Part shown: in pieces, positions 1-64,000 of the stretch | How positions within the stretch are numbered: position 1 is the first letter of the stretch | Layout of the letters: each line of letters opens with the position of its first letter | From: Eledone cirrhosa | Taxonomy: Eukaryota | Direction: 5' to 3' | Length of the DNA: 64,000 nucleotides | Assembly (NCBI GenBank): GCA_964016885.1 | Contig: CAXHJY010000790.1 | Coordinates: 1 to 64,000, forward strand | Notes under the pieces: generated by a model | Database searches by the model: none | Seen by the model: only the letters and a program-made list of their open reading frames with translations | Told to the model about the DNA's origin: nothing | Translations under genes and position numbers: made by a program

Positions 1-6
1 TGTGTG

Positions 7-51
<45 letters not shown>

Positions 52-220
52 ACACTTAAGTGTGAAATACGTATTAATGGTGTGAAATCATTACCATAAT
101 TGTTTATATTGTCCAGCTCTCTCTCTCTCTCTCTCTCTAGTAATGGTGGCACTAATGCTGATGGCAGTACAAACACCTACATATATATATGTATATATGG
201 ATATATATATGCATATATAT

Positions 221-269
<49 letters not shown>

Positions 270-283
270 CAGACAGACATACA

Positions 284-328
<45 letters not shown>

Positions 329-508
329 TTATATATATATTTAAATATATATAAGATATATATATATATATATATATACATATACACACACATATACATA
401 TACACACGCATATATATTTATATATATATACATATACACACACATATACATATACACACGCATATATATATATATATACATATACACACACATATACATA
501 TACACACG

Positions 509-539
<31 letters not shown>

Positions 540-769
540 GAATGGTCATAGACACTAAATACTTCACACTAATATTAATTAAAATGTATGTGTCGCTCTC
601 TTAATACACAGAACGGAACACTCAGCCACCTTTTCACTATTCAGGAGCGGCCATTGTGTTTATGTAGCGACAGTAAACTTTTAGACGTCAATGCTATTTG
701 CCGTTGGTTCGACTCCCAGGGGTTCTTGCACTTGGAAAAACCAATAGTTTTAGCTTTTGTTTGCCTTCG

Positions 770-827
<58 letters not shown>

Positions 828-1711
828 ATTTATATATTTGTTGGTTTATGTTGTTGCTTTTCGTTCCACCATTTTATCCCTATCTCTCTCGTTCACTTTC
901 AGATGCTCTCTCTCTCTCTCTTTCTCTACTTCCATTACCATTGAATCCTGTGTCGATATATCTAGCGATGTATCTGTGTGGGTGTATATATATATGTGTG
1001 TGTGTGTGTGTCTGTACATGTATATATATTTACATACATATATCAACGCAAATATATAAATATCTAGTGATATATATATGTGTGTGTGTATGTGTGTGTC
1101 TCTGTGTGTGTCTTTGTGTGTGTGTGTGTGTCTTTCACACTTTGGCAGTTTTACACTCGTTTAATTCTTTCACACATTATTTCTATCACCCTATCTCCCC
1201 CTTCCCTCCCTCCCTCTCCCTCTCTCTCAACCTCTCTCTCCCCGCCTTCTCTCTCACCCTTTCTCTCTCCCCCTCTCCCCCTCCCTCTCTCCCCCCTCCC
1301 ACTCCCCCATCTCTCTCTCCCCTTTGTTTGTTTTACTCCTATTCAATCCCATATCGAAATCCTCTGCGCCATTACTATATATATATATACTTTATAAAAC
1401 CTGTTAGTTCTAAACAATTGTATGTTTGTCCATTACAGGGCAACCGATTTGTTATGCAGTTACCTTATTTCTTTACACAGAATGTTCCACAAGGAGCAAA
1501 ATATATTATTATATATTATTATATATATGTGTGAGTGGTTGTGTGTGTGTGTGTGTATGTCTGTTTATGTGTGTGTCTGGTCACACAATAGCCCATGACC
1601 CTCTCTATCCAAGTTATATTAAATTTGACCCCATCATACAAAATGCACTTCTGCCTTTTATTCTCTTCTATATTTTACATTACATTATATTATATCGTTA
1701 TATTTAGTTTA

Positions 1712-3525
<1,814 letters not shown>

Positions 3526-3810
3526 CATTATGTGTGTATATATTTATATATCTGTTTGAATCTTCCCTCTTCCTACATTATTCCTGTTCTAAACCGTTCA
3601 AAATCCGATAATGTAGAAACTTTCTCTTCCTGTTGAGAAAATAATTTTCAATGTGTTTCCGACATTACTGAATGTGACCCCAATATGTAAATATATGTAA
3701 ATATGTTGACCTTTCAACGATTCCCTCCACACGCTTTTATTTATTTTTGTTTCATTCCAATCCCCCAGATCCCTTTAGGTTTTTATTTCAAAACTATTAC
3801 CATTGTTATC

Positions 3811-3846
<36 letters not shown>

Positions 3847-3851
3847 CTGAG

Positions 3852-4075
3852 GGCGTTCGATTGGCAGTATCGGTAGAGTTCGGATGCCATGCTTTGCAGC
3901 ATAGAGTTACAGCCCTTTATGATCTGAGTTCAAATCCCGCCGAGGTTAGCTTTGCCTTTCATCCTTACGGGGTCGATAAAATAAAGTACCAGTCACACAC
4001 TGGGGTCTATTTAATCAATCCCCCCCCCTCGTAAAAAAAAAATTACTGGCCTTGTGCCTACACTAGAAATCATTA
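3852..4075 (+). mobile_element. tRNA-derived SINE (family A)
   Basis: A box tggcagtatcgg, B box gagttcaaatcc, core gcctttcatccttacggggtcgataaaataaagtaccag. Other copies near 4093, 7440, 40500 (minus), 51980 and 59490. Confidence 0.8.
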
Positions 4076-4197
4076 TTGTTGTTGTTGTTGTATTGGCACC
4101 ATCGGTAGAACACTGACATAGTGTTAAGGTCGTGTGTTCAAATCTCGGAGAGGTTAGCTCTGCCTTGCGACGAAATAAAGGACTAGTAACTTATTCA

Positions 4198-4244
<47 letters not shown>

Positions 4245-4387
4245 CCAATCGTAGTACTAATGGTGATGATCATATTTGTAGCGCTCTATTTGTTAAACCC
4301 AGTTTATGGCGACCTTGTAATTCTATTCATCCAACACATGAATAGAATGACAAGGCCCCTCTGTGTTATATGAGAGAGAAGGAGGAT

Positions 4388-4429
<42 letters not shown>

Positions 4430-4430
<1 letters not shown>

Positions 4431-4755
4431 TTCTTTATTAGCCACAAGGGCGCAACAAGAAAAGGGGACAATACAAAGACATGCCGGGGATTTTACATAC
4501 AGTCGTGTAAAAAATATAAAAACAAACAATTTCAACAATCGAAATCCCCAATAGTGGGGAGGCGCCACAAATGGGTTGTTTAATACCCCGTTGATAGAAC
4601 AACCCTCAACTCCAGGAGCGTGTTGTGCAAGTGCTCCTTTCTTCCTTTTGCTCTCTTCCTCAACCTACAGGCTTATAAACAGAGAAGGCCCAATCACTCG
4701 GGCCATTTTCGCTTCATTCACCCACCTTTCAGTAAATTTACTGGGTAGATAGATT

Positions 4756-4787
<32 letters not shown>

Positions 4788-4930
4788 TGTTTCTTTATTT
4801 GCCACAAGGGCGTACGAGAAATGGGGCATAACAAGACGTGACGGCGAGGGTTTTACATAAAAATCATATAACATTAATAAATAACAATAAACTATATATG
4901 AAATAAAATAACAATCGAAATCCACAATAG
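4430..4930 (-). mobile_element. Two further 3' fragments of the L1/Tx1-like family, separated by (GATA)n
   Basis: 4430-4745 and 4789-4930 share ttctttatt.gccaca.ggg ends. The 4665-4745 translation PSKFTERWVNEAKMARVIGPSLFISL matches the ORF end. Confidence 0.85.
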
Positions 4931-4939
4931 ATAGATATA

Positions 4940-5745
4940 TTTCTTTATTAGCCACAGGGGCACAAAAGAAGGGGACAAATACAAAGGGGGAAGTTTACAT
5001 ACAATAAAAACGTGTAAAATGTTATCACAAATGCAATTTAAAAAATTAGTCGATTTTCCCCAATAGGGGGAGACAGTTCATATGGGTAACACATACCCCC
5101 GAAAAAATGTGCAACCCTCATCTCCAGGAGTACAAAGAGTTTGTACTCCTTTCCTCTCCTCCTCCTTTTCCTCAACCTACAGGCTGATATAGAGAGAAGG
5201 CCCATTCACTGGGGCCATTCTCGCCACTTTCACCCACCTTTCATAAAACTTGCTGGGGTACAGCACCTCTCTCTCCATCCTGATTCTTCTTCCAAAGTGG
5301 TATTTGAAAAAAAGAATCAGTTGTTGGCCGGAGAGAAAGGTGTCTGACCTCAGCCCTTTCAACCTTGTCCACCATACAACCTCTTTCGCCATAGCTATCA
5401 CACAAAGGAAAACCGCCTCTCCTTCGTTTTTGAAGGAGGGTGGCGGTTTGATCATGACAATGGACTCGGTGGTCAACTGGATTGGTCCCACCCGCGACAA
5501 TAGTCGTTCTACATAGCCCCACAGGTCAGTGACGCCCGGGCAGTGTATGAATGTGTGCGCGACGGTTTCTTCGTCTCGCACGCACCTCGGACAGATCTTT
5601 TTTGCAGGGTCCCTGCCCGGGCGCCCATGTCTGTAGAGCTTGTCTCGAACTGGTAGAGCTCCTCGGTAGCACTGCCAGGCCAGGGACTTTTGGAAGTTGT
5701 CCATCGGTCCCGGGCGGAAGGTCCTACCGAACACACTGGCCAGTT
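4940..5745 (-). mobile_element. 5'-truncated L1/Tx1-like LINE (zf-RVT C-terminus plus 3' UTR)
   Basis: ORF 5177-5734 contains ALPVRDKL...CPRC-x8-H-x4-C...W. The 3' end reads aataaagaaa into TATC repeats. Confidence 0.85.
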
Positions 5746-5979
5746 CATCTTCCTCTACGCAATAGATAGATAGGGCGATGGATAGATAGATAGCGACTGA
5801 AAGAGTGAGGGGGTAGAGAGAGATACAGAGAGTGAGCGGGTAGAGAGAGAGACAGAGAGTGAGGGGCTAGAGAGTGATACAGAGAGTGAGGGGGTAGAGA
5901 GTGATACAGAGAGTGAGGGGGTAGAGACACGGGGGTAGAATTTGAACAAAAATGGCCACTTTAAACGCTTATGGACGGA

Positions 5980-6001
5980 CACACACACACACACACACAC
6001 C

Positions 6002-6032
<31 letters not shown>

Positions 6033-6174
6033 CAACACACACACTCACGCGCACAAACGCATGCGCAGGCACATTCATATATGCATATGTATATGTACAA
6101 TCACGTACACCGTAATACACGCACACATACAGACACACACACACATATATATATATACACACATAAACACACAG

Positions 6175-6205
<31 letters not shown>

Positions 6206-6270
6206 ACCACACACACAGACACACGCACACACATATATATATACACATAACCACAAACACATAACCACAA

Positions 6271-6303
<33 letters not shown>

Positions 6304-6318
6304 CACACATAACCACAA

Positions 6319-6357
<39 letters not shown>

Positions 6358-6372
6358 CACACATAACCACAA

Positions 6373-6425
<53 letters not shown>

Positions 6426-6432
6426 ACCACAA

Positions 6433-6479
<47 letters not shown>

Positions 6480-6486
6480 ATCACAA

Positions 6487-6537
<51 letters not shown>

Positions 6538-6538
6538 A

Positions 6539-6615
<77 letters not shown>

Positions 6616-6622
6616 ACCACAA

Positions 6623-6657
<35 letters not shown>

Positions 6658-6840
6658 CACACATAACCACAAACACACACACATATATATATATATACAC
6701 ACATAACCACAAACACACACACACACACATATATATTATGCCGTCACCCATTACATAGGTGTCGCTGTGAATCACAAGTTTGATCGTTCATGTCAGTATT
6801 AAATAACGCCTCGAATTAACAGCATATACACACATATGTA

Positions 6841-6884
<44 letters not shown>

Positions 6885-7028
6885 CATACAATATATATAC
6901 ATACATATATATACAGACACACACACACATATGCACACACACATATATATATATATACATTAATATATATATATATTTATACACACACAAATACATACAC
7001 ACACACACACATATATACACAAATACAT

Positions 7029-7088
<60 letters not shown>

Positions 7089-7140
7089 ATATATATACAC
7101 GCACATAAATACCCACACAAATGTATATATGTATATATGC
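5980..7140. repeat. (CA)n/(TA)n compound minisatellite with ataaccacaaac motif
   Basis: Direct reading. Confidence 0.9.
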
Positions 7141-7439
7141 ATGCATACATGCATATATACATACATTTCCACCCGTACATTCGTGCACACATAAACACAC
7201 ACTTATATATATATATACACGTACATATGCATACATATACACACATACATATACAACTAAACTTACATACACATACTCAAATATATACATACACACACCT
7301 ACAGATATATATAGACAAAAACAGAAACACCGTCACACACAGACGCACATAATATACAGAGAAATACACACACACACACATCTCAACGCATGTGTGTGTG
7401 TTTACATATATATATGTGTACGTATATGTGTGTGTATAA

Positions 7440-7572
7440 GCAGTGACTTGGCAGTGTCGTTAGAAAGTTAGAGATAATCTATTGTATTATATCTCTGATC
7501 TCTCAGTTCAAATCCTGTCGACATCGGATATCCCTTTCAGCCCGTTTGCGGTCGATAAATAAAGTACTAGTC
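7440..7572 (+). mobile_element. SINE family A, degenerate copy
   Basis: tggcagtgtcgttag ... agttcaaatcc ... ggtcgataaataaagtactag. Confidence 0.65.
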
Positions 7573-7689
7573 TCGTTCTCGTGTCAACTCTTCCTCTATA
7601 TCATTTTTTTCACACACACCCTCTCTCTCCCCACTTCTCTCTCTCTCTGTCATTCAGTCTCTTTGTCTCAATCTTGTCTCTTTGACCCC

Positions 7690-8285
7690 CTCTCGCTCTC
7701 TCCCTCGCTCCCTCCCTCGCTCTCTCCCTCGCTCTCTCCCTCGCTCTCTCCCTCGCTCTCCCCCTCGCTCTCCCCCTCGCTCTCCCCCTCGCTCTCCCCC
7801 TCGCTCTCCCCCTCGCTCTCTCCTTCGCTCTCGCTCTCTCCTTCGCTCTCGCTCTCTCCTTCGCTCTCTCTCTCTCGCTCTCTCCTTCGCTCTCTCCCTC
7901 GCTCTCACCCTCGTTCTCTCCCTCGCTCTCTCCTTTGCTCTCTCCTTCGCTCTCTCCCTCGCTCTCTCCCTCGCTCTCTCCCTCGCTCTCTCCTTCGCTC
8001 TCTCCTTCGCTCTCTCCCTCGCTCTCTCCCTCGCTCTCTCCCTCGCTCTCTCCCTCGCGCTCTCCCTCGCGCTCTCCCTCGCGCTCTCCTTTGCGCTCTC
8101 CCTCGCTCTCTCCCTCGCTCTCTCCCTCGCTCTCTCCTTCGCTCTCTCCCTCGCTCTCACCCTCGCTCTCTCCCTCGCTCTCTCCCTCGCTCTCTTCTTC
8201 GCTCTCTCCCTCGCTCTCTTCTTCGCTCTCTCCTTCGCTCTCTCCCTCGATCTCTCCTTCGCTCTCTCCTTCGCTCTCGCTCTCT
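7690..8285. repeat. 12-bp minisatellite (ctctctccctcg)n
   Basis: Direct reading. Confidence 0.95.
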
Positions 8286-8524
8286 TTCTCGCCATCTTTC
8301 TCGCTCTCTTTCTCTCTATCTTTCTTTCATTCAGTCACGTGAAGGAGAGATTGAGAGGGAGAGAAAGGGAGTGAAGCAGAGAGAAAAAATGTCTCTTTTT
8401 CTCTCTCCCCTTTTCTCTCTTTCTCTTTTGCAATCTCTATCTCAGTCTCTCTTTCACTCTCTCTCTCTCCCTCTCTATCTTTCCTTCATTCCCTCTCATA
8501 GATAGATAGATAGTTTTCTGTGTG

Positions 8525-8565
<41 letters not shown>

Positions 8566-8689
8566 AATAAGAGGTATATATATACTGAAGCAATGAAACA
8601 CATATAAAGAGAGAAAGAGTGAGAATTTGAGTGAGTGAGAAACAAAGAAAGCGAGTGTCAAAGAAAGAAGGGAGTAGTGAGAGAGAGAG

Positions 8690-8738
<49 letters not shown>

Positions 8739-9289
8739 TTTATGTGTCTTTGAGAGAAAGACTGAGCGGAGGATAGTGAGAGGGAGAGAACGATTGAGAG
8801 GGGAGATAGAGACAGTGAGGGAGAGAACCAGAGATACGAAGATAGTGGTAGTTACGTATATGTGTTAGAGACTGAGCGGGAGAGAGAGTGAAAGGGAGAG
8901 AGAGACAGTGAGTGAGGGGAGGGGAGAAAGAGAGAGAGAGACATTGAGTGAGGGGGAAAGAAAGAGAGAGAGAGAGAGAGAGACCGTGAATGAGGAGCAG
9001 AGAAAGAAAGGGAGAGAGGGAGTGAGTGAGAGGGAGAGACTGAGAGACAGTGAGTGAGGGGAAGAGAAAGAAAGAGAGAGATGCAGTGGGGGAGAGAGAG
9101 AACAGTTAAGGAAGACATTGAATGGAAAGCCTCCATGTCAGATTTGTTGTTTTCAATTTGCTTACGTAACCGAATCAAGCAGCTGTCGACTTAGATTAGC
9201 TTCTGTAAGATTGCCTTCTGACCACAAAACTACACCACACCACACTAGACCGTAGTGTATGACTCCTGTCATACCACCACTACCATCGA

Positions 9290-10452
9290 TAGAACCACCA
9301 ATCGCAATCACCACCGTAAACACAATCACCACCATCATAATCACCACCGTAAACACAATCACCACCATCATAATCATCACAACTATAAACACAATCACCA
9401 CCATCTCCACCGTAAAGACAATCACCATCTCCACCGTAAAGACAATCGCCAACATCACCACCGTAAACACAATCATCATCATCACAACTATAAACATAAT
9501 CACCACCATCATCACCGTAAACACAATCACCATCACCACCGTAAACACAATCACCATCACCACCGCAAACACAATCACCATCACCACAGTAACACAATAA
9601 CCGGCATCAAAATCACCACCGTAAACACAATCACCTCTATCGCCATCATCATCACAAAAATCACCAACACCACCATTATCATCGCCATCAACACCATCAT
9701 TAGAACTATAACCACCAATCATCCCTACCGTGAACCCAATCGTCGCCATCACCACCCCACCACTGTCACCACTATAAAGACAATCACCACCATCGCCATC
9801 ACTACAGTAAACCCGATCACCACCATCACCAGCCCTACCGTTATACCGTTGCTATCATCACCGTAAAGACAACCACCACCACCACCATCATCACCATCCC
9901 TAACACCAACACCATCACTATCATCACCATCACAACCATCACTACCGTAAACACCACCACCACCACCATCATCATCCCTAACACCAACACCATCACTACC
10001 ATCACTACTGTAACACCACCACCATCATCACCATCCCTAACACCAACACCATGACTACCATCAACCATCACAACAATCACTACCATCACTACCGTAAACA
10101 CCACCACCATCATCATCCCTAACACCAACACCATCACTACCATCACTACTGTAACACCGCCACCACCATCATCACCATCCCTAACACCAACACCATCACT
10201 ATCATCACCATCACAACAATCACTACCGTAAACACCACCACCACCATCATCACATCTATCGCCACCAACACCATCACTATCATCGCCATCACAACAATCA
10301 CTACCATCACTACCGTAAACACCACCACCACCACCATCATCACATCTATCGCCACCAACACCATCACTATCATCACCATCACAACAATCACTACCATCAC
10401 TACCGTAAACACCACCACCACCATCATCATCACATCTATCGCCACCAACACC
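9290..10452. repeat. CAC/CAT-rich minisatellite with ccgtaaacac motif
   Basis: Direct reading. Confidence 0.9.
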
Positions 10453-10609
10453 TCTATATCTATTTCTTACTTCCATTCTCTCGCCCTTTCTATCCTTCTC
10501 TGAAAGAATTCAACTTTGTGTTCAGACCAAGAGAGTAGATAGACTCCTCCAGAGTTAAACATTATGCTAGAGACAGCGTGTGTTAATATGGCCTTCCTAG
10601 GAGTTACAC

Positions 10610-10653
<44 letters not shown>

Positions 10654-10789
10654 CAGTAGAACACTGGAAGGTAATATCCGTAGTGGTAGAGCACTCAGTC
10701 CATGGGACGAGTTAGGTGGAAGAGGTTACACAACAGTTAGTTCACCATACAGAAAACAATTGTTTCACCTTAGCGGATCCTCAGCATTA

Positions 10790-10827
10790 CGAGCTGAGGA
10801 TCCGCTAAGGTGAAACAATTGTTCTCG
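10790..10827 (+). ncRNA. Minimal type I hammerhead ribozyme candidate
   Basis: cgag CTGAGGA t cc gctaa gg t GAAA caattg TT ctcg. Stem II is only 2 bp. Lies at the centre of the 10724-10854 hairpin. Confidence 0.55.
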
Positions 10828-10855
10828 GTATGGTGAACTAACTGTTGTGTAACCA

Positions 10856-10903
<48 letters not shown>

Positions 10904-11163
10904 TAACATATTAAAGTTTCATGAATATAAGTCAATAGAGTGCTCAACCGAGGGAGCCAAATAGTAATAATAATAAAATTGAAGACTAAAATCCAAAGAG
11001 AGCTCGATCAGGATCCTCGGTTGAGCACTCTATTGACTTATATTCATCAAACTTTAATCTGTTATTTTAATAAATATTTGCTCTACGGTTCTTATATATT
11101 TGATATATATTTATCCTTATCGAGCCCTCTTTGGATTTTAGTCTTCAAATTTATTATTATTAC

Positions 11164-11197
<34 letters not shown>

Positions 11198-11239
11198 CAA
11201 TATTAAATAAATGGAAAACTATATTTATAAAACCATATC

Positions 11240-11305
11240 TATTTCATTATATATATTTCGGGGATATCATATTAACAATATGCTATGCCTTCATCAGACA
11301 AAATA
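11240..11305 (-). ncRNA. Type I hammerhead ribozyme (mirror copy)
   Basis: Exact reverse complement of 11460-11525 within a near-perfect palindrome. Confidence 0.7.
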
Positions 11306-11459
11306 CAATATAAACAGTTTTATAGATAAATATATTCGACATACCGTAATAAACATCAACTTCATTTGAAGAGGTTTATGCTAGCGTAAACCTCTTCAAA
11401 TGAAGTTGATGTTTATTACGGTATGTCGAATATATTTATCTATAAAACTGTTTATATTG

Positions 11460-11525
11460 TATTTTGTCTGATGAAGGCATAGCATATTGTTAATATGATA
11501 TCCCCGAAATATATATAATGAAATA
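11460..11525 (+). ncRNA. Type I hammerhead ribozyme
   Basis: tattttgt CTGATGA aggcatagcatatt gtt aatatgatatcccc GAAA tatata TA atgaaata. Stem I 8 bp with GU pairs; stem II imperfect. Confidence 0.7.
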
Positions 11526-11653
11526 GATATGGTTTTATAAATATAGTTTTCCATTTATTTAATATTGTAAATATACTCCAAATATTTGTCGAGTGCTTTT
11601 ATATCAGTTATAAATATTTACTAGTTGTAACCCAACAATTTTAAATATAACTT

Positions 11654-11684
<31 letters not shown>

Positions 11685-12105
11685 ATTAGTTTTGCGAAGT
11701 TTTTGATATGAAATCGTGTGTCGAAACAAATATTGTTATACTTGGGGAGGGTCATATTTGTGTAATAATATTGCCAGAATTAATAACAGAACACACTCAC
11801 TGTTTGGTTGGTTTTCGCTTCTGTGTCTTTTATATCGGTTAATTTAATTTATTCGGTCCTCAATGTTTACCATTGACTGACCAACGGTCAAAAATACTAT
11901 TATATATATATAATAGTAATAAATGGAACATATATCCCCATAGCATCATATTTATTTTATTACAATATATTTCAAGGATACTCATTGTTTTTATATATAT
12001 ATTTATTTATTTATTTATTCCCCTTCTTTCCCCCTCTCTCTCTCTAACTCTCTCACTCACTCTCTCTCTCTGAGTGTATGTAAATGTCTATGCTCTCTCT
12101 CTGTG

Positions 12106-12136
<31 letters not shown>

Positions 12137-12679
12137 GTGTGTATGTGTGTGTGTATGTGTGTCTCTATATATATGTGTGTGTGTGTGTATGTGAATCTCT
12201 GCTGACCCTGATTCATATGTCCATTCTCTAAGAGTATGTATGTATGTATGTATGTATGTATGTATGTATGTATGTATGTATGTATGTATGTATGTATGTA
12301 TGTTTATATGCGTGCTCTCTCTGAATCTATCTGTCTATATGTGTGTGCGTGTGTGTGTGTGTGCTCTCTCTGAGTATATCGGTGTATGTCCATACGTGTA
12401 TGTCCATACGTGTGTATGTGTGTCTGTGTGTGTGACTTAAAGATTTAATTAGACTAACTAGACGGAGTGTAAATGAAAAGTGTGTGACTAAACCGATGAA
12501 ACACTAAGCTTGCCTCTTAATGAACAAATGACAGGTCTAATTAAATACTTAGTTAATTATCACAGTTTGACCGTCTCTTTGCTTTACAATCTCAGTGGTG
12601 CTTCATTCCACTATAAACTATGGTCAACTGAACACAGTCAAACACATACATATATATACATATATATACATACAGTCAT

Positions 12680-12725
<46 letters not shown>

Positions 12726-12897
12726 TCATAGACATACACATATATATATATATATATATATACACAGTCACGCACATATATATATATATATACATATATA
12801 TATACATACATATATATATATACAGTCATAGACATACACACATATATATATATATATAAATATACACACAGTCACGCATATATATATATATATATAT

Positions 12898-12937
<40 letters not shown>

Positions 12938-13537
12938 TACATACAGAGACGCAGATATATATATATATACATATATAGATATATATATATACTGTCTGTA
13001 TATACAGAGACACAGATATATATATATACACATATATAGATATATATATATACTGTCTGTATATACAGAGACACAGATATATATATATACAATCACTCAC
13101 AAATATCCTGCCTTTCACATTCCCTCTCTCTCTCTCGCCATCTGTCTCTCTCTCTCTCCCTCTCTCTCTCTCTCTCTTATTCTCTCCATTTCACACTATC
13201 TCTCTCTCACCGTCTCTCTTTCCTTTTCTCTCTCTTTCTCTGTCTCACCGTCTCTCTTCCTTTCACACGCTCTCCCTCACCGTCTCTCTTTCCTTCACCC
13301 TCCCCATCTCTCTCTCTGTCTCCATCCCTCCCTCACTCCCCCCTCTCTCTCACCCTCCCTCTATCCATCACCCTCCCTCTGTCTACTTCTTCACATGGTT
13401 GACATCACGAAGGATTCGTCGCGCTTCCCTGGCCGTAATAGAGGTCCTAGGTGGGGTGGGGCAGGGCTGACTGGACACTGGTCACCATTGGTCACCGTTG
13501 GTCACCAGTGAAGATGTTGTGCAACAGCGGAAGGACA

Positions 13538-14020
13538 TTGGTGGTGGTGGAGGTAGTGGTTGTGGTCATTGTGGTGGTGGTGGTGGTGGTATTGGTCATT
13601 GTAGTGGTAGTGGTGGTGGCGTTGGTGGTATTGGTCATTGTGGTGGTGGTGGTATTGGTCATTGTGGTGGTGGTGGTGGTGGTGGTATTGGTCATTGTGG
13701 TGGTGGTGGTGGTATTGGTCATTGTGGTGGTGGTGGTGGTGGTATTGGTCATTGTAGTGGTGGTGACGGTGGTGGTATTGGTCATTGTGGTGGTGGTGGT
13801 GGTGGTATTGGTCATTGTAGTGGTAGTGGTGGTGGCGATGATGGTATTGGTCATAGTAGTGGTGGTGGTGGTGGTATTGGTGATTGTGGTGGTGGTGGTG
13901 GTGATTGTGGTGGTGGTGGTATTGGTGATTGTGGTGGTGGTGGTGGTGGTGTTGGTGTTAGTTTTGATAGTATTAGTCATGTTGATGGTGTTAGTAGTAG
14001 TGGTGTTAGTAGTAGTGGTG
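13538..14020. repeat. (GGT)n-attggtcatt minisatellite
   Basis: Direct reading. Confidence 0.9.
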
Positions 14021-14046
14021 CGTCTATATACATATATATAGATATA

Positions 14047-14129
<83 letters not shown>

Positions 14130-14150
14130 ATAAATATTTATATATATATA

Positions 14151-15016
14151 CGAGGTATATCAGAAAAGTTCCAGGACTGATGTCACAAAAGATTTACCTT
14201 CACACTAAGAGTTTTCTCCTTCAAAGTAATCCCCCTGGAGTCTAATGCACTATTCCATCCTTTTCTGCCACGCTTACGTGCACTCCTGAAAGGATTCTTC
14301 CGGGATCCTCCGCAGTTCTGTCATCACGGCCTTTTTGATGTCGTCCACGTCTTCAAAACGAGTCCTTTCCGGGTCGTACTCAAAGATCCATGACTCATCA
14401 CCGGTGATGACTGTCCCTAGCAAGTCTGGTTCGGTTTCAAGACGCTCGAGGATGTCCTGGCACACTTGCATGCGTCGACCCGTCTGGTCATCGTTCAGCA
14501 GTTTTGGCACCATCTTCGCGCAGACTTTCCGCATATCCAAATCTTCAGTGAGAATCTTCAAGACGCTGTCCCGATTCATGCCCAGCTCATTTGCCATCAG
14601 TCGAACAGTCAGCCGACGATCGCTACGCACCATCTGCCTGACGCGCTCAACGTTGACCTCAGTCCTGGTTGTTGGGGGCTCTTGGAGTCATCTTCAACGT
14701 CCTCGCGTCCTTCTTTAAAACTCTTGCACCACTCAAAAACACTTGAGCTTGACATCGTCTCATCTCTGACGGAGTTTTTCCCAAGCGTACCAGAAACTTC
14801 AAGTCTGTTCGTTGCTCTGTACTGTTTGCTTGACGACCTGAAACAGAGGACATGTATATAGAATTATGAAGAAAAAAGTTTGATAGCTGCAGAGAGTTAA
14901 GATTACAGTTACATACTCCAGGGGGATTACTTTGAAGGAGAAAACTCTTAGTGTGAAGTTGGGTTTGAAATAAATCTTTTGTGACATCAGCCCTGGAACT
15001 TTTCTGACACACCTCG
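14151..15016 (-). mobile_element. Internally deleted mariner (Tc1/mariner) transposon
   Basis: About 90-100 bp inverted ends starting cgaggt.t.tcagaaaagttccagg, with TA on both sides. Transposase remnant has DRRLTVR, KVCAKMVPKLL and ITGDESWIFEYDPE fused directly to the C-terminal RFEDVDDIKKAV. Confidence 0.92.
14274..14830 (-). pseudogene. Mariner transposase remnant
   Basis: Frameshifted N-terminus (EQRTDLKFLVRLGKTPSE), HTH region and first catalytic Asp present; the rest of DD34D is deleted. Confidence 0.9.
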
Positions 15017-15070
15017 TATATATATATTAATTCAAAATATTAACAAAATAGATATTCTTGTGATCAATTA

Positions 15071-15137
15071 TATTTTATTATACATATTTCAGAGGTACTG
15101 AGTTAAGTTCAACAGTACGTCCTCATCAGATACAATA
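15071..15137 (-). ncRNA. Type I hammerhead ribozyme
   Basis: Sense: tattgtat CTGATGA ggacgtactg...cagtacctct GAAA tatgta TA ataaaata. Same family as 28051-28105. Confidence 0.7.
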
Positions 15138-15201
15138 TTAATACCTTAAATATATATATATATATATATATAAACGTAGGCCTACACACATAGACACATA
15201 T

Positions 15202-15229
<28 letters not shown>

Positions 15230-15235
<6 letters not shown>

Positions 15236-16662
15236 TTAGTTATACTATTTATGGTTATGTAAACACAAAACCTTAAGCAGTTGTAAGTATTTTACACACA
15301 CCCTAAATAGTGGTAGGCAGTAATGTATTACTACCTTATTACCAGTAAGTTAAGTAGCTCAATGTAAAAACATCAGATGATTTACAGAGCAGTTATATGA
15401 AATATAAGAATCAAAGAACTGTTCAAAACATTATTGTGCTTACAGCTGTTTCCTCCAAACCGAGGTTTGGATTCTTCGGAGCAATTTATTAATGCATGGA
15501 CAGTTATATGACCTCCCTTTCAGCCGAGAGACATACCAATACAAACATTGATACATATTCAAACATTGTGGGTCAACATTCATTACAGAATTTAGAGTGG
15601 CAGTGCACACTTCGAGAATTACATTTATATTAATAGGTACAATCAAAAATCAAAGATATAGGTTAAAGTACAACATGAAGATAAGTGGTTATATAGTGCA
15701 AATGTTATATGTGTGGCACGCATGTGCGTCTTGTTTATATAGTGTGGCAGAGAGATATGTGTGGTAGAGGCACTTAGGTAGGTAAATAAGAGTGTTAGGT
15801 TGGTAGATCTGGTGGCAAAGTCTTTATATGATTGATATAGTCTGTGTGTGGAGAAATATTATAAGCATTAAAGATAGTGCAAGCATTAAAAGTGTTATAA
15901 GTATTGGAGATGCACAGCGCAGGGATGTCAAGTAATTCATGTACTTCGGTATTTTCATGGTCAAGGGAGTGTATATTTCGATTATATGCCTTTCACATAA
16001 TCCACGACAATCCAGTTAGAGATCGTAGTCTGGTGTTCTTTAGTTCGATACAGGAGGTTGTTACGTTTCGAGAGACGCCATTGAATACCGGAAGTGTGTG
16101 TGTGGCTAAGGGGAGTTAATGCATGCGGGGAGGTAACTCTGGGGTTTCTATATCTAGCCATTAAAATGTGTCCCAATATAGACCCTAAATTCTATGGTGA
16201 GGTGCACCTTCCAAGAGAGACTTTTAAAGCATAAAGTGTACTAACTATAGAGTAGTTTAACTAAATTATGCTGAAGGTGATCATATTATTATTAAGGTGG
16301 ATTAACCCATCTTAAGGTGCTACAAATGGAAATTATAGATGATGAGCGAGGATTCTAAATTAATGATCTCTGTGGTTGTAGTCTGCTCATATGACCAGGC
16401 GCGGTGATTGCAGGATTGCTTCAGGACCCAATGATCTCTGGTAAGATCTGGGTCATCGCTTGCTACATTGGATGCCGAAAGACAATCATCCCCAGGCAGG
16501 CCAAAGGTCAATCCGCAGTCCTCGCGACCCCTCTCTGACCGTCAGATCATCCATATACGTACAACCCGCACGGCAGTTGCATTGCATTCACTCACTGCGC
16601 TCAGCAGCCTGGTCCTACTGGTCAACAGCGCTACTCGATTAAATCATTTTACATCTGTCTAA
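15230..16662 (-). repeat. Downstream pseudo-LTR
   Basis: Appears identical to 19423-20855; the ORF track lists the same small peptides at offset +4193. Confidence 0.95.
15437..15483 (-). ncRNA. Minimal type I hammerhead ribozyme in downstream pLTR (U4C core variant)
   Basis: Sense: tgct CCGAAGA a tccaaac ctcg gtttgga g GAAA cagctg TA agca. Stem I 4 bp, stem II 7 bp, palindromic stem III, GUA triplet. Confidence 0.8.
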
Positions 16663-16920
16663 GGAAGGTGTTTCCTCTGCCCAACACCATCCAACCGATC
16701 AATTCATGCTCAAATTACCCTTAGAGCGGTGTAGTGCCGTCCAGGTGGGTGGATGTTGTCACACCTGCCGTAGAGGTATAAATGGGTAATTTCCTGCGAA
16801 GGGTTCCAGAGGGATGTCGTTGTTTGTGTTATAATGGATCAGCTAGTGTTGGGTATGTAGTATAGGGTGTGTCTCTGGTGTTTGATGCTAGATGTGGTGT
16901 TAGGTTCCAGTCCGACATTG

Positions 16921-19380
16921 CTATATATAGGGCTTAAAGTTTTGGAAGGAATGTCTGAGGCGGTGCTGGCAAGTTGCAAACACCTCAGATTTTTTGTTAA
17001 GTAGGTTACGGTTGGAGAAGATAATATTGTGTGTCTCTAGTATACAGAGGTTACAGAATTTATTAGGTGGTTTGTACGAGGTCGCGCTGCCTATCACTTC
17101 CCATTTGAGTGTGTATGGTTTATTTTTAGATTTTAGAAAGTGTATGTAGCTAGAAAGTGAGGTGGAGTTGGCTAGGCTGTGCTTTTTGAACGAGTGGATG
17201 TGCGAGTTATATCTAATTTTGAAGCAGTTAGAAGTGGAGCCTACATAGGTTTCTGAAGAGTTATTAGTCGTGACTGTGCATGAGTATATGACATCCTTGG
17301 TTAGGCATTTTTTATCTAAAGGGCAGGTTCTATTAGCTCTACAGTTACAATTATTCTGTGCGTTAGTCCGCTGGTTATAATGCAATGCGGAAGTCTGTGT
17401 GGTGGATATAGGATTTTGGGTGTTCAGGTTGACAACCCTGGTGTTATTACTTATACTAGTGTTATTTCTATTGTTACTGCCGTTGCTATTGTTGCTTGCT
17501 ACAGTGGTATTTAGAGGGTTTGCATCCCGTTGCGATTTTGTTTGTTGGAAGTAAGAACTAATTTTACTATTATTGCTGCTAGCTATGTGGTATGCTAAGT
17601 TAGGCGTCGTGGAGTATGAGATTTTAATGGTGTTTTTGTTTAAGAGGTTGTGGTACTTGTGTCCTAGAGGGAAGTTTTTATCTAGTAGTGAGAAGAAAGC
17701 CCTAGGTATGTTGGTGGAGACATTTAGGTTGAAAGGAGGGTTGAAAAATGTATTATTTCTTCTTCTATTTTTGCTTTTAGTGTTTGGTGTGTTGCTTCCT
17801 CCTAAGGCCTCACAGTAGTTTCCATGGTAATGGTTACTTCCGGTGGCACCCTCCGCTTTGGTGTACTTGTGGTTGCTATTCCTATTATTAGATTTCCTCA
17901 TGGACATGTTGTGCGAGATGATGTTGTAGCTATGTGTTTTCTTAGGTAGGAACTCAATTTCTATATTATGGCCGGAGCTAGCTAATGCTTGATTGTAATA
18001 TTGTGAGTTTTTGCTAAATATGTTTGCGTCATAGGACAGACTAGAGATTCTATTGGACACCCCCTTAGAGATAGAGTTTAATATTGATCTAGGGTGATTA
18101 GACTTGGTATCTACGTAAATAAGTTTCTCATTAGGCTTATGGAAGGGTGTATATATTTTTGAGTCTAGGTATAGTGTGGCGTCTAGGAAGTTAACATTTT
18201 TAGTGTTTTTGTCCATGGTGATACTAAGGTTAAAGTTTTTGAATGTCTTATGCAGTTGTTTTCTAGTTCTTTCTATATTAAATTTTTTATATTCTATGAG
18301 TAGAAGTGCATCATCGCGGTACAAACCACCGTTGAGGTAAGGGAGGTCTTTATGGATTTCATTGAGGAGGTATAGGCCGACCAAATCAGTGACCTGCGCC
18401 GAGTCACTAGATCCCATGGTTATGTCGAAGTTGTTGTGCGTATCCTTGCGTGTCCATAGTTGGTCCTCGAAGGTGATTATGGTTTTACGGGCCGCAAGGA
18501 TGACATCAACCTGGGCTCTAGTCAGGTCGCTATTGGTCATGGCCATGATAAGTGCCTTATTTAATAGGATAGGGGAAATAGAGGTGTAGTATGAATTGAT
18601 ATCAAATTGAATAAATTTTTTGTTCTTATTATTCTTGATATCCTTAAACCATTCAATTACTTCACCCGTATTTCCCCATTGTTTAAGGTGTATCTTGTGT
18701 TTAATTTGTGGGATGATTTTATCCAAAATCTTCTTGCTGATAATACCAATGTCGGACTTGGAAGGGCAGATAAGTCTTATCGTGGGGTTGCTGATGAAGT
18801 TCTCCTTATGGTCCTTCAGAGAGAATCTAGGGGGGTTCGGAGTGAAAGGTTGTGTATGCCTCTGTAGTCCTAGTTTAGACACTATATTATAACCCTCTAC
18901 ATTAATATCTTCTAAGTTTTTCAAGGTGGTTTTTTTGTAGCTTTTATGTAGTTCATTATATATAAACTTTCTATAAGTAATATAATCTAGGCTGTATATG
19001 TTATTAGTTTTATCTGCGTGTACAATAATTTTATTACTAGTTTTGAATCCACTAATAGAAGTGTTAAGTTTGTTTAAGAAGGTGTTGCTTCTAATATGGT
19101 GCTTATTGTATTTAATGTTCTTAACTAGTTTAACTAGGTCATTTTCAAAGGAGTTAAGTAGAGTGTTATGAGGGGGGCTTTTAAAGGTTTTAAAGCCGAA
19201 GGAGTCAAAATTGTTAGTATTATTCAAGTTGTTAGATTTGTTTCTATCATAATGGAATGTCCTCCATCTCACTCTATTGATAAATGAATTTACACTGTTG
19301 ATCAGCAATTTCTCATATGTATTCCTGGATGGTATTGGTATGTTCTTGGTTGACATGGGGAGTTGGTCTTTGATTAGCAT
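16921..19380 (-). CDS. Penelope-like reverse transcriptase with C-terminal GIY-YIG endonuclease (819 aa)
   Basis: Uninterrupted ORF. RT motifs: ADKTNN, RLICP, QFDINSYY, FDITMGSSDS, GLYRDD, VNFLDATL. A Cys cluster CNCR-x4-CPL-x3-CL precedes the GIY-YIG motifs VIY...YVGST...FKIRY, and the C-terminus has CNLC...NKKSE...CQH. This layout matches Naiad-clade PLEs as I recall them. Confidence 0.95.
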   Translation of the reverse strand: MLIKDQLPMSTKNIPIPSRNTYEKLLINSVNSFINRVRWRTFHYDRNKSNNLNNTNNFDSFGFKTFKSPPHNTLLNSFENDLVKLVKNIKYNKHHIRSNTFLNKLNTSISGFKTSNKIIVHADKTNNIYSLDYITYRKFIYNELHKSYKKTTLKNLEDINVEGYNIVSKLGLQRHTQPFTPNPPRFSLKDHKENFISNPTIRLICPSKSDIGIISKKILDKIIPQIKHKIHLKQWGNTGEVIEWFKDIKNNKNKKFIQFDINSYYTSISPILLNKALIMAMTNSDLTRAQVDVILAARKTIITFEDQLWTRKDTHNNFDITMGSSDSAQVTDLVGLYLLNEIHKDLPYLNGGLYRDDALLLIEYKKFNIERTRKQLHKTFKNFNLSITMDKNTKNVNFLDATLYLDSKIYTPFHKPNEKLIYVDTKSNHPRSILNSISKGVSNRISSLSYDANIFSKNSQYYNQALASSGHNIEIEFLPKKTHSYNIISHNMSMRKSNNRNSNHKYTKAEGATGSNHYHGNYCEALGGSNTPNTKSKNRRRNNTFFNPPFNLNVSTNIPRAFFSLLDKNFPLGHKYHNLLNKNTIKISYSTTPNLAYHIASSNNSKISSYFQQTKSQRDANPLNTTVASNNSNGSNNRNNTSISNNTRVVNLNTQNPISTTQTSALHYNQRTNAQNNCNCRANRTCPLDKKCLTKDVIYSCTVTTNNSSETYVGSTSNCFKIRYNSHIHSFKKHSLANSTSLSSYIHFLKSKNKPYTLKWEVIGSATSYKPPNKFCNLCILETHNIIFSNRNLLNKKSEVFATCQHRLRHSFQNFKPYI

Positions 19381-19422
19381 ATTGGCAATATTATATGTCA
19401 GCTCAACGATATGGAGCAGTTA

Positions 19423-20855
19423 ATAGTATTAGTTATACTATTTATGGTTATGTAAACACAAAACCTTAAGCAGTTGTAAGTATTTTACACACACCCTAAA
19501 TAGTGGTAGGCAGTAATGTATTACTACCTTATTACCAGTAAGTTAAGTAGCTCAATGTAAAAACATCAGATGATTTACAGAGCAGTTATATGAAATATAA
19601 GAATCAAAGAACTGTTCAAAACATTATTGTGCTTACAGCTGTTTCCTCCAAACCGAGGTTTGGATTCTTCGGAGCAATTTATTAATGCATGGACAGTTAT
19701 ATGACCTCCCTTTCAGCCGAGAGACATACCAATACAAACATTGATACATATTCAAACATTGTGGGTCAACATTCATTACAGAATTTAGAGTGGCAGTGCA
19801 CACTTCGAGAATTACATTTATATTAATAGGTACAATCAAAAATCAAAGATATAGGTTAAAGTACAACATGAAGATAAGTGGTTATATAGTGCAAATGTTA
19901 TATGTGTGGCACGCATGTGCGTCTTGTTTATATAGTGTGGCAGAGAGATATGTGTGGTAGAGGCACTTAGGTAGGTAAATAAGAGTGTTAGGTTGGTAGA
20001 TCTGGTGGCAAAGTCTTTATATGATTGATATAGTCTGTGTGTGGAGAAATATTATAAGCATTAAAGATAGTGCAAGCATTAAAAGTGTTATAAGTATTGG
20101 AGATGCACAGCGCAGGGATGTCAAGTAATTCATGTACTTCGGTATTTTCATGGTCAAGGGAGTGTATATTTCGATTATATGCCTTTCACATAATCCACGA
20201 CAATCCAGTTAGAGATCGTAGTCTGGTGTTCTTTAGTTCGATACAGGAGGTTGTTACGTTTCGAGAGACGCCATTGAATACCGGAAGTGTGTGTGTGGCT
20301 AAGGGGAGTTAATGCATGCGGGGAGGTAACTCTGGGGTTTCTATATCTAGCCATTAAAATGTGTCCCAATATAGACCCTAAATTCTATGGTGAGGTGCAC
20401 CTTCCAAGAGAGACTTTTAAAGCATAAAGTGTACTAACTATAGAGTAGTTTAACTAAATTATGCTGAAGGTGATCATATTATTATTAAGGTGGATTAACC
20501 CATCTTAAGGTGCTACAAATGGAAATTATAGATGATGAGCGAGGATTCTAAATTAATGATCTCTGTGGTTGTAGTCTGCTCATATGACCAGGCGCGGTGA
20601 TTGCAGGATTGCTTCAGGACCCAATGATCTCTGGTAAGATCTGGGTCATCGCTTGCTACATTGGATGCCGAAAGACAATCATCCCCAGGCAGGCCAAAGG
20701 TCAATCCGCAGTCCTCGCGACCCCTCTCTGACCGTCAGATCATCCATATACGTACAACCCGCACGGCAGTTGCATTGCATTCACTCACTGCGCTCAGCAG
20801 CCTGGTCCTACTGGTCAACAGCGCTACTCGATTAAATCATTTTACATCTGTCTAA
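19423..20855 (-). repeat. Upstream pseudo-LTR
   Basis: Direct copy of 15230-16662, ending 42 nt before the ATG at 19380. Confidence 0.95.
19630..19676 (-). ncRNA. Minimal type I hammerhead ribozyme in upstream pLTR
   Basis: Identical to 15437-15483. Confidence 0.8.
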
Positions 20856-22679
20856 ATTAGATATAACTCGCACATCCACTCGTTCAAAAAGCACAGCCTA
20901 GCCAACTCCACCTCACTTTCTAGCTACATACACTTTCTAAAATCTAAAAATAAACCATACACACTCAAATGGGAAGTGATAGGCAGCGCGACCTCGTACA
21001 AACCACCTAATAAATTCTGTAACCTCTGTATACTAGAGACACACAATATTATCTTCTCCAACCGTAACCTACTTAACAAAAAATCTGAGGTGTTTGCAAC
21101 TTGCCAGCACCGCCTCAGACATTCCTTCCAAAACTTTAAGCCCTATATATAGCAATGTCGGACTGGAACCTAACACCACATCTAGCATCAAACACCAGAG
21201 ACACACCCTATACTACATACCCAACACTAGCTGATCCATTATAACACAAACAACGACATCCCTCTGGAACCCTTCGCAGGAAATTACCCATTTATACCTC
21301 TACGGCAGGTGTGACAACATCCACCCACCTGGACGGCACTACACCGCTCTAAGGGTAATTTGAGCATGAATTGATCGGTTGGATGGTGTTGGGCAGAGGA
21401 AACACCTTCCTTAGACAGATGTAAAATGATTTAATCGAGTAGCGCTGTTGACCAGTAGGACCAGGCTGCTGAGCGCAGTGAGTGAATGCAATGCAACTGC
21501 CGTGCGGGTTGTACGTATATGGATGATCTGACGGTCAGAGAGGGGTCGCGAGGACTGCGGATTGACCTTTGGCCTGCCTGGGGATGATTGTCTTTCGGCA
21601 TCCAATGTAGCAAGCGATGACCCAGATCTTACCAGAGATCATTGGGTCCTGAAGCAATCCTGCAATCACCGCGCCTGGTCATATGAGCAGACTACAACCA
21701 CAGAGATCATTAATTTAGAATCCTCGCTCATCATCTATAATTTCCATTTGTAGCACCTTAAGATGGGTTAATCCACCTTAATAATAATATGATCACCTTC
21801 AGCATAATTTAGTTAAACTACTCTATAGTTAGTACACTTTATGCTTTAAAAGTCTCTCTTGGAAGGTGCACCTCACCATAGAATTTAGGGTCTATATTGG
21901 GACACATTTTAATGGCTAGATATAGAAACCCCAGAGTTACCTCCCCGCATGCATTAACTCCCCTTAGCCACACACACACTTCCGGTATTCAATGGCGTCT
22001 CTCGAAACGTAACAACCTCCTGTATCGAACTAAAGAACACCAGACTACGATCTCTAACTGGATTGTCGTGGATTATGTGAAAGGCATATAATCGAAATAT
22101 ACACTCCCTTGACCATGAAAATACCGAAGTACATGAATTACTTGACATCCCTGCGCTGTGCATCTCCAATACTTATAACACTTTTAATGCTTGCACTATC
22201 TTTAATGCTTATAATATTTCTCCACACACAGACTATATCAATCATATAAAGACTTTGCCACCAGATCTACCAACCTAACACTCTTATTTACCTACCTAAG
22301 TGCCTCTACCACACATATCTCTCTGCCACACTATATAAACAAGACGCACATGCGTGCCACACATATAACATTTGCACTATATAACCACTTATCTTCATGT
22401 TGTACTTTAACCTATATCTTTGATTTTTGATTGTACCTATTAATATAAATGTAATTCTCGAAGTGTGCACTGCCACTCTAAATTCTGTAATGAATGTTGA
22501 CCCACAATGTTTGAATATGTATCAATGTTTGTATTGGTATGTCTCTCGGCTGAAAGGGAGGTCATATAACTGTCCATGCATTAATAAATTGCTCCGAAGA
22601 ATCCAAACCTCGGTTTGGAGGAAACAGCTGTAAGCACAATAATGTTTTGAACAGTTCTTTGATTCTTATATTTCATATA
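20854..22679 (+). repeat. Inverted copy of the element 3' end (end of GIY-YIG coding region plus pLTR)
   Basis: Reverse complement of 15394-17219. The coordinate sum is 38073 at both ends, so there is no net indel. Confidence 0.95.
22590..22636 (+). ncRNA. Minimal type I hammerhead ribozyme in inverted pLTR
   Basis: tgctccgaagaatccaaacctcggtttggaggaaacagctgtaagca, read directly on the + strand. Confidence 0.8.
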
Positions 22680-22712
22680 TTTCATATATATATATATATA
22701 TATATACAAGTA

Positions 22713-22744
<32 letters not shown>

Positions 22745-22764
22745 CAAGTATATTTATATATATC

Positions 22765-22816
<52 letters not shown>

Positions 22817-22820
22817 AGTA

Positions 22821-22860
<40 letters not shown>

Positions 22861-22864
22861 AGTA

Positions 22865-22904
<40 letters not shown>

Positions 22905-22929
22905 AGTATATTTATATATATCTATATAC

Positions 22930-22981
<52 letters not shown>

Positions 22982-23006
22982 AGTATATTTATATATATCT
23001 ATATAC

Positions 23007-23051
<45 letters not shown>

Positions 23052-23208
23052 AACAGAGAACCTCTGGGACCCAACATATTCCAAGATATTGCCTCGTTGT
23101 TATTAATCAATAACGTTCGATAAAATATCTCATCACATCTATTTACGTTAATATAATAATTAATATATATACACACACCCATATATACATGTATATACAC
23201 ACATATAT

Positions 23209-23264
<56 letters not shown>

Positions 23265-23559
23265 GCATAAATATATATATGGAAATATATATATGTATAT
23301 CTATATACATCCACCCATACATATAGATAGATAGATAGATAAATAGTTAGATAGAGTAAGTCCTTTGTGGTGGGATAGCAAATTAATCCTGTTAGTATCA
23401 AGTTGTCCCTAATTAGATAAAAACTGACATATATATATTGATATCCAATATCTAATGTCTTATATGATATACTATATAGATATACTTTCACTTTGAAAGT
23501 TGTGGCTAAACTGTTCAACATTTAGCAAGTAGATATACACACAGGCATATAGATATATG

Positions 23560-23633
<74 letters not shown>

Positions 23634-23752
23634 ATACATGTATATATACATATATGTGTGTATATATGTGTATGTTTGTATGTATATATGTGTGTTTGTG
23701 TGTGTATACATGTATATGTACATATATGTGTGTATATATGTGTATGTTTGTG

Positions 23753-23791
<39 letters not shown>

Positions 23792-24188
23792 ATACATGTA
23801 TATATACATATATGTGTGTATATATGTGTATGTTTGTATGTATATATGTGTATGTTTGTGTATATATATATGTGTGTGTGTGTATACATGTATATATACA
23901 TATATGTGTATATATGTGTGTTTGTATGTATATATGTGTTTGTGTTTGTGTGTATGTTTGTATGTATATATGTGTGTTTGTGTGTGTATACATGTATATA
24001 TACATATATGTGTGTATATATGTGTATGTTTGTATGTATATATGTGTATGTTTGTGTATATATATATATATGTGCGTGTGTGAGTGTGTATATACATATG
24101 TTTGTGTATGTGTGTACATATGTGTTTGTGTATATATGTGAATATATATATGCCTGTATAAGTATGTGTAAATATATGTGTATTTGTG

Positions 24189-24233
<45 letters not shown>

Positions 24234-24234
24234 A

Positions 24235-24266
<32 letters not shown>

Positions 24267-24277
24267 CAGACATAGAT

Positions 24278-24335
<58 letters not shown>

Positions 24336-24533
24336 CAAAGGAAATGTGGTAAGGAACCAGGTGGACCATAACGCACCAAAGTACTCAATACTTAGGGTAG
24401 TAGAGTGGGTAATAGGAACTAGTAGGACCCCGACGGCTGAGCTCAAGCCGTTTCGACGGCTAATTCTGGACTTTTAGTCCAGAATTAGCCGTCGAAACGG
24501 CTTTAGCTCAGCCGTCGGGGTCCTACTCGTTCC

Positions 24534-24592
<59 letters not shown>

Positions 24593-24945
24593 TGTATACG
24601 TAGCAGAACTCGGATTTATACGAAGCGCTAATGTGATAAAGTTAATTTTGTTTTGTAGAACTAGAATCTACAAAACCAAATTGTAACAATACCAAATTGT
24701 ATCTTTATAAAATTAAATTCTTTAGAACTACAATTGAAGTCATTCTTTTCCTCTGTATTCGCAAACATATTCTTTCGGCCATTACCCAAAATTCATGACA
24801 ATAAGGGTTGACACGAAAACCAGATTGAAGATTTGCTTTCACACCAACCTCCCTTCTTCTGATTAGTGAATGCAGAAGTTGGTTCATTGCTGCACCAGTT
24901 CCTGCAATTCTGGCGTTTACCTTACAACAGCTCTCCATACAAAGC

Positions 24946-25146
24946 TTATTTGGGGAGTCTGCTGTCCTCTAGATGCACAATGGGACCTGACCACGGAGAT
25001 GCTGTTTCACGATCATGGACTCGATGCTTAGCAGACAGGCCTGCTGGGGTATCTGGGGTATGAGACCTCCATGAGATTTTGAGGATGGAGCACAAGCATT
25101 GTTGGATGAAATGAGGTGCTGAATATGCCCACGGTATGTTGTCCAT
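24946..25146 (-). mobile_element. Decayed RTE-like LINE fragment
   Basis: QQCLCSILKISW...WSGPIVHLEDSRLPK resembles the post-RT region of RTE elements. Confidence 0.6.
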
Positions 25147-25399
25147 GTCTCATAAGTTGGTTCATTGCTGCACCAGTTCCTGCAATTCTTGCACTTCGGC
25201 CGCTAGTATTCGCGATCATATACTTTCGGTCAGTACCCAAGATATATGATAATAGCTAAGGGTTGATACATGTACCGAAATGACCCTAGCGGGGTTTGCT
25301 TGTACGCCTAGCTCCCTTCTTCTGGTTACCGGATGCTGTATATGGCGCATTGCTGCATTAGATACTGGGGATGTTACTTCCATTAATGATTGTACTTCC

Positions 25400-26130
25400 C
25401 CTCTCTCACTCTCTCTCACTCTCTCTCACTCTCTCTCACTCTCTCTCACTCTCTCTCTCTCACTCTCTCTCTCTCTCTCTCTCCCTCCCTGGTTTCTCCG
25501 ACCCTCTCTCTCTCTCCCTGGCTTCTCCGACCCTCTCTCCCTTCCACTCTCTCCCCTCCCTGTTTTCTCCGACCCTCTCTCTCTCTCCCCCTTCCTCTCT
25601 CTCCTCTCCCTATTTTCTCCGACCCTCGCTCTCTCTCTCTCTCTCTCTCTCCCTGTTTTCTCCGACCCTCTCTCTCTCTCTCTCTCCCCTCCCTGTTTTC
25701 TCCGACCCTCTCTCTCTCTCTCTCTCCCCTCCCTGTTTTCTCCGACCCTTTCTCTCCCTTCTTCTCCTACTTATTACGATCCTCTCTCTCTTTATCTCCT
25801 CCTCCTCTTCTCCGACCCCCTGTCTCTCCCTTCCTCGCCCTCATCCGCCACCTTTTCTGTCACCCCCTTTCTCTCTCTCTCCCTTCCTCTCCCTCCTTTC
25901 CCCCGACCCTATCTCTCCCTTTCCCCCTCTCTCCCCCTCTCTCCCCCTCTCTCCCCCTCTTCCCCTCAATATCCTTCTATTTTATAAGCGATATGTCACA
26001 TGTATATAACACCCCCTCCGTCTCTCTCTCTTCCTCTCCCTCATTTCCCCCGACCCTCTCTCTCCCTTCCCCTCTCTCTCTCTCTCTTCTCCTCAATATC
26101 CTTCTATTTCATAAGCGATATGTCACACAT
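25400..26130. repeat. CT-rich minisatellite with ttctccgaccc motif
   Basis: Direct reading. Confidence 0.85.
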
Positions 26131-27009
26131 GTATATAACGAGGTCGTGGCCATTTTTACACAAGTGAAAATTATTCGTTGATTGAACCGACCGCAACACA
26201 TGTCTTCAGTTTATTGTTCTGAAACACTTTAACCAATGGGGGGATGAACTTGGCAGGATTTGGGGCCCCTCGGGTTTTCAACTCTGAACATAAACGTTTG
26301 AAACAGAATGAAACACAGTAAATTCTTTCTGCCAAAAAAATAAATCCGACAAAAATGCATTTAATATGCTAATCTCGCATAATTTTCTAATTTTCGAAAC
26401 ATTTCCATTCTTATACATTAGGGTAACCCTATGTAGTAATGTCTGTGAGTGGAAAAGACAAGATTCGCTCCCATTTGTGTTGTTTTTATTCTGCAAAATA
26501 TAATCATAATAATAATAATAATAAGAAGAAGAAGAATTTCCATTAGCTCATTTCATTGGAGTTATTTCCCTTGGCTAGTTGCTTTATATTTTTCAATACC
26601 TCACGAGAAAGAGAACGATAGAGAGCGAGCGAGAGAGAGGGAGACCTTTGTGAAGGAAAGAAAGAATTTGTCTATCAATAGAATAGATATATCGTAACAC
26701 TAGCCATGTGGCGTTTGTCCCTTCTTCTTTTTGTCGCTTCAGTTTGTTTGTTTTTCTTTGCTTCTTTCGTTTCTTTTTTTCCGTCTTTCTTCTTTTTTTT
26801 CTTCTTCTTTTATTCCTTTTTTTTCTTTTTTCTTTTCCTTTTTTTGTCTCTTTTTTCTTCATCTGATATAATTAAACAGTTGAGCAAAGAAAGGCAAAGA
26901 AAACAGAGGAAAAGTATTGAATTGTAAAAAGCCTAAAGAATGATAAAAAAAAATAACGTATATGGCAAAAATGATATAAATGATATAATATGATATAACT
27001 ACAAGTATA

Positions 27010-27632
<623 letters not shown>

Positions 27633-27768
27633 TGTGTGACGGGTTCTGCGATTTCTCTCTATGAAGTTCCAATCACATATATATATATGTATATATATGT
27701 ATGTGTGTGTGACGGGTTCTGCGATTTCTCTCTATGAAGTTCCAATCACATATATATATATATATGAA

Positions 27769-27885
27769 GGCGTGTGGCTGAGTGGTTAGAGAATTGGATT
27801 CGCAATCGTAAGGTTGTGAGTTCGATTCCTGGACCAGGCGATGCGTTATGTCCTTGAGCAAGACACTTTATTTCACGTTGCTCCT
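27769..27885 (+). mobile_element. tRNA-derived SINE (family B)
   Basis: ggcgtgtggctgagtggttag (A box), gagttcgattcc (B box), then tgtccttgagcaagacactttatttcac. Confidence 0.8.
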
Positions 27886-28050
27886 TCTACCTGGAGTTGC
27901 GACTGATAGATAGTATTAGCAATTGGAAAGACCAACGGAAACATTGTTCCCTCGGTCCGATTTGACGAAAGTCGATCGTTCCTACTATATATATATATAT
28001 ATATATTAGAATATAAATATTAATAAAATAGATGTTCTTTTGATCAATTA

Positions 28051-28105
28051 CATTTTATTATACATATTTCGGATGTACAGCAGTACGTCCTCATCAGACA
28101 AAATA
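28051..28105 (-). ncRNA. Type I hammerhead ribozyme
   Basis: Sense: tattttgt CTGATGA ggacgtac tgct gtacatcc GAAA tatgta TA ataaaatg. Confidence 0.8.
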
Positions 28106-29320
28106 TAATGATACATGACATACCCTGAGATGTTAAATGGTTAAGATTTAATCAAGGTAGTGATTAACCTAAGAGAAAATTTTACATTTATACCCTAATA
28201 ATGAGAAAATGCAAAAACGTAATAAATTCAATAGAGAATGTGTGAGTAAGAAAAACGTTGCTTAATGTACCAGTTATCGAGATTTTAATATGTATGATAC
28301 TTGTTTCTACTTTAGGCACAAGGCCAGCAATTACCCAGTGTATTACTGGTAATATTACAATTTATCTAGGAAAGCATTTCATGAATTATAACAGTCAGTG
28401 AGAGAGAGGGAAAGATGAGGGGGTAATATATGCAGAAGGAGATTTTTTTCCGAAAGTTAAACGGTTAAGTTTGAAAATATTTAATTTATGTTATCTTAGG
28501 GTGAAGAATCAAGATTTTAGTTTTTCTTTTTTAAATTGGTGGTTATTTATATATTAGTTTTGTAAATTTTATAAGTGTGTTAACATTTCTAAGCTTCTGA
28601 ATTTTTTTAGGATAACATTTAAAGGATTTAGCTGTCCATTAATAAGGAAAATTTACACTGTTGAATATTTTCCTAAATGTAATCTTTAATGAAGTTAATC
28701 ATTGTCAACGTATTAGGTATGTAAAGCTTTTGAAGTACTTATTGTTAGAAATATTCAAATAACGGTTATGTATATAGATATATATTAATTAATGAGCCAG
28801 TATATTTTAGGTAAATGATAATGAAAATAAAAATAAAATAATAGATTGAGGCATGTTAAAGTTAAATATATACCCATATATAACCGTGTGTAAATGTATT
28901 CATTATTCCTAGCTGAAAGTAAAAACAATCAAAAAATTTAGAAGTTAACTGAAAATTATGTATAGAAAGATACAGGGAGTTATATATGGATATATCTTAT
29001 ATTAGTGATACAGTATACTTTAGGTAAATGATAACGGTTATAATTTTATATAATAAAGTTCTACGTGTTAAAGTTAAATACATATATATATATATAAGAA
29101 AAACAATAATAAATGCATGGATAATTCATAGTTCAAAATAATGTTTATAATAATTTGTAATTTGGATATTTGCTCTATATTTGAATCATGGATATAAGAA
29201 TGCGGTAGGTATATTTAAAAACATAGAAAATATAATTACATACATATTATGAATAAATTCCAATCTACTGTAAAACTCATTCTTTGATATACTCATTGAA
29301 TTTTGTTTAACTCTTCAATA

Positions 29321-29378
<58 letters not shown>

Positions 29379-29488
29379 GGAGGTGAGTTTTATTGTAGTA
29401 CATATATATAGTATGTATAGTATATATTGTAGTATATATATAGTATATATTGTAGTACATATATATAGTAGTACATATATATATGTAG

Positions 29489-29559
<71 letters not shown>

Positions 29560-29648
29560 GTAAAAAATTGAACGGGAACAAAACAGAGAGGCAGTACGAA
29601 AAAAGGTTTATTAGTTTCAGGCTCTTGACAGTGAGGTGGTGGTGGGGA

Positions 29649-29682
29649 ACGACGTTTCGGGCATAAGCCCTTTTTCAGGTGA
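29649..29682 (-). ncRNA. Degenerate minimal hammerhead
   Basis: Sense: ac CTGAAAA a gggc ttat gccc GAAA cg TC gt, with core G8 mutated. The sister copy near 61440-61460 keeps CTGAAGA but has lost the GAAA half. Confidence 0.45.
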
Positions 29683-30102
29683 AAAGTGTGTATGAAGAGA
29701 GTACCAAGGGTGTGTAGGGGAGTGGTGGAGAGACATATAGAAAAAAGGGGGTGAGAGGAAACGGTACAAATGAAATTAAATATAAAAGCATAATAAAAAT
29801 AAACATGAAGTAAAACAAGTGGTGGAAGGGTGTGGGGGCGTGTAGGGGTGGTGGCGGGTGGAGTGGGGAGAGGGAGGCGGGGTGTCCGAGCGGGGAGGGC
29901 TGAAGGTGGTGTGTGTAGGTGTACGTGTGTGTGTGTATGTGAAAGTAAGAGTTGGGGGAAGCATACACTATACGATATATAATATATATATATATATATA
30001 TGTGTGAATTAAGTAATTCCGTCGGAAAAGTCCAGGAAAAAAGAGTGCTCTATGTAGGTAACAGAGCTTAATAGTTATATAATAAACAACATAAGGCAAT
30101 TA

Positions 30103-30163
30103 TTTCATTTACTAGTGGTTTCTTAAAAGCAAAAAAAAATTGCTTTCAATCATCAGAATGAAA
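30103..30163 (-). ncRNA. Type I hammerhead ribozyme
   Basis: Sense: tttcatt CTGATGA ttgaaagc...gcttttaa GAAA ccactag TA aatgaaa. Perfect 7-bp stem I, 8-bp stem II, GUA triplet. Confidence 0.8.
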
Positions 30164-30407
30164 AAATCCTAGCGTATTTATTGACGTTGGATTTTAAAAT
30201 ATATATATATCACACACACATATATGTATATATAAATATATATATATGTATATTAGGGTGGCCCTTAGCAATAGGTCATATTCCGAAGGCTGCTCCCACG
30301 ACCTAATCCTGTTACGATTAACAAGGACAACTATTAGGCGACCCTCAAACGCCTTGAAGTTGGAACATAGTATACGCAACCATTAATTCTGTTCAAAATC
30401 GGTAACA

Positions 30408-30565
30408 TCATAAATCATCGTCCGACGGACTCAGCCGAGATGGACTCAGCACTTGATCTCCACGTGGGTCTGTCGTTCATTGACGTTACCAAGTCCTTGA
30501 TTTTAATACCAGAATCTCTGGAAATGAAATCGGGGTAGGAGAACTTGCGCCCCCTGTTATTAGTG
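30408..30565 (-). mobile_element. RTE-like LINE 3' fragment (diverged relative of 31811-32135)
   Basis: Minus strand translates RGRKFSYPDFISRDSGIKIKDLVTSMNDRPTW. Confidence 0.65.
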
Positions 30566-30701
30566 AGTGCTTGTGGTTTCTAAAGCACTATTGGGGACAC
30601 ATCCCCGTAGGACCATTTTCTTTTTTCTTCTTAGAGAAATTTATGTGGACACATCCAGGCCACCCCAGCAAATGTATATATACATATATAGATTGTATAT
30701 A

Positions 30702-30737
<36 letters not shown>

Positions 30738-30875
30738 ACCACATACTGATATATGTATATATGCTCCTCCCCTTCCTCACGTCCTCGCCCTTCATCTCCT
30801 ACCTCCATGTCCAACCCTTGCTCCTCTATTTCCTCACTTCCCCATCCTCGGCTACCTCCCATTTCTCTCCTTCCT

Positions 30876-31125
30876 ATCCTTGCTCTCATTGCTCTCATTG
30901 CTCTCCTTGCTCTCATAGCTCTCCTTGCTCTCATAGCTCTCCTTGCTCTCATAGCTCTCCTTGCCCTCTTTTTCTCCTTGCTCTCCTTTTCTCCTTGCCC
31001 TCTTTTTCTCCTTGCTCTCCTTTTCTCCTTGCTCTCCTTTTCTCATTGCTCTCCTTGCTCTCCTTGCTCTAATTGCTCTCCTTGCTCTCTCTTTCTCCTT
31101 GCTCTCATAGCTCTCCTTGCTCTTC
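30876..31125. repeat. 9/18-bp minisatellite (ctctccttg/ctctcatag)
   Basis: Direct reading. Confidence 0.9.
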
Positions 31126-31222
31126 TTTTCTCCCTGTATCTATGTACTTGTTTATATACAAACACAATGAGAAAATGTGATGGAGACATGAAGGCAAGGA
31201 TAGTAAGTAGAGTATATATCAG

Positions 31223-31326
<104 letters not shown>

Positions 31327-31445
31327 AGATGAGTTTTATTGTAGCACAATAAAGCAATGCAAATATCGGATAAGTAGCACTCTACAGTTTGTAGGACTGG
31401 AGTATAAATAATATAAGATCAAAAGATGGTTAAAAGAGTTCCAAG

Positions 31446-31516
31446 TATTTCATTATGCGCATTTCAAAAACAAATATAATCATGAGATGATATCTGCGAT
31501 TTCATCAGATAAAATA
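31446..31516 (-). ncRNA. Type I hammerhead ribozyme (left arm of inverted pair)
   Basis: Sense: tattttat CTGATGA aatcgcagatat...atatttgttttt GAAA tgcgca TA atgaaata. Confidence 0.75.
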
Positions 31517-31650
31517 GGGATACGTGATATGAAGGTTAAAACTTCACTATTCACAGTCTTTTTTAACTTTCATATCATGATACGGATATATATGTATTAC
31601 AGTGGCCCTTAGCAATAGGTAATTTTCCGAAAGTTAAAATTTTGTATCCC

Positions 31651-31721
31651 TATTTTATCTGATGAAAACGCAAATATCATCTCATAGTGATATTTGTTTT
31701 TGAAATGCGCATAATAAAATA
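31651..31721 (+). ncRNA. Type I hammerhead ribozyme (right arm of inverted pair)
   Basis: tattttat CTGATGA aaacgcaaatatca...tgatatttgttttt GAAA tgcgca TA ataaaata. Perfect 8-bp stem I and palindromic stem III. Confidence 0.8.
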
Positions 31722-31751
31722 CTTGGAACTCTTTTAACCATCTTTTGATCT

Positions 31752-31789
<38 letters not shown>

Positions 31790-31810
31790 CAATACCAAGT
31801 ACACATATCT

Positions 31811-32135
31811 CTCATCATCATAATCACTCGTCGACTACTGTCGAGATGATGGATCTCACTCTCATGCCCCAGAATTCCCTGTCCCCCATCGCTGCCCCCA
31901 GGTCCTGTCTACTGATTCCCGTATCCCTAGAGATAACGTCAGGGAATGACAGCTTCCTACTCCTAGTCAGGCTGGAGTCAGGGTTCCAGAGCAAGAGAGC
32001 GGATATGATTTCATTGCTGGCACGGTGACAGTGGCCAGCAAATTGAGCTCTCCGGGATTTTAGAAGGGCAGAGGCTCGAGGGAGTTTGCCATAGATTTTA
32101 GACAATGTGGGATGTCGTTTCCAGCTGTCAACCAC
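31811..32135 (-). mobile_element. RTE-like LINE 3' fragment
   Basis: SWKRHPT...RRAQFAGHCHR...LLLW...SFPDVISRDTG...MGDREFW, followed by a short (ATG)n-like tail. Confidence 0.75.
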
Positions 32136-32152
32136 ATACGGATATATATGTA

Positions 32153-32475
32153 TTAGAGTGGCCCTTAGCAATAAATAATTTTCCGAAAGTTAAAATTTTG
32201 CTGCTAAGTTATTGTCACTTATCCTTCTAATACCAAGAATAAGTCTGAACAAGTTTTTGATTTAAGAGAAAATTATATGAGATGAAAAATTTCTATCTGA
32301 AAAAATGACTTCCGGGGGAAAACTTCAAACTTTCACGGTCGATGAGGGTTGCCCTTGCAGTTGTCGGCTTGAGCTAAAATTTTGCAAAGATTGTTTTTTT
32401 TTTTTTGTTAATTGAAAGAAGATAGGGTGGTGGGATCTAAACGTTTAGAAAGTTGAAAATTAAGGGCCACCCTAA
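32153..32475. mobile_element. MITE-like element with 15-bp TIRs
   Basis: ttagagtggccctta ... taagggccaccctaa. Solo ends of the same family occur near 30253, 31597 and 58843, usually preceded by TA. Confidence 0.65.
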
Positions 32476-32653
32476 TGTATATATATATATATATTATATA
32501 TATATAAATGCGGCAAAAATACCTCCCAGATTATAATGGTTGACCGGATAATATATGGGAGGTTTATCTCCTGGACGCTGTATATATATATATATATATA
32601 TATGGGGAGAGTGTATAAATATATATGCATTTGCCCATATTTATAGGTGTTTA

Positions 32654-32697
<44 letters not shown>

Positions 32698-32742
32698 TAA
32701 ACAAATAATGAATAAACAATTCCTTATATTAAACAAAAAAAG

Positions 32743-32897
32743 TTCATTATTTAACGATCGTTTCTAGGATATATATGTGTTAGAATTGGTATGCATATTC
32801 AACAGATCTATGTACAAAATTATACAAAATTATACAAATTATCAAGATTAAATATACATACCAAACACATATATACGCCGTCTTCAGAAATAATGAA
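32743..32897 (-). ncRNA. Type I hammerhead ribozyme with very long stem II
   Basis: Sense: ttcattattt CTGAAGA [116-nt imperfect hairpin] GAAA cgatcg TT aaataatgaa. Perfect 10-bp stem I. Confidence 0.7.
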
Positions 32898-33413
32898 GTA
32901 TATTTATTGATAATAACAACAATTCAAAATTTCAGTTCAAAATTGACCAATGAAAACACATTTGGTATGTATATTTAATCTTGATAATTTGTATAATTTT
33001 GTATAATTTTGTACATAGATCTGTTGAATATGCATACCAATTCTAACACATATATATCCTAGAAACGATCGTTAAATAATGAACTTTTTTTGTTTAATAT
33101 AAGGAATTGTTTATTCATTATTTGTTTAATATTTTATCTTGACTCTGTATACCGTTTATCTTTCACCGAAAGTGGTTTTTCATTACATCTCTTCTTTCCA
33201 TGATATCCGGAATACATTGAGTTCTTCATACGGATTGGACACTACCGTAAACTCTTGGTAGATTTATCTACATATATATATATATATATATATATATAGT
33301 GCAAATTTGTACGGGAACAAAACAGAGAGGCAGACAAATATATATATATTATATATATATATATATATAGTGCAAATTTATACGGGAACAAAACAGAGAG
33401 GCAGACAAATATA

Positions 33414-33455
<42 letters not shown>

Positions 33456-33496
33456 CAAATTTATACGGGAACAAAACAGAGAGGCAGACAAATATA

Positions 33497-33547
<51 letters not shown>

Positions 33548-33589
33548 GGAATACTGTTGTTTTTTGCTACAATATTTTCTATACCTTTC

Positions 33590-33640
<51 letters not shown>

Positions 33641-34055
33641 CTTATAAATACCAGCGTACCTTTGTTATTGAAATGTAGACTCTGCGATTAATTTTTTTGT
33701 ACAGTGTATTCTTATCGTAATCTTTATTATTATTTTTAGTACTACTATTATTATTACTATTAACAATATTATTATAAAGTTCCAGTTAAGTAAAGGACAG
33801 TTTATGCATGGAATCAGTTATGTTAGCTCCTGGCTATTTGGTAACATGAAACAGCCGAACCGAACATATGTGTACAATGAGGGAATCATTGGTGAGCCAC
33901 GCTGATGACTGCCTGACGCCATATAAAACCTTTCTTGTCCGAACCGAGAAATTAATATTTATATTTATATTAATAATATTACTACATGTAGGGTCTTTCA
34001 CTCGGTATATGTATGTATAAATGCTTATATATATGTGTGTGTATATAATCATATG

Positions 34056-34086
<31 letters not shown>

Positions 34087-34173
34087 ATATTTACATATAT
34101 ATGAATATATATATGTTTATATATATATGTATATATATTTACATATATATGTATATATATATATATAGGTATA

Positions 34174-34214
<41 letters not shown>

Positions 34215-34819
34215 GTATATATATTTATATATATGTATATATATATATATAGGTATATATATATAGGTATATATATATATATATATACATGTATTTATAT
34301 ACATATATATGTGTATATGTATATAGAGATATAGATGTGTATAGATATATATATATACTTATCTATATATATGTGTGTGTGTGTGTGTACATAACGATAT
34401 AGATGTGCATATAAATATATATATTTATGTATGTATGCATGCATGTGTGTGTGTATGTATATATATATATATATGGATATGTTTATATATATATATCATG
34501 GATATGTTTATATATATATACACACACACACATATATATACACATATAAATATATATGTTTATGCTTATGAATATATTTATATGTATACATTTATACACA
34601 TACATATACACACATCTTAGATTAAATTATAATACGGATCTTCAAATGTGTATTGATCTTGTTGTGTTTCTACAACATAAAGACATATTGGGAGATATAT
34701 TAAGAAATATTTGTATTATACACCCTCCCAGGAGAGCAATGTTTATATACATAGGCAATTATACACCCGCTGAACGAGAAGATTACACCGATTTCATGTT
34801 TAATGATTCTAGGACAGTA

Positions 34820-36020
34820 AGCGCATGGCTTCGTGGTCAGGGTGTTTGATTCAGGAATCTTAAGGACATGAGTTTGACTCAGAAACTCTAAGGACATGTG
34901 TTCGATTCCCGGCGCAGCATTTTGTCCTTAACAATAGCCCTTTATTCATGTTAAAGGCTCATATTAGAGCAGGCATGTGGCTTTATAGTGAGGGTGTTCG
35001 ACTCACGAACCTTAAGGAAATCTGTTCGATTCCCAGCGCAGAATTTTGTCCTTAACAATGGCCCTTTAACAATAGCCCTTTGACAACAGCCCTTTATTTA
35101 TTTTAAAGATTCCTAGTAGAGCAGGTGCGTGGCTTTACAGGTGAGGCTGTTCGACTCACGACTCTTAAGGATATGTGTTCGATTTACAAACCTTAAGGAC
35201 GATGTTTCGATTCCCAGTGCAGCATTTTGTCCTAACAATGACCCTTTATTTATTTTAAAGGTTCCTAGTAGAGCAGGCGCTTGGATTAATGGTTAGGGTG
35301 TTCGACACGAGAACCTTAAGGAAATATGTTCGATTTATGGCACTGCATTTTGTCCTTAACAATGGCCCTTTATTTATTTATTTAAAAGTTTCTTAGTAGA
35401 GCAGGCGTGTAGCTTTATGTTGAGGCTGTTCGACTCGCGGACCTTAAGGAAATCTGTTCGATTCCCAGCGCAGCATTTTGTCCTTACCAATGACCCTTTA
35501 TTTGTTTTAAAGGCTCCTGGTGTACCAGGAGCCTTTAAAATAAACGTGCGTGGTTTTATGGTTAGGCTATTTGACTCACGAACCTTAAGGATATGTGTTC
35601 GATTCCCAGCGCAGCATTTTGTTCTTAAAAATGGCCATTTATTTATTTTAAAGGTTCCTAGTAGAACAGGTGCGTGGCCTCATACTTAGGGTGTTCGACT
35701 CACGACTGGTAAGGACATGTGTTCGATTTCCGGCAATGATTTTTGTCCTGAAAAGTGACCCTTTACATTTTGTTTAATGCTTCTAGCAGAGCAGGTGCGT
35801 GGCTATATCTTTGTTTTTCGGCGCATGAACCTTTAAGGTATGAGTTCGATTCCCGGCGCTCCATTTTGTCTTTAACCATAGCCTCTTATTTTTTTATTTC
35901 ATGCTACTACTAGAGCAGCTGCATGATTTCGGGGTTAGGGAGTTTGACGCATGAACCTTAAGGACATAAGTTCAATTCCCGGCGCAGCATTTTGTCCTGA
36001 AACAAGGCACTTTATTCTTA
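34820..36020 (+). repeat. Nine-unit tandem array of tRNA-like SINE family B heads
   Basis: Units start near 34820, 34972, 35124, 35276, 35404, 35546, 35669, 35794 and 35918. Each has an A-box-like tggc, gttcgattcc, then gc.cagcattttgtcc. Confidence 0.85.
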
Positions 36021-36267
36021 CGTTTGTACCTGTACGCCATTGAGTTTCCCAGAGAATTTCATTCAGGTTTACACATGGATGCACAAGTAAATTTTTTCGA
36101 ACAATCTACTCTACTAATCATTGCGGATACACATTATATATATATATATATATATACACACAGATTGAGAGAGAGAGAGATTTATATACACACACACTAT
36201 ATATGCACACATACATGCATACATATATATGCACACACACACACATATATATATATATATACATGTT

Positions 36268-36308
<41 letters not shown>

Positions 36309-36321
36309 GCGCATATACATG

Positions 36322-36353
<32 letters not shown>

Positions 36354-36426
36354 TCGTTTCTGAATTTGGCAACATGACCCTCCCAAAGTATGAAAATATA
36401 TTTATATATATATATAGATACATATT

Positions 36427-36477
<51 letters not shown>

Positions 36478-36500
36478 ATATATGCGCATATACATGTATG

Positions 36501-36584
<84 letters not shown>

Positions 36585-36658
36585 CATATTTACATGTATA
36601 TATATATATATATGTATATATATATGTGTGTATATATGCGCATATACATGTATGTATA

Positions 36659-36704
<46 letters not shown>

Positions 36705-36809
36705 TAGATACATATTTACATGTATGTATATATTGACTTTTTTAGTTTCAGAAGATCCCGTTAAGGGTGAAAGCAGCGATTCTTTGCTTAAACTTTAATC
36801 TGTTATTTA

Positions 36810-36847
<38 letters not shown>

Positions 36848-37314
36848 TATAGAGTAAAGCATGTCCAGAGAATTATTTGATAATATATATACATCATCTC
36901 TACTTCCAATCAGCATAATTAACCACACACAAAATTAATTAGACCAGGCTATAAGAATAAAAGGTATCTATGAAGAAACAGTAAATAAATACGCCATTGC
37001 GGCGTCTTCGCGTGCAACGCTATAGAGTATTTACCCAACATTTCAACTACACCTGGAAATTAATTAAATATAAGGTCAACCATACATAATTAGGTAAAAA
37101 TTAATGTTGGAAATGTTTATATACATACCAGGATTACACGTGTATGTGTATATATATAGTGTGTGTGTATATTTAATACCAAGAATGGTGTGCTGCCTGC
37201 GCTGCCATGCTATAAAATGGCGGAAGACCCTTAAAGCTGGAAAAAGATGTTGCCATCGGCCGCATTCTCTCCATAAAGATCATTTAGATGTGTATGTGGA
37301 CGTTTCTGTACGAC

Positions 37315-37316
37315 TA

Positions 37317-37349
<33 letters not shown>

Positions 37350-37376
37350 ATATTTATATATATATATATGTATATA

Positions 37377-37433
<57 letters not shown>

Positions 37434-37452
37434 GTATATATATATATATTTA

Positions 37453-37525
<73 letters not shown>

Positions 37526-37526
37526 G

Positions 37527-37557
<31 letters not shown>

Positions 37558-37588
37558 GTATATATATATATATATATATTTATATATG

Positions 37589-37643
<55 letters not shown>

Positions 37644-37702
37644 TTATATGTATGTATATATATATATATACATACATATATATATATATACATATGTATA
37701 TG

Positions 37703-37734
<32 letters not shown>

Positions 37735-37772
37735 TATACATACATATATATATATATATACATATGTATATG

Positions 37773-37806
<34 letters not shown>

Positions 37807-37816
37807 TATGTATATG

Positions 37817-37850
<34 letters not shown>

Positions 37851-37860
37851 TATGTATATG

Positions 37861-37892
<32 letters not shown>

Positions 37893-37939
37893 TACATATG
37901 TATATGTATATATATATATATGTATATATATATATACAT

Positions 37940-37970
<31 letters not shown>

Positions 37971-37976
37971 TATATG

Positions 37977-38022
<46 letters not shown>

Positions 38023-38028
38023 TATATG

Positions 38029-38059
<31 letters not shown>

Positions 38060-38136
38060 ATATATATATGTGTATATATATATATGTATGTATATATATA
38101 TATGTATATATATATATGTATGTATATATACATATG

Positions 38137-38169
<33 letters not shown>

Positions 38170-38183
38170 GTATGTATATATAC

Positions 38184-38219
<36 letters not shown>

Positions 38220-38337
38220 GTATATGTATATATGTATATATATATATATACATATGTATATGTATATATATATATGTATACATACATATATATATATATA
38301 TGTATACATACATATATATATATATATATATACATAC

Positions 38338-38369
<32 letters not shown>

Positions 38370-38402
38370 GTATACATACATATATATATATATATACATA
38401 CA

Positions 38403-38455
<53 letters not shown>

Positions 38456-38608
38456 GTATATATATATACATATGTATATGTATGTATATGTATATATATA
38501 TACATATGTATATGTATATATATGTATATATATATATATGTATATATATAAATGCATGTCTGTTTATGCTTTAATGTATAGTGTTTTATGTATATGTATG
38601 TTTGTATA

Positions 38609-38667
<59 letters not shown>

Positions 38668-38788
38668 CAAGGAAACGACACAACGGAGGTATAAAAATCT
38701 CATTGGTTTCAATATGTATATATGTATATATATATATATATGCGCGTGTGTTCAGATATATACCTATATACATATACACACATATACC

Positions 38789-38819
<31 letters not shown>

Positions 38820-38839
38820 TCATATATCTATATGTATGT

Positions 38840-38916
<77 letters not shown>

Positions 38917-39177
38917 AGTATGTATATATGTATGTATATATATATATGTGTGTCTATATATATATATATGTGTGTATATTTATATATGTGTGCATATATA
39001 AATATATATGTATATATATATATATACATGTATATATATATATATATATACATACATGTATTTATATATATATATATATACATACATGTATTTATACATA
39101 CATATAAGTATGTATATATGTGTATATATATATATATATACATATATGTATGTATATATATATACAAACATATAAGA

Positions 39178-39218
<41 letters not shown>

Positions 39219-39229
39219 CATATAAGTAC

Positions 39230-39272
<43 letters not shown>
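37315..39272. repeat. (TA)n/(TATG)n compound satellite
   Basis: Direct reading; explains the 667-aa spurious ORF. Confidence 0.95.
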
Positions 39273-39273
<1 letters not shown>

Positions 39274-39848
39274 GCATACATTACATCATTTTGTTTAGTT
39301 TGTAATATATTGTTGTTATGTATATATTTATGATGGTGCCATTATTCCAATCATTGGTTCTGTCCCCTTCCAAGGACGTTGATGGCCGAAATGTCCAAAA
39401 TAACTCTTATTCCTGCCTTCCTTTCTCTCTCTCACCCCTCCTCACTCTCTTATTCTGCCCTTCCTCTCTCTCTATCACCCTCTTTCACTCTTCCCTACCT
39501 CTCTCTCTCACCCCTCTCTCACCCACTTACTCATCCCTACCTCTCTCATCTTTATTTTATTATAGATGTGTTCTTATTATAGATGTGTTCTTATTTTATT
39601 ATAGATGTGTTTCTCACTGAGCATATATACATACATGCATATATATATATATATATATAATATATACATACATATATATACTTATATAGATACATATATA
39701 TGTATATAAGTATATGTATATAAATATACATATAAAAAATAAATAAATATATATATATACAATATATATACATATATATATATGAATATATACTTATATA
39801 CATACACACATATAAATATATGTATATATATAAATATATATATATATA

Positions 39849-39881
<33 letters not shown>

Positions 39882-39953
39882 GTACTTTATACATACATAC
39901 ATATATATATATAAATATATACTTTATACATTACGTACATACATATATATTTA

Positions 39954-39988
<35 letters not shown>

Positions 39989-40015
39989 TATATACTTTAT
40001 ACGTTACGTACATAT

Positions 40016-40084
<69 letters not shown>

Positions 40085-40499
40085 GAGGTCGTTTACTTAA
40101 TATAACTTTATCTTCTCTTTTACGCTGGTAGTAGTAGTAGTAGTAGTAGAGCTCGTGTTGTTGGTGATTGTGATGGTAACGTCCTTCAGTGAGACATTTT
40201 GATGTTGTGTGCTACCTCGTTATTATCGTGTGGCACGGTGAGGTGTGCAGGAGAGGTTAGCTTATTCTGCTGTGGTCGCTATGCATTTCTATAATTTACA
40301 ATGTCAGGGTCACCTGGGAAGGTTCAAAAGAACCGGCTCTTTCAAGCCAAGCCAAGCTAAACCAAACTAGCAGGCATGAGTGGGTGAAAATGGCGGTTGG
40401 TGGAATATTGAGGCCATTTTGAAGGAAATACTAGCAGCCATGTCACGAATTGCTCTATATTATTATGTGTGTTACATTATATAATAATTACATTATATA

Positions 40500-40620
40500 A
40501 TAATTGTTTCGACTTTCGCACAAGGCAGGCAATTACCTCCAGTGTATTACTGGTACTTTATGTTATCGACCCCGTAAGGATGAAAGGCAAAGTTACCCTG
40601 GCTGGGATTTAAACTCATAA
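40500..40620 (-). mobile_element. SINE family A, 3' part
   Basis: Reverse complement of the core: ctggtacttta...atcgaccccgtaaggatgaaaggcaaagt. Confidence 0.7.
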
Positions 40621-40667
40621 TGTATTATAATGATAAAAAAAATATTTTCAAAAATATACATGCATAG

Positions 40668-40734
<67 letters not shown>

Positions 40735-40767
40735 TATATATATATATATAAATATATATATATATAA

Positions 40768-40874
<107 letters not shown>

Positions 40875-40894
40875 CGTATATATATATATATATA

Positions 40895-41003
<109 letters not shown>

Positions 41004-41185
41004 GTATATATATATATATATAGATAGATAGATATATACACACACATATATATATATGATGATACACCGTACACGTTTAAATACATACACACATATATAT
41101 ATATATACACATACATATATATATATATATATATGCATACACATACACATATATATATATATAAATATATATATATACACAAATA

Positions 41186-41512
41186 TATATACAATATATA
41201 AACAAATGGAAACTATATTTTTAAAACCCTATTTATTGCTTTATACATATTTCAGAATGATTGCATTTTTTTAAGGGTATGTCAATATTTATTTATAAAA
41301 CTAACCTACATTATATTTTATCTGATGAAAGCGCACCATAGTTTGCTTTGGTGGCCATTGAAATATGTATAATGAAATAAATCTAGTTTTATAAATATAG
41401 TTTCCATTTGTTAATATATTGTATATTTACTCCAATAATTTGTTGATTGCTTTATAACAGTTATAAAAATATTTTGCTTGTTGTCTCCCAACAAATTAAA
41501 TATAACCTCTAC
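41186..41512 (+). mobile_element. Short non-coding HHR element with inverted partial copy at its 5' end, in (TA)n
   Basis: 41186-41252 is an inverted copy of the post-HHR segment; the remainder aligns with 11420-11657. Confidence 0.7.
41314..41379 (+). ncRNA. Type I hammerhead ribozyme
   Basis: tattttat CTGATGA aagcgcacca...tggtggccatt GAAA tatgta TA atgaaata. Confidence 0.7.
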
Positions 41513-41678
41513 ATATATATATATATATATATGTACTAGAGCTTCGTCTATGCTGTACTAAAATTTATATATATATATATACATATATATATATACACAT
41601 ATATATACACATACATACATATATATACACATACATATATATATATATACACACATGCATACATATATATATACAAAC

Positions 41679-41709
<31 letters not shown>

Positions 41710-41825
41710 CGTATATATATATATATATATACATATATATATTATGGAATACTGTTGGCTTCTTGCTACAATACTTTCTATACCTTTCATTTATATATAT
41801 ACATATACACACATATATATATAAT

Positions 41826-41881
<56 letters not shown>

Positions 41882-41912
41882 CATATATATATATATATAA
41901 ATAGATATACAG

Positions 41913-41991
<79 letters not shown>

Positions 41992-42226
41992 TACATATAT
42001 ATATAAATATATATATATACACACACATACATATATATATAAATATATATATATACACACACATATATATATATATAAATATATATATATACACACACAT
42101 ACATATATATATAAATATATATATATACACATACATACATATATATATATATATATAACGAAGGAAATGTGGTAAGGAACCAGGTGGACCATAACGCACC
42201 AAAGGGGTCTTACTGGTTCCTATATG

Positions 42227-42263
<37 letters not shown>

Positions 42264-43147
42264 CTATTTAGACACTTATATACATGCATATATATAGTGA
42301 TGATGATGATGATAAAATATCATACATATGTGGAATGAGACACATTTACATATAGTCACATTTCTCTATATCGTGTTCCTAAACGACATGATGATGATAT
42401 TGATGATGATGTTGTTGATGAGACATTTTCCTGATGCAGAAGAAAATAAAAATAATAATAAGAAGAACAGAAAAACAACACTAACAATAATAACATGATA
42501 GTGACAATAATAATAACAGCAACAACAACGACAGACAATAATAATAATAACAACAACAACAACAATGACAGACAATAATAATATAAGATCTCTTATGTAA
42601 CATAAAGGTTATTGTTTGGACATTGGCCGGAATATAATGATGAGCTAATGTCCAAACTATGGAGCAAGTATATTACGTGGGAATCCTTCGCTTTAATAAT
42701 ATCCTTGTAGCAGAGTTATGTCTATATATGTATGTATTGCATGGGTGGATAGTATGTGTATGTTCGTGTGCATATATGTATGGATGTATATAGTGTATGT
42801 TTTGTATGGTGTGTGTATGTATGGATGGCGTCATGCACGAATACCGTATATATGAATGTATGTATATATATATGCGTGTGTGTGTGTAATGTATGTATAG
42901 ATGGATTTATTTGTATATATATACATATATATATATACTGACACATTTACGTATATATATAACGATATATATATATATTTATAGACACACATACGCATAT
43001 ATATATATATGTTTATATATATATATATATATATGTATACATACATATATAATTATATATACATATATACACATAATACATATATAACTATATGTATATA
43101 TATCTATATATATATAAATATATATACACATACATACATATATAACT

Positions 43148-43185
<38 letters not shown>

Positions 43186-43203
43186 TTACATACATATATA
43201 ACT

Positions 43204-43256
<53 letters not shown>

Positions 43257-43274
43257 TATATATATATATATATA

Positions 43275-43313
<39 letters not shown>

Positions 43314-44718
43314 CAAATGATTAGGAAGGGGAATGGAGATTGGGGTGGGGAAAACGATGTCGGCTTAGAAGTAGCCGTGGTCAAGGTAAAATGACGTAAG
43401 TGTCGTGATTGTTGAGTGATGATGGAGGTGATGGTGGTGTGGCGTGGTGTGGGTGGGAGGATGGGTGTAGGAGGTTGTTCCGGGTGTCCAATTCTATTGT
43501 TATCTTTGATGTTGTCGGCGTTTCTGATATTTTCCTGATATCCTAAGGTGGAGCTGGGGTAGGGTTGGAATGGAGAAGGGAGGTTCGGCGTTGTAATAGT
43601 GGAGGTAATGGCGGTTATGGTGGTCGTGGTGGTGCTGGTGGTAGTGGTTGTGGGGAGGATTGTTCTTGTATTAGGGACAGTGGTAGAAGCAGTGGTGGTG
43701 GTGGTCGCTTTGCAGCTGTAGTAGTGCTGGTGCTGGTGGTGGTGGTGGTGGTGAAAATAGTTCATGTATTCTGGCCAATGGTGGTGGTGGTGGTGGTTGT
43801 GGAAATGGTAGTACATGTAATAGAGACAGTGGTGGTGGTGGTGGTGGTAGTGGTGGTGGGCAGGGTTGATCATGTATTAGGGGAAGTGTTGGTGATGGTA
43901 GAGAGTGTAGTTGGTGTATTAAAGACAGTGGTGATGGTGGGGTAGCGCTGGTGGAGATGGTATTAGATGTAATAGCAGTGGTGGTGGTAATGGTTGTGGC
44001 GAGGGTAGATGTTGTATTAGAGGAGGAGGTGGTGGTGGTGGTGGAGGTGGCGGTGTTGGTTGTGACGCTGTTGGCTACGATTTATAGTTGAGATGCTACT
44101 GTTGGTGATATGGTGGTTGCAGTGGTGACGGTGGTGTTGGGGTTGATCGTGATCGCGTCAGTGGTGGTGGTGGTTGTGTCACTGGTGTTTACGGTTCTGT
44201 TTGTGGTTACAGTGATGGAGTTGGCGACAATGGTGGTGGTGGTGGTGGAGGTGGTTGTGGCGGCTACGATGATAGTTGACGTGCTGATGGTTGTGGTAGT
44301 GATAATGGTGGGGCTGGTAGTGTCAGTGGTGGTGATGGTGATGATGGTGGTGGTGGTGGTGGTGGTGGTGGTGGTGATGGTGATGGTGGTGGTGATGGGC
44401 CGGGTGGCTACGATTGATGGTTGGGAAAGCTGCTGTTGGTGATGATGTGATGCTTGCAATATGAGCACTGTCAGCCATGTTGGTAAAGCTGATGGTTGAG
44501 GTGGTAATAGCGGAGATGGTTCAGGTGTTGGTGGTGTGGTAGACTCAGTGGTGGCGTGGTGTTGTGGTAGTGTGGTGGTGACAGTGGTGGGGGAGCAGTC
44601 ATAACTTGGATATATTGGAATTGGTCTGTAAAGTGTTAATTCTACCGATTTCAAGACTGAGCGTTATTTCTCAGAGCAGTCGCTCGGTTATTACTACAAC
44701 GGCACTTCTGTACGGACA

Positions 44719-47271
<2,553 letters not shown>

Positions 47272-47353
47272 AGCAGACGCTCAAATTGAAGGAATAATAC
47301 TGAATCCTGAGAGATAGAGTGATAGAGTGATATTGAGATAGATAGATGGATAT

Positions 47354-47666
47354 GTTTCTTTATTTGCCACAGGGGCACAAAAGAAGGGGACAAATACAAA
47401 GGGGGAAGTTTACATACAATAAAAACGTGTAAAATGTTATCACAAATGCAATTTAAAAAATTAGTCGATTTTCCCCCAATAGGGGGAGACAGTTTATATG
47501 GGTAACACATACCCCCGAAAAAATGTGCAACCCTCATCTCCAGGAGTACGAAGAGTTTGTACTCCTTTCCTATCCTCCTCCTTTTCCTCAACCTACAGGC
47601 TGATATAGAGAGAAGGCCCATTCACTCGGGCCATTCTCGCCACTTTCACCCACCTTTCATAAAACC
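47354..47666 (-). mobile_element. 3' fragment of the L1/Tx1-like family in (GATA)n
   Basis: Nearly identical to 4940-5249, with GATA repeats on both sides. Confidence 0.9.
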
Positions 47667-49149
47667 AGATAGATAGATAGATAGATAGATACATAGATAA
47701 AACGAGAAATATAATCAGGATAGGTCCTGGTTTTGCTATATTTTCTCTGGATTATCACAATCTCTTTTATCGCACTTTGTTTTCACACTGGCTTCTGACC
47801 ACCGACACCACCACCACCACCACTTCCTCCACTACTACCTAACTCCCCACCGACACCACCACCACTCCACTACTCCACTTCCCACCACCACTACTCCACT
47901 CCCCACCGACACCACCACCATAACAACAACAACAACCGTTATGCTTATACCTAACCAGTAAGCACCACCACTTTCGCCTTTCACTTCTCTCTCACTTTCT
48001 CCTCCCTTTTTTTCTTTTTTCCTTCACTTATTATTTTTTTCATTCTTTTTTTATTTTTCTTCTCTTTCTTCTTCTTCTTCTTGTTCGTTCTTCTTGTTCG
48101 TTCTTCTTGTTCTTCTTCTTGTTCGTTCTTCTTCTTCTTTCTCTTCTACTTTTTCCTGCATTGTCCTCCTCTCCACCACAACGCCACCATCATCCTCACT
48201 ACCAACACCATCACTAACACAATCACACTCCGCCACAACAACTGCCATGACCACAACCACCACCGTCCTCGCCACCACCATTACTACTTTCCACATATTA
48301 GTCTCACTCTGTTTGTGTTACGAGTTTTTATTGCACTAATGGGAGACACGTAAAAGGGAGTCATCCCTCTCTCTCCCTTTCTTCTCGGTCTCTATCCCTC
48401 TCTCTCTCTCCATATCACCCTTTCTCTCTCTCTTTCTCACCCTCTCTGTCCTCACTGTCTATTCCTCTCTCTCTCTCTCTTCCTGTCTCTCACTCCTCTC
48501 AATCCCTCTCCTCCCTCTATCTACCCCTCACTCGCTATCTATCTATCCTTTGCTATCTATCTACCCCCCCCCCCCTCTCTATCTCTCCCCTCTCTCTGTA
48601 TTTCTCTCTCTCCTTCTCTCTCTCTTCTCTCCTCTCCCACTGTCTCTATCTCTCCCACTCTCTCCCCCTCTTACTCTTTCCCCCTCTCTTTCTCTCTCTC
48701 TACCCTTTCTCTCTACCTCTCCACATCCTTTCTCTCTCTCTCTCTCTACCCCCTCTCGCTCTCCCTCTCTCTCTCGCTCTCTCTATCTCTCTCTATATAT
48801 ATATACCCCCCTCTCTTGCTGCTGCTGCTACTACTACTGCTTGGGAAATCAACTTAATTCGCATAATACATATTGCAACAAGAGACTCTCGCTGTGGCTG
48901 AGACACAAAAACCCAAAATGGCGTACCATTTTTACAAACAAAAATATCATTTTGTCACGTTACAATGGGCACCTTGTAGTTTTACCGCCATTTTGTTTTT
49001 AGTTTTTTTTTTCATATTGTGTTATTGTTTGTTCGTTTGTGTTGTTATTCCTATTATCGTTCGTTGTTGTTGTTGTTGTTTCTTTCTCCCTTTTTTTCTC
49101 CTTTTTTTCTTTTCTTTCCTTCTTAACCCCGGGTTACAATGTTACAATG

Positions 49150-50310
49150 ATGTCGTTTGTTGCCGCTGTTGTCCTTTTTGTTGTTGTTGTTGTCGTTGTT
49201 GTCGTTGGTGGTGGTGGTGGTGGTGGTGGTGGTGGTGTTGTTGTTGTTGTTGTTGTCGTAGTTGTAATTGTTGTTATTGTTGTGGTGGTTGTTGAGATTA
49301 TGGTTGTCGTTGTGGTGGTTGTTGAGATTATGGTTGTCGTTGTGGTGGTTGTTGTGGTAGTTGGTTGAAGTTGGCGTTGTTGTCGTCGTCGTCGTTGTTG
49401 TTGTTGTTATTGTTGTATTGGTTGTTGACGTTGTTGTTGGTGTTGTGGTAGTTGTAATTGTTGTTATTGTTGTAGTGGTTGTTGAGATTATGGTTGTCGT
49501 TGTGGTGGTTGTTGTGGCGTCGTTGGTTGAAGTTGGCGTCGTTGTTGTTGTCGCCGTTGTTGTCGTCATTGTTGTTGTTGCCTTTGTTGTTCTCGTTGTT
49601 GTTGTTGTCGTTGTGGCTAGTTATCGTCGCTATTGTTGTTAAAGTTGTCGTTATTGTTGTGGTGGTCGGCGGCGATGTTCTTGATATTGTTGTCATTGTT
49701 GTTGTGGGGGTGGTTATTATAGATGTTGTTGTCGTTGTATAATCATCGTCGTTTTTCTTGTGGTTGTTGTTGTTGCTAATGTTGGAGTTATTGTTGTTAT
49801 TGCTATTGTTGTTGTTGTCGTTGCTAATGTTGGAGTTATTGTTGTTATTGCTGCTGCTGTTGTGTTTGTTGTTGTTGTTGTTGCTCATGTTGGAGTTATT
49901 GTTGTTATTGCTATTGTTGTTGTTGTTGTTGCTAATGTTGGAGTTATTGTTGTTATTGCTGCTGCTGTTGTTGTTGTTGTTGTTGTTGCTCATGTTGGAG
50001 TTATTGTTGTTATTGCTGTTGTTGTTGTTGTTGGAGTTATTGTTGTTATGGCTGTTGTTGCTAATGTTGAAGTTAGTGTTGTTGTTGTTGTTGCTAATGT
50101 TGGAGTTATTGTTGTTATTGCTGTAGTTGTTGTTGTTGTTGTTGCTAATGTTGGAGTTATTGTTGTTATTGCTATTGTTGTTGTTGTTGCTAATGTTGGA
50201 GTTATTGTTGTTATTGCTGCTGTTGTTGTTGTGGTTGTTGTTGTTGCTGCTAATGTTGGAGTTAGTATTGTTATTGCTGTTGTTGTTGTTGGTGTTGTTG
50301 TTGTTGTTGC
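49150..50310. repeat. (GTT)n-based minisatellite with ctaatgttggagtt motif
   Basis: Direct reading. Confidence 0.9.
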
Positions 50311-50733
50311 CCTTTCGGCACTCGTTTCTTCGTTCCTCTTAACTTTTATTCCTGACATCTATGACTGAGAGCAGAACATTCTCCTCCACCACCAACACAA
50401 CCACCAACACTACCACCAACACAACCACCAACACAACCACCAACACTACCACCAACACTACCACCAACACAACCACAACTAGAACTACTGTAACCACCAC
50501 TACTAAAACCACCAACAACAACTATCAAAACTTGAACCATTACCAACAAGAAAACCACAACTAGAACCGAAACCACCAACACTACCACCAACACTACCAC
50601 CACCACAACCAGCACCACAACTATCACAACTACCACCACCTCCACCTCTCTCCTATTACACGATTCCGTCCCATTACCTTTCACTAACTGTACAACTGAC
50701 ACTCATTACTATGGTAACTATTAGACACAAACA

Positions 50734-50831
<98 letters not shown>

Positions 50832-50986
50832 ACTATCTATATATATATATGTGGTGAGTGTTATATAATAGATATACATATACACACACACATATATGAA
50901 TATATATATATATATATATACACATATATATATATCTGTACATATAGATATGTACATACATATATATATACATAGACACACATGTG

Positions 50987-51017
<31 letters not shown>

Positions 51018-51077
51018 CATATATAATGTGTGTGTGTGTTTGTGTTTACATATATATATGTACATACACACACACGC

Positions 51078-51118
<41 letters not shown>

Positions 51119-51143
51119 AACATATATGTACATACATATATAT

Positions 51144-51176
<33 letters not shown>

Positions 51177-51220
51177 CATACATACAAATATACACATACA
51201 TGCATACACACAAACACATG

Positions 51221-51269
<49 letters not shown>

Positions 51270-51275
51270 ATACAC

Positions 51276-51321
<46 letters not shown>

Positions 51322-52276
51322 ATACACATATATATATATATGTATATATATATTTATATATATATATACACATATATATATATATATACGCCTCGTCTCT
51401 TCCATATAACGTTTTTATCTATATATTTTTTTATAGCATTCCCTTTCTCTATATTTGCCAGAGTATCTCTCTACCTCTCTTCCTCTAATATGGTAATGTG
51501 CTTTATGACGTCAAAGGTTACGTCACGTATGAATGGGAACCCCATTGCTGGTCCTACAGTAAGTGGTCAGGTTTGGGGTCAATGTTTAAACCCACAAGAG
51601 CCTCTTATAATCCCTATCTAGATCTATCTATTTGTGTGAAGCCCTTATGACATGAACAAAATAACCATCAATATTATTATAGTTATTAGTAGTGGCAGCA
51701 GTAGTGGTAGTAGTAGTGGTGGTGGTGGTGGTGGTGGTAGTAGTAGTGGTGGTAGTAGTAGTTTTAGCAGTAGTAATGGGGGGGTAGTAGCAGCAATAGT
51801 AGCAGTAGTAGTAGTAGTAGTGGGGGTAGTAGTAATAGTAGCAGTAGTGGTGGTGGTAGTAGTAACAGCAGTAGTAGCAGTGGTAGTAGTAGTGGTAGTG
51901 GTAGTCGTAGCAGTAATAGTAGCAGTAGCAGTAGTAGCGGTAGTATTAGTAGTAGCTGCAGTAGTAATAGTAGGTGGTAGATTGGCAGTAGCGGAAATGT
52001 GTCAGACATGCTTTGCAGCATAGAGTTACGGCCCTTTACGTATAGCAGTGTTGTGGCTGAATATATATATATATATATATATATTTAAAAATAAAAGGAA
52101 AGTACAAACTAGAGACATGTCCCATCTTCAGTTGTTTGCTGGGGGACAGTCATTTCTTTAATGCGTTGAAATGGCCCAGACTTCCAGCAGACAACTGACG
52201 ACGGGACATGTCTCTAGTTTGTGCTTTCCTTTTGTTTCTAAATACACTTTATCAAGTAACCACGCAGCTCCTTGTT

Positions 52277-52346
<70 letters not shown>

Positions 52347-52453
52347 ATATTTTTGCAAGAGATGTCAACATGAATGGACCTATTATTTTTATCTAAAGAC
52401 ATTTTTTTTTCCAATTCCATCTCGCCCTTTAATCTATTTTATTTCTCTTTCTT

Positions 52454-52489
52454 TCTTCTGATGAAGGACTAGCGTCCGAAATGTAAAGA
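52454..52489 (+). ncRNA. Minimal type I hammerhead ribozyme
   Basis: tctt CTGATGA a ggac tagc gtcc GAAA tg TA aaga. Confidence 0.6.
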
Positions 52490-52629
52490 CCCTCTTCCTG
52501 CTATATCAAGCGTTAACCTAATATATACCTTCAATATACTGTACCGATTGTGTTGTTATTTCTGTTTACCTTTTACATATATGTATATATATATGTATAT
52601 ATATATATATGTATATATATATGTATATA

Positions 52630-52740
<111 letters not shown>

Positions 52741-52939
52741 CACAGTATCACTCTCTCCAAACGGTTTAATTTAAATATACCGTTATTTAAACCTTTCGGA
52801 CACCCATTTGGATACTTAATGATAACCTTATATCACCCTCAATAAATCTAATAACTCCACTATCCAGGAAGCTCCAACCGTTAAGCTTGTCTTTTTTTCA
52901 GGGTATGTCAATATTTATTTATAAAACTAATCTGTATTG

Positions 52940-53005
52940 TATTTTATCTGATGAAAGCGCACCATAATTTGCCTTGGTGGCCCTTGAAATATGTATAATA
53001 AAATA
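52940..53005 (+). ncRNA. Type I hammerhead ribozyme
   Basis: tattttat CTGATGA aagcgcacca...tggtggccctt GAAA tatgta TA ataaaata. Confidence 0.75.
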
Positions 53006-53047
53006 AATATGCTTTTATAAATATAGTTTCCATTTGTTAATATATTG

Positions 53048-53102
<55 letters not shown>

Positions 53103-54226
53103 TAATTATTGTGTTAGCAATAATTAGAAGCGAGCTCTTCTTACATATTGCAGTACTAATTATATACGCTAGTGATTGTGGTAATTACTGTCAGTGGGTT
53201 GTATTGATGATATGGTGGTGGTGGTGGTGGAGGTAGTATTTGTGGTGGTGGTGGTGGTAGTTGTAGTGGTTGTCTCGATGTGGAGATCCTTATAGTATTC
53301 ATGTTTGTAGTGCTGGTGGTGCTGGTTTTAATTATACAGGTGATGGTCGTGATCATGTTGATATTCGTGGCCGTGGTGATAAAGATGGCGTGGGTAGCTG
53401 TGGTAATGAGCTTGGCAGAGATGATGATATTACTGATACTACTGCTACTAGTGCTACTACTACTATTACTGCTGCTGCTACAGTTACTACTGCTAGTACT
53501 ACCACGACCTACTACTACTGCCACTTCTACTGCTACGGTTGCTGCTACTACTACTACTACCACTACTACTACTATGACTACTACTACTAAGACTGTTACC
53601 ACTACGGCTACTACTACTACTGCTACTACTACTACGACTACTACTACTGCTACTACTACTACGACTACTACTACGACTACTACTACTACTGCTGCTACTG
53701 CTACGGTTACTACTGCTAGTACTACCACGACTACTACTACCTCTACCACTGTTACTACTACTACTACTATGACTACTACCACTACTTCTAAGACTATTAC
53801 CCCTACTACTGCTACTACTAGTACTAGTACTACTACTACTACCAAAGGTTTGTGTTGATTGTAGTGGTCACCACTATCTTGTTATTATCATTACTGATTG
53901 CGGGGCGTTGATAAAAGAAAACAACGTTGGGGATGGCAGCCATATGATGGTGCATTGTAAAGCTAGGGAAATGTTAAGTGATGTGTAACATTAAGATAAT
54001 ATGGAATAACGATACAGCCAAGATGAAATACCCATTACTAATTGAAAAAACAGAATTATCAAACCCATAAATGGATTGAAGATTGCTTCCCATTATACGA
54101 TCAAATTACAGATAAGATTGCATTGCTTCCTGGGTAAGGTGGGTAGGTAGGTAGGTCGGTGTGTGGGTGTAAGTAGCAGTGTGTATGTATATATGTACAT
54201 ATGTATATGTTGTTTGTGTGTGTGGG

Positions 54227-54262
<36 letters not shown>

Positions 54263-54316
54263 CCCACATTATTATATACACACACACACCTCACATATTT
54301 ATATACACACACACAC

Positions 54317-54356
<40 letters not shown>

Positions 54357-54539
54357 CATGCACAAACATATTTATAAGTACGGATTCACAAACACTATAT
54401 ATATATATATTTATATATACATCTATATATGTATACATATATATATATAGGTATGTATATATAAATATCCACATATATATATACATACATTGATTCAGAA
54501 ACACTATATATATATATATATAGTGTTTCTGAATCAATG

Positions 54540-54584
<45 letters not shown>

Positions 54585-54596
54585 AGATATTTATAT

Positions 54597-54642
<46 letters not shown>

Positions 54643-54661
54643 GTTCGAACGTGTATGTATG

Positions 54662-54692
<31 letters not shown>

Positions 54693-54959
54693 GGAGGATG
54701 CGTACATATGGGAGTATGTCTGTGTGTCGGCATAATAATAAAATCTATTGACTGAGACATCATATATAACTTGCATCTCCATATGGTCGTGTATGTATGT
54801 ATATGTGTGTATATGTATGTATATATGTATGTATATGTGTATATATATGTGTGTGAGAGAGAGAGTGGAGTTGATACAAGTGTTCTTGAATAGCTGTATA
54901 ATCACATTTGTATAATTGTATCAATATATCTAAATAAATAAATTAATGACTCTCCATAC

Positions 54960-56500
<1,541 letters not shown>

Positions 56501-57011
56501 ACTTACTCAGATATATGATAGAAAGAAACTAAAAAGGTATGAGGAGAGGATGGGAAGAAGGTGGGGACTGAAGATGTCTTTATCAGGGGAGACAATCGTT
56601 AAAGAAGACAAGAAAACAAACACAACAGACAACACAACAAAAATTAATCCTTCCTTGTTTGGTTGTTATTATTTTATATGATATGAAATTATGGTCAAAT
56701 GTTTTGATGCTAACGGCCACCAACCAACGATGATTGGCGGCAAAACTGATTAGACAAGATCGATATGCAATCAACACTGATTAAATCTATTATATTCAAC
56801 GAAGCTTTGTTTATTTTCTTTCTTTTTTGTTGTTGATTTTTTAGTTTTGTTTTTTTTTTGGTTTTTGTCTCGTGTTTTTGCTTTCTTAAATTATTATCTC
56901 TCTATTTCCTTTATTTTGTTTCTTCTTTTCTTTCTTCTCTCGTTCTTCTCATGTTTTGCTCTCCTTCTTAATTTCCTTTATCATTTCATTTGATGTGTTA
57001 TATATATACAT

Positions 57012-57050
<39 letters not shown>

Positions 57051-57168
57051 TACATGTATATATGTGTGTGTTTTTTGGTGTATGTGTATATATACGTATA
57101 TGATTGTTTGTGTGTGTATATATATATATACGTACATACATGTATGTATATAGACATATTTGGTTTGT

Positions 57169-57205
<37 letters not shown>

Positions 57206-58148
57206 CTTGTATGTATACATACGTATGTATATAGATATGTTTGTGTGAGAGTGTTTTTGTGTATATGTTTGTATTTTTTATCATTAATATTTCGGTATGT
57301 TTTGTCCTTTATCTATTTCAGGAATGTTTTGCTGATTTCTTTGTTTATCTTGAATTTAGTTTTGGTTTGTGTTTGGAAATGCTGCCTTGTTTTGTTCGTT
57401 GGTGGAGCTGGTGGTTGGTTGGGGTGTGTAGGTAAGGTGGGTTAGTAGGGGTGATAGAGAACATATGTGGTATATATATATATTTATTTATATATATATT
57501 TATATATATATATATTTTGGGGGGCTTGTTTTTGTTTATCTATAAAGTGAGGGATTGGCAGAATCTTAGAATGTCTTTTGAAATATCTCGGTGTTTTTGT
57601 TTTCTTCTTCTGGAAGTCTCCACTTTCTGGGTTCAAACCCTACCAATGTTGTTTTCGCCTTCTTAATCTTTAGAAGCTCTTTAATTGAAGTACCAACGCA
57701 CAGACACAAGTCCGGATTTTATGGGGAAAAAATAGGCAATTACCCCGTTCCCCTCGCGTGGGGGTAGTGCCCCACGAGTGACGGCCGTAACAATTTATTT
57801 GTGCCCTCAGGGGTTTTTAGTTTTTGGATTGTTATAATTTTTTTATTTAATACCTGTATGTATAACTTTTAAATTCCAATTAATTGCGCCAAGCTAACTT
57901 TGATATGTAAAATTGGTGAGGTTTGCTGTGTATTCTAATTTTTGTTGTATGAGGAGCCAGTCAAACCTGAGGTGCCCTCCTGGGCCGTCAAATGTGTAAA
58001 TCAACTCAACCTTGGACAAACACCCACCCAACCACACACAAACGCACATCTAAAGTCTCTTTCGAGCCTGGAATCTCATCAAACCGGTGCTAGTCTCGCT
58101 TTCCGTGACATGAAGTGACTAGGAGTCCCAGGTTCCCGGTTAAATAGG

Positions 58149-58190
<42 letters not shown>

Positions 58191-58284
58191 CAGTTCACAC
58201 CTATGCAGATCTAGCTGGCCTCCTCCATGGTATATCTCGTTGGAGGTGTCTTGGGTAATTTAATGATAGGGACCCCAGTCCCTA

Positions 58285-58432
58285 TCATCTCATTTCTACA
58301 GCTGAGTAAACTGGCGCAATGTGAAATAAAGTATCTTGCTCAAGGAAACAACACATCACCTGGTCCGAGAATTGAACTCACAACCTTTCGATTACAAGCC
58401 CAATGCTCTAACTACTAAGCCATGCGCCTTCA
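58285..58432 (-). mobile_element. SINE family B
   Basis: Reverse complement homologous to 27769-27885; a further copy lies at 58960-59075. Confidence 0.75.
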
Positions 58433-58674
58433 CAAATAGGATGCCTGTCTCGAGTCCGGTAGCTCATCACACAGATTCGAAACAGCTGTATAGGTGTAAT
58501 TTGGTATACAAAGTAATGTACATAACATTTATTTGATATTCTAATAAATTTTGTACCTTGTCTTTCGTATTGCAATATCTCCAAAATAGATGACTGAATA
58601 CCTATGTGGTTTTTTTTTCCATTCCTCCTCATTTTTTTCCGCATTACTGCCTCTTATCACTTTTTATCTTTCTA

Positions 58675-58710
58675 TCTTCTGATGAAGGGCTAGTGTCCGA
58701 AAGGTTAAAA
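58675..58710 (+). ncRNA. Degenerate minimal hammerhead (same family as 52454)
   Basis: tctt CTGATGA a gggc tagt gtcc GAAA gg TT aaaa. Stems I and III are decayed; downstream flank is homologous to 52490-52575. Confidence 0.45.
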
Positions 58711-59489
58711 CTCTTTTCCTGCTATTTCAAGCGTTAAACTAATATATTTCTTTAATGTAGTGTGAGTCTGTTTTGCTATTTCTGTTGACCTTACATATAT
58801 ATATATGTGTGTGTGTGTGTGTGCGCATATATTTATATATATATTAGAGTGGCTCTTATTTTTCAACTTTCTAAAAGTTTAGCTCCCACACCCCTATCTT
58901 GTTCCAATTAACAAAACCCCAAAGGCAATGACCAATACCTGTTTCACACCAGTGACATCGCAACCCATTTCTACAGCTCTGAATTGGAGCAACGTGAAAT
59001 AAAGTGTCTTGCTCAAGGACACAGCGCAGCACCCGGTCCAAGAATCGAACTCACAACCTCTCCACTAAACCACATTATATAAGAATGAATCTTTAAAATA
59101 TCATTGTACTTCAAACTTTAGAACATTCACTGAATAATCTCTTAATTCTTTTTATTTTTATTTTTCTTCTTTTTCTTCTTTCTTTTTCTTCTCTATCTTT
59201 TTCCTTTTTCTTCTTCTTTTTCTTCTTCTTTTTCTTCTTCTTTTTCTTCTTCTTTTTCTTCTTCTTTTTCTTCTCTTTCTTTTTTTCTTCTCCTTTTTCT
59301 TCTTCGTCTTTCGCCCTTTTCTTCTTCGTCTTTCGCCTTTTTCTTCTTTTCCGCCTTCTTCTTCTTTTCCGCCTTCTTCTCTTTCTGCCTTCTTCTTCTA
59401 ACAGACATGTCAACAGATTATCAGCTGTGTTTAATCCGATAATGGATAGTAATATTTAATCATGTTTTGCTTGAAATATTATCGACAGA

Positions 59490-60035
59490 GCGTCAGACGC
59501 CATAGAGTTATGACCCTTTACGTTCTGAGTTCAAATCCCGCCGAGGTTAGCTTTGCCATTCACCGTTACGGAGTCGGTAAAATAAAGCACCAGTAATGCC
59601 CTGGGGTAATTACTGACCTTGTACCAAAAGTAGAAACAATTATTATACAGCATAAAGTTATGTCTCTTTACGTTCTGTGTTCAAATCCCGTCGAGGTTCA
59701 CTTTGCCTTTCATCCTTACGGGGTCGATAAAATAAAGTACCAGTAATGTACTGGGTAATTGTTGGCTTTGTGCCAAAAGTAGAAACAATTATATATTATT
59801 TTTTAAATAACCCTAACCCTTTCATTCTTACGGGGGTCGATTAAATAAGGTACCAGTAATACACTGGGTTAATTGCCGACCTTGTGCCAAAAGTAGAAAC
59901 AATTATATATTATTATTTTTTAAATAACCCTAACCCTTTAATGTTTACATGGTCGATAAAATAAAATACCAATAATACACTGGGGTAATTGCTAGCCTTG
60001 TGCCAAAAGTAGAAACAAAGTAGAAACAATTATTA
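59490..60035 (+). repeat. Four tandem partial copies of SINE family A
   Basis: Repeated gtcg.taaaata.agtaccagtaat.cactggg.taattg...ccttgtgccaaaagtagaaacaatta units. Confidence 0.8.
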
Positions 60036-60526
60036 TCGTTGTCGTTGTAGTTATTGTTGCTGTCACTATTATTTATTATTATTATTTGTATTAATTTTTA
60101 GGCAAACATCTTCTCTATCCGCCATGATCACACTCGCAACTATCAAAGAAAAAGAAAAAAATATGTTTTAATAAGCTGCCAAAAAAACCTGAGAGATCTA
60201 CATGGTGTGCATATATGTTTGTAAGAGACATCTCGACCTTCTACTGACCAAAATCCCGGATGTTTTCAAGAGACATCTCGACATTCTACTGACCTAAGAT
60301 CTCAGAAGTTTTCAAGAGACATCAAGATATTCTACTGACCAAAATCCCAGATGAACCCACCATATATATATATATATATATATATATTAATAATAATAAT
60401 AAATGTGAAGACTAAAATCCGAGAGGGCTCTATAAGGATAATATATATAAATATATATAAAACCGTTAGTGTGAGAAGATCCCATTAAGGGTGAAAGCAC
60501 CGATTATTTGCTTAAACTTTAATCTG

Positions 60527-60598
<72 letters not shown>

Positions 60599-61190
60599 GC
60601 GGTGCCCCAGCATGGCCTCAGCCGGATGGCTGGAAGAGGTAAAAGAGTAAAATATATAGACATAAAGGAAAAAATATATACACCGAACACATACAATGCA
60701 AAGAAAATGGCGCAACACAACTTCTAAATGCCGCCAAAAAAAGACACATTCTGTAAGCGTCATTAAACTTTACATTTCTCATGTGACGTAACATTTTTTT
60801 TGCAATACAATGGACAAGAACATTTTCTAGGGGTCTTATCTGGACCCCTTACCTACCTTCTACGAAACACAGACGACACATTATGGAAGGGATAAAGGTA
60901 CGTGGCCCATTTCATCTTTATTCTGTCTAACATACATAACATATTTATGTTTTTGGTTGTATAAATGCATGCGGATTGTCTTCTTTTTTACAGCGGTTGA
61001 TGCGGTTTCATGCGAAATAGTGCGTTGACATTTTTACGGCTTTTTTTATAATAATTTTTTTTTTAAATCTTTGCATGTTCAAAATCTCACACTTTAAAAC
61101 AGTGTATGGTGCAGACGCACTATATGTATACATACATACACACACGTACATACACATATATACATAAATAAATATATATATGTATATAAT

Positions 61191-61245
61191 TATGCATCTG
61201 ATGAGCGCATACCAAAGTTTTGGTACCCTTGAAATGTATAGAAAA
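61191..61245 (+). ncRNA. Degenerate hammerhead
   Basis: CTGATGA gcgcataccaaagttttggtaccctt GAAA tgta TA. The 3' strand of stem I is missing; downstream gtcgagtgcttt matches 11588-11599. Confidence 0.4.
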
Positions 61246-61306
61246 GCTGTCGAGTGCTTTGAATCAGTAATCAGTTACCAAATTGAATATCCCTTTTGCT
61301 TATATA

Positions 61307-61344
<38 letters not shown>

Positions 61345-61507
61345 GAACAATTGAACAGGGACAGAACAGAGAGGCAGTACGATAAATGTTTATTAAATTC
61401 ACACTCAGGAGAGTGGGGGGTAGGTGGGGACGACCTACATAAGCCCTTCTTCAGGTGAGAAGTGTGTGGGAACAGAGTTCAAAAGGTGTGTAGGGGAGTG
61501 GTAGAGA

Positions 61508-61559
<52 letters not shown>

Positions 61560-61613
61560 TCTCTACCAATCGAAGCTGTAGCCGCAATATAGCAGCTAGT
61601 AATTAAATTGTTA

Positions 61614-61660
<47 letters not shown>

Positions 61661-62269
61661 CACACACACATATCTCTTTCTACGAAACTCAAAGACAGTA
61701 AATGTATATATACCTTTCTTTAGTTCAAACGTGTTTAGCTATTTAAAAAGACTGTGGTGCCTTTTACTTATTACCATATAGCATATTATTCTACCTAAGT
61801 CGTTTAGTGGATATTTATAACTAATCTTTTAGTTTCCAACGATACATATATTTCTGTGTTTGTTAAAATTATAATCCCTCTGTGTCCGCTTTTGAACATT
61901 CTCTCAAAAATATGGAACGTTGTTTTTGTCTTCTTTGTATATATTCTGTCTAGTTTAGAGAAAGCACTAAGCTTCTACATCAGATTACATATATATATAT
62001 ACATATATATATATATATGTATATATATACATATATATATATATGTATATATATACATATATATATATATGTATATATATATGTGTGTGTGTGTGTTAGT
62101 GTGTGTTTCTCTGTTTCTCTCTCTTTCCCTTTCTTTCTCTCTCTATCTCCATCGCTTTCTTTCTCTTTCTTTATCTCTTTCTTTCTTCCTCCCTCTCTTA
62201 ATATATACACATATATTTGCATATATATATATATATATATAATATAGATAGATATTTAGGCATATATGA

Positions 62270-62320
<51 letters not shown>

Positions 62321-62325
<5 letters not shown>

Positions 62326-62351
62326 ACCATCAATATTGAATATATAAATAC

Positions 62352-62401
<50 letters not shown>

Positions 62402-62427
62402 ACCATCAATATTGAATATATAAATAC

Positions 62428-62480
<53 letters not shown>

Positions 62481-62573
62481 AACACCATCAATATTGAATA
62501 TATAAATACATATAAATATATATATATATATATATATGTATATAAACACCATCAATATTGAATATATAAATAC

Positions 62574-62615
<42 letters not shown>
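62321..62615. repeat. Four copies of aaacaccatcaatattgaatatataaatacata separated by variable (TA)n
   Basis: Direct reading. Confidence 0.9.
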
Positions 62616-62617
<2 letters not shown>

Positions 62618-62825
62618 TTGTTTATGTGTATTTAAATATGTCTTAAGTAATACTCTAAAACTTAATATATCTGTGCTACATCTTCCAAAGTTTCTCTGTG
62701 TTATGCTATCTGTTTGTGTGTTATATAAACTCTGTCGGTCTGTTGTTTGGTGGATAAGGATATATATATATATGTTTGTATTACTCCTGCCTCGTTTAAC
62801 TCTGCTTATATATATATAATATGTA

Positions 62826-62859
<34 letters not shown>

Positions 62860-64000
62860 CAGTTAGGAAAGCAGAAAATTGCTTATTGTAATCCAGTTCG
62901 TGGCTAAGATAGCCGCTTTCTGGACGGTTTCCGACGTACAGTTAGGGGTAACTCCACAAGTTTGCAAGAATGTGGTTAGTAAATCACGTTCAATCTTGGA
63001 GTATAAAGAATAAAAGCGAAAACACAGGTAAGCATTAAAAAAAGGATTTTATCCAGGTATTTACGACCGTTTCATTGGTAAGCGCAACCTTATATCGCTA
63101 TACTGCAAATAGCAGCCACTCGATAATAACTGTTAGTCATTATTTTGAAAATTTGGAGGTGAATAAGTTACTTGTAAAAAGTTTTTAATATATAAAAAAA
63201 TATATTTTTTTGGAATCGTATTGACTAGTATAGAAAGAGAAGTTACTCTACTCAACAATAAAATCGAAAGATCAATTTATTGCAACCATAGACTTAAAGT
63301 AAAATGTTCGCACTACAAGTGCAAATCGAACCCTGAACCTCCTACTACCACCTGACAAACTGCATATACTTAGACTTTCTACCCTCTTATTGAATCTAGC
63401 CCTTTTAATTACCCACATTAACCAATACTTATGTCCCTCTCTTCTCCTTCATTCCTTTCCTTTTTTGTTCTCTTTTCTGTTCTTCTTTTTCCTCTTCCCC
63501 CCTTTTTTTTATATATATATATTTATCTCTCTATCTCCCCCCCCCTCTCTCTCTCTTACTATATATATATGTTTATATATATGGAAACTCTACTTCGGTG
63601 CTCAGTATTCTTTTTCTCTGAGCCATCAACCACACACACACACACTCGCACACGCACACGCACACACACACTAATCAATGAAAAAGTGTGAGTTTATTTG
63701 TAATCTACTGATTTTTATATATAACAGATGCCAACCACCCGACAGTATAAATTCGTACCGGAGTATAATTATTATATATATATGTGTGTGTGTATATGTA
63801 TATATATATATATTTGTGTATATGCGTATATGTATGTATATATTTGTGTATATGTGTATATATATATATATATGTATATGTATATATTTGTGTATATATA
63901 TGTATACAACGAATACAATTATTACTAATTTTTCAGTAGAACGAAATTTTTCTAATCCTCGGATTCATGCCCGATGTGTTCGGTCGTTATCGTTATAAAT

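Follow-up and report, generated by a model that had tools for sequence, protein, structure and literature searches.

Copies of a Hydra-clade Penelope-like retrotransposon in Eledone cirrhosa point to a unit-length RNA template read repeatedly from two fixed sites

The genome of Eledone cirrhosa contains a young family of Penelope-like retrotransposons, and very probably each insertion records the repeated reading of a single RNA template. The best overall explanation is a transcript that would be cut by its hammerheads, ligated into a circle and copied in a rolling mode from both strands of the target, a reading considered fairly probable from the genomic copies. The window, the whole stretch of 64,000 nt analyzed here (contig CAXHJY010000790.1), harbors one insertion that is, judged by its sequence, an intact young member of the Hydra clade. 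Its features are given in window positions; numbers with a plus sign count from the predicted hammerhead cut.

15204..15229: (TA)n target, left side
15230..20855, minus strand: main arm, 5626 nt or 1.34 units, 3′ end at +211 past the hammerhead cut
15230..15393, minus strand: part of the main arm before 15394, where the counterpart of the inverted arm starts
15441..19633, minus strand: predicted unit RNA and putative template, 4193 nt from cut to cut, +1 to +4193
19630..19676, minus strand: upstream minimal type I hammerhead (motif 19672-19634), predicted cut 19634/19633
19381..19633, minus strand: leader, 253 nt from cut to ATG, containing both putative reverse transcriptase (RT) start sites (+47, +211)
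16921..19380, minus strand: open reading frame (ORF) of 819 aa, open, RT and GIY-YIG
15441..16920, minus strand: 3′ UTR, 1480 nt, without meaningful Rfam match
15437..15483, minus strand: downstream hammerhead, identical (motif 15479-15441), predicted cut 15441/15440
16475..16483, minus strand: two insertion-private substitutions carried by every one of the three repeats (second repeat 20668/20676; inverted arm)
16789: third private substitution, shared with the inverted arm
20854..22679, plus strand: inverted arm of 1826 nt, joined head-to-head to the main arm with a 2-nt overlap, 3′ end at +47
22590..22636, plus strand: third hammerhead, in the inverted arm (motif 22594-22632)
22680..22688, plus strand: the terminal 9-mer of the +47 end once more, presumably from reiterated synthesis
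22689..23047: (TA)n-rich target, right side

The direct repeat 15230-16662 is 100% identical to 19423-20855 over 1433 nt at an offset of 4193 nt, and over its 1826 nt the inverted arm (20854-22679) matches 15394-17219 perfectly in reverse complement. The sequence-only reading had described three identical pseudo-LTR copies with one hammerhead in each. Alignment revealed zero differences across all three repeats, and a hammerhead-like motif was found in every one, while their outer ends differ (main arm +211, inverted arm +47). The open RT/GIY-YIG frame of 819 aa was likewise recovered at 19380-16921 on the minus strand, the GUA ends of the predicted cuts at 19634 and 15441 are 4193 nt apart as proposed, and the distance from cut to ATG is indeed 253 nt. 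Hairpins are predicted in the leader, which also holds two very short upstream ATG frames. A search for a second ORF in the 3′ UTR found no sense frame above 60 aa and one antisense frame of 69 aa. A target-site duplication is unreadable within (TA)n.

The element had been regarded as very recent and a candidate for activity. This agrees with the identical repeats, with 2059 exact copies of the stretch +1 to +29 in the genome, and with full-length ORFs that are open in 30 of 38 copies. The same architecture is seen again in 56 insertions elsewhere, which makes an assembly duplication unlikely. A record bridging the inversion junction was absent among the matches listed for four DNA runs. The three private alleles of the window occurred in no contig of four DNA runs compared with the unit, though these runs contain the family; rare variants are lost from contigs and one of the runs is reduced-representation, which means that absence of the insertion is not implied.

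Sequence searches of Pfam and PDB gave the protein no name, and the query matched no Pfam family at 0.01. Homologs at E≤1e-20 numbered 304, and one aligned homolog matched Pfam GIY-YIG at 1e-5. The ORF carries RWR (aa 38), DKT (123), YRDD (354), an N-rich linker at aa 601-690 (24% Asn), CxCX5C (678), the GIY-YIG-type motif YVGST (712), CNLC (776) and CQH (804). YRDD, YVGST and the conserved R/H/E/N in one ORF identify an endonuclease-bearing (EN+) Penelope-like element. The insertion has the corresponding architecture, with partial tandem pseudo-LTRs, an inverted 5′ copy and a one-sided tail.

An initial description as Naiad-like could not be maintained. Naiads possess an N-terminal endonuclease, DKA and CCHH, and lack canonical hammerheads according to the cited parts of their description (PMC8557442). 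In the Eledone element, by contrast, the endonuclease is C-terminal (aa 712-805, after YRDD), DKT and a hammerhead-like motif are present, and Hydra diagnostics are found, which rules out Naiad membership. The preference for (TA)n, tandem and inverted insertions and a one-sided tail are shared with Naiads. Neptune and Nematis are ruled out by the linker, CxCX5C and not CX2-5CxxC, and by the missing CCHH. By its motifs and endonuclease position the element is assigned to the Hydra clade. Common to both are the C-terminal GIY-YIG, DKT, an RWK-like motif (RWR here, RWK in several aligned homologs), the CxCX5C linker, CxxC and CxH on either side of the catalytic E and N, the lack of CCHH, the (TA)n target and unpaired bases next to stem II of the hammerhead (PMC8557442). 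Nearly all arm ends of the family lie in (TA)n; a few older +47-type ends enter (CT)n. The hammerhead topology, GAAA, stem III and UA would fit the canonical Hydra type, but the core is CCGAAGA instead of CUGANGA in nearly all copies seen. The 4193-nt unit exceeds the listed Hydra consensus sequences (≤3045 nt), and the 1.5-kb 3′ UTR and the N-rich linker also set the Eledone element apart. U4, and with it CUGA rather than CCGA, is present in every Hydra hammerhead that File S2 lists, and that of Hydra-1_oBim differs from the Eledone hammerhead (PMC8557442).

All 56 head-to-head insertions join one +47 end to one +211 end, in (TA)n. Either arm may be the longer one, and some arms exceed one unit in length. 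In three insertions (L094, L097, L100) the arms have no sequence in common. Young junctions are asymmetric in 43 of 49 cases; in the other six both arms start at most 30 nt apart, some as near-perfect palindromes. The two fixed ends, their strict pairing and arms above unit length are present in the genome, together with the repeat identity and shared private variants described below. The +47 and +211 ends would represent RT start sites. Insertions of this kind cannot come from a linear monomer by itself if synthesis begins internally, at two set points beyond the cut.

Within insertions, 41 of 32,998 compared bases (0.12%) differ between tandem laps and 66 of 76,539 between inverted arms. Between loci the difference amounts to 0.89% (tandem) and 0.83% (inverted), and to 0.32% and 0.29% for the nearest other locus. 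For variants found at several loci, the passes are fully concordant in 200 of 208 cases. Private variants covered at least twice (n=161) occur in all passes (89), in one pass (67) or in all passes but one (5). Those shared by all passes are strand-biased (T>C 24 vs A>G 14, A>T 17 vs T>A 2, G>A 11 vs C>T 5; p=2e-4), whereas single-pass variants are strand-symmetric (p=0.53). C>T and G>A are commoner among single-pass (33/67) than among shared variants (16/89; p=5e-5). The strand-biased spectrum of the shared variants is RT-like. The excess of T>C over A>G and of G>A over C>T would be the pattern of wobble errors on a sense template. A-to-I editing was rejected as the origin of the shared variants, since A>G is not in excess.

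In the window insertion, a 31-mer with both neighboring private substitutions occurs three times in 3.0 Gb, each time within this insertion. Across the family, laps share variants on either side of the cut, with 13 cases within +1 to +211 and positions near the 5′ end at +19, 23, 34, 39, 40, 64, 117, 119, 171 and 177. Ten discordant sites are located within +1 to +211. None of 147 passages through the cut junction bears an insertion scar. A sub-lineage with a 6-nt deletion (10 matches, five insertions) carries it in both arms of four insertions; in the fifth, the second arm stops short of the site. No parent-daughter pair was found, and the window's sub-lineage of five insertions has no other full-length member. 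Since repeats are about 0.1% apart within insertions against about 0.85% between them, and share private RT-like variants, one unit-length template was in all likelihood read repeatedly.

The hammerhead is composed of UGCU, CCGAAGA, a 7-bp stem II, GAAA CAGCUG UA and AGCA, with stem II flanked by one unpaired base per side; the core CCGAAGA corresponds to U4C. A 34-nt pattern of the motif gave 4579 matches in the genome and its reversed control none, so the motif is not due to chance. Rfam did not detect the hammerhead in 15230-19700 and returned two chance-level matches; for the whole window, microsatellite-driven miRNA noise was among the matches listed (150 of 519). Stem III, whose positions were left free in the search pattern, is CAGCTG, CAGTTG or CAATTG in different subfamilies, all self-complementary. 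For two copies the predicted minimum-energy fold is a double hammerhead (-39.3 vs 2 x -15.6 kcal/mol). In the young subfamily 17 arms begin exactly at +1 (negative-binomial p=0.005), whereas each of ten control positions has between 0 and 11 (mean 3.8), the value of 11 being reached at +8. Both arms begin at +1 in two insertions. These 17 arms are few beside 2059 copies. A +1 peak is absent from older subfamilies (6/30 at +1 vs 4/29 at -1, 8/30 at -2, 6-9/30 at -5 and 6-7/26 at -8), where the background of arm ends is high and the first 30 loci of 31, 55 and 43 matches were classified. U4C considerably lowers hammerhead activity in vitro (PMC3088659). For the Poseidon element of the anole, hammerhead mutants insert normally in vitro and zero RNA-seq reads end at the cut in the data cited (PMC11167929). 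Hammerhead cleavage in vivo is nevertheless likely for the Eledone family.

The proposed mechanism starts with a transcript that is likely cut by two hammerheads pairing via stem III. The excised unit would probably be ligated, and a covalent circle of 4193 nt is fairly probable. Both strands of the nicked (TA)n target likely prime copying, one at +47 and the other at +211. Each RT would roll back through the joint over a variable distance, sometimes for more than two laps, and the two cDNAs would then be united head-to-head via short overlaps. Partial tandem, inverted arm and one-sided tail would arise in a single event, and identical pseudo-LTRs would be rebuilt in each cycle. A minority of insertions likely derives from unligated or partly cut RNA.

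A linear template survives best among the alternatives and is still considered unlikely. The hammerhead or a start site would set the 5′ end, and the RT would jump from there to the 3′ end of its own template or of a sister RNA; alternatively, homologous strand transfer would occur between repeats. Neither route requires a covalent circle. End-to-end template jumping is known for R2, which provides a precedent. Homogenised repeats and arms above unit length would be accounted for, and arms ending at +1 reveal free 5′ ends. L180 (+1, one full lap, then +211) and L183/L184 (GAA replaces GUA at the cut in both arms) are consistent with linear RNA cut at the 5′ and left uncut at the 3′ hammerhead. 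However, 13 of 17 run-off ends have T for A at -1, some with extra AT bases. Run-off therefore appears to add bases, yet all 147 read-through junctions are free of insertions. Under homologous transfer no homogenisation would be expected between the 5′ end and +211, yet shared lap variants occur there at positions from +19 to +177.

Homogenisation at the DNA level is quite improbable. Here a unit DNA circle looped out between the pseudo-LTRs would be transcribed into a concatemer, or gene conversion would act after insertion, with the hammerhead being secondary. A transcribed DNA circle would likewise yield seamless identical laps, but no fewer than 18 of the 35 terminal branches would require one. 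Gene conversion could produce the five private variants present in all passes but one; it would also spread ordinary genomic mutations, whereas the shared and single-pass spectra differ and 67 single-pass variants persist. Both versions leave the +1 peak and the covariation of stem III unexplained.

The conventional view of an uncut linear partial-tandem transcript that is copied once, with tandems from landing in or beside older copies and the hammerhead as passenger, is very improbable here. Pseudo-LTRs have been read as tandem insertions (Schostak, 2008; PMC2377424), the anole element uses uncut RNA in vitro and can nick its own pseudo-LTR (PMC11167929), and the U4C core may be weak. This view predicts equal divergence within and between loci and inherited discordances, and is largely contradicted for the Eledone family by the low within-locus divergence, the concordance of multi-locus variants and the 6-nt deletion carried by both arms. 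Formation of the inverted arm by fold-back or self-priming on the antisense template, without second priming on sense RNA, is equally hard to credit: the six near-symmetric young junctions fit it, and self-priming from such palindromes has been proposed (Arkhipova, 2013; PMC3846280), but most junctions are asymmetric, several insertions have neither arm containing the other or non-overlapping arms, the outer end of each arm is fixed and borders on (TA)n, and the T>C and G>A bias would fit a sense template.

Excision and circularisation by hammerheads of Penelope-like elements was already proposed in 2014, in a model whose cited text declares no in vivo evidence (Cervera and de la Pena; PMC4209133). 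Minimal type I hammerheads in both pseudo-LTRs, a palindromic stem III, dimer activity (here a predicted fold) and a circle as template for products above unit length are common to that model and the Eledone element; the Eledone copies additionally supply copy-level genomic signatures that test it. The published idea thus gains indirect genomic support. Earlier copy-level evidence did not surface in the literature searched, which lacked most subscription papers.

In Poseidon of Anolis carolinensis, too, the RT initiates internally at two sites that lie downstream of the hammerhead and set the tail, both target strands are extended and the target is AT-rich (Frangieh et al., 2024; PMC11167929). 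Its sites are adjacent (30-40-nt tail), lie within the ORF and lack strand preference in that account, whereas the putative Eledone sites are 164 nt apart in the leader, have a 3-5 nt TA match to the target and are used strictly one per end. Poseidon gave no sign of cleavage in vivo there; Eledone arm ends have a modest peak at the cut. Non-LTR retrozymes share tandem units with type I hammerheads; in vitro RtcB circularises their linear monomers, and circles have been observed in vivo (PMC7229834; bioRxiv 10.64898/2026.07.22.740005). Retrozymes are non-coding and 170-400 nt long, in contrast to a putative autonomous coding circle of 4.2 kb. The predicted circle junction of the Eledone unit has the same sequence as the genomic tandem junction. 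In L1 twin priming, both target strands prime and a head-to-head inversion results; the position of the second site varies there, and the arms lack overlap. Priming by both strands may be common to both systems, as is the inversion, but in Eledone neither site varies, and the two arms mostly cover the same sequence.

The only in vitro system found cleavage dispensable in the experiments cited (PMC11167929). The young Eledone family, with thousands of copies and many open ORFs, keeps a record of its template. Its copies indicate repeats rebuilt from one unit with a separate start site for each end, and provide exact coordinates for bench work (+1, +47, +211). The sharing of private variants within insertions is a genome-only test that is usable for any Penelope family, including the hammerhead-less Naiads. 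Penelope RTs are sister to telomerase, which makes rolling or reiterative copying relevant to telomerase origins. The chances are about even that the family represents an autonomous animal retrotransposon with a ribozyme-made circular mRNA of 4.2 kb, on which an asymmetric RT pair, primed by both target strands at two fixed sites, rolls around the same circle, with telomerase-like repeat addition at one site. If the circular-mRNA reading is true, a single mechanism would account for how Penelope-like elements regenerate their pseudo-LTRs and acquire an inverted copy and a tail.

The Penelope-like element at window 15230-22679 comprises two head-to-head arms, an arm being one orientation of an insertion and a pass or lap one copy of a position within it. 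Numbering starts (+1) at window 19633, just 3' of the predicted upstream cut, and the unit measures 4193 nt. The sequence-only reading had described an open ORF, three apparently identical repeats, one hammerhead per repeat and a 253-nt leader between cut and ATG, all of which were recovered.

15230-20855, minus strand: main arm, stopping at +211
20854-22679, plus strand: inverted arm, stopping at +47, exact reverse complement of 15394-17219
15230-16662 and 19423-20855: repeats, exact match
19380-16921: open reading frame, 819 aa

(TA)n adjoins both ends. The same hammerhead motif occurs in every repeat, in the order UGCU, CCGAAGA, A, 7-bp stem II, G, GAAA, CAGCUG, UA, cut, AGCA; its core deviates from consensus at U4.

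The protein motifs RWR (aa 38), DKT (123), YRDD (354), CNCRANRTC (678) and, C-terminally, YVGST (712), CNLC (776) and CQH (804) line up with homologs (11 of 120 listed homologs aligned). Since the same features define the Hydra clade in Craig et al. (PMC8557442), the element is assigned to Hydra, as judged by motifs. The earlier label 'Naiad-like' is replaced, as Naiad is defined there by an N-terminal endonuclease and lacks canonical hammerheads. Hydra consensus sequences listed in File S1 of the same source are shorter than the window element, and the Hydra hammerheads of File S2 have CUGA in place of CCGA. An Asn-rich linker (window 17311-17580, aa 601-690, 24% N) between reverse transcriptase and endonuclease is missing from most aligned homologs and resembles N-rich inserts of Adineta Penelopes. 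The architecture has been described before (PMC8557442, PMC2377424, PMC3846280); the element is a new family within a known clade.

A genome search (3.0 Gb, 1796 contigs) yielded 4579 matches to a 34-nt hammerhead pattern and 2059 to the +1..+29 stretch of the young subfamily, which includes the window copy. Among fetched loci, 30 of 38 full ORFs are open over at least 810 aa (one counted twice via overlapping stretches). Of the ORF variants recurring in at least three loci, 11 are synonymous and 6 are not. Private variant classes likewise exceed the 20% synonymous share among all possible changes, which leaves a modest signal of selection. Four DNA sequencing runs with different organism codes (X1, X2, X5, X9) contain family pieces at 99% identity or more, which may represent close relatives, mixed samples or transfer, indistinguishable here. 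Penelope 3' ends are abundant in the genome, and the window holds seven relics beyond two further pairs.

11252-11513 and 31454-31713: head-to-head pairs of minimal hammerheads of other Penelope families, canonical CUGAUGA; in each pair a short tail runs into (TA)n and the second tail is longer, as in the main family
15081-15129 and 28061-28097, minus strand: hammerhead-like relics, CUGAUGA cores
41322-41369, 52948-52995, 61198-61238, 52458-52485 and 58679-58706, plus strand: hammerhead-like relics, CUGAUGA cores
10723-10855: 133-nt near-perfect hairpin adjoining (TA)n, MITE-like; sequence related to its flank adjoins copies in locus L086
About 14300-14900, minus strand: relic resembling mariner/Tc1 transposase (by eye)

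Insertion ends were studied in 100 fetched stretches representing 97 loci. Of these, 43 were picked from DNA searches, mostly for read-through of +211; the other 54 are the earliest hammerhead matches on contig C1, followed along the chromosome. An end counted as short if it lay at +30..+50 (young copies, +45..+47) and as long at +200..+216. Head-to-head pairs occur at 56 loci, and 56/56 join one short to one long end. The remainder are 39 single-arm loci, one complex locus and one with two long ends not head-to-head; a second arm below 25 nt or beyond the fetched stretch would escape detection. The rule extends to subfamilies about 80% identical, and either arm may be the longer. The arms of L094, L097 and L100 share no sequence; neither is thus a fold-back copy of the other. 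For an anole element, two internal start sites were found in vitro (PMC11167929), which the present family extends to a strict one-per-end rule. Both end sites match (TA)n over 3-5 nt. The terminal 9-mer at +47 is present in 2-4 copies in 10/40 young ends and in at least five in L092; repeats lie at window 22680-22688 and in L047, L048, L063, L073, L081 and L092. They would be the expected product of realignment and re-copying, resembling telomerase realignment. In some older subfamilies, the short ends of L080, L111, L112 and L115 enter (CT)n, not (TA)n, which may reflect a different target or repeated copying of a terminal CTCTC. Inversion junctions recur in AC-rich sequence immediately past the stop codon, unit +2725..+2761 (L003, L008/L071, L024).

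The comparison of variants covered 57 loci whose arms match the window at 97.9% identity or more; 564 indel-adjacent positions were masked, as were 15 nt at the 5' ends of arms. Between tandem laps, 41 of 32,998 bases differ, and between opposite arms 66 of 76,539. The same two comparisons give 0.89% and 0.83% when made between loci, or 0.32% and 0.29% against the closest other locus. Multi-locus variants are concordant among passes in 200 of 208 cases. Private variants occur in all passes (89), in one pass (67) or in all but one (5). A shared one is present in 18 of the 35 loci whose tandem overlap reaches 200 nt or more. As a new mutation arises in a single copy, sharing needs a step rebuilding all passes from one. 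Shared private variants show strand bias (G=26.3, 6 df, p=2e-4), which is not seen in single-pass ones (p=0.53), where C>T/G>A changes dominate. These spectra point to the replication cycle as the source of sharing. The double-variant 31-mer of the window occurs three times genome-wide, always within the window insertion. A 6-nt deletion recurs at 10 places, spread over 5 insertions; where the two arms of an insertion both extend to the site, both have it. Arms above 4240 nt number 43 among those listed, the longest measuring 8523 nt (selected loci), and an array on contig C23 spans about 2.4 units. Variants common to laps within +1..+211 (13 cases, besides 10 discordant sites) indicate that the start region itself was re-read. 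Read-through cut junctions contain no insertion (147/147), three having a single substitution. Repeated reading of a single template is very likely; a parent-daughter pair mapping the template joint was not found among the insertions examined.

In favour of cleavage, stem III reads CAGCTG, CAGTTG or CAATTG depending on the subfamily and is self-complementary in every case. Its positions were left free by the search pattern and the core was fixed, so that core conservation is not evidence for cleavage. Two hammerhead copies are predicted to fold as a double hammerhead, which also favours cleavage. Arm 5' ends at given bases were counted genome-wide in the young subfamily, with those in L195, L234 and L242 set by eye over the script call.

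Arm starts in the young subfamily (truncated arms/all matches)
+1, named in advance: 17/23, in 15 insertions
Control -53: 5/15
Control -8: 2/9
Control -3: 2/5
Control -2: 3/9
Control -1: 1/7
Control +2: 5/13
Control +3: 2/11
Control +5: 0/6
Control +8: 11/25
Control +18: 7/17

The +1 peak differs from the controls (p=0.005, overdispersion allowed for). Both arms begin at +1 in two insertions, three single arms are exactly +1..+47 or +1..+211, and T precedes +1 in 13 of the 17 arms. The 11 arms at +8 include three partners of +1 arms and six making three symmetric junctions. Several observations speak against cleavage. Older subfamilies showed no +1 peak, with 6/30 at +1 versus 4/29 (-1), 8/30 (-2), 6-9/30 (-5) and 6-7/26 (-8). 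Loci L183/L184 carry GAA at the cut site in both arms, and L180 consists of exactly +1, one lap and +211; both fit RNA left uncut at the 3' hammerhead. A U4C change reduces activity in vitro yet suffices for viroid infectivity (PMC3088659). In the anole element, cleavage requires the protein, is dispensable in vitro and left no RNA-seq ends at the cut (PMC11167929). On balance, hammerhead cleavage probably occurs in vivo.

A literature search, with most subscription papers beyond its reach, turned up no earlier account of private variants being shared inside Penelope insertions, of two start sites that are strictly paired, or of arms ending where the hammerhead cuts. For Penelope-like hammerheads, the circle model dates from 2014 (PMC4209133). 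Seamless template jumping may take the place of a covalent circle, and DNA circles may be the source of the re-read unit. An uncut tandem transcript would leave the repeats unhomogenised. With a linear monomer as template, no arm would exceed 47 or 211 nt, but some 99% of arms cross the cut scar-free. In the cycle proposed here, the monomer would be cut by the hammerhead and then closed by a host ligase; RtcB circularises retrozyme monomers in vitro (PMC7229834). A cut and ligated monomer would fit the long scar-free arms, the homogenised repeats and the small run-off class alike, and the balance leans towards a covalent circle as the template of this family.
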